In this document: positions 1 through 45,225 of the stretch, piece by piece
Numbering within the stretch: the stretch's first letter is position 1
Layout: every line of letters starts with the position of its first letter
DNA from: a virus
Lineage: Duplodnaviria; Caudoviricetes
Virus record (IMG/VR): IMGVR_UViG_3300049170_000040
Coordinates: 1 to 45,225 of that record
Strand: one strand, 5' to 3'
Length of the DNA stretch: 45,225 nucleotides
Made by a program: the position numbers and the translations under genes
Notes under the pieces: generated by a model
Database searches by the model: none
What the model was told of the DNA's origin: nothing
What the model saw: only the letters and a program-made list of their open reading frames with translations

Positions 1-9
1 TCCGGTTCT

Positions 10-33
10 GATTCTCCCCAGATTCTCCCCAGC
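10..33. repeat. tandem GATTCTCCCCA repeats, putative integrase arm-type sites
   Basis: GATTCTCCCCA at 10-20 and 21-31; ATTCTCCCCAGC (22-33) recurs exactly at 273-284 on the other side of the core. Confidence 0.65.
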
Positions 34-49
34 GGGGATTTCGATCAAG

Positions 50-87
50 AAAAAACCCCTTAAGTCCCAGGTCAGAGACTTAAGGGG
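50..87 (-). terminator. intrinsic terminator directly 3' of the rnpB fragment
   Basis: 11-bp perfect stem CCCCTTAAGTC (56-66)/GACTTAAGGGG (77-87); the A-run at 50-55 gives a U-tail on the minus strand. Confidence 0.8.
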
Positions 88-118
88 CAGACGAGTCGGG
101 CTGTACGCCGGGTTCTGT
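88..118 (-). other. att core = duplicated 3' end of RNase P RNA (rnpB); attP-like site
   Basis: Minus strand reads ACAGAACCCGGCGTACAGCCCGACTCGTCTG, matching the conserved bacterial RNase P RNA 3' segment (ACAGAACCCGGC..ACAG plus P1 3' strand). Sequence beyond 119 does not continue as rnpB, so this is a fragment only. Confidence 0.8.
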
Positions 119-149
119 ACCCCGGGATTTCTCCACCTGCAACTGAAGG

Positions 150-176
150 CGCGAGGGCCGACCGCCCTCGCGTTTT
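150..176 (+). terminator. hairpin with T-run
   Basis: CGCGAGGGC/GCCCTCGCG stem followed by TTTT. Confidence 0.5.
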
Positions 177-240
177 CCCTGGTCCGACCTGTTCCGATGA
201 GTTCCGACTGAGGGTTGATGTGGGGTCGATCTGTTCCGAT

Positions 241-292
241 CTCCTCCTCCCCGAACACTCCCCACTCCCCCAATTCTCCCCAGCTGCCCCCC
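241..292. repeat. second arm: CTCCCC(A) repeats including ATTCTCCCCAGC
   Basis: Several CTCCCC units plus an exact 12-bp copy (273-284) of the left-arm repeat. Confidence 0.6.
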
Positions 293-369
293 AGCCAAGG
301 CCCTCATCCGGCATGTCTACAGGCCTCCTCGAACTCTGTCTGGCAATCGACCCGGGGCTGTCTACAGCG

Positions 370-744
370 CTACGCGCCGAGACTGCCGGGCTGGTAGGAC
401 AGCCCCTTGCGCTCGGCGAAGCGGCGACGCTCCTCCTCTAGGCTCAGAACGCAGCTGCCGCATGCACACAGCTCGTACCTGTCCCCCCGCGGCGTGACGA
501 TCTCGTCGATGCGAGTCGCGAAAACTTGGGACTCCCCGCAGCGGAAGCACGATCCGATGGCCCACGAGTAGTGGGCCAGGATTGCGTCAGGGGTCATTAC
601 CGTCTCCGCAGAAGCTGTCATCCCGCGGCCGCTGAGGGCCGTGCCAGTGCCAAGGAGCCGCAGCCGGACGCCGGCGCCGCCCACTCCCTCATGCCCCCTG
701 AGTGCAGCTGCCACGTCGCCGTTCATCCCTTCGAGTGAACACAC
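370..744 (-). CDS. hypothetical Cys-rich (zinc-ribbon-like) protein; start uncertain
   Basis: CFRC...CACGSC motifs in the C-terminal half. Confidence 0.5.
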   Translation of the reverse strand: MCSLEGMNGDVAAALRGHEGVGGAGVRLRLLGTGTALSGRGMTASAETVMTPDAILAHYSWAIGSCFRCGESQVFATRIDEIVTPRGDRYELCACGSCVLSLEEERRRFAERKGLSYQPGSLGA

Positions 745-750
745 GTTCTA
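736..750. promoter_or_regulatory. LexA (SOS) box-like operator
   Basis: GAAC-ACAC-GTTC (737-748) fits the Gram-positive/actinobacterial GAAC-N4-GTTC consensus, at the 5' end of the 370..744 ORF. Confidence 0.55.
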
Positions 751-913
751 TTCACGACGATAGACCCACGGCTACGGCATATGCCAGAGCGTCACAGGGC
801 CAAGCGGATGCGTCACTTCCGGCCATACCCCACCCCTCCGGTTTGAACCATGATCATAAAAAGCCGCAAAGTAGCTGCTGACAAACGATCATGATCCGTC
901 GAGCGTTTGTCGA

Positions 914-1144
914 GTGCCCGCCGACCAGCCCGAATGGATCATCAGCGCCCAGCAGGCGCTAGGGCGGCGGATCCGTGATGCCCGGCTCTATGCCGACCTC
1001 ACCCAAGAGGAACTCGCCCACCGTGCCGAGATCGACCGGTCCACGATCCAGCGCATCGAGGGCGGCCAGAATGACGCCAAATTCAGCCACCTCCTGCGTG
1101 TGGCGCGAGCCCTGAACGTACCCGCGCGCGACCTGCTGCCCTGA
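914..1144 (+). CDS. XRE/Cro-family HTH regulator
   Basis: LGRRIRDARLYADLTQEELAHRAEIDRSTIQRIEGG is a typical HTH_3 pattern. Confidence 0.9.
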   Translation: MPADQPEWIISAQQALGRRIRDARLYADLTQEELAHRAEIDRSTIQRIEGGQNDAKFSHLLRVARALNVPARDLLP

Positions 1145-1386
1145 TCAAGGGCATGACGTAGGTGTCGCACGGAGGTGGTCGTTGGCTACCGTCCGTGCGG
1201 AACTCGTCACGAGTGTGGCTGAAAGATGAGCGTCGCGGAAGAGTGGGCTCCGCATTTATGAGCTTCCGACAACACTTCGAGCCTCAACCGCGAGGTCGCC
1301 GCATGCAACTCTCCAAGCGGGCCACGTGGCCGACCCCACGCCCGAGAGGTGCCAGGTCTGTCAGACCCCACCCATACCCTGGATGC

Positions 1387-1566
1387 ATGTCCGAGTCGCA
1401 CAGAGAGACCCCAAGTCCCAAGGCGCTGAACGAAGCGATCCGCACCCTGTGGACCCGCGCCGGCGAGGAGCAGCGCTCCCTGACGGCAGACGAGCAGCGG
1501 ATCTACCGAGTGCTTGTGGCGGCATGGGCCGAGGCGCAGCAGGGCGACCAGGGCCTCGCCGCTTAG
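1387..1566 (+). CDS. small hypothetical protein (MSESHRE...)
   Basis: 3' part of ORF 1162..1566 has protein-like composition and sits 9 bp from the next ORF. Confidence 0.55.
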   Translation: MSESHRETPSPKALNEAIRTLWTRAGEEQRSLTADEQRIYRVLVAAWAEAQQGDQGLAA

Positions 1567-1575
1567 GATCCGGCC

Positions 1576-1809
1576 GTGGCCATCGAACTCTCTGACGAAC
1601 TGATCCAATTGCAGCGCGAAGCCGTGGAGGCGCAGCGCATCTCCACGGCCGGCGCGTACAGCGCGGAGGCGTGGCGGCCCTGGCGTGAGGCTGCCGAACG
1701 GCTCCACGCCGCCGTGACTGAGCACGCGAAGGCGACCGGGGCGAACCGCTTCGAGGTCGAGGCCGCGCTGAAGCGGGCCGTGCTGCACCCCGAGCCTGAC
1801 GAGGGCTGA
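1576..1809 (+). CDS. hypothetical helical protein
   Basis: RBS-like AGGA before GTG; protein-like composition. Confidence 0.65.
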   Translation: MAIELSDELIQLQREAVEAQRISTAGAYSAEAWRPWREAAERLHAAVTEHAKATGANRFEVEAALKRAVLHPEPDEG

Positions 1810-1909
1810 CTGCCCGAATGCGTCCCGCCCGTCGGGCGCTGTCCCCGAGTGGGGTCCGACGGGCGGGTCCGAGTGCGCTGCAGCCAGCAAGCGCGGATGG
1901 GATCCCATC

Positions 1910-1931
1910 ACTGTACGAGGGGGCGCTGACA
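1910..1931 (-). promoter_or_regulatory. PafBC/RecA-NDp-type DNA-damage promoter motif
   Basis: Minus strand TGTCAG-cgccccctcg(10 nt)-TACAGT matches TGTCRG-N10-TANNNT. Confidence 0.6.
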
Positions 1932-1980
1932 GTCCCGGGTGGCTGGCGCTGCGAATTCGAACAGACGTAGCATTCGAGCC

Positions 1981-2370
1981 ATGAGCTCCATGTCCATCTC
2001 CGAGCGCCTCGAGAAGCAGCGCACCGTCCTGACGTGGCTGGAGTACCAGGCCGCGCAGACCCGCAAGGCGATCCGCCAGCTCGAAGCCGAGGAGAAGGAG
2101 GAAGAGCGGCGGCGGGCCGTGGCGCGCGCGGAGATGTCGTGGAAGGTCCTGCCCTCGCGGGCGGTGGAGGGGCAACCGATGCTGCACCGCGGGAACTGCC
2201 GCGTCGACCCGCGCCAGACTGGCCTCCTGTCGTCCGACGAGGTCTTCGTTGCACTGAGGGAGTTCCCGGCCATGGAGATGTGCGAGATCTGCAACGTGTT
2301 CAGCAGCCTCTCCCAGTTCGGGATCGAGAAGCCGCGGCCCCGGCGGCTGCCCGGCGGCGGGACGCCCTAG
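1981..2370 (+). CDS. DUF6233-like protein (coiled coil plus His/Cys domain)
   Basis: LHRGNC...CEIC motif; TAGCAT -10-like element 7 nt before ATG 1981 suggests a leaderless start. Confidence 0.55.
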   Translation: MSSMSISERLEKQRTVLTWLEYQAAQTRKAIRQLEAEEKEEERRRAVARAEMSWKVLPSRAVEGQPMLHRGNCRVDPRQTGLLSSDEVFVALREFPAMEMCEICNVFSSLSQFGIEKPRPRRLPGGGTP

Positions 2371-3293
2371 GAAGCCCGCTTCTTCGTGGCCTTCTTCGCC
2401 GTGGTCTTCTTGGCGGCCGTCTTCTTCGCGGGCTCCTTCTTCTTGGCCGCGGCCTTCTTCTTCGGCGCCGGCATCTGGTGGACGGTGGCGTCCTCGCCCG
2501 TCTCGCCGCGGGCTTCCTTCGCCTTGGCGACGGACTCCTCCAGCGCGGCCATGAGGTCCATGACCTTCCCGGCCGGCGCCTCCTCGCCCTCCGGGGCCTT
2601 CGGCTGACGGTGCTCGGCCTTCGCGTCGATGACCTCGGCCAGCGCCTCGCGGTAGTGGTCGACCAGCTCCAGGTCGTCGAGGCGGTCGACCGACATGGTC
2701 TCCAGGAGCGCGAGCGCGCCCTCGATCTCCTGCTCGGTGAGCGGGGTCTCGTCGGGGCGGAGCTCGTCCGGGGACCTCACTTCGTCGTCCCAGCGCATCG
2801 CGTGCAGCAGCAGCGCGTCGCCGTAGGGGCGGAGCAGGCCGAGACGCTCCCGGCCGCGGAGGGCGAACTTCGCCACGGCCACCTTCTCGTTCCTGCCGAG
2901 CGCCTGCCGGAGGAGCGTGTACGGCTTGGCTGCGACCTGGCCGTCGGCGCTGAGGTAGTAGGACGCCTCGCCGATGTGCCGGCGGTCGATGGAGTCCCAC
3001 GGGACGAACGAGACGATGTCGATCGCTTTCGCGGTCGGCAGCGGCAGGCCGGCGAGGTCGTCGTCGGTGATGGGGATGACGTTGTCCTTGGAGATCTCGT
3101 AGCCCTTGCCGATCTCGTCCTGGTGCAGTTCCTCGCCGTCGATCTCACACACCTTGCGGTAGCGGATGCGGCCGCCGTCCTTCACGTGGACCTGGTTGAA
3201 GGAGATCGCGTGCGACTCGGTGGCCGGCTCCAGCTTGATCGGCACGGTGACCAACCCGAAGCTGATCGCGCCGGACCAGATGTGGCGGGGCAT
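2367..3293 (-). CDS. ku: prokaryotic Ku (NHEJ DNA end-binding protein) with Lys/Ala-rich tail
   Basis: MPRHIWSGAISFGLVTVPIKL, GRIRYRKVC, IGKGYE, DLMAALEES signatures; KKTAAKK C-terminal tail. Confidence 0.95.
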   Translation of the reverse strand: MPRHIWSGAISFGLVTVPIKLEPATESHAISFNQVHVKDGGRIRYRKVCEIDGEELHQDEIGKGYEISKDNVIPITDDDLAGLPLPTAKAIDIVSFVPWDSIDRRHIGEASYYLSADGQVAAKPYTLLRQALGRNEKVAVAKFALRGRERLGLLRPYGDALLLHAMRWDDEVRSPDELRPDETPLTEQEIEGALALLETMSVDRLDDLELVDHYREALAEVIDAKAEHRQPKAPEGEEAPAGKVMDLMAALEESVAKAKEARGETGEDATVHQMPAPKKKAAAKKKEPAKKTAAKKTTAKKATKKRAS

Positions 3294-3641
3294 GCAGACC
3301 TCCCAGGCACCCCCCTGGGGACGGAATCCCACACTATGCAGGCCCTGGCTGTGATCGCACGCCTGGATGTTCCTGAGGCTGACAGCACAGCGCGGCCCCG
3401 CCTGCTCAGCGGCGGGCGGGGCCGTAACTGGTCCCCCGACGGGGGTGGCGGGGAGGCCGGCCCCCACAGCATGCACCTGAATCCGGCCAGTCGGGTAGAT
3501 GCTGCGGCTGAAAAAGAATGATCGTGCACGGGGACTGACAGAGGGGCGCCCGCGTCGTAACTTGACAGAGCGGTCGCCGATTGTTTGCAGCGACCCGCAA
3601 GGGCGCGGGGAGTACCCCGCGTCGGCGACCGCACCAGACAC

Positions 3642-3676
3642 CGAAGGCCCCTCCAGGCGGAGGGGCCTTCGTCGTT
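3642..3676. terminator. intrinsic terminator hairpin
   Basis: 13-bp perfect stem CGAAGGCCCCTCC/GGAGGGGCCTTCG. Confidence 0.7.
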
Positions 3677-3772
3677 CCTGTCAGCGAGACCAGCGCATAA
3701 CGTTCCCCTAAGCGCTGCGAGCACCCGGCCCGCGCTACACTCGCGGCTTTCGGACCACGCGGAGGAACGGCC

Positions 3773-3982
3773 ATGGAGTCAAGTCCCGACAAGCCCTGGC
3801 GAGTCACCGCCTTCGGAAGGGACGGAGGCCAGACATCGCTCGACTGCACGAGCGAGGACGATGCACAGTTGACCCTACGCGGGTTCCTGTTTGATACCAC
3901 CGCTGAACGCGCTCGCGTGGAGGAGTGGGAAGACGGTCGCTGGCGGCCGCATGAAACCCTCACCAAGCAGGACCTGCTGTGA
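3773..3982 (+). CDS. small hypothetical protein
   Basis: GGAGGAA RBS; TACACT -10-like element upstream; followed by a hairpin. Confidence 0.7.
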   Translation: MESSPDKPWRVTAFGRDGGQTSLDCTSEDDAQLTLRGFLFDTTAERARVEEWEDGRWRPHETLTKQDLL

Positions 3983-3997
3983 CAGGACGTGCGACCG

Positions 3998-4019
3998 GCC
4001 CCGCCTCCTAGGGCGGGGC
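3998..4019. terminator. bidirectional terminator between convergent genes
   Basis: GCCCCGCC/GGCGGGGC stem. Confidence 0.65.
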
Positions 4020-4031
4020 TTCGTTGTGCGG

Positions 4032-4514
4032 CTACAGCCCGATACCCTCGGACGCTGCATCCGTCCAGGCGTCTTCGTCGCTCTCCTCGCGAGGCAGCTG
4101 CGGTAGGGCGTGCTCGCCCGTCACGGGATTGAGGTAGCGGATCGTTAGGCCAAGGATCCGACTCGGATGCCGTTCGCGGTAGCGCGCGAAGATCGTGTCT
4201 GGGTCCTGGTTGGCCCCTTCGAGAGTGTTGCAAGAGTTGCACAGCCAGCCACGTACAAGCCCTGTCGCGTGATCGTGGTCGCAGACCAGGTCTCTCGCCT
4301 TGCCGCAGATCGCGCAGCGGCCGTCCTGCCACTCCGCGAGGGCGGCGGCGTCGCCGCCGGTGACTGCGTCGGCGGCGCATTCGAGACGCCATAGAACCTG
4401 CGCTTGCCCGGGAGTGCATCCGTTTCGCTCGGCACGCTCAATGAATCGCTGCTTTGCCTCGCCCCCTGGTGGGAGTTGGACGGGCCAGTACCAACAGACT
4501 GGGTTGACTGTCAT
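4032..4514 (-). CDS. endonuclease VII-family (His-Me finger) nuclease
   Basis: CAICG...LVCDHDHATGLVRGWLCNSCN motif; ATGA overlap with the resolvase. Confidence 0.85.
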   Translation of the reverse strand: MTVNPVCWYWPVQLPPGGEAKQRFIERAERNGCTPGQAQVLWRLECAADAVTGGDAAALAEWQDGRCAICGKARDLVCDHDHATGLVRGWLCNSCNTLEGANQDPDTIFARYRERHPSRILGLTIRYLNPVTGEHALPQLPREESDEDAWTDAASEGIGL

Positions 4515-5119
4515 GCCGTCACCTCACTCGCCTGGTCGTGGAGGCGTAGGGCCTGTGAGATGGCGCCGATGCTGGGGTTCTTCCCCTTGCTCTTCCCTTC
4601 GGCGATGCGGAGATGCGGCTGGATCTGGCGGATCGTGAAGCCGCGCTCCCGCAGAGCTGCGGCCTGGATGGTCAGCGCCTCCGTCATCACCGGCTTCCGT
4701 CCGCCGACCCGGCCGCGCTTGCGTGCAGCCTCCAGGCCATCCTTTGTCTTCCGCACGATGTCCCGTCGCCGGTCCTCGGCGAGGGCGAGGGCGAGGTCGA
4801 GAATCAGCGACCTCTCCTTGTGCTCGCCGGCCGCGATGCCCTCGAGCACCTTGACTGCGATGCCTCGCTCGAAGAGGTCGTTCAGGACGATGAGCCCTTC
4901 GAGGAGGTTGCGGCCCAGGCGGTCTACCTCCTGAACGCAGAGCATGTCGCCTTCGCGCACGTACTCGATCGCGGCCAACAGGCCGGGGCGTTCCTCGGTC
5001 AGGAGCTTGCCGCTCATCTTCTCTTCGAAGACCTTGATGCAGATCGGCTCAAGAGCGTCGTGCTGCCGCTGGGTGTTCTGCTTGTCGGTGCTGACTCGGA
5101 CCAGACCGACTAGCGCCAT
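4511..5119 (-). CDS. small serine recombinase (resolvase/invertase family)
   Basis: RVSTDKQ catalytic Ser, ERPGL, DRLGRN, GRVGGRK and C-terminal HTH; 202 aa. Confidence 0.92.
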   Translation of the reverse strand: MALVGLVRVSTDKQNTQRQHDALEPICIKVFEEKMSGKLLTEERPGLLAAIEYVREGDMLCVQEVDRLGRNLLEGLIVLNDLFERGIAVKVLEGIAAGEHKERSLILDLALALAEDRRRDIVRKTKDGLEAARKRGRVGGRKPVMTEALTIQAAALRERGFTIRQIQPHLRIAEGKSKGKNPSIGAISQALRLHDQASEVTA

Positions 5120-5131
5120 CCCACTCCCCTT

Positions 5132-5266
5132 CCGTTCAGGAAACGTCTGTCAACGTATCTGAACGCTAGCAGATTGATGAACGGGTTTCTGAACAACTTC
5201 TGCAGCAGTTAGGGAAGTTCGACCTGATCGCCGTTCAGGTTCACATCTCGACCGATTGATGAACAG
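5132..5266. promoter_or_regulatory. res-like multi-site region upstream of resolvase
   Basis: CGTTCAG (5133-39)/CTGAACG (5159-65) inverted pair; CCGTTCAGG repeated at 5132 and 5231; GATTGATGAAC repeated at 5172 and 5254; AT-richer than the flanks. Confidence 0.6.
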
Positions 5267-5272
5267 TCAGGC

Positions 5273-5332
5273 TGTATAGCGCGCTTGACGTCAGGGCGCC
5301 ATGGCTGCAATCTATGTGTAGCGCGCTACACA
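5273..5332 (+). promoter_or_regulatory. promoter with two operator palindromes
   Basis: -35 TTGACG (5285-90), 17 nt, CAATCT. Perfect 18-bp palindrome TGTGTAGCGCGCTACACA (5315-32) and imperfect copy TGTATAGCGCGCTTGACG (5273-90) overlapping the -35. Confidence 0.7.
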
Positions 5333-5358
5333 GGGTGGCGCCGAGAGGGGGCACCGCC

Positions 5359-5745
5359 ATGAACCTCAGCATCGAGCAGATCCAGGACCTCTTCCACGGC
5401 CGCACCAACGAGGTCGACCGCGGCGACGAGTACGACGTCATCAAGCGCGAAGACGTCCTCGCCCTCGTCGACAACTGCGACATCGACACCGACGACGACG
5501 GCACCCCCCTCGACGACCAGTGGGAGATCCTCGCCGAAGCCCTCAGCGACGCCCCCACCGACAGCCCCCGCGAGCGCGCTCTCATCAACGTCGAGGCCGC
5601 GGCTCAGGGTCTGAACAAGGCTGTAGAGGAGCGCGACGCAGCGATCCGCGACGCCCTCAAGGTCGGCGCCTCCGTCATCTCCATCGCCGAACGCGCCGAC
5701 CTCAGCCGCGCACGGATCTACCAGATCCGCGACGGCCGCCGCTGA
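5359..5745 (+). CDS. acidic N-domain plus C-terminal HTH protein (Aca-like / Acr-HTH fusion candidate)
   Basis: GAGAGGGG RBS; very D/E-rich N-half; ASVISIAERADLSRARIYQIR HTH at the C-end. Confidence 0.7.
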   Translation: MNLSIEQIQDLFHGRTNEVDRGDEYDVIKREDVLALVDNCDIDTDDDGTPLDDQWEILAEALSDAPTDSPRERALINVEAAAQGLNKAVEERDAAIRDALKVGASVISIAERADLSRARIYQIRDGRR

Positions 5746-5760
5746 GTCAGAACACCGCAC

Positions 5761-5818
5761 CCACGCCCCTATGGTCAGGGGATGCACCTCTTCTCCCCGC
5801 GTGCGCGGGGATGGCCTA
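5761..5818 (+). CRISPR. two abutting type I-E CRISPR-repeat-like units, no spacer, no cas genes (solitary repeat unit)
   Basis: 5790-5818 CTTCTCCCCGCGTGCGCGGGGATGGCCTA closely matches the 29-nt I-E repeat (N5-CCCCGC-N4-GCGGGG-AT-N6). 5761-5789 CCACG-CCCC-TATGGTCA-GGGG-AT-GCA-CC-T keeps the same geometry. Confidence 0.7.
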
Positions 5819-5866
5819 CGGCAACAGTCGAGGCAGATTCCTCATCAAACGCAAGGGAGAAGTGCC

Positions 5867-6523
5867 ATGGACTCCACATACAAGGTGCTGGCGCGGATCG
5901 ACGCGCCCGCTGGCATGCCCGCGGAGAAGATTCAACGCGAGGTCATGTCCTACCTGTTCGATCACCCCAGCGTCCGCGTGCGCCTGCTGAAGGTCGACAC
6001 CTGGGTCGATGAGCAGCCCGACAACCTCGCCAACGGTTCCGAGGCGTACCTGGCCACGGCCACGATCGACACCCGCAGCGACCTGCCCTGGGAGGATCTT
6101 CACCGCATCCTTGGAGAGCTGATCGGCGACATCGAGCAGCCGTTGGCTGCGCAGGTGCTGAGGATCGATGAGCGGCCTGACGAGATCGACCAGATCATCT
6201 CCGCCTACCAGTCCCACGCCGACGACATGGTCGACACGCACTTCGACGGGACCGGCCCCCGTGAGCCCGAGCAGACCGTCAGCTTCTGGTGGTACAAGCT
6301 GCCTGCCGATCAGAGCGAAGTACCCGTCACTAGCGGAGGCACGTTCCTCGCCAAGCTGCAGGGCGCGGTACATGTCCCGACGCCAGGAGAGAAGGTGAGG
6401 CTGTTTGGCACTCCTCTCAGGGTCACTGATCGCCACACTGCCTACTCCGCCTTCATCGACGAGGATGGGACGAGGCGGACCGAGGTGCGAGTGGACGTCT
6501 ACGTGGATGTGCTCCGGGCCTAG
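5867..6523 (+). CDS. hypothetical protein (anti-defence candidate)
   Basis: AAGGGAG RBS before ATG 5867; no recognisable motif; co-oriented with the HTH gene and the repeats. Confidence 0.7.
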   Translation: MDSTYKVLARIDAPAGMPAEKIQREVMSYLFDHPSVRVRLLKVDTWVDEQPDNLANGSEAYLATATIDTRSDLPWEDLHRILGELIGDIEQPLAAQVLRIDERPDEIDQIISAYQSHADDMVDTHFDGTGPREPEQTVSFWWYKLPADQSEVPVTSGGTFLAKLQGAVHVPTPGEKVRLFGTPLRVTDRHTAYSAFIDEDGTRRTEVRVDVYVDVLRA

Positions 6524-6548
6524 CTCGACGCTCGACTCCTGGCACAGC

Positions 6549-6579
6549 AAAACGCCCCCGCCCAGACGGGCGGGGGCGT
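6549..6579. terminator. terminator ending the late operon (bidirectional)
   Basis: 12-bp stem ACGCCCCCGCCC/GGGCGGGGGCGT with AAAA on the left. Confidence 0.8.
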
Positions 6580-6580
6580 G

Positions 6581-6925
6581 TCACTTGGCTACGGGGTCCT
6601 TCTTCTTGTGCTTGACCCATGTGGTGATGGCCTGGACGGTCGCCGGGTCCAGCTTGGCGAGCGCGGTGACTGCCTGATCGTCGGCCATGGTCTTCGTGAC
6701 GCCGACTTCGGCGAGGGCCGCATCGAGGGCGAGGGCGTTGGCCTGTTCCTCGGGCGGCGGACCTGGGGGCTCGTCCGGTGGGGGCTGGGTCTGCTCCTCG
6801 AGGACGCCCATGTCGACGAGGGTTCCCATGTCGGCGGCAGACGCGTCGATCCGCCGCTGCACGGGCCGCTCGGCCGGGAGTTCGGCAGGCGGCTCCGGTT
6901 GGGCTTCGACTTGCTGGTCGCTCAC
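6581..6925 (-). CDS. hypothetical protein at end of lysis cassette
   Basis: GGAGG RBS before GTG 6925; GTGA overlap with the upstream gene. Confidence 0.6.
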
Positions 6926-7584
6926 GGGAGCCTCCTGTACGCGGCGGTCGTCGCGAGTAGTGCGGAGCCGAGCAGGCTGCCGCCGTTGTCGGGCTGAGGA
7001 GCCCCGTCGCGGCGGCAGACCAGTGCGTCCGGGTCGTCCTTGGGCGGCTGCAGCGAGTATCCGTCGGGGCAAGCCTGCCCGTCCTTGCCGTCGACACCAT
7101 CGCGGCCGTCGGCGCCGTCCTGCCCTGCCGGCCCGGGTTCACCCTGCGGCCCGGCCGGGCCGGTAGGGCCTGCCGGACCCGCGGGCCCCGGAGGTCCGGA
7201 CGGTCCCACCGTTCCGACCCCGTCTGTACCGGACGCTCCGGGGCTCCCAGACGGCCCGGTCGGCCCCGGGCTTCCAGCCGGACCTGCAGGGCCAGTCGGG
7301 CCGGGATCCCCTGGAGGGCCGGACGGCCCTGGTGGCCCCTCGATGCTGCGGCCGGGCTCGCCGCGGGAACCTGGCGGGCCCGCCACCGGGTCACCTCCCA
7401 TCCGCTCCACCTGCGCGGCCAGCTGATCGCGCGCCTCGTTCGCCGCACGGAGCTCCACCTGAAGCGACCGGACGCTGATCAGGATCCCCGCCATGATGAG
7501 ACCGAGGACGACGGCCGCCGCCAGGGCGAGCGCGTCACCCCGGCGCCAGCGCTTCTCCTCGGCGCGCAGCTGCTTGCGGATCAT
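6922..7584 (-). CDS. membrane-anchored collagen-like (Gly-X-Y) protein
   Basis: N-terminal TM, coiled coil, long GPP/GPA/GAD repeats, Cys pair near the C-end; ATGA coupling. Confidence 0.85.
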
Positions 7585-7877
7585 GACCCAGCTCCTTGGC
7601 TGAGGAGGATGATGACGGGCATCAGCACCGCCACCAGAGGAATGACGACGGCGCCGATCAGCCACCGGCGAGTGGCGACCAGCTTGTCGGCGTCCTTCTC
7701 CCGCAGGGTCTCCAGGGTCGTGACCCGAGTGGTCAGCGCCTCGTGACGCAGGTCGTAGACCTTCTGGTCGACCTTCTCGTCCATACGCCGGCCGAGTTGC
7801 TGGATGTCGTCGCGGACGTCGGCGAGCCGATCTTCCAGGCGGCGGACCATTTCCCCGGGGGTCGGCTCGTCGGCCAT
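7581..7877 (-). CDS. small coiled-coil plus C-terminal TM protein (lysis cassette)
   Basis: [23 protein letters not shown]; located next to the holin. Confidence 0.75.
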
Positions 7878-7891
7878 GCGCGGTGCTCCGA

Positions 7892-8266
7892 TCAGGCGGC
7901 GGGCGTCTTGACGGGGCTGCCCTGCTCGATCGGCAGCGCGGCCACCGGAGCGGTCACCTCACGGCGGATCGCGAGCGCGACGGCGGACTCGACGATCAGC
8001 ATCCACAGGGCCTGCTGCTCGGCGGTCATGTGAAGCCCGAAGGCGAGGAACAGGGCCAGCAGGCCCTGGGCGAGGTTCACGATGGCGGCCGCGGCGGCGC
8101 CGGTGCGGAGCACGATGGCGTTGACGACGGCGACGATCAGCGACAGGACGGCCATGATGGCGCCCTGTTGGGCGTCGGAGACGTCGAGGCCGTATGCGGA
8201 TCCGAGCTTTAGGCCGATGGCCACGAAGGCGAGGATGAAGACGGGCTCGCGTCCGAAGATGCGCAT
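7892..8266 (-). CDS. holin
   Basis: MRIFGREP start, about 4 TM segments, VTAPV C-terminal motif; directly downstream of the endolysin. Confidence 0.8.
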
Positions 8267-8279
8267 GAGGTTCTCCAGT

Positions 8280-9107
8280 TCAGTTGGTGAGGCGGGTGGC
8301 GAGCTTGTCGGCGACGAGCTCGGCGATCTGCTCGGCGAGCACGGGGGACGCGGCGAGCTGGTCAGCGATGGCCGTGACCTGCTCGGGGGTGAGGGCCGGC
8401 TGCTGGAGGTTGGCGACCTTCCCAGCGATGTCGCGCAGCGCGGCGTTCTGGTTGGAGTGGACGTGGTCCATCCAGCCCATGACCGCGCCCACACGGACGG
8501 GCTTGCCGTCGGGCGGGCCCTGCTCCTTGTGGGCCCACACGGCGGTGGCGATCTCAGCGGGGGTGGGCATGTCGTCCTCCGGAAGGGGTGTGGTGGATCG
8601 AGGGGCGCCGGCGTGAACCCACTTGTAGAGCGCATCGCCTGGGCAGCTGGTGGCGTAGCCGTCGCGGTGGCCGCCGAGCCACGCCCCTGCGGGGCCTTCT
8701 GCGCGGCAGTAGTCGATGGCGTCACGCAAGCCATCCACCTGTGCGGGCGGCGGGATGGTCAGGCCGGACGAGCCGACGAGTCCGCACACCGCGTAGTCCT
8801 GGTCGTTCAGGGTGGTGTTGCCGTTGGCGGAGTTGCGGCGGCGCAGGCCACGCCCCTCGTACACGTAGCCATGGGTGCAGACGAGGAAGGAGTAGCCGAT
8901 GTCAGACCAGCCGTTGCCGTCCATGTGCTGGGCCTGGAGCTGCCGGACGTAGGCGGCGCACTGCGAGTGAGCGCGCTCGGTGTAGCGGGTGCCGAGGTAG
9001 TGAACCTTCACGCCGCGGCGGCGCTCGCCGCTGTACAGAGTGGCGCCCGACGGCAGCCGGTAGTCTCGCGCTCCCCACTCGGACCGACGAACGAGCTTGA
9101 TGGCCAT
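8280..9107 (-). CDS. endolysin, N-acetylmuramoyl-L-alanine amidase (Amidase_2/PGRP-like)
   Basis: RSEWGA, VHY, GWSDIGYSFLV, YEGRG, GHRD..TSCPG motifs. Confidence 0.92.
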   Translation of the reverse strand: MAIKLVRRSEWGARDYRLPSGATLYSGERRRGVKVHYLGTRYTERAHSQCAAYVRQLQAQHMDGNGWSDIGYSFLVCTHGYVYEGRGLRRRNSANGNTTLNDQDYAVCGLVGSSGLTIPPPAQVDGLRDAIDYCRAEGPAGAWLGGHRDGYATSCPGDALYKWVHAGAPRSTTPLPEDDMPTPAEIATAVWAHKEQGPPDGKPVRVGAVMGWMDHVHSNQNAALRDIAGKVANLQQPALTPEQVTAIADQLAASPVLAEQIAELVADKLATRLTN

Positions 9108-9172
9108 GAGGCCTCCAGACATGAAGAAGGCCCCGGCCGGCGCGGCGCGAGGCGAGCGGAGAGGATCGAGGA

Positions 9173-10804
9173 TCAGGCAGGCATGAGGGTGCGGAGCGCT
9201 TCGACGATCCGGCGGGCAAGGTAGGTGTGGCCAGCGTCGGTGGGGTGGACGTTGTCGGCCCCGACGTAAGTGGCCGCGTTTGCTGTGGTGATCCAAGCGC
9301 CCTGGGTGTCGACCAGAGTGCCCGCCGCGTTGTAGATGGAGCCGGTGATCGGCGAGATGAACGGCAGACCGGCGACTGCAGCTGCAGCCTTCAGTGTGGC
9401 GTCGGTGTTGGTGAGGGAGGCGGCCGGCGTCCCGGAGGGCGACCAGCAGCCGATCACGTACACCTCGCCGCCCGGCACGACTTCGTCCTTCAGGGTCGCG
9501 AACAGGGATTCCGCTGCTGTCTGGATCGAGGGCTGGCTTCCTCCGTTGTCGTTGTAGCCGCCCCAGACGATGAGCCGGTCGAACGCGTAGGGGGCGATGT
9601 CGCCTGCGACGCGGCCGCCGAAGGTGGTGAAGCTGCCGGGGGTGATGTAGCCGGTGCCGCCGCGGCTCTGGTCCCATACGTCGGTGCAGCCGAGCAGGCG
9701 GCCAGCTCGGTAGGTCCAGGTGCCGATCCCTGCGCCTGCGTTCTGTGCGGATCCGTCGCTGATGCTGTCGCCGAGGACGCCGAGCCGGCCACCTTGGGAG
9801 GCTGGCTTCCATGCGGTGGCCCCTGGCGGCAGGAAGAGGCCCCCGAACGGCATGGTGGTGAAGTCGAACCGGATCCGGCGCGGTATCGCGCTCGCGAAGG
9901 CGAACTTGAGTACGTAGCGCGAGCCGGCCGAGGAGGCGCCTGTCGCCTGTGCCAGGTCTGTCACCCTGCGGCCGTTGACCGTGAGTCGGTACCGCGTCGC
10001 AGTCGAGATGTACTTGAAGAGAATCTCGAACTGCGCCGCGTCGGTCTCGAACTCCACCGCCCAGTTGGCCTGCCCGCTCGCGTAGGTGTTGGGGTAGCGG
10101 GACGTCGGCAGATACAGGGTCGTGTCGGGGAACGTCGCGCCGAACTGGAACGATCCCGCTCCCTGGTACAGGAAGGGGCCCATGTTCGGGGCGAGCAGGG
10201 CCTGTGCCGAGGCGATGCTGGAGGTCGACTGCGGCCCGGTCAGGGTGACCGTCGGCACTTCACTGGAAACGGCGTCCGCCGCCAGCGGGTCGGGCAGATC
10301 GCGACGGCGCCAGTGCGCACCCCAGCGCATGCCCCCAGCTGCGAGAGAGTCAGCGACTAGAGTCATGCCGTTGCTGGCCACGCCGACCCTTGTGACTGTG
10401 CCTATCCCGGTTCCTGTGATGAGGTCGCCGCTCGTCGTCACGACGGACTTGGCCAGGGCTGTCGCTTCGAGCGTATTGAGGTCGGTCTCGACGGCCGTGA
10501 GGTCGTCACCCATGTCGAGGGCCGTCGTGGAACGCCTCGGGCCGGCGCCGCCGTTGGCGTCTAGGTAGAGGCTGCGGACTCCGTCGGGGCCGTAGAACTC
10601 GGGTACCGCCCCGGTGCTGTCGGCGGTGAGTTCGCCGCCTGTGATGGGTGTGACGAGGTCGGTCGCCAGCAGGTCGGTGTGCTGGGCGCCTCCGGAGGGC
10701 TGGTTCCAGCATGTGATCGTTGCTCCGGGCTGGAGGGTGGCCGCGTTGGCGGTGCCCACTGAGATCACGTAGTCGGCGATGCCGCCAAAGCGGTGGCGAG
10801 CCAC
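9173..10804 (-). CDS. tail-associated protein with C-terminal SGNH/GDSL hydrolase
   Basis: LGDSISDG, GGTGY, GGYND, DNVHP blocks; last gene of the tail module. Confidence 0.85.
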   Translation of the reverse strand: MARHRFGGIADYVISVGTANAATLQPGATITCWNQPSGGAQHTDLLATDLVTPITGGELTADSTGAVPEFYGPDGVRSLYLDANGGAGPRRSTTALDMGDDLTAVETDLNTLEATALAKSVVTTSGDLITGTGIGTVTRVGVASNGMTLVADSLAAGGMRWGAHWRRRDLPDPLAADAVSSEVPTVTLTGPQSTSSIASAQALLAPNMGPFLYQGAGSFQFGATFPDTTLYLPTSRYPNTYASGQANWAVEFETDAAQFEILFKYISTATRYRLTVNGRRVTDLAQATGASSAGSRYVLKFAFASAIPRRIRFDFTTMPFGGLFLPPGATAWKPASQGGRLGVLGDSISDGSAQNAGAGIGTWTYRAGRLLGCTDVWDQSRGGTGYITPGSFTTFGGRVAGDIAPYAFDRLIVWGGYNDNGGSQPSIQTAAESLFATLKDEVVPGGEVYVIGCWSPSGTPAASLTNTDATLKAAAAVAGLPFISPITGSIYNAAGTLVDTQGAWITTANAATYVGADNVHPTDAGHTYLARRIVEALRTLMPA

Positions 10805-10818
10805 AGTGCCTCCTTCTG

Positions 10819-11739
10819 TCAGTACTTCAGATAGGTCGCAGTGATCAAGATGATCTGACCGGCTGGGACATCGGCCGACAGGTTCCGGATCCAGATCTCT
10901 CCACTGGCCCGTACCTCGACGCGGCCGTTGACTCCGCTTGAGAACTGACCCGTGAAGTACTGGTCGCGGTCTGGCCGTAGTGCGGTGGGAACTGTGGCGA
11001 TCTTGGATCCGTCCTGATTGCTCCGCAGGAGGGTCGAGCCGGTGCGCGATCTACCCAGTCGTAGTGACACGACGTTGCCGATCAAGCGGCCGACTGAGTC
11101 GCCGAAGGGAGCCCATTCAGAGAAGCCTGCGCCGAGGGTCAGCTCGCCTGTGTCCTGGTGGACCAGTTCCCAGCTGCTGCCGGTCCAGCCGTACCACCTC
11201 GAGGTGTCTGTCTCGAAGATCTGCTCTCCGCGGCGCGGGGCCAGAGGGCGTGTGGCCGAGGTGCACGGCCGAATGCGGTTGCCGATGTACTGCTCGTCGC
11301 GCGTCACCGTGACTGAGGCGGCGGCATTGATCACCGTGACCTTCGCGAGGGAAACCTCAAACAGGCCAGTCGACCCGGTGCTCTGCGTCAGGGCAGGGGC
11401 ACCGGCACCGGGAGTGCCAGCGACCACCACGGCACGGACGTCCCAGGTCGAACGGTCGAGGCGCAAGACGACCCGGTCGACCCGGGTAGAACCGGACGAG
11501 TTGCTACCGATCGCGAGGGACGTGTCAACGGTCCCAGACGACCAGGCGAACCCGCGCACGGAAGCGTAGACGCCCGAGCGGACGGTGACCTGCAGTCCGG
11601 CGCCTGCGGCCACGACTGCGGTGTCGGCCGGGGATCCGTCAACGCCGTCGTCGGAGAACCGCTGGGCGATCCGCTCATACTCGGCCTGAGTGACCGAGCC
11701 TGAGCTGTGATTCGGTGACGGCCAGGAGTCCTGGGCCAT
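10819..11739 (-). CDS. minor tail protein
   Basis: RVDRVVLRLD motif typical of actinophage minor tail proteins; synteny. Confidence 0.8.
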   Translation of the reverse strand: MAQDSWPSPNHSSGSVTQAEYERIAQRFSDDGVDGSPADTAVVAAGAGLQVTVRSGVYASVRGFAWSSGTVDTSLAIGSNSSGSTRVDRVVLRLDRSTWDVRAVVVAGTPGAGAPALTQSTGSTGLFEVSLAKVTVINAAASVTVTRDEQYIGNRIRPCTSATRPLAPRRGEQIFETDTSRWYGWTGSSWELVHQDTGELTLGAGFSEWAPFGDSVGRLIGNVVSLRLGRSRTGSTLLRSNQDGSKIATVPTALRPDRDQYFTGQFSSGVNGRVEVRASGEIWIRNLSADVPAGQIILITATYLKY

Positions 11740-11742
11740 GCT

Positions 11743-12903
11743 CTACCTCGCTTCGATTCGGCCGAGCCTGCGGCCCAGCTCGCGTACCAGCCGCACCATC
11801 GCGGGATCAGAAGTGGCCTCCGGGGATCCGATCAGCGAGGTGACGTACTCGCCGCTGGTCGGGGTGGCTTGCAGATGGATGGAGCGCACCAGGTCGATCA
11901 CCTCCACGCCGGTCGGCAGGGCGACAGTGACTCGGTCGCCGAGTCCGAAGTCGCGGCCGGCTTTTAGGTCTTCGGTGTCTACCGTGACGGTGGCCAGCTC
12001 CACCGGGGCGGCGCCCGAGGCAAGCGCCTCGGTGCCGTCCTGGGTGAGCTCGCCCCCCGTGTTGTTGTCGGCAGTGCCCGCCACAAGCTGCTCTACGCGC
12101 CACCATGCAGACGCCGCGGCGGCGTCGGAGACGTCGACGTAGGCGCGAGGCGTGGCCTGGTCGGATCCAGTGACCAGGGCGTGTGTGACCGTCGGAGCCG
12201 ACTGCTTGTACTGCACCGACCGGAGGTTGCCCAGTCCGGAAGAGAAGCGCGCGGTGAGGGTTCTGTCTACTGGCGCGTACACCTCGAACTCGATCTGCGA
12301 GCTTGTCTGACGGGTGCGGAAGCCGAGGCCGCCGCCGGCGATCGCCACGCGGCGGCAGGCGGCCAGCAGGCCCTCGAACCGGGTGTTCACCGATGTCGTG
12401 GTGCCTACCCCGGCCGCCGCGGCGAGTGCGAACCCCGTGATCTGCCTTGCGGCAAGGGCACCCGGTCCGCAGTTCTCGTTTACGAGGGTTCGGATGATCG
12501 TCTCGGCGTTAGTGGCGGTGATCTGTCTCGCCGTGTTCGGCTGGGCTGACCAGACGGAGGCCGGGGCGGGCCAGGTCAGGTAGCCGGCAGGGCGGGCGAG
12601 ATCGTCGGAGAAGGCCACGGTCACTTTGCCAGGGGGTGCATCGCCGCTCTCGCCGATGCTCCATGAGAAGTCGACCGGGACTTCCATGGGGCCGGCCATC
12701 CACACCTCGCCGTCGCGGATGACCATGAGGCGGTTGCCGGGCTGCAGCTGGGCCATGGTCGCCGGATGGGCTGGCAGAGTGACCGTGCCGGAGCCGGGCT
12801 CGTTGAAGCGCACCGTGACGTCCAGGTTCGTCCAGTCGACGAGCGGGTCGCCCTGAATGGCGAGCGCGCCGTTGGTCACAAGGAGCTGGATCGACACGCT
12901 CAC
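11743..12903 (-). CDS. minor tail protein (ReqiPepy6 gp37-like hub)
   Basis: RFNEPGSG, DFGLGDRVTV motifs; follows the Dit-like gene. Confidence 0.8.
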   Translation of the reverse strand: MSVSIQLLVTNGALAIQGDPLVDWTNLDVTVRFNEPGSGTVTLPAHPATMAQLQPGNRLMVIRDGEVWMAGPMEVPVDFSWSIGESGDAPPGKVTVAFSDDLARPAGYLTWPAPASVWSAQPNTARQITATNAETIIRTLVNENCGPGALAARQITGFALAAAAGVGTTTSVNTRFEGLLAACRRVAIAGGGLGFRTRQTSSQIEFEVYAPVDRTLTARFSSGLGNLRSVQYKQSAPTVTHALVTGSDQATPRAYVDVSDAAAASAWWRVEQLVAGTADNNTGGELTQDGTEALASGAAPVELATVTVDTEDLKAGRDFGLGDRVTVALPTGVEVIDLVRSIHLQATPTSGEYVTSLIGSPEATSDPAMVRLVRELGRRLGRIEAR

Positions 12904-12907
12904 CTCC

Positions 12908-13855
12908 TCAGGCCGTCTCGAAGCGCGGGTTGAAGGTCATCTCGACGGCCGACCCGGCGGCAGATCCGTCGAGCTGGAATGTCACCGGAGTACTCCCGGG
13001 GGGCAGCGACCACAGCGAGGCGGACGGCCAGTCCAGGGCGCCGATCCAGTTCGAGCCGTCCTGGTATCGGACCTGTGGCGGGTCGGTGCGGACCGTGACC
13101 TGTTCCTCTGCCAGGAGGTTCCCGTGGCCTACCGCGGTCGGATTGAGCACGAAGGACTCGCCGGTGTCGGTTCGCGTGAAGGTCACGAGGCTGGCGGGAC
13201 CGGTGATGGTCCACGTCGGCCAGACCACTACGTCACCCGGGTTCGTAACCGTCGTTGAGCCCAGGAGCTGGCCGGATGACACCGTCGGGAACGGGCTGAG
13301 GAACGGTACCGCCGAGCCGTACTTGCGGTGCACTGTCTCGGCGACGGGGTCCACCCAATACGGGTCTTCGCAGTACAGGGTGAGGACCGCGCTGTCGTAC
13401 AGCGGGCTCGACCCGTTCCGGCTGCTCTGCCCGTCGAAGCCGTCCTCGTAGTACACCCGGATGTGGCGGCGGCTGCCGTCAGGCCGGGCAACCTCCAGCA
13501 GGCCTGGACCGTCGCGGAGCGTCCGTGTGAATGCCCGAGCCAGGTCACGCCAGCGTGCAATGAACTCCGCATGGGTGGCCCCGGACACATGAAGTGGCCA
13601 CACGATCGAGCGGGCCAGCGGCTGTATGTGCCGGAGCCTGGACCCGCCGCGGGGATGCGGGTCCGTGGTGAGCTCCACAGGAGCCGCACCGAGGCCAGAG
13701 ACGCCGTCGGCGAGCGTGTGCCAGCCCACCGACGGGTCTGTCAGCGGCCACTCCGTCCCGGCGGGGTCGTAGTAGGTGACCGAGATGTACCCGGTTTCGG
13801 GCACGAGGACCGGCGGCGGGGCAGGTGATGCTGCCGCTGTGGTGATGATGGGCAT
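12908..13855 (-). CDS. distal tail (Dit-like) protein
   Basis: LYCEDPYW, NPGDV..WPTWTITGP, LPPG motifs; immediately after the tape measure gene. Confidence 0.85.
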   Translation of the reverse strand: MPIITTAAASPAPPPVLVPETGYISVTYYDPAGTEWPLTDPSVGWHTLADGVSGLGAAPVELTTDPHPRGGSRLRHIQPLARSIVWPLHVSGATHAEFIARWRDLARAFTRTLRDGPGLLEVARPDGSRRHIRVYYEDGFDGQSSRNGSSPLYDSAVLTLYCEDPYWVDPVAETVHRKYGSAVPFLSPFPTVSSGQLLGSTTVTNPGDVVVWPTWTITGPASLVTFTRTDTGESFVLNPTAVGHGNLLAEEQVTVRTDPPQVRYQDGSNWIGALDWPSASLWSLPPGSTPVTFQLDGSAAGSAVEMTFNPRFETA

Positions 13856-16831
13856 CTACCGCGGCCTCCCCACCCGTGACCGGGCCTCTTCCTGCCTCTG
13901 GATCAGCCGGAGATCACCGGCGTCGATGACCGACTTGCGCGGGTACACGTTGTATGTGATGTGCTGCTCCGACACTCCCCCTCCGGCCGTCTTGCGGGGC
14001 GCCGACGGAAACATGCGGGCAGGCATCAGAGCGCCGGGGGTACGCATCGTGTTCAGCCTGTCGAGCATCCCGAGGCCCCAGTGACGGACGGCGGACGCCC
14101 TGATGACGTACTCGCCGTTCGACAGCCACGCCGGGACGCTGTCGCTCGTCGAGCTGCCCGGTCCGACCACGGAGCCACCGGTCGGGAAACCTTGGACTTG
14201 GCCGCCCGAGGCGAGCTTGTTGATCCGTCCGCCGCCAGCTCGGCCGAACTCGTAGCTGTCGGCATACGGTCCTGGCGGACGCCCCTTCTGAAAGTAGAGG
14301 GTCGTCACACTGATCGTCCGGCCGTCGAGCTCGTTGATACGCGCCTCGAGCCCTCTGAGCGCTGCGTAGACCGGCCCTGTCGGGGCGCTGATGCGGACTG
14401 TGCCGTTCGGGAGATGCTCAACGCGGTATCCGAGCCGGGTCAGTTCCTGGATCGCCCCGGCGGTGGGTGCCTTGACGGTCACCGTCTTTCCTGGCGGAAG
14501 AGCGGCCAGCTTCGCGTGAAGCGCCACAAGTTCGCCGTGTGCGGCAACAGCGCCCGGGGCCGACACGTGGGTCGACGCCGTGGGCGGCAGCTGCACGTAG
14601 GCTGCGGTGAGTTCGTCGATCTGCTTTGTGGTGAAGCCCGCCTGGGACATGGTCGCGCGCAGGGTCTCGATGTTCTTGGCGAGGACCATGTTGCCGGCCT
14701 CGACGGAGCCCTTCTGCTCGGCAACAGATTCCGCGTGGGCCATGGCGGCCTTCGCGGCGTCGAGGAAGGCGCCCTTGACCGCACGCCCCTTCTCTGAGGT
14801 GACGTCCAGGGTCTTGCCGTTTTCCTTTACCGCCTCGGAGAGCTGGGCGAGCGAGTCACGGAAGGCGATCTCGTTCTCGGCTGCACTGATGGCCACTCCG
14901 TTCAGGGCTTTGAGGGCATCCGAGAGCTTCTCGGCCTCCGTGCGCTGGTCGGCCATCTCGTCCGCCGTCATCGCCGTCTCGTCACCGAGGACGCCCTGCG
15001 AGTCGGCAGCGAGTTTGGTCTGGGTGTCTGCGGTCGTGAGTGCTTCCGCGTATTGAGGGAGCAGGGTGCGGAGCTTGTCCGTCGACGTGCCGCCCTTTTC
15101 GGCCTCGGCCGCCAGGGCCCTGAAGTTCTCAGCGGCGAGCTTCGGATTGCCTGACTGGACCAGGGACGCGAGGGCCTCGTCGACTGCCTTGATCTTCTCG
15201 GTGGCCTTGTCGAGGCCTGGGCCGCCGTGCTCCGTACCGGGGTCGAACGTACCGAAGAAGTCCTCGACCCTGTCCAGCAGCCCGGGGTGGGCGATGCGGG
15301 CCACTGCCTCTCCGAAGCCGTCGAGGTCTTGGCCGAAGTTGCGGGTGAGTTCGCCCGCGACCTTTCCCTTCTGGGCGAAGTCGACGAGCGCGTTGGTCAT
15401 CTTGGTGACGTTCGGAGGGGCCTCGCGGAACTGTTCTGCGACCTTATTGATGCCCCAGCCGATTGCGGCGATGGTGCCGAGGACGAGGCCGAGCTTGCCC
15501 AGGGTGAGGAGCGAGGCCCGGGTGGCAGCGGCTGTCACGCCGAGCGCCGCGAGCTCACGTCGCACAATCATGACGCGGGGAAGGAACAGGAGGATGGAGG
15601 CGCCAACAAGACCGAGAACGCCCACGATGCCGGTCATGAGGCCCGCAGCTTCCTGGAGTCCCGGCGGCAGGGTGTTGTAGGCGTTCACGAGCCGGGTGAT
15701 CCACTGGACCATGTCGCGAAGCGCGGCGTTCGCTGCCGTGCCGGTCTGGATGAGGGCGGTCTCCATTGCGCTACGAAGGAGCCTCAGGTCGCCGATCAGG
15801 TTGTCCATGCGGGTTTGCGCGACTGCAGCCGCGTAGCCCTGGTCGTTGACGGCGTCCGTGTAGGTGCGCAAGCCCTGCTCGCCGTGCTTGTAGAGGATGT
15901 TCGCCGCGCGGACCGCGTCGGAGCCGAAGATGACGCCCATCGCCGCGTTCCGGGCTTCGGGCGTGAGGTTCGAGAAAGCGGTCTTCATTCGGCCAGCGAA
16001 CTCGTGCAGGCCGACGAAGTTGCCCTGGGCGTCGTAGGCGGACAGCCCGAGCGTCTCCATCGTGGCTGCGGCTTCCTTCGACTGCGGGGTCAACCTCTGC
16101 AGCATGACCTTCATCGACGTACCGGCGTCGGAGCCCTTGAGACCCTCGGCGGCAAAGAGCGTCAAGGCGCCCACGGTGTCCTCGATGGATAGCCCAGTCT
16201 GCGAAGCGACCTGACCAACCATGCGCAGCGACATGCCCATCTGGTGCACGTCCGTGGTGGACTTGTTGGCGGCAGCGGCCAGCAGGTCGGCGATGTGGCC
16301 GACGTCCTTGCCCTTCAGTCCGAACACGGTCATGGCGTTGGCCGCGATCTCCGCGCCTTCGGCGACGTTGACCTCCGCGGCGGCGGCCAGGTTCAGAGCG
16401 CCCTTGAGGGCGCCTCCCGCGATGTCGGCGGTGCTGACACCGGCCTTTGCCAGTTCGTGCATCGCATCAGCAGCCTGGACGGCACTGAAGGCTGTGGTGC
16501 GCCCAGCTTCCAACGCCGCTGCCCGCAGAGTTGCCATTTCACCGGACGAAGCCTGGGTGACAGCCTCGACGTTCGACATGGCCTTCTCGAACTTTGCCGC
16601 CGCTGCGACGGCGAACCCGAAGGCGGCGATGAGGGCGATACTGCCGCCCTGAACAGCCTGAAGTGTCCTCCGCTGATGCTCGCCGATACGGGTCATCGTC
16701 CGGCCGGCGTCACGCATGCTGGCCCGGATGCCGGCCGACGTCCGGGTCGAGGTCCGGGACGCCTCCTCCATACGGGTCCGAAATGCCGTGATGTCGGCGG
16801 TCAGCAGCACGGAGACGGTACGGACGGCCAC
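13856..16831 (-). CDS. tape measure protein (TP901-family core)
   Basis: 991 aa, Ala-rich helical; FEKAMSNV, GSDAGTS, IFGSDA, GPGSSTSDSVPAWLSNGEYV motifs. Confidence 0.95.
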   Translation of the reverse strand: MAVRTVSVLLTADITAFRTRMEEASRTSTRTSAGIRASMRDAGRTMTRIGEHQRRTLQAVQGGSIALIAAFGFAVAAAAKFEKAMSNVEAVTQASSGEMATLRAAALEAGRTTAFSAVQAADAMHELAKAGVSTADIAGGALKGALNLAAAAEVNVAEGAEIAANAMTVFGLKGKDVGHIADLLAAAANKSTTDVHQMGMSLRMVGQVASQTGLSIEDTVGALTLFAAEGLKGSDAGTSMKVMLQRLTPQSKEAAATMETLGLSAYDAQGNFVGLHEFAGRMKTAFSNLTPEARNAAMGVIFGSDAVRAANILYKHGEQGLRTYTDAVNDQGYAAAVAQTRMDNLIGDLRLLRSAMETALIQTGTAANAALRDMVQWITRLVNAYNTLPPGLQEAAGLMTGIVGVLGLVGASILLFLPRVMIVRRELAALGVTAAATRASLLTLGKLGLVLGTIAAIGWGINKVAEQFREAPPNVTKMTNALVDFAQKGKVAGELTRNFGQDLDGFGEAVARIAHPGLLDRVEDFFGTFDPGTEHGGPGLDKATEKIKAVDEALASLVQSGNPKLAAENFRALAAEAEKGGTSTDKLRTLLPQYAEALTTADTQTKLAADSQGVLGDETAMTADEMADQRTEAEKLSDALKALNGVAISAAENEIAFRDSLAQLSEAVKENGKTLDVTSEKGRAVKGAFLDAAKAAMAHAESVAEQKGSVEAGNMVLAKNIETLRATMSQAGFTTKQIDELTAAYVQLPPTASTHVSAPGAVAAHGELVALHAKLAALPPGKTVTVKAPTAGAIQELTRLGYRVEHLPNGTVRISAPTGPVYAALRGLEARINELDGRTISVTTLYFQKGRPPGPYADSYEFGRAGGGRINKLASGGQVQGFPTGGSVVGPGSSTSDSVPAWLSNGEYVIRASAVRHWGLGMLDRLNTMRTPGALMPARMFPSAPRKTAGGGVSEQHITYNVYPRKSVIDAGDLRLIQRQEEARSRVGRPR

Positions 16832-16834
16832 GGC

Positions 16835-17142
16835 TCACCCCCTTGTCACGTGGACGTGGAGGCCTCGGGTGTCCCCGCCGGCCTTTTCGTGTTGAGTGAT
16901 GGCGCGAGCAGCGGCGGCGCACGCGTGACATTTGGTGAGTTCGCCGCGCCAGGCAAACTCGTTGGCCGGGTCGGTGGCCTCGTCCCACGGCTGTCTGCAG
17001 TCGGGGCACCGGTCTGCTTCCACGAGGCTGAGGGCGTAGGCCCAGTCGCGGTCATCCTCGAGCCACAAGGGCTCTCCTGGCTGTGGCCATGGCCGGCCGA
17101 GGAAGATGGAGCGGGGCACTCCCCACGCCCGCGCCGTCTCTA
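16835..17142 (-). CDS. tail assembly chaperone, frameshift extension (gpGT-like)
   Basis: Open -1 frame overlapping the chaperone stop; WLEDDRDWA..CPDC...CHAC; no obvious start of its own. Confidence 0.65.
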
Positions 17143-17655
17143 TTTCCCGTCGGTGCGGGAGGCGAGGATCGCGGAGGCGTGCAGCGAGAAAGGGACGCTC
17201 GTTGCCTCCCCGTTGACCTGCCACGCGGCCTCGGTGAGCTGCTGCCGCTGCCCGACGTTCAGGGCCTCGAACAGCTCCTCGACATCCTCCGGCGTCATGA
17301 CGGGGTCGATCGAGCTTGCCGCGACGAGGGCGGGTGCGAGCGTGTCCGCGTCCCATGCTTCTTCGTCGGTCTTGCCGGGATGCTGGGCGACGAGGTCCGA
17401 CCAGGCTTTCCTGCCGAGCGCCCGGAAGGTGAACTCGACCTCGGCCTCGCGCATACGCTCGCGGGCCTCTGCGATCCGCTCCGCCACGGCGATACCAGGG
17501 TTCTGATCCGCCATGCTCTGCGGCTGCCAGTTGGACTGGGCGGCCAGCTCGGCCTCCAGGCGGTCGACCTCGGCTGCCACGTCGCCCGCCAGGCAGATCC
17601 GGACCGTGTGCTCCCGCGGCTTCGCCTTCTTGAGGACGTCCTTGATGTCGGGCAT
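17140..17655 (-). CDS. tail assembly chaperone (gpG-like)
   Basis: Lies between major tail and tape measure genes; ends GAC GGG AAA TAG. Confidence 0.8.
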   Translation of the reverse strand: MPDIKDVLKKAKPREHTVRICLAGDVAAEVDRLEAELAAQSNWQPQSMADQNPGIAVAERIAEARERMREAEVEFTFRALGRKAWSDLVAQHPGKTDEEAWDADTLAPALVAASSIDPVMTPEDVEELFEALNVGQRQQLTEAAWQVNGEATSVPFSLHASAILASRTDGK

Positions 17656-18137
17656 CAGGCGGCCACCACGGCCGAAGTCTCCGGCTCCGCGCGCAGCTTC
17701 ATCGGCGACATGAACTTCGCGACCTCGTTCGGCGCCGGAGGCGTCGTGTTCCGCTCGCCGCACTCCACCGGGTAGACCTCGACCTCCTGGCCCGCGGCCC
17801 AGGCGGTGGTGAACGGCAGGACACGGCGCACCACGAGGTATCCGAGCGCCTGGTAGACGAGCGTGGTCCACGGTGCGTCGTCGGTGGGGTTGTCGCCGCG
17901 CTTGAACGTGAGCTCCGGGCTGAAGCTGCGGCGGCCAGCCCGGTTGGTGGTGAACGTCGACGCGAGCGAGCTGTTGTCGACGTCGGCGGTCTCGGCCGGG
18001 ATGTTCAGACCGTCCGGCGTGATCCGCTCGGTCAGGTCGATGCCGGCTTCCAGCTCGGCCACAGTAGGGCTGGAGATGCTGGCGATGGACGTCACCCAGG
18101 CGACCCGGGTCTTGCCGTCGTTGATCACATCAGACAC
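17655..18137 (-). CDS. major tail tube protein
   Basis: AGGAGG RBS; PTVAELEAGIDL and GYLVVRR motifs; synteny. Confidence 0.85.
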   Translation of the reverse strand: MSDVINDGKTRVAWVTSIASISSPTVAELEAGIDLTERITPDGLNIPAETADVDNSSLASTFTTNRAGRRSFSPELTFKRGDNPTDDAPWTTLVYQALGYLVVRRVLPFTTAWAAGQEVEVYPVECGERNTTPPAPNEVAKFMSPMKLRAEPETSAVVAA

Positions 18138-18203
18138 GGCAGTGCCTCCTTCGGGGCATAGAAAAGACCCCGACAAGGCGGGGCGTCAGGGGTGCTGGGC
18201 TGG

Positions 18204-18536
18204 TCAGATACGGAGTGCGGCGACGGTCACGCTCGTGACCGCCGAATAGGAGACGGATGCGAGCCCCGAGTCGGCCGCGTTGCCGTAGAGGTCGGCAGGG
18301 ACCGGGATCATCTGCTCATCGGAGGCGCCGACCGTCACCGCCCGGTCCGCGATGGCGAGACCGGAGACGTTGCCCGGGGTCGCGATCGTCACCGTGATGG
18401 GGGCGCCGCTGCCATTGATGACGTGCAGGAACGTCGTCTTGCCAGGCTTGAGCTTGTCGCCGCCTCCGGCCGCGGCACTGTACGCGGGACTGAGCCCGCC
18501 TGCGGGGATCGACTGAACGGTGAGTGTGGCCACCAT
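18204..18536 (-). CDS. virion structural protein (small beta-rich)
   Basis: AGGAG RBS; between tail terminator and tail tube genes. Confidence 0.7.
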   Translation of the reverse strand: MVATLTVQSIPAGGLSPAYSAAAGGGDKLKPGKTTFLHVINGSGAPITVTIATPGNVSGLAIADRAVTVGASDEQMIPVPADLYGNAADSGLASVSYSAVTSVTVAALRI

Positions 18537-18541
18537 GACTC

Positions 18542-18943
18542 CTACGAGGTCGAGCGGATCGTGTACTGGATGGGGGCGAACCACAGCGGGGGCTGCACGT
18601 CGTCGTCGCGGATGACCGGCGGGCCACCCAGCTCCTCAGGCCGCCACGTCGCCCGTCCTGGCACCTGTACGCCGGCGTGGAGCGCGGCTCGGACCTTGTC
18701 GGCGACCCACAGACATTGCTCCTCTGTCGGACCCACAGCGGTTACCTGAAACAGCCCGTCGAAGTCGTCACGCCGGTCGGCGAGCGACTCCGACACCGAA
18801 CGGCCAGGCGACATGTAGACCACGGCGTACATCCGGGAGGCGGGCAGCGGCTCGGGGGCCCCACCCTTCCCGACCGCAAGGTTCACGGCCTCGAGAGCCT
18901 CCACCACTGCGTCGCGGTGAGCCAGGATGCCGGGGGCGCTCAT
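18542..18943 (-). CDS. tail terminator protein
   Basis: Synteny; YAVVY...FQVTAVG...WVADKVR pattern. Confidence 0.7.
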   Translation of the reverse strand: MSAPGILAHRDAVVEALEAVNLAVGKGGAPEPLPASRMYAVVYMSPGRSVSESLADRRDDFDGLFQVTAVGPTEEQCLWVADKVRAALHAGVQVPGRATWRPEELGGPPVIRDDDVQPPLWFAPIQYTIRSTS

Positions 18944-19332
18944 CCTCGGCCCATCTGTGCACCGATCGCGGCCACGTGCAGCATGAACGCCGCCTGCTCA
19001 GCAGCAAGCGCCCGCCCGCCGTCGTTGTGAGGGGCGTTGTTGACCGAGCCGAACTCCAACAGGTTGCCGAGTGCGCCCTGCGGCCGGGACTTGTCCGGGC
19101 CGATCTCTGCTGCGGCGCCGGTGGGATGCGGCTTCATGTCGTAGCTGATGCTGCTCGGGTAGAGGCGTGCGTGGGCGCCTGCGGTCGCGGTTGCGTTCGC
19201 GCGCCAGCCGTTCTTCACGTTGAGGGCTCCGCGTTCAACGACCGCACGGACCTGGATCTGGGCCCGCACCGCGTTCACCCGGAAGACGCCCGCAAGCGCG
19301 TCCAGCTGGCGGGTGTTCGCGTCGATGCTCAT
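18940..19332 (-). CDS. HK97 gp10-like neck protein
   Basis: AEIGPDK..QGALGNLLEFGS motif; ATGA coupling. Confidence 0.75.
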   Translation of the reverse strand: MSIDANTRQLDALAGVFRVNAVRAQIQVRAVVERGALNVKNGWRANATATAGAHARLYPSSISYDMKPHPTGAAAEIGPDKSRPQGALGNLLEFGSVNNAPHNDGGRALAAEQAAFMLHVAAIGAQMGRG

Positions 19333-19745
19333 GACCGGTCCTCCGTGATAATCCGCCATGCAGTGGCTGTGTCGCCGTACTGAAAGCCAGTCACCCAAAG
19401 ACGCACTCCGACCAGCCTCGGGTCGAGGGAGGCCGTCACGTCGGCGACGTCGCCCGGCTGGGGGCGCTCTCCCGTAGCCGGGAGCTCCGTGCCGAACGGA
19501 AGCGTGATGCGGTACTGCCGCAGCGAGACTTCCTGCTCGCCGGCCTGGACCTCGCTGTCTGCGAGCTGGGCGGCCTTGACCCGGGCCTTGCCCGTGTAGA
19601 AGACAACGATCGGCGGGCCAGGGGTCGTCAGACCCGTCTCGCGGTCGAAGACGTCTGGCCCTGGCCGGTGAAGGACGATCGTGTCGCGCATCAGGGCTTC
19701 GGCTTCCGCGCGGCCGGCAGCGAGTGCGGATTCCAGGGCGCTCAC
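19329..19745 (-). CDS. head-tail stopper/closure protein (DUF6093-like)
   Basis: AGRAEAEALMRD...YTGKARVK pattern; synteny. Confidence 0.75.
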   Translation of the reverse strand: MSALESALAAGRAEAEALMRDTIVLHRPGPDVFDRETGLTTPGPPIVVFYTGKARVKAAQLADSEVQAGEQEVSLRQYRITLPFGTELPATGERPQPGDVADVTASLDPRLVGVRLWVTGFQYGDTATAWRIITEDRS

Positions 19746-20311
19746 CGGGTGGCCACCGTTCCGATGCGGCGCCGGTAGGCACTGAGGATGCTGCGGTGCG
19801 CTTCCGACAGGCTGCCGGAACCGAGCGTCTCGGAGGCGAAGGTGCGGCTGTAGTCGTCGATGGATACAGAGCGCAGTCCTGACGGGTTGGTGACCGTCGT
19901 GGACGCTAGGTCGAGACAGACCGTCCGCACGTCGTCCGGGACCTCGTCCCATCCATGCGTGTAGGTGACCTCGACCAATCCCGGATCTGGGTACGTCGTG
20001 GTCCCGGGCAGGCGCCGCCAACCCCCTGTTCTCAGCAGGCGGTCACCTGACAGGACCCAGTCCTGCAGAACGAGGGAGTTCACCCTGATCTGCGAGACGG
20101 ACACCACGGGGCGCTGCGGAAGCACCAGCTCACGCTCGTCCAGGACTCGCAAAACCTTGACGTCGTCCGTCACCCGGGTGAAGTCCTGCCGGGTCCATTT
20201 CCGGATGACGGCCGACGCCGCGGCGAGAGCCAGATCGGCCGTGGCCGCAGGTATCTCGGACTGCGTGAAGGCGGCGAGGTCGGCCGCCGTGGCGAATGGG
20301 GGCAGTGCCAT
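19742..20311 (-). CDS. head-to-tail adaptor
   Basis: FATAADL, LPQRPVVSV, VTYTHGW..VPDD, NPSGLRS motifs. Confidence 0.8.
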   Translation of the reverse strand: MALPPFATAADLAAFTQSEIPAATADLALAAASAVIRKWTRQDFTRVTDDVKVLRVLDERELVLPQRPVVSVSQIRVNSLVLQDWVLSGDRLLRTGGWRRLPGTTTYPDPGLVEVTYTHGWDEVPDDVRTVCLDLASTTVTNPSGLRSVSIDDYSRTFASETLGSGSLSEAHRSILSAYRRRIGTVATR

Positions 20312-20334
20312 GGCGGCCTCCTGTCGGTGGACCC

Positions 20335-20583
20335 TTAAGCGAGACCGGCGGCCTTGCGGGCCTCCGCCGCCGCGTTCCTGTCGGTTTCCGGGGTCGGCTT
20401 GCCCTCGACGACGCCGGCCACGGTGTAGTGCTCGTTCGGAGTCGGGTCGGTCTCAACGCCATAGAAACCCTGTTCCTGCGCCCTGTCGGTGGCGCGCTGG
20501 ACCTCCTTGGCGACCTCGTCGTCAGCCGGAATCGGCTGGTTCTGCGGCTCTCCGTCGGACTTGCCGGTGTTTCGCGCTGCCAC
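20335..20583 (-). CDS. small hypothetical head-module protein
   Basis: AGGAGG RBS before GTG; operonic position. Confidence 0.65.
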   Translation of the reverse strand: MAARNTGKSDGEPQNQPIPADDEVAKEVQRATDRAQEQGFYGVETDPTPNEHYTVAGVVEGKPTPETDRNAAAEARKAAGLA

Positions 20584-20591
20584 GGTTCCTC

Positions 20592-21002
20592 CTAGCGCCT
20601 GGAAACGGTGACCCGGACGGTGCCGCCGGGGTCGGTGATGCCGGTGCCGACCGCGACGGACCGCCACAGAAGGGTGTCCCCTGAGGTGAGATCCAGGTTC
20701 GCGGCAGTACCGGACAGGGTGATCGCCTTCTCGTTGTTCGCCGACGCGGTGACGCTGCCGCTGTCGAACGCAAGCGACGCCACGGTGGCGCTACCGCTAC
20801 CGGCCTGCCCCTTGTTGACGAGGGAGTAGGCCCGGTGGTTCGTCGCGGCGCCAGTGATGGCGGCCTCGGGCACGTACTCGACGCTGGTGACTGTGCAGTC
20901 GAACGGCGCCTGGGCGAGGACGGTGTCGTCGGACGCGCCAGCGGTCGAGACCGCCGGAACGTTCTCCTCGATAACCCGCACGTAGGGGGCGGTGTCAGCC
21001 AT
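20592..21002 (-). CDS. putative capsid decoration protein
   Basis: AAGGAG RBS; beta-rich; directly after the capsid gene. Confidence 0.65.
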   Translation of the reverse strand: MADTAPYVRVIEENVPAVSTAGASDDTVLAQAPFDCTVTSVEYVPEAAITGAATNHRAYSLVNKGQAGSGSATVASLAFDSGSVTASANNEKAITLSGTAANLDLTSGDTLLWRSVAVGTGITDPGGTVRVTVSRR

Positions 21003-21027
21003 GTCTGTCTCCTTCGTGGGGCTCGGG

Positions 21028-21990
21028 TCAGGCGCCGACGGTCTTGAGCACGCCGACGGGGTAGCGGGAGCCTTCGGCGGGCTGCTCGTTGTTGATCCGG
21101 TTGGAGACCTGCCAGCCGACACGGAAGGTCAGACGGACGGCCGTCATATCCTGTTGTGCCAGGTTGTAAATGATGGCGCCCGTGTTGTCCTGGATGACCG
21201 CCTGGTCGAGGATCTTCATCGTGATGTCCTGGCGGACACCGATGACGAACTCCGACCAGTCGCCGGCGAAAAGCCGCACGCCGTCCACGCCGGCACCGCC
21301 AGCCAGGGGGAACATGCCCTTCATGGCGTACTGGATCGGGTAGCCGTCCAGGGTCCGCATGTCGCCCGAGACACGGGACTCGTCGAGCTTGCGACCCTGG
21401 GTGTCCCTGGCGCGGCGCAGCTTGGACTTCGCAGAGGTCGCGGCGACGAAGCCGTTGACCTCGAAGCCGTCGGCCTCGACCTTCTCGTAGACGTTGTCGA
21501 TGTCGCCGAAGAAGCCACCGTTCGCCGCGGTGGCGCCCTCGTTGACTGAATTGCCGGCTGCGGTCGCTGCGGAGAGGATGTTGGTCGGGAAGGAGCTCGG
21601 CGCATTCGTCCCGAAGAAGATCGTGGAGTCGAGGAGACGCCCGAAGGCCTCACGGACCAGCGGCTCTGCCTCGTCCCACAGGTCTGCGTCGGTGTCGGCG
21701 AGGACGTTGTCGGGGAAGGGGACGATCGTCGCCATCTCCTCCACGTTCAAGAACTTGTTCGCCCAGTTGACCTCGGTGGTCTGCTTCAGGCCCGTGTCAC
21801 CGGCGACCCAGTAGGCAACCGGCAGGGCGGACAGGATCGGCAGGCGAACCTGGCCGCGTGCAACCGGGATGCGCTTGAACATGCTCAGAGCCGCCGAGTC
21901 TTCGACGGCCTTGCCGAGCATCTCCTTGGAGACCTCTTCGGGGATGAGAGCTGCAGCGTCGGTGCGGCTCGTCAGGTTGTTGTAGGCCAC
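21028..21990 (-). CDS. major capsid protein (HK97 fold)
   Basis: LIPEEVS, AYWVAG, LFAGDWS, NLAQQDMTAVR motifs. Confidence 0.92.
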   Translation of the reverse strand: MAYNNLTSRTDAAALIPEEVSKEMLGKAVEDSAALSMFKRIPVARGQVRLPILSALPVAYWVAGDTGLKQTTEVNWANKFLNVEEMATIVPFPDNVLADTDADLWDEAEPLVREAFGRLLDSTIFFGTNAPSSFPTNILSAATAAGNSVNEGATAANGGFFGDIDNVYEKVEADGFEVNGFVAATSAKSKLRRARDTQGRKLDESRVSGDMRTLDGYPIQYAMKGMFPLAGGAGVDGVRLFAGDWSEFVIGVRQDITMKILDQAVIQDNTGAIIYNLAQQDMTAVRLTFRVGWQVSNRINNEQPAEGSRYPVGVLKTVGA

Positions 21991-22043
21991 GGCTTATGCC
22001 TGCCTTTCCTTGGAATGGCCGGCCAGAACCGGGCCGGACGATG

Positions 22044-22589
22044 TCAGCTCGCGCCCGCCTGCTGGCGGATGAGCTCGTTCATGGAGGTCGGCTTCGATGC
22101 CGACGTGCGGGCGCCACCGTCGAATGAGGGCGGGGCAGCCTCGCGGGCGAGGTGCGGCTTGCGCTTCAGCAGGTCAGCGAGGGCCTTCTCGATGCCCTTG
22201 CTGTCGATGTCGCCGTCGTCGTCGACGAAGTCGCCCAAGTTCAGGAAAGCCGCGGCGTCCGAGGGGTCCGCGAATGTCGCTGCGGCGAGCGCTCGAACCT
22301 CGGCCCTTGCAGCCCGCTCCACCATTGCGGTGGCGCGCTGCTCGGCCTTGGTGGCCCGCTCGGCCGCCTTCTGGACCTCGGTCTTGTCGCGGTCCTCGAT
22401 CTCCTGCAGACGGGCTGCCTGGTCCTTGGCCGCCTTCTCTGCGACCTTGGCGCGCTGTTTCCACTCGTTGAGCGCCTTCTCCCCAGCCGGCCCCAGGGGA
22501 GCGTCTGTGGCTGACGATTCAGGCGTCGTGGGCTCGGTTGCCGTCTCCCTCTCGGGGGCGGCGGCCGACTCGGGTGCTGTTTCGGACAT
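22044..22589 (-). CDS. capsid scaffolding protein
   Basis: Acidic N-tail, coiled coil, KPHLA..DGGAR..MNELIR ending. Confidence 0.85.
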   Translation of the reverse strand: MSETAPESAAAPERETATEPTTPESSATDAPLGPAGEKALNEWKQRAKVAEKAAKDQAARLQEIEDRDKTEVQKAAERATKAEQRATAMVERAARAEVRALAAATFADPSDAAAFLNLGDFVDDDGDIDSKGIEKALADLLKRKPHLAREAAPPSFDGGARTSASKPTSMNELIRQQAGAS

Positions 22590-22632
22590 GCGGTCTCCCG
22601 TTGCGGGATCAGTGGCCGGGCCTTGCGCCCAG

Positions 22633-23661
22633 TCAGGTCAGGTAGCCGAAGCGGCGCAGCATGGCGATGGCTTCGTCCCGGCTCGCGGCGAGCCGGTAGA
22701 TCTCTTCCGGCATCAGCCGGGGGGTGCGGAGCTGATAGGCCCTCCCGACGTTTGCGGGCACCTGTCCCCGGGCCACGGCACGGGCTCGCTCCGAGCGGTA
22801 GAAGGCCCCGCGAGTTGTCGCGCCCTCGCGGGTCGCAGCGAGGCGGTGTCGGTAGGCCCCGGCGATATACATACCGCGGCGGGCATTCACCACCGAGGTG
22901 ATGTCGGCGCCGTCCCGGATCGCGCGAGCCCCGGCCACGGTGAACAGCCGCTCCTGCTCACGACGCGACAGCGAGTTGAAGTAGGCCTGCGGGTCGGTGA
23001 CCAATCCTCGCTGCCGAGGGACCGGGCCGTTGCCGCGTCCCTGGCCGCGGGCGATGAGTGTGGCTGGCATGTGGATGCAGTCGCAGCGAGGATGCCGCTG
23101 GAAGCCCTTGTTCCAGCCGAACTCCTTGCCAGCGAGAATCGCGCACCTCGCGCAGCACGGTGCCGCGGCGATCCTGATGTACCCCTGGATCGTGCGGCGC
23201 CCCGCAATGCCCGCCCCAACCGCCGTGCGGCCAGCGTCCGCCACCTGAGTCGCCGACATGCGCAGCAGCTGGTTGAGACCCCGCATCATCGCATCCACAT
23301 CCGCGACGCCAGCGGCAATCGCTTCCTTGGTCGTAATGACAGACAGGTACAGCAGGCTGTCCAGCGGCCGACCGTCCGACGCCTGTCCGGCGAAAGCTGA
23401 GGGGCGTACCCTCGGGCCTTTCGCAGGATCATCACCGTCCGCCTCGACGACAGCGTCAAGGTAGAGGTCGGCCTGCGCGGCCGCGGCCATCTGTCCAGCC
23501 CTCACCGCCTCGAGCACAGCCGGACCGAGACCCTGCCACGACTCGGTCAGCCTGCCCCTGTCCATCTGCCGCCAGAGGACCTGCACGCGGTCTGCGGTCT
23601 TCCGGGACAGCCGCGCTTGGCCGGTGTAGTAGGCGCGGGCCAAATCAACGGCCGAGGTCAC
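22633..23661 (-). CDS. MuF-like minor head / capsid maturation protein
   Basis: CCARCAILAG...FQRHPRCDCIHMP motif; follows the portal gene. Confidence 0.8.
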   Translation of the reverse strand: MTSAVDLARAYYTGQARLSRKTADRVQVLWRQMDRGRLTESWQGLGPAVLEAVRAGQMAAAAQADLYLDAVVEADGDDPAKGPRVRPSAFAGQASDGRPLDSLLYLSVITTKEAIAAGVADVDAMMRGLNQLLRMSATQVADAGRTAVGAGIAGRRTIQGYIRIAAAPCCARCAILAGKEFGWNKGFQRHPRCDCIHMPATLIARGQGRGNGPVPRQRGLVTDPQAYFNSLSRREQERLFTVAGARAIRDGADITSVVNARRGMYIAGAYRHRLAATREGATTRGAFYRSERARAVARGQVPANVGRAYQLRTPRLMPEEIYRLAASRDEAIAMLRRFGYLT

Positions 23662-25040
23662 GATCCCGCCTCCAGTGCGGGCTGCTCAGCCGGTTCCCGC
23701 TTCGGCCCGTATTCGGCCGCCAAGTCGCCGTCCAGCGCTCGCGTCAGCGCTTCCTCGTTCATGAGGCGCCAGCGCTCGATCTCCTGCGGCGTCGCCCCCC
23801 AGCGCTCCCAAAGCACCTCGCGAGGCACCCCGAGCGAACTCATCTTCACGAGAGCGTCGACCAGCTCACCCTCGGTGCGCCACTCGGGAGACTTCCAGAC
23901 GATGCGGGCCTGGGATGAGGCGATGCCGGCGAGCCGCATCGTCCGCTCCAAGCCCTCCTCAAGGAAGCGGCGCCGCTGGTAGATCTTGTGGATCAGTCCG
24001 GCTTCGGCTGCCTTCAGCGCCTCGGCCGAAAGATTGATCATGCTGCCGAGCAAGTAGTGCGGGGGCGTAGAGGTAATGGCGGCGATGTCATGAACATCGG
24101 CCTCCTTACCCTTCAGATAGCCAGACAGATCGGCGGCCGCGAACTGGCCGAACTTGGCTCCGTTCTCCTCCGCGATGAGGATCTTGTTCACGGCGACATC
24201 GAACGGCTCGATGTCCTGGCCGTTCTCATCGACCGGGATCTCCATGCCGGTGACCCACTTCTGTGGGAACGCCGCGAACTCCTGGGTCATCATCCGGTCC
24301 GCGATTGTCTTGTTGATGCGGTCCTGGATGCCAGTTACAGATCGAAGCTCACTGGCGCCCGGCTTCAGCATGCGCGGGCGGTTGGCGAGCTGGCCGAACG
24401 GCACCTCGCCCAAAATGTTCTTCCCGCCCCACTGCTCGCCGGCAACCTCGCGGCGGACCCATACAGGCTTTCCGCCGGTCTTCGGCTCCGGGGCGTCGAA
24501 CTTGTAGATGTTCCCCGGCAGGTAGACGGTTGCGCACAGCCGCCCGGTCCAGTCGTCCATCCACAGCTTGAGCGCGGCAGCATCCTCACCAGGAGACCCC
24601 GGCTTAGCCTCCGTGATGACTTGCGTCGGATGCTCCGGAGTGATTCGGTAGTCCGTCCGACTCCCCTCTGGGGGCGAGACCATGAGGTAGGCGTCACCAC
24701 GGATCGCCGCCTCCAGGAATCCGAGCTGGCTACCGCTGTCGAGGTTGTTCTCTTGCCACAGCGCCCAAGCCCGCTCGTCCGCCTTGCCTTCGGCATCCGA
24801 CTGGAAGCCGGCTACCTCTAGGCGGCCGACTAGCGCATCAACCACGAGTTCCATGTAATTGGCCCGCGACATGCGCAGCAGGCGCCGGAACGGGTCCCTG
24901 GCCTTCTCGTGCAGGAACGGAAGTGGGTGCTCGCACTCGTAGTAGTCGTCGAAGATATTCGTAGCCTTCGTCCGCACACAGAGTGCGTCGTACAGGCGGT
25001 CACGCCACCACTCAGGGGACTGGACAGCAGGCTGAGGCAT
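23658..25040 (-). CDS. portal protein (SPP1 gp6-like)
   Basis: NYMELVVDA, AFPQKWVTG, TPPHYLLG, NLSAEAL motifs. Confidence 0.92.
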   Translation of the reverse strand: MPQPAVQSPEWWRDRLYDALCVRTKATNIFDDYYECEHPLPFLHEKARDPFRRLLRMSRANYMELVVDALVGRLEVAGFQSDAEGKADERAWALWQENNLDSGSQLGFLEAAIRGDAYLMVSPPEGSRTDYRITPEHPTQVITEAKPGSPGEDAAALKLWMDDWTGRLCATVYLPGNIYKFDAPEPKTGGKPVWVRREVAGEQWGGKNILGEVPFGQLANRPRMLKPGASELRSVTGIQDRINKTIADRMMTQEFAAFPQKWVTGMEIPVDENGQDIEPFDVAVNKILIAEENGAKFGQFAAADLSGYLKGKEADVHDIAAITSTPPHYLLGSMINLSAEALKAAEAGLIHKIYQRRRFLEEGLERTMRLAGIASSQARIVWKSPEWRTEGELVDALVKMSSLGVPREVLWERWGATPQEIERWRLMNEEALTRALDGDLAAEYGPKREPAEQPALEAGS

Positions 25041-25055
25041 CCCGCCCCCTCTCTG

Positions 25056-26666
25056 TCAGAAGCCGCGGGCGCGGCGCCTCTTCGGCTTGGCTTGGCCGGC
25101 CGCGACGACGTCGCCCGCGGCCTCGTGGGCGAGAATCGACGGAATGGCGGCATCGATCTTCTGGCTCGGGCTCGCCTTGCTCAGGACATACCGGCCGCCG
25201 GTGCGGGCCGCCTTGCGGGCGTTGCGCACATGCGTCGCGGTGATGGGGCATCCGTCGTGGCGGAAGGTGGTCTCGGCCTTGTTCACGTCCGTCAGAAGCC
25301 GCTCGGCTGCGGCGTGCATCTGGACCGTTCGGTACGTGTACCAGCGGATCACGCGCTTCTCTCCATGGCGCTCCGCCCACGAGTCGACCTCGGTCTCCCA
25401 GTACGGCGGGTCCGCGTACAGGCGGACCACATCAAACCGCTTGAACACCTCGTCGATCGCGGCGTCGACTTCGAGACGCGGTACCTGGCCGCCAAAGTCG
25501 GCAGGGTCCCAGATCGTCGGCAGGCTGTCTGGCCCGTAGGTCGGCGTGAACTGGTAGCCGTCGAGCGTCTCCAGGCGGAGGGCGGTGTAGTCGTCGATGT
25601 CGGAACCGTCGAAGCCGGCCACGACCATCGTGCCGTCCGGCACCTCTCGCAGGTCGGCGAGAACGTCCCAGGCGTCCCCGCTCATCCAAGAGCCCTTGCC
25701 GTACACGACCCGGTTACCGAAGAAGCGCTCCGCCTGCTCCGGGTCCGTCTCCATCAGCTCCAGCGCCTCGGCCTCGATGGCGTCGAGGTCGACGTGAGTG
25801 GAGCCCGCATAGACGTAGCGGTGGATCTTCCGCCGGTCTGCCTTGTTCGTGTACTTCAGTGACGCTGGCGGCACCCGGTGGAACCGGAAGATGTCCTTGA
25901 CCTTCGCCTCGGCCGTGCGCTGGGCAACCGAGGCCTCCGAAGGTGACCAGGCGTTCGTGGTCTCCATCGTCCTGCCGCCCATGCCCGCAGCGCCGCGGCG
26001 CTGAGTGTCGGCGACCCGGTCCATCTTGTTCGCGACCGTCCACAGCTGCGTCTCGTCCTGGAGGACGAACGTGACCGGGTTACCGAGCCGGGACTGGGCG
26101 CTCGAGGTGACCACATCGATGCGGCCGTCGTTCGGCAGACGGATGAACTGCTCGCCCACCCGCATGAGCTCACCAAGGCGGCCGTAGCGGATCATCGACT
26201 GCAGCGGCCGGTAGACGTTGTCCGTCTGCTCCTCCGAGAATGCGGTGATCTGCACAAGAGGAGTCGGCCACGGAATGCCCATCGGCTCGCCGGGCTCGTA
26301 CTCGTAAATCCAGCCGCACCCACAGCCGTGAGCACGGCAGTCGTAGGCTTCCCCGCCCTCAGCCCAGCCGTTGAAGACCGCAGGCCCGACACCCTCGTTC
26401 GCGCAGATCGACGCCGTCCACGGGCCCTTGCCCGTCTTCTGCGGGGCAACGCACTGAGACCGGCGGTAATGAAATGCCGGCGCGAGCTGACCGACCTGGG
26501 CTTTCGGCTTCACCCGGTAGAAGTTCGCCGTGCACCACAGCTGCCAGTCGTACATCTGGAACGGCTCGCCCTTGCGAAAGCCGTCCGGGACGACGCAGTG
26601 GCGCTCGATCCAGTCACAGGCGACCCACAGCGTCGGGAAGTCGACGACGAACTCGTCAGCCGCCAT
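25056..26666 (-). CDS. terL: terminase large subunit
   Basis: Walker A PQKTGKG, Walker B VLQDE, nuclease GFDGSD..D and KIDAA. Confidence 0.93.
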   Translation of the reverse strand: MAADEFVVDFPTLWVACDWIERHCVVPDGFRKGEPFQMYDWQLWCTANFYRVKPKAQVGQLAPAFHYRRSQCVAPQKTGKGPWTASICANEGVGPAVFNGWAEGGEAYDCRAHGCGCGWIYEYEPGEPMGIPWPTPLVQITAFSEEQTDNVYRPLQSMIRYGRLGELMRVGEQFIRLPNDGRIDVVTSSAQSRLGNPVTFVLQDETQLWTVANKMDRVADTQRRGAAGMGGRTMETTNAWSPSEASVAQRTAEAKVKDIFRFHRVPPASLKYTNKADRRKIHRYVYAGSTHVDLDAIEAEALELMETDPEQAERFFGNRVVYGKGSWMSGDAWDVLADLREVPDGTMVVAGFDGSDIDDYTALRLETLDGYQFTPTYGPDSLPTIWDPADFGGQVPRLEVDAAIDEVFKRFDVVRLYADPPYWETEVDSWAERHGEKRVIRWYTYRTVQMHAAAERLLTDVNKAETTFRHDGCPITATHVRNARKAARTGGRYVLSKASPSQKIDAAIPSILAHEAAGDVVAAGQAKPKRRRARGF

Positions 26667-27126
26667 CGCCCGGGACGACCTTCAGTCTCGACCGTGACGT
26701 CTTCGCGGCCGCCGCGGTCCTGCCGCGAGTGGCCGGCTTCGGCGGCGCTTGTTCCTCGGCAGTGATCCGCCAGCGGTTCGCCCGCATGCCGGGTGTCGTC
26801 AGGCCGAGTGAGTCGGCCATCTGGCGAACTAGTGTCGACAGGTTGACTCGGGAGTCCATCAGTTCGGCCTCGGTGAAGCGGCGCACGTACAGCGCGACTT
26901 CCAGCTCCTGGCTGAACCGTTCCCACATGATGGCCTGCGGCTTAGCCCACAGGCTGGACCACAGCTCGGCTTCACGGGGGCTCTGCTCGCTCAGCGGCCA
27001 GTCGGGCGTGGCGCCCTGGCGGCCATCTGCGGGCAGCACCGTCCACTCGCCGGCGTCGCGGTCTCGTCGCAGCGCGTTCGGATCCGGTGCCGGTCCCGAG
27101 CGTGCTCGCGCACCTCCACTCGCCAT
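26656..27126 (-). CDS. terS: terminase small subunit
   Basis: SGPAPDPNALRR, LGLTTPGMRANRW motifs; overlaps the terL start. Confidence 0.85.
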   Translation of the reverse strand: MASGGARARSGPAPDPNALRRDRDAGEWTVLPADGRQGATPDWPLSEQSPREAELWSSLWAKPQAIMWERFSQELEVALYVRRFTEAELMDSRVNLSTLVRQMADSLGLTTPGMRANRWRITAEEQAPPKPATRGRTAAAAKTSRSRLKVVPGDGG

Positions 27127-27300
27127 GTTGATCACTCCATCGGCCGCGTTGCGCGACTCAGCGGGGTGTCACATTGCGTGACCCCTCTTGATCCACTTGG
27201 ACATTTTGATCTTGACCGACCTGGCGCGGCCCTCCCCGGCGGTCCGGCAGAGATCACCCGGAGGGGGCCTCCCCCTGGGCCCGTGCACGCACCGTGACGG

Positions 27301-27624
27301 TCAGCTCGATCCGCCGTTGCCTTCAGTGAGGTCAGGAGCCGGCTCGGAGCACGGTGCGGTCCGCTCGACCATGGCCGCCGGCCTGCCAGGCCCCTCGTCC
27401 ACGAGCGGCCGACCGTCGGGGCCGAGCTCGAAGGACCAATAGGTGATCGTGTTGCCCTCACCATGGATGGCGTGATCGAAGGAGACGGTGTCGATGTCGA
27501 TGCCGTTCGCACGCAGCCAGTCGACCAGCCGCTCGCGATGACGGCGCATGAGGTAGGGGCTGAAGGTGACCGCGGCCTGCTTGCTCACCGCGGTACTGCT
27601 CGCCTTGGGCTTGCTGCTGGTCAC
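27301..27624 (-). CDS. hypothetical protein
   Basis: GTGA-coupled to the HNH gene. Confidence 0.55.
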   Translation of the reverse strand: MTSSKPKASSTAVSKQAAVTFSPYLMRRHRERLVDWLRANGIDIDTVSFDHAIHGEGNTITYWSFELGPDGRPLVDEGPGRPAAMVERTAPCSEPAPDLTEGNGGSS

Positions 27625-27977
27625 TGGCAGAACCCTCCTGGTTGATGCAGTGCTGTCTCGCTGGCATGGCACCGCTGGCAGAGACCACGGCCGTGCTTCG
27701 GGTCGTCAGGGTCGAGACCCTGCGCAACCAACTCACGCCGGCTGAGCGGGTGGTGGTCGGCATGCACGCTGGGCTTGGCGCGACAGATCACACAGAGGGG
27801 ATCGCGGGCCAGAACGGCTGGCCTGAACCGAGTCTCATGCCCTCGGCCGTAGCCGCGCTGCCGGGCGGTGCCGCGTCTTTGCTCGGCTTCGGAGCGGCAC
27901 CCATCGCAGCGACCGCCCTGGCTGAACTCGGGGCAACCAGGGGTTGAGCACACTCGCCACCCTGTTCGTCTGGGCAT
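27621..27977 (-). CDS. HNH endonuclease (terminase-associated, HK97 gp74-like)
   Basis: RQRGYG, RDPLCVIC, ADHH, GLCQRCH; upstream of terS. Confidence 0.85.
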   Translation of the reverse strand: MPRRTGWRVCSTPGCPEFSQGGRCDGCRSEAEQRRGTARQRGYGRGHETRFRPAVLARDPLCVICRAKPSVHADHHPLSRRELVAQGLDPDDPKHGRGLCQRCHASETALHQPGGFCQ

Positions 27978-28024
27978 GAGCCACCCCCTGTCGCTACGGT
28001 GTGCCCCTCGAACCTGGGGGTGTT

Positions 28025-28255
28025 ATGGCGGACAAGCCGAAGACCGACGCCGCAGCAGGCGTGTTCATGGCTGGCCTGGCTCTGGTCTTCATCGGCATCT
28101 GGACGGGCTACACGGTGTGGATGTTCGCGGTCGCCGCGCTATTGATGGTCGGCGCCGTCACAGCGACCGCTCGACAGCGTCGGACTGGCCCGGAGCCCGA
28201 GGTGACGCTTCGCCCCGGAGGTGAAAGCCGGCCGTGGCGAGCACCGAAGGAGTAA
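28025..28255 (+). CDS. small two-TM membrane protein (moron-like)
   Basis: Two hydrophobic segments; opposite orientation to its neighbours; TACGGT -10-like element upstream. Confidence 0.65.
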   Translation: MADKPKTDAAAGVFMAGLALVFIGIWTGYTVWMFAVAALLMVGAVTATARQRRTGPEPEVTLRPGGESRPWRAPKE

Positions 28256-28277
28256 CTGGCTCCGGCCGCCGGCCCTC

Positions 28278-29384
28278 CTACTTGATGCCGTCGGCGTCGT
28301 GAACGTGGATGATCGGCGGTGCTGCTGCGGCCTGGGCGCCGTCGATGGCGAGGAAGCTGGCGCGGGTCCGGTGGTTCTTGCGGGTGCACGCCTCGTAGAT
28401 GATGCGCTGTCTCGGGCTGGTCGCCGTCAGGTGGTAGCCGTGCTTCCCGACCAAGTCACAGTTCCGGTAGGCGATGACGCCCGGGTTGGTGTACTCGTGG
28501 GCCACCAGACCGGCCGAGTGCTTCTGGAAGCCGAGCGCCGTGTCGGAGCAGCCGTCGAAGACGATGTGACCGGACCACTTCGATTCGATTACCTTGCTAG
28601 CCGCATTCCTCAGTTCGAAGCGCACACCGCGAACGCTGAGGTGCTGCACCGAGTCGTAGTGCCCGGCAGCCGGGAAGTGGAAGAAGCGCGAGATGCCACC
28701 GTCGGGGCGCTGCCCCTTGATGATGAAGGAGCCGCCGTCGACGCTGATGTAGCCACCCTTGTCGGCGCGGATGAAGTCCCCGTGGTCGTACTCGACCTTG
28801 CAGTTCGTGAACCAGTAGTTGAGGAACTGATCCTGCTGCGGGAACTTCGGCGACATCCCGATGCGGAGGAACGCGTCCGAGTAGCTGCCGTTGATGTGGC
28901 AGGCCGTCCAGAACATCTCCGAGTTCGTGTTGCTGGCCTGGGGCCCGTCAAGGCCGACGCCGTAGCTCCACTGGCCGCGCCACTCGCAGTTCGTCCAGCC
29001 CCAGTCCTGGCAGGCGCCAGTGCTGGAGCTGTACAGGTACGACGCCTTCGGGTTCGTCGACCGGAAGGAGACGTCATGCCAGCGGACGCCCATCCACCGG
29101 TCCTGGTTGATCAGGAGCGGCTCGGGGCCGGTCATGACGATCTCGGACGCACGCTTGCCGATGCCGCGGACCGTCAATCCCTGCGCGCGGCCCTTGACAG
29201 GCCGCATGATGGAGCCAGACACCGTGTAGCTGCCCGACAGAAGGATGTCGGTCGTCGCGACGGGCACACCGCCGCCGGCATCGCGGACGAGGCGCTTGTC
29301 AACGTCGGCGAACAGCGCACGGAAGGCCTGAGTGGCATCCTGGCCGGGCCGGGCGCCGTAGTCCTCGGGTCGGATCGTCACCAT
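28278..29384 (-). CDS. pectate-lyase-3-like right-handed beta-helix protein
   Basis: N-terminal PEDYGA..GQDATQAF motif; repeated F.NC/W..C beta-helix rungs; GGAGG RBS. Confidence 0.7.
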   Translation of the reverse strand: MVTIRPEDYGARPGQDATQAFRALFADVDKRLVRDAGGGVPVATTDILLSGSYTVSGSIMRPVKGRAQGLTVRGIGKRASEIVMTGPEPLLINQDRWMGVRWHDVSFRSTNPKASYLYSSSTGACQDWGWTNCEWRGQWSYGVGLDGPQASNTNSEMFWTACHINGSYSDAFLRIGMSPKFPQQDQFLNYWFTNCKVEYDHGDFIRADKGGYISVDGGSFIIKGQRPDGGISRFFHFPAAGHYDSVQHLSVRGVRFELRNAASKVIESKWSGHIVFDGCSDTALGFQKHSAGLVAHEYTNPGVIAYRNCDLVGKHGYHLTATSPRQRIIYEACTRKNHRTRASFLAIDGAQAAAAPPIIHVHDADGIK

Positions 29385-29486
29385 GCCCGCACCTCCACGC
29401 CAGGATGTGCCCGTAGCGGGCGGACGACAAGCCCCGATAGCAGGGCGCATCGGGGCGATCAGGCGGCGCGAGCGAAGCCTGGAGGT

Positions 29487-29714
29487 CTAGGCGGCCTTGG
29501 GGCGGCCCGCCTTCACCTCGGAGGCCCGCTTCACGGTCGGAAGGTGGTAGAGCGGCTCTCCTCCGTCGAGCTGCACACGCTCGATCTTGCCGCGGGATTC
29601 CCAGACTCGAATGGTGCCCGGCTTGACGTTAGCGATTCGAGCCGCGTCCCAGATGTTGCCTAGGTCCGCCAGGTACAGGTCGCGCACGTCCTCGGGATTC
29701 TCGAAGGCCGGCAC
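29487..29714 (-). CDS. MerR/excisionase-like HTH DNA-binding protein
   Basis: WDAARIANVKPGTIRVWESRGKI motif. Confidence 0.8.
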   Translation of the reverse strand: MPAFENPEDVRDLYLADLGNIWDAARIANVKPGTIRVWESRGKIERVQLDGGEPLYHLPTVKRASEVKAGRPKAA

Positions 29715-29731
29715 AAGAACCCCCTAACGCA

Positions 29732-29758
29732 GAAGCCCCCGCACTCGGCAGGGGCTTC
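29732..29758. terminator. hairpin terminator
   Basis: GAAGCCCC...GGGGCTTC stem. Confidence 0.55.
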
Positions 29759-29835
29759 GGTGGCACGTGGGATGGGTGTTCCACCATCGGATTCTGAGAT
29801 TACGGTATTTCCCGATCCGCTACAAGCAGCTCTTG

Positions 29836-30417
29836 TCAACCCTTGCCGGACAGCCAGTCTTGGCCATCTGGCACGATCGAGCCCTCCCACTTCGGCGGCC
29901 CATAGTCCCGGCGCAGTTGCTCGATGCACTGCTGCAGCTCTGCACCAGGGTGGAAGTACTCGCCGCTGGCCCGTAGATGAGCGAACTGCTGGTGGCGCTC
30001 GTTCTCCAGAATTAGGCTGCCGGGTTCGAGGGCGAGGACTTCGTTGGGGCGAATGGCCGTGAAGCGCGTTGCTAGGTCGGTCGTGGTTCCGATCTTCACC
30101 AAGTGGCCGCAGCGGACGTAGTAGACCCATGCGGAACGGTCGATGTCGCTCTCGCGGCCTCTTCGCTGCCAGCGTGGAACATCTCCGGGAGCTACATCCG
30201 CTTCGCTGATCGCCCGCTCAGAGCGCCAGCGTCCGAGCTGCGTAGCGATCTCGACTGCGCGGTCGTCTATCTCCACGCCAGCCTGCACCATGGCGTTGAG
30301 GGTGATGAGGATGCTCGCCCGTGCCGGGTCATCCGGGTCGACTTTGTCTGCATGCGGAATGCGGTCGCCCACGTTTCTCTTGCTCCACGGAGGCGGCTGA
30401 ACTACGAGTCGGGCCAT
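29836..30417 (-). CDS. GIY-YIG (T5orf172-like) nuclease domain protein
   Basis: WVYYVRCGHLVKIGTTTDLATRF...E..RH..F...R..GEYF. Confidence 0.82.
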   Translation of the reverse strand: MARLVVQPPPWSKRNVGDRIPHADKVDPDDPARASILITLNAMVQAGVEIDDRAVEIATQLGRWRSERAISEADVAPGDVPRWQRRGRESDIDRSAWVYYVRCGHLVKIGTTTDLATRFTAIRPNEVLALEPGSLILENERHQQFAHLRASGEYFHPGAELQQCIEQLRRDYGPPKWEGSIVPDGQDWLSGKG

Positions 30418-30490
30418 GTTCAATGCTCCCAGGGGGTACTGACAGCGCCGTTGGCCTGCGCCCAATCAGCCGGCCCGCCACACTGCTTCT

Positions 30491-30676
30491 ATGGCGACTG
30501 TGTTCTCGGTTCAGGCGGATTCGCGGGCGGAGTGCGAGCGGGAGTTGGAGCGGCTGTGCCGGGATTTCGGGCTGGTGCCGGCGATGCGGCCGATGGAGTC
30601 TCGGGGGACTGGCCGGTGGATGGCTCGGGCTACGCCGAAGGCCCCCGTCGAGGTGGGCGGAGGCCGGGCGGGCTAG
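30491..30676 (+). CDS. small hypothetical protein
   Basis: Fills the gap, convergent with the next gene; protein-like composition. Confidence 0.5.
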   Translation: MATVFSVQADSRAECERELERLCRDFGLVPAMRPMESRGTGRWMARATPKAPVEVGGGRAG

Positions 30677-31017
30677 CGCCGCTGGTCGTGGCTGCAGAAT
30701 CCGCAGCGGTTACCGGCGCTTTTCGGGTTGTCCGCGCCGCAGAACCAGCAGGTGAATCGGGGACGGGCTTGGGCCCTCCAGTAGCGCATTACGGCCCGTC
30801 CTACGGCTCGAGGCAGTGGGAGGGCGACTAGAGGCTGCTCCGGCGTGCAGTGGCAGGGCGCTTCGTCGGCGCAATCGATCTCGTAGGCGGTGTATCCGCA
30901 GCCGTCGCAGTCGGGGCAGTGCGGATCAGGGGTTCGGTGGAGTGCGAGGGCTGGGCGGACGCGCTTGCCGATGTACAAGGCCGGCCAGTAGGTGACGGTC
31001 AAGCGCAGGCTGGTCAT
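30673..31017 (-). CDS. Cys-rich zinc-finger protein
   Basis: CPDCDGCG, CHC, CWFC, CGFC; ATGA coupling. Confidence 0.65.
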   Translation of the reverse strand: MTSLRLTVTYWPALYIGKRVRPALALHRTPDPHCPDCDGCGYTAYEIDCADEAPCHCTPEQPLVALPLPRAVGRAVMRYWRAQARPRFTCWFCGADNPKSAGNRCGFCSHDQRR

Positions 31018-31616
31018 CGGTTGTTCCTTTCGGCGGCTTCGGCCCGACGTGCGGCTGCTTCGACGAGCTCGATGGCCTGCTGGGCGGTGCGGCCTGATGC
31101 CTGATTCCAGTCGCCGATGAGGCCCTTCCATCCGCGGTGGCGGAGTTCGGTGAGGATGTGGCCGGCGGCGGTGTGGGCGGTGGGGACGCTGCCGACTCCG
31201 AGGCTCACGGCGGCGCAGAGGGCGCCGCAGATGCAGCGGCGGCCGCGGCGGTCGCGGAGCTTGTGCGGGGCCTGCTGCCAGCCCCATTCGCGAAGTACGG
31301 CGGCAGCGACGTGCATCTGGGTTGACGCGGGGTGGGAGGCGTCGTAACCACGCCAGGCCCGATCCGGCAGAATCCGGGCCAGGCGGCCGGGGAGGCGGAT
31401 GTCGACGGCGGGGCGGGTGCCGTGCTGGCTGATGCCAGCTGCGGCAACGAGTTCGTCAACGGTCATCGTGACGAGTCCTCGGGCAGAGCGGTTGGCGGGG
31501 GCGGTGCGCTGGTAGCCGGCGGCGATCCTGTCGAACTGGGCGTCGACGAGGGTGGCGTTGACGAGTCGGGCGGCGGCCTGGTCGAGGGTGGCGGGCGTGA
31601 GGGTGGCTGTGGTCAT
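31014..31616 (-). CDS. hypothetical protein (DUF6197-like)
   Basis: LREWGWQQ...CICGAL...WNQASGRT pattern; AAGGA RBS. Confidence 0.65.
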   Translation of the reverse strand: MTTATLTPATLDQAAARLVNATLVDAQFDRIAAGYQRTAPANRSARGLVTMTVDELVAAAGISQHGTRPAVDIRLPGRLARILPDRAWRGYDASHPASTQMHVAAAVLREWGWQQAPHKLRDRRGRRCICGALCAAVSLGVGSVPTAHTAAGHILTELRHRGWKGLIGDWNQASGRTAQQAIELVEAAARRAEAAERNNR

Positions 31617-31703
31617 CTGGGGGTTCCTTCTGTGTGCGCGAGCGCGCGGAGGGTGGATGGGGCGCCCCTGTTGCTGTCCAGGCGGGTAGGGGCGCCCCCG
31701 CTT

Positions 31704-31877
31704 TCATCGGCCGAGGAGCGGCCGGTTGCTCTCCAGGTAGAACAGGGCCCGGCGCAGCTCGTCGTCGGTGAGTCCGGTGGCGAGGAGGAGATCGCGGGTG
31801 CGGGCTGCGTCTCCGGCGGCGGTGCGGGCGGCGCCGGTGGCGATCTGGGCGAGCTGCTTGTCTGTGCGGTGGGCCAT
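31704..31877 (-). CDS. small hypothetical protein
   Basis: AAGGAG RBS before MAHRTDK. Confidence 0.6.
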   Translation of the reverse strand: MAHRTDKQLAQIATGAARTAAGDAARTRDLLLATGLTDDELRRALFYLESNRPLLGR

Positions 31878-31957
31878 GGGTGTCTCCTTGGGTGGTGGGC
31901 TCGGGTCTGTCCCGGCTCCCCTCACCGCCCGTTCGGGTCGGGCGGATCGGGCAGCCG

Positions 31958-32422
31958 TCAGAACCAGCCGCGCTTCTTGCCGGCCCCGGCGCCGACGGGC
32001 TCCTTCGCGGCCTTCTTGGCCCGGTTGGCTGCGACCTCTTCGGCGTGGAGGCGGGCGATGCGCTCGGCGAGCTTCTCCGCGTTGACGATGGCGCGAGGGT
32101 TGTCGCCGATGTTCCGCATGCCAGCCGGCTGCTGGGTGAGTACCTCGCGTTCCCGGGTAAGGAGCTGGCCGACGCCCTCCTCGCCGCGTCCGCTGGTGGA
32201 GTGCGGCGAGCAGGTCATGAGGTGGCCGCTGGGCCAGGACCGGTCGGCGGTGACGATGTGGATGCTGTACAGCTGGGCGTCTTCGTAGCCGTGGGCACCC
32301 TTGCCGGTGACGTAGCGGTCGGCGACGTCGTGGACGGTGTAGAGGATGTCGCCGGGCTTGACGTCTTCGATGAGCCGCTTCTTGTCGCCGCGGGTGGCCT
32401 TGTAGACGGGCTTGAGTGCCAT
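31958..32422 (-). CDS. hypothetical protein
   Basis: AAGGAG RBS; first gene downstream of the clt-like locus. Confidence 0.7.
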   Translation of the reverse strand: MALKPVYKATRGDKKRLIEDVKPGDILYTVHDVADRYVTGKGAHGYEDAQLYSIHIVTADRSWPSGHLMTCSPHSTSGRGEEGVGQLLTREREVLTQQPAGMRNIGDNPRAIVNAEKLAERIARLHAEEVAANRAKKAAKEPVGAGAGKKRGWF

Positions 32423-32466
32423 GATCGGGTTCTCCTTCAGGGGTGGGATGTTTCGGGTGATTTCGG

Positions 32467-32622
32467 GTGCTCGATGGCAGTGCGGTGCCGCTCCGTCGCA
32501 GGTCAGAGGTGCTCGGGGAGCTGCTCGGGGGATGCTCGCGAGCAGTCGCCGAGCAAGGCCGAGCGGAGGAGCGAGCAGGGCCTGACCTGCGGCTTAGCAC
32601 CCGCGAGCAGGCCCGAGCAGGG
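32467..32622. repeat. clt-like locus (putative TraB recognition repeats)
   Basis: TGCTCG x4 (32468, 32510, 32522, 32533), then CGAGCA/CGAGCG x6 in the opposite orientation, centred on palindrome TGCTCGCGAGCA. Outer GCAGGTCAG/CTGACCTGC inverted pair. Immediately 3' of the FtsK gene. Confidence 0.65.
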
Positions 32623-32636
32623 GGACGATCAGGGCA

Positions 32637-34661
32637 TTACAGGCGCTGGAGCGCGTCGAGCTTGTAACCGCGAGGGTTGGCCATTCCGTCGATCTCGCCG
32701 AGCGGCACGGGGCTTCCAGCGCCCGCATCCTTCAGCCGCTTCTTGAGCTGGTCGACGGTCAGATCCGGGTAGCCCCACTCTTCGCGCAGGGCTTCGGCGA
32801 GCGGCTCGGGGCGCATCCGGTCCACGCCTGCCCGCTCCATGACTTCGATCGCCCGGTTGACCAGCAGCTCGTCAGCGGAGAGTCCACCGATGCGTCCGGG
32901 CCTACCGTTGCGGTCCGGGCCGCCGGCGGCTGACGACAGGCCGGTCCCGACGATCAGGCACTGTTCGATCGGGTCGTCCCACTGGCCAGCCAGGCGCCCG
33001 GCGTCGTCGCGGAGCTTGGCGGCGTACTTCATCAGCTGGGTGACCTCACCACGCTCGTCCTCGTCGAGGTCGAAGGACCGGGCGAGGTCGGTGCCGCCGG
33101 CGAACGGGTTGTTCAGCCAGCCGAGTCCAGGCCGCGGCGGGTCGAACTTGGAGGCGTCCGGGCCGCCAGATCCCGCGAGGCCGGAGCCGAGGATCGTGTT
33201 CGACTGGGTCCCGCTGTCGACCTTCATGGCCCACTTCGTGCCGCAGTTCATCGACAGGCGGGTGGGGATGACGTCGACCTGGGGCAGCTGAGTGGTGAGA
33301 ACCAGAAGGATCCCGGCACCAGCCGCTACGGCCGCGATCTTCATTAGGTTCTCCAGCAGCTGGTCGCGGTCGTCGTGGCTGCCGGGGCTGGTGTAGGTGG
33401 CGACCTCGTCGATGACGACCAGTTCGATTCCGCCGAGTCGCATGATCGTGTCCTCGGTCATCTTCGACTTGCCGAGTTCACCGAGGAGCCGGTTGCGGCG
33501 GTCCATGTCGGCGATCAGCGCGTCGGTGAGGGCGAGGAGTCGTGTCGGGTCGGGCTTGAAGTAGGTGGCGGCAACTCCCGCGCGACCAAGAGCGTCGAAC
33601 TCGCCGTTCTCCTTTCCTGCAACGATCCGCAGGTTGATGCGGGGGTCCATGGCGGCACCCACAAGGAGGTTAGCCATGCCGACACCCTTGCCGGAGCGGG
33701 TGGTGCCGCCGATCAGGGTGTGCTGGTTGCGGATGAGCAGGCGGACGGTGTTGCCGCGCTTGCCCCAGCCGACGGGCACGCCGTCCTTCCAGGCGTCGAC
33801 CGGGCCGGGGGCCTGGATGAGCGGGGAGGGACGGGTGTCCTCGAACGGATCGGTATCCGACATCCAGATCTGTGCCTGGTTGGCGTGTGCGCCCTTGCTG
33901 ACATCAACCATGGGCACGTCTCGCTTCAGCGCGCCGGCGAGGGCTTCGGTCTTGCTCTTGAGGGCGGTAACGGTGTCGTCGAGGTCGACGACCATGGTGT
34001 AGGTGCTGCTCTGCCCGTGGCGGGTCATCGGCTGGATGATCTCGGCGTCGAAGCCCAGCTTTTTCAGGGCGGCCAGGATCTTCTCGTCTCCTGGGGCGGG
34101 GGCGATGCCGGATGCCGCAGATCCAGGTGCGAGGAGGTTCTGCTGTTCCGTGGCGCGGGGCCGGCCGTTCCAGGCGCCGACGCCGAGGGCGGCAAGCGCG
34201 AGGGGAATGTCGAGCAGGGGGGCGCCGATGGTGGTGACGGTGACGCCCGCCCCCGCGACGGTGGCCCAGCCGCTGGTCTTGAGTCCGTAGAGGAGGCGGT
34301 GTTTGCGGTAGGCAGCGCGGCGGTCTCGAACGAGGTTGTGGCTCTTGGCCTCGGCGACCGCGTCCCCCTTGGCGGCCTTCCGGTCGGCCTTGGCCGTGGC
34401 GATCATCTGCGGGTAGTCGTCGCGGTAGCCGTCGAACCACTTGCGGGCGAGCCGCCAGTAGCCGCGGGCGATCCACGGGGCGTACATCCGGTTGGCGAGG
34501 ACGTGGTCCTGTGCGGCGGTCAGCCACTCCGGCCGGGTGGCGAGGGTGGCGCCCTGGTGCTCGACGACCGTGCCCTCGACGGGCTGGTCGACGTTCTCCT
34601 TGACGAGGGTCAGGTTGGGGCGGTCACCGGCGGGCGGCTGCGCGTGGGTGGCGGTGCTCAC
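32637..34661 (-). CDS. TraB-like FtsK/SpoIIIE DNA translocase
   Basis: TM hairpin, Walker A GGTTRSGKG, Walker B VVIDE, LTTQLP, C-terminal wHTH-like tail ending RGYKL. Confidence 0.85.
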   Translation of the reverse strand: MSTATHAQPPAGDRPNLTLVKENVDQPVEGTVVEHQGATLATRPEWLTAAQDHVLANRMYAPWIARGYWRLARKWFDGYRDDYPQMIATAKADRKAAKGDAVAEAKSHNLVRDRRAAYRKHRLLYGLKTSGWATVAGAGVTVTTIGAPLLDIPLALAALGVGAWNGRPRATEQQNLLAPGSAASGIAPAPGDEKILAALKKLGFDAEIIQPMTRHGQSSTYTMVVDLDDTVTALKSKTEALAGALKRDVPMVDVSKGAHANQAQIWMSDTDPFEDTRPSPLIQAPGPVDAWKDGVPVGWGKRGNTVRLLIRNQHTLIGGTTRSGKGVGMANLLVGAAMDPRINLRIVAGKENGEFDALGRAGVAATYFKPDPTRLLALTDALIADMDRRNRLLGELGKSKMTEDTIMRLGGIELVVIDEVATYTSPGSHDDRDQLLENLMKIAAVAAGAGILLVLTTQLPQVDVIPTRLSMNCGTKWAMKVDSGTQSNTILGSGLAGSGGPDASKFDPPRPGLGWLNNPFAGGTDLARSFDLDEDERGEVTQLMKYAAKLRDDAGRLAGQWDDPIEQCLIVGTGLSSAAGGPDRNGRPGRIGGLSADELLVNRAIEVMERAGVDRMRPEPLAEALREEWGYPDLTVDQLKKRLKDAGAGSPVPLGEIDGMANPRGYKLDALQRL

Positions 34662-35944
34662 GACTGCTCCTCGGATGCGACGTTGGACTGGCGCTTTGCG
34701 TCGGCCGCGAGGGCCCGCGCGACGGGGTGGAACTTGGGGGTGTCGTTGCGCTTCCGGCGAGGCGGAACGGGCTTGTACGAGGACCGCTTCGCAGGCGCCT
34801 TCACTTGGATCACACGCTGGGCGTTTGCGGCCTTGACAGGCTTCTCGCCCGGCGCCTCGGAGCGGGCCGCTACGACCCTGCGCGCGGCGGCGTTACGACC
34901 TCGAATGATGTCGACAGACTCGCTCGGATCGGTGCCTTCGATGTCGTTGTGCGCACGCTTCCAGATGGCCTCGGTGACAGCCGTCTCGCCGAGCGCTGCG
35001 GCCAGCTTCACGGCGTGCTCCCACACCTTGGGGAAGTGCTTGGCCCGGTCGTTCGCGAGCTTCGCCGCAATCTCCTCGGCTGCCTTCAGGGCAGCGGCCT
35101 TCTCTGCGGCCACCTTCTTCTCCTCGGCGGCCTTCTGAACGGCGTTCTGCTTCTCGGCCTTCTTCGCCGCCCTCCGCTGGCGCCATGTCGGGGCGCCGTC
35201 GCGGCGGGCGATCCGGCCGTGCTCGTGGAGGTCCCACATGCCGGGGCCGGCGATCGAGGCCAGCGCGGTCCCGAAGGCGGTGGCAGGGTCGAACGCATCC
35301 AGGCCGTGGACGATGTTGATCGTCGCGGCGGTGAGGGCACCACCCCAGGCGACGAGTCGGTAGTGCCAGTGCGGGCGTCCGGCGGTCACGGCGGCCGCGG
35401 CGCCAACGAGGGCGACGAGTGCGATCAGCTCGATGAAGACCGGGGCGACGAGCAGGTACTCGGCGCCGGGCTTGTAGAAGGCGGCCATCTGTACGGGGAG
35501 AGCGACAGCGGCGCACAGGGCGTAGAAGCCCTTGGCCGTCTTCCGCCACCGGCCAGTCGCAGCGTCGACCGCTTCCTCGGCCGCGGCCTGCTCCTGCAGG
35601 GCAGCTTCGGCAGCCTTCCGCTCCTCGTCAGCGGCTCGCTCCTCAGCCTCCCGGACCCGGTTCGCTTCGGCGATCTTCGCGAGCTGCTCGGCCTTCTCCC
35701 GCTCGAAGCGCAGGGCGGCCCGCTCGTTGGCGAGGCGGAGCTTCTCCGCTTCGGCCGCCGCAGTGGCCCTGATGGCGTCGGCCTCGGCCTGGGCCTTGAT
35801 GCGGCGCTCTTCGATCTCGGCGGCGGTACGGGCACGGATCGCCTCGGCCTCGGCATCCGCGATGCCGGCCCGCGCCCACGACTCGGCGTGCGAGGTCTCA
35901 GGCAGCTTGGTGCCGTTGACCTTCTCGATGGACGAGGTGCTCAC
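34658..35944 (-). CDS. coiled-coil plus multi-TM protein (Spd/DUF2637-like spread protein candidate)
   Basis: Long Ala/Glu coiled coil, about 4 TMs (ATINIVHG), basic C-tail; GTGA-coupled to the traB-like gene. Confidence 0.7.
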   Translation of the reverse strand: MSTSSIEKVNGTKLPETSHAESWARAGIADAEAEAIRARTAAEIEERRIKAQAEADAIRATAAAEAEKLRLANERAALRFEREKAEQLAKIAEANRVREAEERAADEERKAAEAALQEQAAAEEAVDAATGRWRKTAKGFYALCAAVALPVQMAAFYKPGAEYLLVAPVFIELIALVALVGAAAAVTAGRPHWHYRLVAWGGALTAATINIVHGLDAFDPATAFGTALASIAGPGMWDLHEHGRIARRDGAPTWRQRRAAKKAEKQNAVQKAAEEKKVAAEKAAALKAAEEIAAKLANDRAKHFPKVWEHAVKLAAALGETAVTEAIWKRAHNDIEGTDPSESVDIIRGRNAAARRVVAARSEAPGEKPVKAANAQRVIQVKAPAKRSSYKPVPPRRKRNDTPKFHPVARALAADAKRQSNVASEEQS

Positions 35945-35958
35945 GGTGATCAATCCCT

Positions 35959-36180
35959 TCAGGTTCCGGTTGTGCGCTGGGTGGGGATGGTGGAGGGCTT
36001 GACGAGACGGATGGTCGGCGGCGGCGCCTCGACGCTGCTGGCGACGACTGCGGCCGCCGCGGAGGCGACGAGCACGATGCGCCAGAGGAGCGAGACGTCT
36101 GCGCCGAACACGAAGGCCAGGCATCCGAAGACGGCGAAAGCGAAGGCGGGCCGCATGGCCTGCTGCCAGTTGACGATCAC
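35959..36180 (-). CDS. small two-TM membrane protein
   Basis: Two hydrophobic segments; GTGA-coupled. Confidence 0.6.
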   Translation of the reverse strand: MIVNWQQAMRPAFAFAVFGCLAFVFGADVSLLWRIVLVASAAAAVVASSVEAPPPTIRLVKPSTIPTQRTTGT

Positions 36181-36716
36181 CGGACCGCTCCCATCAGGGC
36201 GGGCCACAGGCGGTCGTCGCGGCCCCAGGTCATGTCGATGACGTGGACCATGGCGCCGTGCTGCCTCACCTCGCGGATCGCCCGGTGGCCGACGCCTCGC
36301 CAGAAGTAGTGGACGGTGTCGCGGCGCATCCGCCAGCCGCCGATCGTGGTGAAGGGGCGGCCGTTGTCCTCGGTGAGCACGATCTGGCGCTTCGGCCAGC
36401 CGCGGGCCACGGTGAACCCCTGCTGCTGCAGGGCGAGGAGGCGGCCGAGGATCGGGTTGTGGTCGTGGACGATGCCCTCGACGCAGGCGCGCTGCCGGCC
36501 GTAGCGGTCAACGGTGGCGGGCTGGCTGCTGACCGTGACGAAGCCAGCCCGGTTCAGGGCGATCAGGGTGGGGACGAGGTGGCGTGCGCCGTTCTCCTCC
36601 TCCTGCCCGAACGGACCGTCGTAGCCGGGCCATGCCGGGAGTCGGCCCTCCAGCCACAGCGCCATGTTCTGGCCGAGGTCGGCGATGCTGCGGGCGTCGC
36701 GCCATACGTTGCCCAT
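36177..36716 (-). CDS. hypothetical protein (DUF6919-like)
   Basis: ALWLEG...LNRAGFVTVSSQP...QRA.VEG...D..WGRDDRLW pattern. Confidence 0.7.
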   Translation of the reverse strand: MGNVWRDARSIADLGQNMALWLEGRLPAWPGYDGPFGQEEENGARHLVPTLIALNRAGFVTVSSQPATVDRYGRQRACVEGIVHDHNPILGRLLALQQQGFTVARGWPKRQIVLTEDNGRPFTTIGGWRMRRDTVHYFWRGVGHRAIREVRQHGAMVHVIDMTWGRDDRLWPALMGAVR

Positions 36717-36910
36717 CAGGACTCCTCGGAGTCGTCGACGGACGCGGCGAGGATGCGCATAGCGGTCTGCTGGCGGTAGTCCCCGGAGTGGGCGGTGAGG
36801 TTGTACGCGGCGTCCTGGCTGCCAGCGTTGAGCTTCTTGGCGGCGTTGCGGATCTCGGCATCGGTGGGCTGGTAGCCCTTCGGCTCGGACTTGCGGCTGA
36901 ACAGGCCCAT
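36716..36910 (-). CDS. small hypothetical protein
   Basis: AAGGAG RBS before MGLFSRK; TGATG coupling. Confidence 0.65.
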   Translation of the reverse strand: MGLFSRKSEPKGYQPTDAEIRNAAKKLNAGSQDAAYNLTAHSGDYRQQTAMRILAASVDDSEES

Positions 36911-36930
36911 GGCGGGCTCCTTCCAGAGGG

Positions 36931-37161
36931 TCAGGCTGCGGCGGGCTGGTTGAGGCCGGCGAGCTCGTCGAGGAGACGGGGGCCGTCGGGCGTGGAGCGG
37001 TCGATCTGGCCGGCCAGGTACTCGGCGGCCAGCTGGGCGAGCCGGTCCCCGGTCCGGACGGCGGTCACGTAGTCGGATACGACACCGGCACGGACAGCGG
37101 CCTCGGCCTCGGCCAGCGCACGCTCGGACGGGCCATCGGACGGGATCAGGGTGAGCGACAT
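36931..37161 (-). CDS. small hypothetical protein
   Basis: AAGGAG RBS; operonic. Confidence 0.65.
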   Translation of the reverse strand: MSLTLIPSDGPSERALAEAEAAVRAGVVSDYVTAVRTGDRLAQLAAEYLAGQIDRSTPDGPRLLDELAGLNQPAAA

Positions 37162-37194
37162 GGCGGAACTCCTTCAGGTCTGCGGGGTGGGGGG

Positions 37195-37479
37195 TTAGCG
37201 GGGGGTGGCGGCGTTCTCGGTGGCCGCTGCGGTGTCGGGAAGCTCGTCGGCGGACGGGCCGCCGAAGTGGGCGAGCCGCTCCATCCGGTACGGGTCCGTG
37301 GGGTACGCAGCCCACTCCCGGGCGTCCATCGGCATCTCACCGAGAGGCCCGATCGAGTCGACAGCCAGGAGGTCACCGGCCAGCAGATCGGCTGCGAACG
37401 TCGTGAGACCGGCGGCGACAGCCTCGCGGGAAGGCTGCTGCGGGGCGGACTTCGGCTTGCGGGTACGGAAGAAAGACAT
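37195..37479 (-). CDS. small hypothetical protein
   Basis: GAGGAG RBS before MSFFRTRK. Confidence 0.6.
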   Translation of the reverse strand: MSFFRTRKPKSAPQQPSREAVAAGLTTFAADLLAGDLLAVDSIGPLGEMPMDAREWAAYPTDPYRMERLAHFGGPSADELPDTAAATENAATPR

Positions 37480-37570
37480 GACAGATCTCCTCGTGGCAGA
37501 GGTGGAAGGGATGGGGTGCCGGGGCCGGCGGGCGGGGGTGGACTGCCGACCCCGGCGGTATGGGAGTGGG

Positions 37571-37921
37571 CTACAGGCCCAGCAGGTGGTACGGGAACGG
37601 GGCGTGCTGGTGGTCGACGGACCACGCTCGAAGCCAGCACCAGCGGAACGGGAAGGTCTCGACACCCAGCTGCATGACGGCGACCGACCGGTGGTGCCCG
37701 TCGGCGACGTACACGTCGTGGTGCTGGTCGTCGATACCGAGAAGGATCGGCTTGCGAAGCCCGTGCTGCGGGATCGACGCCTTCAGGTCCGCGAGGATCT
37801 TGCGGTCCTTGTCGCGGCACTCGAACCGCTCCACCGCGTGCCGCCACTTGCGGTACTCGGTCGGACGGATCTGCCGGTCGTTGAGCAGCGAAGTCGGCAT
37901 CGAGCCGAGGTACGTGCTCAT
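37571..37921 (-). CDS. ParB/Srx N-terminal domain protein
   Basis: LKASIPQHGLRKPILL...VADGHHR motif. Confidence 0.8.
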   Translation of the reverse strand: MSTYLGSMPTSLLNDRQIRPTEYRKWRHAVERFECRDKDRKILADLKASIPQHGLRKPILLGIDDQHHDVYVADGHHRSVAVMQLGVETFPFRWCWLRAWSVDHQHAPFPYHLLGL

Positions 37922-38148
37922 CGGCGCGTGCTGCGCTTGTTCGCCTCGCGGACCTTGTCCGAGAGCTCCTTGCGCTCCTCATCGGTCAGAGCGGACGGAC
38001 TGACGAAGGAGCTGGAGGCGTGGGCGTCGATGTCGGCCTGCGACATCGGGTACGACCAGGCGATACGGCCGGCGCCGAACTTCTTGCCAGCTGCGACGAG
38101 GCGACGCTGCGGGGCCGGGACGGTGGCCTCGACCGTGGGGGCGCTCAC
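37918..38148 (-). CDS. small hypothetical protein
   Basis: Translationally coupled at both ends. Confidence 0.6.
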   Translation of the reverse strand: MSAPTVEATVPAPQRRLVAAGKKFGAGRIAWSYPMSQADIDAHASSSFVSPSALTDEERKELSDKVREANKRSTRR

Positions 38149-38441
38149 AGGGCACCGCCGTAGTTCTCGGCGAACAGCCGGCCGACGAGCGTGCGGGCCA
38201 TCAGGTCGCGCTCCCTGGCGGACCTGTTGGTCGGCAGGTGCAGATGGATGCGCCCGTTACGGTGCTGGACAGCTGCGCCGTAGAAGTGGGCGTCGGTGAT
38301 CGACGAGTCGATGATCTCGGCACCCGACGTCTCCAGCAGCTCCGGAAGCGGAGCCGAGAGAAGACGGCCGATCGTGAGCGGAGAAGACTTGATCACGGAG
38401 GCGTTCGCGTCCGTGTTGGTACGCATGACAACATGGGTCAT
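38145..38441 (-). CDS. hypothetical protein, first gene of the transfer-like operon
   Basis: AAGGAG RBS before ATG 38441. Confidence 0.65.
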   Translation of the reverse strand: MTHVVMRTNTDANASVIKSSPLTIGRLLSAPLPELLETSGAEIIDSSITDAHFYGAAVQHRNGRIHLHLPTNRSARERDLMARTLVGRLFAENYGGAL

Positions 38442-38535
38442 GACCACTCCTTGGTAGAGCAAGGTGTTCGGTCGTTGCCTCGGCCCGGTGTGTGGAAGCC
38501 CGGGTCGAGGCGCAATGCGTCAGCCCTCAGAGGCC

Positions 38536-38603
38536 GGTGGAAGGCGCCCCCTGGTGGACGTCCGCCACCTTGCCACATCACTGGACCCGGTGGCAATCCA
38601 CAT
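38536..38603. promoter_or_regulatory. divergent promoter region with GGTGG-type operator repeats
   Basis: GGTGGAAGGCGCC, GGTGGACGTCCGCC, GGTGGCAATCCAC; TTGCCAC/GTGGCAA inverted pair. Confidence 0.45.
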
Positions 38604-38617
38604 GCGAGTATTTCGCC

Positions 38618-38812
38618 ATGCCCGGAGTCCACAAGCACCAGACGCGCACCTACCGCCCTGACCCTGACCTCTTCAAAGAGGCCAAGCGAGGGGTCGAAGC
38701 TCTGGACTCCAGCCTGAACGCGCACATCTGCGCGTTCCTCCGATGGCTGACGCACGAGACGGACGAGCTTCCCGAGAGGCCGCCGGCCGAGCTCTTTGCC
38801 GATTCCAAGTAG
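38618..38812 (+). CDS. small ribbon-helix-helix-like regulator
   Basis: TRTYRPDPDLFKEAK...SLNAHICAFLRWL fits an Arc/CopG-like strand-helix-helix; divergent from the transfer operon. Confidence 0.65.
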   Translation: MPGVHKHQTRTYRPDPDLFKEAKRGVEALDSSLNAHICAFLRWLTHETDELPERPPAELFADSK

Positions 38813-38960
38813 CCCCACCGAGCCCAACGCGATCACCTTTGCTCAGATCTCTGCGACGGGGCCTTCCCGCCGTGTGAGATCAGGACATCGCTGCTGGGCC
38901 GTGTGACGGCAGACTGAGAGTCGATCACTCACCGTTCACTCACACTCACAGGGGGACGCG

Positions 38961-40451
38961 ATGGCCGATCGCGCGTTACTGGAAGAGTTCGCTGCCGAGC
39001 TAAAGAGGTGGCGTGACGTGCGCGGCATGTCTCAGTCGGCTCTCGCTACGGTCGTCGGTTACACGCCTTCGTATATCTCGAAGGTCGAGAGCCAGCAGCA
39101 GCGGCCTTCACGGGAGTTCGCCGAAGCGGCCGACAGGGAGCTGCGGGCCGGCGGCGCGCTTCGCCGGGCATTCCAGGCGCTTGGCGCCAAGCCGCGGGCC
39201 GAGGCGCCTCCGCGTCAACCGGCGGCGCCCGAGCCGTCGACGAGCCTTGTCGTCGAGCACGAGGACACGTCGCTGTACTACGACGGCAGCACGTACCGGG
39301 CGACGCAGCGTCGCCGGCTGTTCAACGGCGGCAGCGAGCCGATCACCAGCTACCTCATCCGCATCTCGGTCGACCGCTATCCCGGCGACCCAGAGCGGTC
39401 GAACCAGCACTACCGCGAGAACCCGCTCACCTGGGAAGAGATCGACCTCGGCGCCAGCATCGACGGCGAGCCGATCGGCTGGCGCGTGCAGCACGACCGG
39501 GACGCCTTCAAGGAGTTATGGCTGCTCTTCGAGAACGAGGACGGCCGATACCCGCTCTACCCCGGCGAGTCGGCGTGGCTGGAGTACAGCTACACCGTCT
39601 CGGACCAGAAATGGGGCACCTGGTTCCAACGGGCCGTGCGCCTACCGACGCAGCGCATCAGCGTCCAACTGGACTTCCCGGCCGAACTGGCGCCCGCGGT
39701 CTGGGGCACCGAGACCACGATGACCGCCACCGGCGGGCCCTTCCGCAATCCGATCCGTTCCTCCACGGAGGACGGGCGGCGCGTGTTCTCTTGGAGCATC
39801 GACGAACCACCCCTTCACGCCCGATACCGCCTGGAGTGGAAGTTCCGGGCCAAAGCGATCAAGGAGCCGAATCTGAACGGAACCGCCGACACGGCCAGCG
39901 CACGCATGGCGGCAATCGGAATCGTCCAGGAGGGCGACCCGATCCTCACGACGCCTGCCCGACTGTTCTCCCTGCCCGACGAGGCCGAGGACGCGCGCCG
40001 CGTCGTGGCCGAGCTGAACTCGGCGGCAGACCGCGCGGCCGGCGTTCACAACTTCGGCAAGGGCATGGGCATCGCAGCCCCGCAGATCGGCATCAACCGT
40101 GCCGCCGCGATCATTCGCACCCCCGAGGGCGAATCGATCACCCTGTTCAACCCTCGAATCATCGAGGACGGCGGCGGCTTCGACGAACAGTACGAAGGGT
40201 GCCTGAGCTTCTTCGACGTCCGCGGGATGGTGCCCCGCCCCATGTCGATCAGCGTCGAGCACACGGACATCGACGGTCAGCAGCGCATCACCATCTTCGA
40301 ACGTGGACACGCCCGACTCGTCGCCCACGAGGTCGACCACCTGCACGGCGAGCTGTACCGGTCGAAGATGCGCCCCGGCGTCGAGCCCATCCCTGTCTCG
40401 GAGTATCGCGGCACCGGCAGCACGTGGCAGTACGGGCAGGTGCAGTCGTGA
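38961..40451 (+). CDS. XRE-HTH / beta-sandwich / peptide deformylase fusion
   Basis: N-terminal HTH_3; all three PDF motifs present: GMGIAAPQIG, EGCLS, HEVDH. Confidence 0.9.
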   Translation: MADRALLEEFAAELKRWRDVRGMSQSALATVVGYTPSYISKVESQQQRPSREFAEAADRELRAGGALRRAFQALGAKPRAEAPPRQPAAPEPSTSLVVEHEDTSLYYDGSTYRATQRRRLFNGGSEPITSYLIRISVDRYPGDPERSNQHYRENPLTWEEIDLGASIDGEPIGWRVQHDRDAFKELWLLFENEDGRYPLYPGESAWLEYSYTVSDQKWGTWFQRAVRLPTQRISVQLDFPAELAPAVWGTETTMTATGGPFRNPIRSSTEDGRRVFSWSIDEPPLHARYRLEWKFRAKAIKEPNLNGTADTASARMAAIGIVQEGDPILTTPARLFSLPDEAEDARRVVAELNSAADRAAGVHNFGKGMGIAAPQIGINRAAAIIRTPEGESITLFNPRIIEDGGGFDEQYEGCLSFFDVRGMVPRPMSISVEHTDIDGQQRITIFERGHARLVAHEVDHLHGELYRSKMRPGVEPIPVSEYRGTGSTWQYGQVQS

Positions 40452-40879
40452 TCAAGGGCCCGACGAGGCAGACCGAGACTCGCCACCACCCCCTCGGCAA
40501 GACCTGCCACCACTTCGTTCACCACGCCTTGACCTGTGACGAGTACGACGAGCTGCGTGCTCGCGCAGCAGGCCGATGTGAACTCTGCGGTACGGCCGAA
40601 GAGGAGACGGGCGGCCGGCGGCTCGTTGTGGATCATTTCCAAGGCGCGGGGGTGAGGTTCATCCGCGGCATGCTGTGCGACCGGTGCAACTCGACGATGA
40701 GCTGCTTGGACGGCACCAAGCCCTGGGGGCCGAAGCGGGTATGGGAAGAGGCCGCACGGGCCTACGAAGCGCGTAGCTGGCAGCAGCCGACCGAGGAGCA
40801 GTCGCTGCTCGTCGAGGCCACCCGACGGCAGCGGTACGAGAGCATCGTTCGGATGTACGGCAGTCGCCCGGCCGCCTGA
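40448..40879 (+). CDS. endonuclease VII-family nuclease
   Basis: LTCDEYDEL...CELCG...LVVDH...IRGMLCDRCN; GTGA overlap with the PDF fusion. Confidence 0.82.
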   Translation: MIKGPTRQTETRHHPLGKTCHHFVHHALTCDEYDELRARAAGRCELCGTAEEETGGRRLVVDHFQGAGVRFIRGMLCDRCNSTMSCLDGTKPWGPKRVWEEAARAYEARSWQQPTEEQSLLVEATRRQRYESIVRMYGSRPAA

Positions 40880-40895
40880 CCTCAAACGCAGCGAT

Positions 40896-40925
40896 GCCCG
40901 CCACCCAAAGGGGTGGCGGGCTTCG
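40896..40925. terminator. terminator between convergent genes
   Basis: 11-bp stem GCCCGCCACCC/GGGTGGCGGGC. Confidence 0.75.
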
Positions 40926-40947
40926 TCGTGTCCTGGCGTGGGTCCGC

Positions 40948-41205
40948 CTACAGTCCCTCGGTGTTGAGCCGGCCTTTGTACGCGTACAGGAACCGGTGTG
41001 TCTGGTCGCTGGTGGCGGGGGCGTAGGGCTCTGCGAAGCTGCTGTCTGCCCAGGAGGTCTTGCCGCTGGAGCGGATGTACAGCTGCCCGCCGGTGATCCG
41101 GTACGTCGTGTACACGGTGAGGTTCTTCAGCGTGGTGGGGATCGTGATTTCGAAGCCTTCGTTCTGGTCGAGCAGTTGCTGTCGTACTGCGGCTGTCAAG
41201 CGCAT
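40948..41205 (-). CDS. hypothetical protein
   Basis: Protein-like composition; ends at the terminator. Confidence 0.6.
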   Translation of the reverse strand: MRLTAAVRQQLLDQNEGFEITIPTTLKNLTVYTTYRITGGQLYIRSSGKTSWADSSFAEPYAPATSDQTHRFLYAYKGRLNTEGL

Positions 41206-41268
41206 GGTGCCCCCACGGTTGGTAGCGATGCGGGGATCATGGCACGTGCTCTTCGGCGCTGTCGGCTG

Positions 41269-41514
41269 TCAGCCGTAGTAGCTGATCTGGAGGACGGTCA
41301 CCGTCTTGAGGGTGTCGCCGATGAGGAGGACGGCGAATGCTTCGTCGGTGACGAGTGTGCGGATGACCCCGTCGTCTTCGCCGTAGGGCTGTGTGGCGGC
41401 GATGGGGTTGTCGCAGGCGGCTGCGAGGGCGAGCGTGAGTGCTTCGCTGGGGCCGGGCGGCATCGCTTCGTGCACGGCTTCGGCGGCCGGGTCATACTTG
41501 AGCCGGTACTGCAC
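41269..41514 (-). CDS. RelE/ParE-fold-like small protein (putative toxin)
   Basis: YRLKYDPAAEA..AMP...L..ACDNP...VTVLQI resembles RelE-family topology; GAGGA RBS. Confidence 0.5.
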   Translation of the reverse strand: MQYRLKYDPAAEAVHEAMPPGPSEALTLALAAACDNPIAATQPYGEDDGVIRTLVTDEAFAVLLIGDTLKTVTVLQISYYG

Positions 41515-41635
41515 GGTGACGTCCTCGGTTTCCGGGCACCCTGAGGTGCGGCGAAATCACTGGGGCGCCGACTACACAGTGATCCTTCCGCCACACAGCG
41601 TAGCGGGTGGCCGACAGTACGAAGAGCCGATCGGG

Positions 41636-41920
41636 TTAGGCGGCGCCGCGGGACCGGATCCGGTCGGCGGTGGCCTGAATGCTGTCCGTGGCGTCGCTCC
41701 ACTCGCCGGGGAGTTCTGCCCCGCGGGCGTCGTATGAAGCCAGGTCACGGCCCCGTTCGACTGCGGCGACGGTGTCCTTGGCGATCCGCTCCCACTTCGC
41801 GAAGACGGTGAGGAGTTCGTGCGCTGGTGCGCGGTTGATCTGGCCGAGGAAGCGCTGGGTCATGGCCGGGTTCCCGAGAGCGTCGCAGATCCGTTCGATC
41901 GTCCACGGTTCGCTGCTCAT
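41636..41920 (-). CDS. helical hypothetical protein (putative antitoxin)
   Basis: WTIERICDAL...F...W pattern; upstream of the RelE-like gene. Confidence 0.55.
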   Translation of the reverse strand: MSSEPWTIERICDALGNPAMTQRFLGQINRAPAHELLTVFAKWERIAKDTVAAVERGRDLASYDARGAELPGEWSDATDSIQATADRIRSRGAA

Positions 41921-41930
41921 CCTGGCCCTC

Positions 41931-41959
41931 CGGTGGAATCACCATTCGTGATTCCACCG
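41931..41959. promoter_or_regulatory. perfect 12-bp inverted repeat (operator-like)
   Basis: CGGTGGAATCAC-cattc-GTGATTCCACCG, 10 bp upstream of ATG 41920. Confidence 0.6.
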
Positions 41960-42097
41960 TAGCGCAGAACTTTAGCCCGCTAAGGTTCGGCGCTGACGTT
42001 CGCCGCTACTGATCGCCCTCTAACGATCAGGGTTGGCAGTTCCGCGATGGGCTGGGCCTCATCGTGTCCTTCGGTGATCGTCGTCGGTTGTCCTGTC

Positions 42098-42292
42098 GTG
42101 GACTACGAGACTTTCACCGAGCCGGTTACGGGCGACTACCCGGATGATCCTCGTCTGCCGCTGTTGACGGCGGCGGAGGCGCGGGAGGCGGTGGGGTATC
42201 TGCGGCTGCTGGAGTCGCTGGACATCACGCCGCGGGGTCGGGCTGCCGGCCAGCTCGCAGCGGACCTGGCAGGGCGGCTGCCTAGCGACTGA
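42098..42292 (+). CDS. small hypothetical protein
   Basis: LLTAAEAREAV..L...LA.RLPS helical pattern; start uncertain. Confidence 0.55.
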   Translation: MDYETFTEPVTGDYPDDPRLPLLTAAEAREAVGYLRLLESLDITPRGRAAGQLAADLAGRLPSD

Positions 42293-42674
42293 CTGGCGGG
42301 TCTGGAATCTCGGTGTGCGGGTCGTTCGCCGGCTGCTTAATGATCAGCTGGTGGTACTCGCCATTCTTGTCGTCCTCGAAGGCGTGCTCTGCGTTGTAGG
42401 CGAGCTGACGGAGGTAGGTCCCCAGCTCTTCCCACATGATGATCCAGCCGCTGCCGTACTGCTTCTTCAGCCACAGGTCGAGGCCGCGGTCACATGACCC
42501 TTTGTGTGCCGCAAAGACCGGGGACTGCTGGCGGAGTTCATCGTCGTTGTGGACCACCTTGTAGGCCCAGACGATGTTGCCCTTGCCTACGACTTGGCGC
42601 CGGCATGCGTCGCAGATGATGGCCGGGCAGTTCATGGCCTCTGGCGGACCGCTGTAGGGGACGACCTCGATCAT
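42282..42674 (-). CDS. hypothetical zinc-binding protein
   Basis: GGAG RBS; CDAC...HKGSC. Confidence 0.6.
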   Translation of the reverse strand: MIEVVPYSGPPEAMNCPAIICDACRRQVVGKGNIVWAYKVVHNDDELRQQSPVFAAHKGSCDRGLDLWLKKQYGSGWIIMWEELGTYLRQLAYNAEHAFEDDKNGEYHQLIIKQPANDPHTEIPDPPVSR

Positions 42675-42751
42675 TTGCTCTCCCGTGGAATTGGGGCGAG
42701 GCGGCAGCATACGGCTGAATCGGTCTACGCCGCGGCCTTCTGCCGGGTAGG

Positions 42752-42982
42752 TCACCGGGTCTGGATGATGGCGCGGCATTCGATGGCGTCGGCTTCGAGG
42801 TCGATGGCGGCTGCAGCGCCACGGAGGGTGCATTCGGGGTCGTCGGCGAGGTTGGTGCAGGAGCTGGCGATGCCGCGGAGGAGTGCGACGACCACGTCGG
42901 CGGGGATGTAGACCTGTCCGTCGGTGCCGGTGAGCAGTGGGATCTGGTTGCCGACGTGCTCGATGGGCTGGTCATCGCTCAT
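42752..42982 (-). CDS. small hypothetical protein
   Basis: GGAGG RBS; ATGA coupling. Confidence 0.6.
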   Translation of the reverse strand: MSDDQPIEHVGNQIPLLTGTDGQVYIPADVVVALLRGIASSCTNLADDPECTLRGAAAAIDLEADAIECRAIIQTR

Positions 42983-43605
42983 GCCGCGGCCCTCCTCTCG
43001 GCGAGCTGGAGCCGCATGATCTCGCCGTGTCCGTACTGGGTGCCGCAGCCTCGGCAGGTCTCGCCGTCGGTGTTCAGGGTGAAGGGCACGGCGTGGCCGC
43101 AGGGGCATTGCGCGCGGAGGCGTATGGGGGCCTTCTCGCCGTCGATGATCGTCTTGCATCGGCTGGTGATCCGGCAGGTCTCGCGGTTGAACTCGTCGAG
43201 AGCTGGGTGCCGTTGGGCGGCCTGCGTGAGGTTGAGTCGCAGGGTTCGCACTGCCTGGTCGACGCGGTGCTGAAGTCGGCCGCCGGTGCCGATGGTGGCT
43301 AGCCCGTAGGTGGCCCAGTCTTCGACCCACGATTCGAGTTCGCTCACGATTCCGCCGTTCGCCACGAGGTTGAGCACTTCCTCGCTGGGCGGCATCTTGG
43401 AGCCGCGGGTGCCGGAGACTGCGGGGCCGCCGGCGCGCTTGCCCGGCTGGGTGCGGAGGCAGAGGCGGGCGTAGAGGCCGGAGGGGCCGGCGATGGAGCG
43501 GAGCGTGCTGTCGAGGCGCTGTTCGCAGGGGCGGCAAATCGTGCGCCCGAGCTCGTCGTCCCAGAGGTCGTGGTTGCAGATGACGCAGGCGGTGCAGTCA
43601 AACAC
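42979..43605 (-). CDS. multi-zinc-finger phage protein
   Basis: CVIC, CRPC, CPCG, CRGC motifs; AAGGAG RBS. Confidence 0.75.
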   Translation of the reverse strand: MFDCTACVICNHDLWDDELGRTICRPCEQRLDSTLRSIAGPSGLYARLCLRTQPGKRAGGPAVSGTRGSKMPPSEEVLNLVANGGIVSELESWVEDWATYGLATIGTGGRLQHRVDQAVRTLRLNLTQAAQRHPALDEFNRETCRITSRCKTIIDGEKAPIRLRAQCPCGHAVPFTLNTDGETCRGCGTQYGHGEIMRLQLAERRAAA

Positions 43606-43639
43606 GGCGGCTCTCCTTGCGGCGGTGCGGGCGGGACGG

Positions 43640-43906
43640 TCAGGCGGTGGTGAGCGGCGGGCGTTGTTCGGTGATGGGGCAGGGCCAGTCGTTGGGGCAC
43701 GGTTCGTCGCGGGCTTCTTGGCAGAGCTCGAGCGACCGGCGGCCGGAGGTGAAGCTGGGGTGGCCTTCGTCGTCGCGGTCGGGGTCGCGAGCGACGATCC
43801 AGTCGCGGCCGACGGCTTCGATGCGGACGCAGTGGTAGTGGTCGCGGCCGAAGGCGCCGTGGGCGAAGCCGTGGATGACGTCGCCGACGGCGAGGGGGCG
43901 GGTCAC
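43640..43906 (-). CDS. hypothetical protein
   Basis: AAGGAG RBS; GTGA coupling. Confidence 0.65.
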   Translation of the reverse strand: MTRPLAVGDVIHGFAHGAFGRDHYHCVRIEAVGRDWIVARDPDRDDEGHPSFTSGRRSLELCQEARDEPCPNDWPCPITEQRPPLTTA

Positions 43907-44223
43907 GGCTGCTCCTTGGGGTTGTGGAGGGTGTCGCGCCAGCGCTGGACTGTGCGTTCGCTGATCCAGCTGGTTTGCAGGCAGGGTTCGCCGGGGTGGC
44001 CTTTATGGACGAACTGGCGAAGGACTTCGTCGAGGACGGCGTGAAGTTCGCGGGTTCTTGCTTCGGCGATCTCCGCCCGGACTCGCTGCTGCTCGGCTGC
44101 GGCGAGTACGGCGTCGGCGATGGCGCGGCGGCCTTCGATGGCGAGCCAGTAGCCGGCCCGGTTGATGGCGGTGGTGATGGTGTCGAGGAGGACAGCACGG
44201 GGGTCGGGAGCGGGCTCAGTCAT
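43903..44223 (-). CDS. hypothetical protein
   Basis: ATGA coupling; H.GHPG.PC motif. Confidence 0.65.
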
Positions 44224-44666
44224 GCCGACCGTCCCTCGGTGCTGCCGAGCGGCTCGTCAGCGAGCAGCTCTAGGAGGGCGGCTCTGTGGTGCGCTGTTGC
44301 GTAGCGAAGAAGATCCTGGACGCGTTGCCCGTAGGGCTGCGGCGAGAACCAGAGTTCAAGGTTCTCGGCTCGGTTGTCATCACGGATGCCGTTGATGTGA
44401 TGCACTGTCTCCCCCCGCTGTAGGGGGCGCCCGAGAATCTCCTCCATGACGGCTCGGTGCTCTCCGACTATCCGGCCGTCAGCAAGCTTCACAGTCACGT
44501 ATCCGTCGGGTGCGACTCTGCGCTCCCCGACCTTCCGGAACTGTCCGCCGACCTTTCCCAAGTGGCTGGCGCAGTAGCCGAGGCCCACACCGTTCTTGTT
44601 CCGTCTCACTGGGTGGGTGCAGTCCTGCAACTTGCAGACGGTCGCAGCCTCGTAGGGCAGTGGCAT
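44220..44666 (-). CDS. HNH endonuclease (homing-type, HNH_3)
   Basis: EHRAVME.ILGRPL...[21 protein letters not shown]. Confidence 0.88.
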
Positions 44667-44798
44667 CAATCGATTCCCTTCTCGGGGTTCTGGGTAGCGG
44701 CCTAACACCCCCGTCCGGGCGCCCTATGGCGCACTGGACGGGCTAGCGGGTTGACCCTGGACTGATTCCTCCAGGGAGGGGTTCAATCGCCCAGCTAC

Positions 44799-45170
44799 TT
44801 AACCCACCGGTAGCTTCGTCGCCCGGCTCAACCGTCGTCGCCCTCTGCGGTATTCACGCTCACCCGCCCTGCAGGGCATGCAGGGCGGATCGCCCCTCCG
44901 GACGTGGGCCATGTAGCCGGCGTGGTCTCCGTGACGCTGCGGCCGGCCGTCGAGGATCCCGGCCTGGCAGGCGAGGTAGATCGCGTGCGGTGCGTGGTGG
45001 GCGCCGAGCTTGGTCAGGACTCGCTGCATGTGCGCCTTGGCGGTGTTCTCCGAGATCTGCGGCCGGACTTGCCGTGCCGCCTCGCCGTAGCTGAGGCCCT
45101 GGCTCACCAGCTGGAGGATCTCGGTCTCGCGGGGTGCTAGCGGTTGGCCGTACCGCGGGACGCTCATCAA
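44799..45170 (-). CDS. LuxR-type HTH regulator with C-terminal His/Cys motif
   Basis: LAPRETEILQLVSQGLSY..ISENTAKAHMQRVLTKLG; HGDHAGY..H...PC.PC. Confidence 0.85.
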   Translation of the reverse strand: MMSVPRYGQPLAPRETEILQLVSQGLSYGEAARQVRPQISENTAKAHMQRVLTKLGAHHAPHAIYLACQAGILDGRPQRHGDHAGYMAHVRRGDPPCMPCRAGEREYRRGRRRLSRATKLPVG

Positions 45171-45225
45171 AGGCTCCTGATCACGTTCTCGACGGGGCGT
45201 TCGGGTATTTGGGGGCGGGCTGGGG

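Follow-up and report, generated by a model that had tools for sequence, protein, structure and literature searches.

A type I-E CRISPR repeat behind a predicted self-repressing gene module in a probable Streptomyces phage: a candidate decoy RNA

Among the RNA anti-CRISPRs (Racr), RacrIC1 is transcribed together with acrIC5, which it follows at a distance of 11 nt, and two Racrs of type I-E inhibit immunity (Camara-Wilpert et al. 2023, PMC10651486). According to a preprint on Cracr RNAs, plain sequestration fails against type I-E systems that are autoregulated by CreR (10.1101/2024.10.29.618823). Fusions of Acr with HTH domains are described in a group of reports (PMC9001735, PMC9638941, PMC10901769, PMC13530269). 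Our literature searches listed no publication on a Streptomyces phage that encodes an anti-CRISPR protein, an Aca or a Racr, and none on a natural switch operated by Cas6.

The DNA analyzed here (hereafter the window) is an entire virus record of 45,225 bases with a completeness of 88%, in which a portal gene and genes of the capsid region were identified, with matches to VG15 and, weakly, to terminase. Features of the locus under study are listed in Table 1. The predicted lack of cas genes was borne out for cas6e, cas7e and cas8e, the three families searched in this 88%-complete record, so that the locus, as in the definitions of Racr and SRU, lies on a mobile element without these genes. The 128-aa protein of ORF1 gave 62 matches including itself, and since all 16 matches with a genus name were from Streptomyces, the host of this phage is likely Streptomyces. 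The cse1 gene was present in 166 of 401 Streptomyces genomes; many Streptomyces cse1 matches (L093-L122) lie in open frames of 1450-1800 aa, consistent with cas3-cse1 fusions. Annotated phages gave no real match to the locus for either DNA or protein. In the soil run X1, which may be the source run, one contig spans 5303-6900 at a depth of 271 without variants there, and no RNA sequencing run carrying the locus was found among the sequencing runs listed. The cassette is adjoined on the minus strand by genes for Ku (2367-3257), endonuclease VII (4032-4514) and resolvase (4511-5119). Ku also adjoins the cassette of one relative (L022), and could shield DNA ends after cuts by CRISPR or restriction. 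Upstream of the resolvase gene, TGAAC/GTTCA motifs are repeated between 5122 and 5264, likely representing its res site. Elsewhere in the record, a 496-aa fusion of an XRE-type HTH with a peptide deformylase domain is encoded (38961-40451, plus strand).

Table 1. Positions of the features of the locus within the window
Feature	Position	Strand	Remark
Operator 1, degenerate palindrome copy	5273-5290	+	overlaps -35; kept in 25 related cassettes
-35 hexamer TTGACG	5285-5290	+	inside operator 1
Likely -10 hexamer CAATCT	5308-5313	+	17 nt after -35
Operator 2, perfect 18-bp palindrome	5315-5332	+	over predicted transcription start; conserved
ORF1, 128 aa, predicted autorepressor fusion	5359-5745	+	acidic N-domain ~1-68, long helix 70-101, HTH 106-124
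Unit 1, worn repeat-shaped unit with 5-bp stem and 6-nt loop	5761-5789	+	possible -10 box TATGGT at 5770-5775
Unit 2, type I-E CRISPR repeat in sense orientation	5790-5818	+	25/29 to host repeat, rank 1
Post-repeat stretch, 48 nt	5819-5866	+	no guide target found; holds ORF2 ribosome-binding site
ORF2, 218 aa, rare protein	5867-6523	+	predicted ferredoxin-like N-domain, beta-rich C-part
12-bp GC-rich hairpin between convergent genes	6552-6579	.	U-run on minus strand only

Inspection of the upstream region confirmed the sequence of the predicted TTGACG promoter, bracketed by a pair of palindromes of which the perfect 18-mer is the longest perfect palindrome of the window. A promoter-scan tool gave no call for the promoter at 5285; its reading is supported by relatives. 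HTH-protein loci with both operator copies were taken as cassettes, other HTH loci being left out of later counts, and 26 distinct cassettes including that of the window were obtained, a number that gives no frequency because they were selected by the operator motif among HTH-bearing loci. In 23 of the 26, xAxxxT is located exactly 17 nt behind TTGAC, with a freely varying spacer sequence, and the two operators and this promoter precede proteins that have the HTH alone in common. Inverted repeats conserved over the own promoter, as known for Aca and Acr-Aca fusions, were thus found in this motif-selected set. Because the operator is conserved together with the HTH and not with the cargo, ORF1 likely represses its own promoter through the two palindromes, as originally proposed, and this is well supported by the conservation. 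The exact operator pattern was present in 2 of the 401 Streptomyces genomes.

The 128-aa protein agreed with its original description as a fusion of a strongly acidic N-half to a C-terminal HTH: residues 1-68 contain 21 D/E against 4 K/R, and the C-terminal part matched phrog_686 (E 2.8e-7). The predicted model (pLDDT 86.7) shows the long helix and the HTH, the helices 106-113 and 117-124 having pLDDT above 90. Best fold matches were HTH domains (Z up to 6.2), and the HTH alone matches solved folds; the domain characteristic of Aca proteins and Acr-Aca fusions was thus identified in ORF1 by profile, model and fold match. The N-domain gave no fold match in searches that barely tested it, as their lists were filled by the HTH, and the ESM Atlas gave no usable match for ORF1 or ORF2. 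ORF1, ORF2 and eight proteins of relatives matched no Acr or Aca family in the libraries searched, in which few Acr models are included, and no known acr gene was identified next to ORF1. The idea of one or two new Acr proteins is left without support beyond their position, and we consider both ORF1 and ORF2 weak candidates for anti-CRISPR activity. The HTH tail is shared by all 26 cassettes; 12 relatives carry the acidic N-domain of the window, nine another type and four are different again, and the conserved operator and HTH tail are combined with no fewer than six different N-terminal domains. Judged from this conservation, the operator-promoter with the C-terminal HTH is a conserved module with swappable N-terminal domains.

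Within 150 nt of the stop codon of the HTH gene, a sense repeat was detected in 5 of the 25 relatives against about 0.07 expected from the background in those loci, a chance figure that overstates independence since the five represent one homologous array. This array is organized in the order of -10, leader, repeat, conserved spacer, repeat and terminator, and its repeats form a CTCC/GGAG stem whereas that of the window is CCCC/GGGG. Because the repeat types differ, the slot behind the HTH gene must have been filled at least twice. The same array also occurs behind an unrelated gene pair (L089, L092). Three more cassettes carry minus-strand mini-arrays within 900 nt, and one plasmid relative carries a repeat about 750 nt downstream. 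The repeat pattern has a single occurrence in each of the phage records G003 (91 kb) and G004 (57 kb), both complete, and a match of this kind is present in the loci downstream of the HTH gene. The fate of the slot behind homologues of the acidic protein, a check suggested by the original prediction, was different: no scoring repeat was found in any of the 12 acidic-domain cassettes or of the three plasmid relatives fetched (four were found), so that homologous loci lacking the repeat, which had been named as evidence against the prediction, do exist in part. As none of these 15 acidic-domain relatives has a scoring repeat in the slot, the view of ORF1 as an Acr is weakened. Between the acidic type (0/12) and another N-domain type (5/9), the difference gave a Fisher p of 0.006 for loci that are not independent. 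The 81% relative ends in a terminator, and in L015, a relative of 79%, a repeat pair seen by eye scores only -0.4 and -12.6. MucR-family genes overlap the end of the HTH gene in two of the three plasmid relatives (L254:2371-3123, L256:2393-3298). Across these loci, the presumed repeat RNA is an optional, swappable add-on with no fixed link to the acidic protein.

For identification of the repeats, a profile was built from the repeats of 87 host arrays, represented by 52 consensus sequences. The alignment of unit 2 to host arrays supported the original reading: it is identical at 25 of 29 positions to the repeat of a real Streptomyces array, ranks first among 90,394 positions in the profile scan, is the sole match above 5 bits in the window, and its score was reached in none of 40 Markov windows. 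The definition of an SRU requires that 90% or more of a known repeat be covered with an identity of no less than 90%, and unit 2 showed 25/27 (93%) against our own repeat set in place of the SRUFinder database. With respect to a solitary position, defined by the absence of a partial copy of more than 70% identity within 100 bp, unit 1 is 15/29 identical to unit 2 by ungapped comparison, used here in place of the SRUFinder local alignment, yet it is repeat-shaped. A mini-array consists of two repeats split by a spacer; here the units abut, and no repeat follows downstream of unit 2. As far as tested, the locus is in sequence a candidate solitary repeat and not a mini-array. No Rfam match was obtained at E up to 1 within 4500-7500, and unit 2 together with its flank did not recur as an exact match in viral contigs.

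The original prediction of two abutting 29-nt type I-E units holds for unit 2 and for the sense orientation, but the two are unequal. The host repeat most similar to unit 1 agrees with it at 17/29 positions, and the profile rank of unit 1, 671, is at chance level (about 576 expected). The pattern CCCC-N8-GGGGATG is located solely at 5766 and 5795, 29 nt apart, with a chance of 3e-7 per position, or 5e-6 for a looser form, the pattern having been picked after seeing the data. Unit 1 keeps five of the six stem pairs. Because this pattern is kept in register 29 nt upstream, unit 1 is likely a repeat-derived but worn sequence. In relatives, TANNNT with a variable middle precedes the first repeat as judged by eye, for instance in L015, where the GGGG is lost. 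Unit 1 may serve as a promoter, as a second Cas6e site, or both. Its derivation from a captured end of a host leader was discarded, as TATGGTCAG was found in one host leader at the wrong distance. The abutting spacer-less tandem had one viral match, the near-abutting units of L088 with the same ATGCACC handle, and none in 381 host genomes, and is not a conserved design. In L079 (3399-3749, minus strand), inspection by eye revealed another viral-type array, in which a TACAGT hexamer is followed by two hairpins directly joined to each other.

Downstream of the repeat, the predicted 218-aa frame and a hairpin were both found, but the U-run of the hairpin is on the minus strand only, and its use as a terminator on the plus strand is inferred. 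ORF2 most likely starts at the ATG at 5867, because a Shine-Dalgarno sequence is present there and its relatives begin there; a 250-aa frame from 5771 was set aside as the usual in-frame run through the repeat. Only three relatives of ORF2 were detected among 1.84 billion representatives, one being from Streptomyces aureocirculatus; viral contigs yielded no locus for these relatives, and plasmids no ORF2 match. The frame behind the cassette of L015 was considered as a homologue of ORF2 but not established as such (E 0.007, 15/42). The model of ORF2, based on two sequences, is poor (pLDDT 50.6). Residues 1-109 form a generic ferredoxin-like domain, of which the best match was an unrelated SEA domain (Z 10.7, rmsd 2.8, 97 aligned). 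By Foldseek, HPPK came first and Cas6 chains matched weakly (E 2e-3 to 6e-3, rmsd 12-13); Cas6 was absent from the best 50 VIA matches. With respect to Cas6 or RAMP proteins, which are characterized by a pair of ferredoxin domains and a glycine-rich loop at the C-terminus, ORF2 gave no Cas6e profile match and one ferredoxin-like domain in a low-confidence model, and inspection of the alignment by eye revealed no glycine-rich loop. No function follows for ORF2 from these fold matches.

The ribosome-binding region of ORF2 (5855-5862) is a perfect complement of the first 8 nt of unit 2 (5790-5797). None of 958 host repeats starts with this 8-mer, and among 70 start regions of the window, the match is found only in that of ORF2. 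In the predicted fold, a rod is favoured by about 4 kcal/mol over the structure that contains the repeat hairpin, the two being mutually exclusive, and the rod would hide both the ribosome-binding site and the repeat hairpin in the free transcript. Shuffling gave z-scores of -4.8, -3.1 and -1.6 for three folding windows; for the first two, the rod values, the ends were chosen post hoc and the repeat palindrome causes inflation. Under stricter nulls, pairing of equal strength was obtained for 7 of 68 other pre-start stretches and for 6% of 2000 shuffles. The Cas6e cut in unit 2, which we take from established Cas6e behaviour to lie between 5810 and 5811, is predicted to leave the ribosome-binding site mostly paired (0.18 unpaired). 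Such a rod would make efficient processing at equilibrium less likely and would be in line with a possible switch.

The stretch behind the repeat was examined for a guide function. Cas5e and Cas7e are subunits of Cascade, and the sixth base of a Cascade guide stays unpaired. Scanned were 100 regions upstream of cse1, up to 5.8 kb each and taken from 150 listed among 217 found. In the control seed scan, 10 among the 20 matches listed were isolated host repeats with a downstream sequence that matches their own locus behind AAC/AAG, 11-20 nt deep. These ten CreR-like RNAs of Streptomyces I-E loci (L123, L127, L147, L158, L177, L185, L195, L197, L199, L203) have AAC/AAG targets 110-315 nt away; they give the PAM and suggest that autoregulation is common. 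The sequence 5819-5850 gave five seeds of at least 11 nt in the same 100 regions, none of them AAC/AAG-flanked, and a search of 401 genomes for PAM plus a 14-nt seed gave 7 matches, none at a cas locus, whereas the reversed control gave about 44 (hand count). The scan covers sampled Streptomyces genomes, not necessarily the own host of the phage, and host guides are diverse. For a Cracr, at least 9 PAM-proximal bases are expected to match a cas or toxin promoter or a host CreR/CreA spacer; no such match was found with seeds of 11 nt or more in these 100 regions or with the 14-nt seed in the 401 genomes. Two viral matches of the post-repeat stretch were rejected as partial and apparently coding. 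The argument that a structured seed proves a decoy was also dropped, since folds of equal stability are formed by 53% of 942 real host spacers. Because no PAM-flanked target was found while the control detected ten, a Racr-like decoy fits better than a Cracr-like guide.

Other arrays of phages were noted in this survey. A conserved spacer of 31-33 nt is present in the phage mini-arrays L021, L035, L038, L072, L076 and L089, with a diverged duplicate in L072. It gave 14 matches against 11 for the control in 401 genomes, all different, and a second site was absent from three of four phage records, at chance level in the fourth, and absent from G002. A leader-spacer helix in these arrays was rejected, as the changes are one-sided only and give no evidence for pairing. 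The virus record L088 (1380-1640, minus strand) carries a cas-less I-E array of five repeats with two 22-nt spacers, likely a Cracr array; in one of these spacers, 13 nt are the same as in the CreR-like spacer of the host locus L158, of which the target has an AAC PAM.

A decoy RNA is plausible because I-E repeats recur in the slot (5/25) and no guide target was found, and to a Racr-like decoy RNA on an Aca-like self-repressing module we give an even chance. From the operator conservation, binding of ORF1 to the operators would allow a burst of expression upon entry or induction. From the likeness to host repeats, Cas6e would then cut the repeat RNA after 5810, and by analogy to RacrIF1 the upstream product would hold Cas6e, possibly with Cas7e, without a targeting complex. 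A further cut in unit 1, after 5781, would release a spacer-less RNA of 29 nt with handle and hairpin, and TATGGT may act as a second promoter from which the RNA is made independently. With respect to one transcript that delivers a crRNA mimic plus Acr proteins, the RNA part of the original prediction thus stays plausible and the protein part lacks support. Against the decoy, the Cas6e site would be buried in the predicted rod if the hairpin does not become trapped while the RNA is being transcribed, and the handle of unit 2 ends with TA whereas host repeats mostly end with CC or CG. The preprint argument on sequestration also counts against it, because CreR-like regulators occur in Streptomyces loci. 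Alternatively, the repeat would be inert, having arrived together with the rare 218-aa gene or as a mini-array in decay, and the autoregulated module would serve a general early or anti-defence role unrelated to CRISPR. The slot without repeat in 20 of 25 relatives, the worn unit 1, the filling of the slot by other genes such as those of the MucR family and the hairpin disfavoured at equilibrium agree with such a passenger, but in unit 2 the stem is complete and the orientation is still sense, the slot has been occupied on two or more occasions, and the absence of the tandem from host genomes indicates that it is no common decay product of arrays. We regard an inert repeat as unlikely.

The pairing with the ribosome-binding site raises another reading, in which binding and cutting by Cas6e open the site and ORF2 is made solely in CRISPR-armed hosts. 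The rarity of the 8-nt complement and the two mutually exclusive folds speak for it, but any I-E repeat has CTCCC, which pairs with a Shine-Dalgarno sequence by nature, the stricter nulls are borderline, the site stays mostly paired after the cut, and there is a single locus without covariation; gating of ORF2 by Cas6e is accordingly quite improbable. Equally speculative is its extension to a phage riboswitch sensing host CRISPR, in which one event traps Cas6e and turns on a new counter-defence protein, with the module as a Streptomyces-wide one and its swappable N-domains as an anti-defence pool. Loading of handle plus 5819-5850 into Cascade for repression of a host cas or toxin promoter would have precedents in the ten CreR-like loci, in the 13 nt that the phage array L088 shares with one of their RNAs, and in the Acr-HTH fusions tied to Cracrs in type I-F, as described in the preprint (10.1101/2024.10.29.618823). 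The lack of a PAM-flanked target in the scans and of a closing repeat or terminator, so that the RNA runs into ORF2, makes a guide very unlikely. As for a full RNA-plus-protein operon, in which both proteins act as Acrs with the RNA, the acidic domain would suit a DNA mimic, the HTH fusions AcrIF24 and AcrIIA15 are known Acrs, and ORF2 weakly matched Cas6 chains among many ferredoxin folds. These points are outweighed by the lack of an Acr/Aca family match, by the acidic domain that does not travel with the repeat and by the alignment of ORF2, in which no glycine-rich loop was seen by eye, and such an operon is the most doubtful of these readings.

The conserved operator with the HTH tail provides a marker for guilt-by-association discovery, and this module has acquired I-E repeat RNAs on more than one occasion. 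Should the decoy reading be true, Racrs extend to the industrial genus Streptomyces; if the repeat gates ORF2 translation, it would represent a natural Cas6-operated switch.

In comparison with known systems, the locus resembles Racr (PMC10651486) in its intergenic repeat on a cas-less phage, in sense orientation just behind a small gene, of what is likely the subtype of the host, and with no guide target found. It differs from Racr in the second worn unit that abuts and in the gene that follows on the same predicted transcript. Compared with acrIC5-racrIC1, a repeat arm can here pair with the ribosome-binding site of the next gene, the upstream gene is no known Acr, and the inhibitory activity is a predicted one. 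Unlike Cracr arrays, neither the RNA of the window nor the 31-33-nt spacer of the relatives has a PAM-flanked target found at a cas locus, and the spacers of the relatives are of full length, not shortened. Those relatives nevertheless share the order of repeat, spacer, repeat and terminator with Cracr arrays, and the locus follows the arrangement of Cracr arrays at acrIF24 (10.1101/2024.10.29.618823; 10.1101/2023.03.03.530964), a fusion gene of cargo and HTH and then a CRISPR-like RNA. In contrast to Aca repressors and Acr-Aca fusions, ORF1 matches no named Aca or Acr model, no known acr neighbour was identified, and its operator binding is predicted. With these proteins (Aca1-14, AcrIF24, AcrIIA15), ORF1 shares an HTH, inverted repeats over its own promoter and a variable cargo.

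Follow-up and report, generated by a model that had tools for sequence, protein, structure and literature searches.

In a 45,225-nt contig of a soil phage, two repeat-shaped units that abut each other stand in front of an orphan gene, and this element is best described as a Racr-like variant that, judging from models of two loci, possibly acts as a natural translation switch sensing host Cas6. In the reading favoured here, to which we assign a probability of about 0.45, a promoter in unit 1 and one Cas6e cut would give two products, a 29-nt handle-hairpin RNA and an mRNA whose ribosome site is freed. The virus record is the whole contig (hereafter the window; G+C 67.8%), and terminase, capsid, tape-measure and lysis-type genes were recognized by eye in its ORF list. 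The cassette and its neighbourhood contain the following features:

5273..5328, + strand: upstream HTH gene's promoter, containing a conserved operator-like box twice, as a direct repeat with 42-nt spacing
5359..5745, + strand: 128-aa acidic protein with a C-terminal HTH (phrog_686 HTH, E 2.8e-7)
5761..5789, + strand: unit 1, a repeat-shaped element (outer stem and handle) with a probable -10 box inside
5770..5775, + strand: TATGGT, a TANNNT-type -10 box in the unit-1 loop, with predicted +1 at ~5782
5782..5789, + strand: crRNA-like 5' handle of 8 nt, of which 5784-5787 pairs with 5862-5865 near the start codon in the predicted fold
5790..5818, + strand: unit 2, a very probable type I-E repeat mimic, with a hairpin at 5795-5810 and a predicted Cas6e cut between 5810 and 5811
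5831..5865, + strand: diverged inverted copy of unit 2 and the unit-1 handle, the 3' half of the predicted rod
5855-5862, + strand: Shine-Dalgarno (SD) region, inside the inverted copy 5831-5865
5867..6523, + strand: 218-aa orphan gene, a candidate counter-defence cargo, with no family match
6552..6579, called on the - strand: 12-bp terminator-like hairpin closing the cassette

The two units lie, letter for letter, where the preliminary description had placed them. Unit 1 abuts unit 2 with a period of exactly 29, and the pattern CCCC-N8-GGGGAT has two matches in the 45,225-nt contig, namely units 1 and 2 (0.20 expected; two matches reached in 0 of 100 shuffles). The upstream HTH protein has 62 database matches, and those with names are from Streptomyces. 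The same two boxes flank a TTGAC -35 element in 10 full-length HTH homologues; on sequence grounds, the boxes at 5273-5328 are a putative operator of the HTH gene, and Aca-like autoregulation is a guess. An HTH gene with operator-like promoter boxes, whose binding is putative, is the arrangement looked for in acr-aca loci, and no match to known Acr or Aca proteins was found in Pfam, PHROGs or PDB sequences, all of which are general libraries. The HTH-gene promoter is a possible source of read-through RNA across units 1-2, and no terminator follows the HTH gene here, unlike in most homologues; among close homologues, the downstream region mostly ends in a terminator. In the closest relative (L001; HTH identity 81%, with matching flanking phage genes), a terminator directly follows the HTH stop, and 5746-6550, comprising units 1-2 and the orphan gene, is therefore an accessory insert of ~800 bp. 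The cassette had no match in Rfam, and neither its DNA nor the HTH protein matched GenBank phages. A single 1,860-nt contig (depth 271) covers both units without variant letters; because its sequencing run may be the source of the window, it argues only against an assembly join. Accessory genes beside the cassette (window 2367-5119) encode Ku (PF02735), endonuclease VII (PF02945) and a serine resolvase (PF00239), and Ku might provide repair help for CRISPR-made breaks. Elsewhere in the window (38961-40451, +), an XRE-HTH is joined to a peptide deformylase domain in a 496-aa protein.

Unit 2 is very probably a mimic directed at Cas6e. Its earlier assignment as a type I-E repeat was upheld, as unit 2 is identical to Streptomyces array repeats at up to 25 of 29 positions and, at 19.5 bits, ranks first of 90,394 window positions when scored with a matrix built from 354 repeats of 19 host loci. 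Folded alone, it forms a hairpin of 6-7 bp with a 4-nt loop; the 58-mer with both units is no more stable than its shuffles (z -0.18). By the standards set for Racr elements, unit 2 matches the host subtype in sequence and fold and is intergenic on a mobile element with no cas genes or array nearby (13 ORFs scanned against Pfam). Whether it counts as solitary is questionable: within 100 bp of it lie unit 1, identical at 15 of 29 positions yet beyond chance, and the diverged inverted copy downstream. The handle following unit 2 has U at -2, where host repeats have C (0.96). Leads like that of unit 2 were found in 12 of 341 genomes, none of them in a repeat-leader-ORF cassette with an extended complement. 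Since Cas8e is present in 38 of 91 Streptomyces genomes, cognate hosts should be common.

The promoter of the cassette probably sits in unit 1. With the 6-7 nt that usually separate a -10 box from +1, TATGGT predicts a start at A5782, the first handle base, which is also where a Cas6e cut after unit 1 had been proposed. In S. coelicolor, 80% of start sites have TANNNT as their -10 motif, the -35 being less conserved (PMC4895711). Within the 60 nt upstream of unit 2, TATGGT is the sole TANNNT, 14 nt before that unit, and the 60 nt preceding unit 1 contain none; by chance, a TANNNT would fall in a 13-position slot in 1-4% of cases. Exactly one TANNNT was also found 3-38 nt before the first repeat in 11 of 11 phage mini-array loci tested (L015, L006, L007, L021, L036, L069, L334, L342, L347, L339 and L441, with L335 left out), of which ~8 are independent and one, L334, was first found by a pattern containing a -10. 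The background is 4% of 55-nt spans in the contig, or about 16% at its intergenic rate, and three of five host mini-arrays have one TANNNT before the first repeat. A sigma-70 scan did not find a promoter, and the -35 of TATGGT is not convincing. Because the predicted transcript starts at A5782, a single Cas6e cut, in place of two, is likely enough to give a guide-less RNA of 29 nt. The handle-and-hairpin RNA of 29 nt (5782-5810) put forward in the preliminary description is thus plausible as a product, while a promoter and one cut are a likelier origin for it than the two cuts suggested there.

The leader of 88 nt that runs from 5782 up to the AUG is predicted to fold as a single rod of -38.7 kcal/mol (z -3.96, matched in 0 of 200 shuffles), which spans nt 3 to 1 nt before the AUG. 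Positions 5790-5797 in unit 2 can pair without a mismatch, over 8 bp, with the ribosome-site region 5855-5862. This pairing, which was noticed after the fact, was missed by the earlier reading, as was the -10 box in the loop. The predicted probability of the unit-2 hairpin is 0.95-1.0 until 5855 is made and 0.0 from 5865 on, so that the Cas6e hairpin is the dominant fold during the first ~75 nt and the rod is then about 3.9 kcal/mol more stable. Forcing the Cas6e hairpin in the full leader costs 3.9 kcal/mol, with the ribosome site still paired to 5784-5794. Since the full leader at equilibrium no longer contains the Cas6e hairpin, the switch could work only if there is a kinetic window or if the enzyme captures the hairpin. 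Type I-E Cas6e cuts at the hairpin base (PMC4288178), and a cut between 5810 and 5811 would therefore separate the strands of the rod; the predicted probability that the SD is unpaired is 0.19 for the uncut versus 0.45 for the cut RNA. That translation of the 218-aa gene depends on this cut is a serious, if tentative, possibility.

A second locus (L261/L435), which was examined once the idea of a switch had arisen, has the order -10 box, two abutting repeats, leader and ORF. Among the 23 candidates checked, only this locus and the window show such a promoter-repeat-leader-ORF layout (n=2); the only longer complementary run among these candidates, in L102, was rejected as an inverted palindrome pair. 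The first repeat of L261/L435 can pair perfectly over 8 bp with the ribosome site of that locus, pairs crossed between the window and L435 reach only 5 bp, and this repeat departs from the host lead differently than unit 2 does. The leader fold has a z of -4.3, and the predicted probability that the SD is unpaired rises from 0.18 to 0.56-0.61 upon cutting. An 8-bp complement is reached by 7 of 311 background ribosome sites for the window and 4 of 311 for L435, and by 0 and 1, respectively, of 285 host repeats. Judged by duplex energy, pairing with the 5' strand of the window is at least as good for 41 of 311 background sites, as compared to 10 of 311 for L435. Five of the eight pairs come free, since every I-E repeat contains an anti-SD-like CUCCC.

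Downstream in L435 are a small acidic ORF, which found no relative but itself and one weak match in 401 genomes, and then a Cas8e homologue (PF09481, E 1e-43). The latter (L435:3818-5323, - strand, provirus G405) is a full-length homologue of Cas8e (Cse1) with 501 aa, located amid phage tail genes, and is by homology a candidate Cas-derived anti-CRISPR. Cas8-derived viral inhibitors have a precedent in AcrIB3/AcrIB4 (Katz et al., bioRxiv 10.1101/2023.06.24.545427), which the L435 gene resembles as a lone Cas8-family gene in a provirus behind repeats. Unlike AcrIB3/AcrIB4, it is a full-length (501 aa), type I-E candidate, and the cargo of the window has no detectable Cas homology.

In the proposed mechanism, the RNA would start at A5782 from the -10 box in unit 1, and host Cas6e would cut the nascent RNA once, between 5810 and 5811, during or soon after transcription. 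Without Cas6e, the rod would keep translation of the 218-aa gene low; with Cas6e, the blocking strand would be separated and the gene translated, so that its product would be made mainly in hosts with CRISPR. The 5' piece, a 29-nt guide-less crRNA mimic, would stay on Cas6e, and possibly on Cas5e too, as a decoy. The shortest spacer named as active is 14 nt (PMC5159557), and hence an RNA with no spacer at all could act as nothing but a decoy. A point against this mechanism is that a transcribed 5' end carries a triphosphate whereas crRNA has a 5'-OH. In E. coli, all 8 handle bases are needed by Cascade, which bound 5'-32P-labelled crRNAs (PMC4288178), suggesting that a non-hydroxyl 5' end need not block binding, although triphosphate was not among the ends used. 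The fuller picture of a natural CRISPR sensor in Streptomyces phages, in which Cas6e unlocks the leader, counter-defence is made only in CRISPR cells, a spacerless 29-nt mimic is left and the promoter evolved in the first repeat, is more tentative still.

The weakest part of this picture is that the 218-aa protein could be a counter-defence cargo, a role suggested by its context alone. The protein had no match in Pfam or PHROG, and nothing matched it in viral contigs or plasmids; three relatives were found among 1.84 billion proteins, one of them from Streptomyces aureocirculatus. A low-confidence model (pLDDT 53, pTM 0.38; best TM in the ESM Atlas about 0.4) has an N-terminal beta-alpha-beta-beta-alpha layout and a beta-rich end.

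According to a review (PMC8621321), an engineered Csy4 translational activator (Du et al. 2016) works, and Cse3 is among the nucleases that can be used. The window shares with such activators a cis-repressor strand, a Cas6 hairpin and a ribosome site, with cleavage freeing the site from the repressor (PMC8621321). Unlike these devices, it is natural and phage-borne, its repressor strand overlaps the repeat and its uncut fold excludes the Cas6 hairpin. If the switch is true, it would be the natural counterpart of this synthetic-biology device. Phage repeat mimics have so far been decoys or guides, and a repeat used as an input that senses host Cas6 would then be a third use; genes behind such leaders could also offer a route to new anti-CRISPR proteins. 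Neither natural Cas6-activated translation nor zero-spacer phage repeats were found in the literature covered, outside of which the supplementary SRU and Cracr tables may list loci.

Racr elements, or SRUs (RacrIE1-2, RacrIC1, RacrIF1; PMC10651486), are similar in being intergenic phage mimics of a host-subtype repeat with no cas genes, and in having their own promoter or a transcript shared with the neighbour gene and predicted Cas6 processing. RacrIF1 yields a handle-less 5' product of 70-76 nt that grows a Cas7 filament (PMC10651486), whereas the product predicted here has 29 nt, a handle and no room for the backbone. Unlike in Racr, the repeat of the window lies in a 5' leader and is predicted to pair with the ribosome site. 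It is nevertheless conceivable, if unlikely, that the element is a plain solitary repeat of the Racr kind, with unit 2 giving a decoy RNA from a promoter in unit 1, a fossil hairpin in unit 1 and an incidental pairing with the ribosome site. All that speaks for unit 2 as a repeat mimic and for the -10 box also fits this explanation, and the anti-SD signal is weak by energy. Inhibition of a I-E system is known for RacrIE1/2, and RacrIC1 shares a bicistronic RNA with an acr gene, which it follows at 11 nt (PMC10651486). However, it leaves unexplained both the whole-leader complementarity to unit 2 and the matching 8-bp complement of L435's own, and an element acting purely as a decoy would be weakened by a rod in which the Cas6e hairpin is lost.

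The repeat shape of unit 1 exceeds chance, yet the unit is no longer a normal repeat. Over its full 29 nt, it is identical to unit 2 at 15 positions and to host repeats at no more than 16, and it scores -13.6 bits (outer stem 11.3, handle 2.5, lead -7.6, interior -19.8), with 348 window positions scoring equally high. By comparison, its outer stem and handle together score 13.9 bits, a value reached by 12 of 3,000,000 Markov-background positions (4e-6 per position; 3.6e-5 over nine offsets) and at 3 of 90,394 window positions, unit 1 among them. Its handle has the host-preferred base at -8, -7, -6, -3 and -2, and E. coli Cascade reads a subset of positions base-specifically, among them -7, -3 and -2 (PMC4288178). 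Unit 1 thus has the outer CCCC/GGGG stem and the conserved 8-nt handle of type I-E repeats, but not their six-pair stem with inner G-C/C-G pairs and a 4-nt loop. Folded alone, it forms a hairpin of 5 bp with a 6-nt loop, and its inner pairs 5-6 are T-A followed by an A.C mismatch, where 294 of 297 host array repeats have G-C/C-G. Mimicry of a second host repeat type was considered and rejected, as no array of the unit-1 stem type was found in the 251 Streptomyces genomes sampled; 46 of these had 1-3 scattered matches, and none of the 7 contexts inspected was an array.

Conservation of unit 1 among homologues, on which its proposed role had been made to depend, was not borne out. HTH-family loci were collected by four overlapping searches (14, 13, 40 and 5 loci), and the unit-1 hairpin was absent from all 49 downstream regions compared (L024, L036, L061 and L067 left out); L015 (HTH identity 79%), the nearest relative with a repeat, has a TANNNT 12 nt before its first repeat, and the G arm is absent. 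The probability of the unit-1 stem is 0.05-0.19 in nascent read-through RNA and 0.8-0.88 in longer read-through folds. That unit 1 is itself cut efficiently by Cas6e is accordingly doubtful, and the suggestion of a second Cas6e substrate is not supported, given the lack of conservation, the atypical inner pairs, the low nascent stem probability and the lack of a host array in the genomes sampled. The opposite suggestion, a chance hairpin, is correct insofar as the hairpin is not conserved, but the outer stem and handle are far beyond chance. Unit 1 is likely the cassette promoter built on a decayed repeat, its hairpin, in our reading, being what remains of a first repeat that became a promoter and not a second site that is cut efficiently.

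These data also bear on a two-cut model, in which RNA reading through from the HTH promoter would be cut by Cas6e after both units and a 5'-OH 29-mer would tie up Cas5e and Cas6e. The outer stem and handle of unit 1, the period of exactly 29, the absence of a terminator between the HTH gene and unit 1, the stem probabilities in longer read-through folds and abutting repeats in five other phage loci would all fit this model. It is made improbable by the missing conservation of unit 1, inner pairs unlike those of 294 of 297 host repeats and the low stem probability in nascent RNA; moreover, a 1-nt loop change impaired processing of a Salmonella I-E Cracr repeat (bioRxiv 10.1101/2024.10.29.618823). 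A fixed 29-mer also does not seem to be conserved, since the clearly abutting I-E repeats of the five other phage loci have periods of 29 (L036), 29 (L069), 27 (L261), 26 (L342) and 22 (L347), and the upstream handles at these junctions are, read by eye, degenerate or cut short; that of the window is intact.

Pattern scans of viral contigs yielded 0 (exact tandem), 2 and 15 loci; 10 of the 15 were unrelated, L339 and L335 are doubtful as abutting repeats, and L261 came from another search. In L036 and L069, the period of 29 occurs where two modules of different repeat types are joined; L347 is also a module join and L342 an array end. Because the spacing varies and the handles are degenerate, abutting junctions look like compacted joins, not like a conserved 29-nt product. 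The I-E mini-arrays L069:193-475 (+), L036:3235-3416 (-), L347 and L342 stack two repeat-type modules with zero or negative spacing at the join, and L036 and L069 adjoin lysis or tail-type genes; no targets of these four mini-arrays were found in 63 cas-region loci. In the host I-E arrays L108, L119 and L074, a single spacer has been lost precisely, so that two repeats now abut, and zero spacing may arise by this route. Any repeat that has another match within 100 bp is dropped by SRUFinder (PMC10651486), and tandems such as L261 would consequently fall outside the SRU census. Even without a switch, abutting repeats recur in actinophage I-E cassettes and are filtered out by searches for solitary repeats.

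A looser tandem pattern, run on about half of the metagenome collection, matched 123 loci (121 distinct rows). Among the matches listed were palindrome pairs (mostly of a kind that we take to be REP-like), chance matches and host arrays, and no homologue of the cassette. An element that is dead or unrelated to CRISPR, such as a relic in decay, an operator for a protein around the -10 box or palindromes of the REP-like kind, would be in line with most of the 123 tandem-hairpin matches being REP-like pairs, and an inverted repeat over a -10 box fits an operator. This explanation is nevertheless highly improbable, as unit 2, lead and handle included, agrees with Streptomyces array repeats, occurs once in the contig and is placed where relatives carry I-E mini-arrays.

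Such relatives are four distinct HTH loci (L006, L007, L021 and L015) with I-E repeat-spacer-repeat cassettes at the same place. Cracr arrays and CreR/crlRNA (bioRxiv 10.1101/2024.10.29.618823; 10.1101/2023.03.03.530964) belong to the same family of phage I-E repeat cassettes, and the related loci found here resemble them in having 15-32-nt spacers, multiplexed modules and degenerate terminal repeats. Unlike them, the window has no spacer or second repeat after unit 2, and no PAM-flanked seed match in a cas or toxin promoter was found among the Streptomyces searched, from which the true host may differ. The accessible text of these two preprints does not describe a zero-spacer junction or a promoter within a repeat. 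A guide of this type, in which the unit-2 handle and the sequence after it would load Cascade and silence a host or rival-phage gene, would accord with the likeness of the mini-arrays in these four HTH loci to host mini-arrays beside cas8e and with viral RNAs that silence I-E cas promoters (bioRxiv 10.1101/2024.10.29.618823), but is the least probable explanation given the missing second repeat, 0 nt between units 1 and 2, the U at -2 in place of the host C, a PAM-plus-seed pattern that was rarer than its reversed control (7 of 401 Streptomyces genomes; short seeds could escape) and no AA-PAM match in 63 cas-region loci.

Several related arrays were observed along the way. One spacer is near-identical across three different phage contigs (L006:3211-3300, L007 and L313), with a related spacer in L021, and resembles a host mini-array before cas8e in L396. 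Host mini-arrays of two repeats near Streptomyces cas8e, often with two repeat types (CreR-like), are found in L389, L396, L398, L399 and L400. The spacer of L263 has 11 PAM-proximal matches after AAG at L390:3028 (+), over a TTGAC box near cas8e; this match is single and weak and may be due to chance. A solitary I-E-like hairpin with handle is conserved in three Streptomyces genomes (L444, L446 and L452), beside a convergent gene. Finally, the GenBank phage Cumberbatch (MT451982.1; L441:920-1230) carries an unannotated I-E mini-array of six repeats spaced by about 49-61 nt, together with a -10 box, and this culturable phage could be used for testing such arrays.
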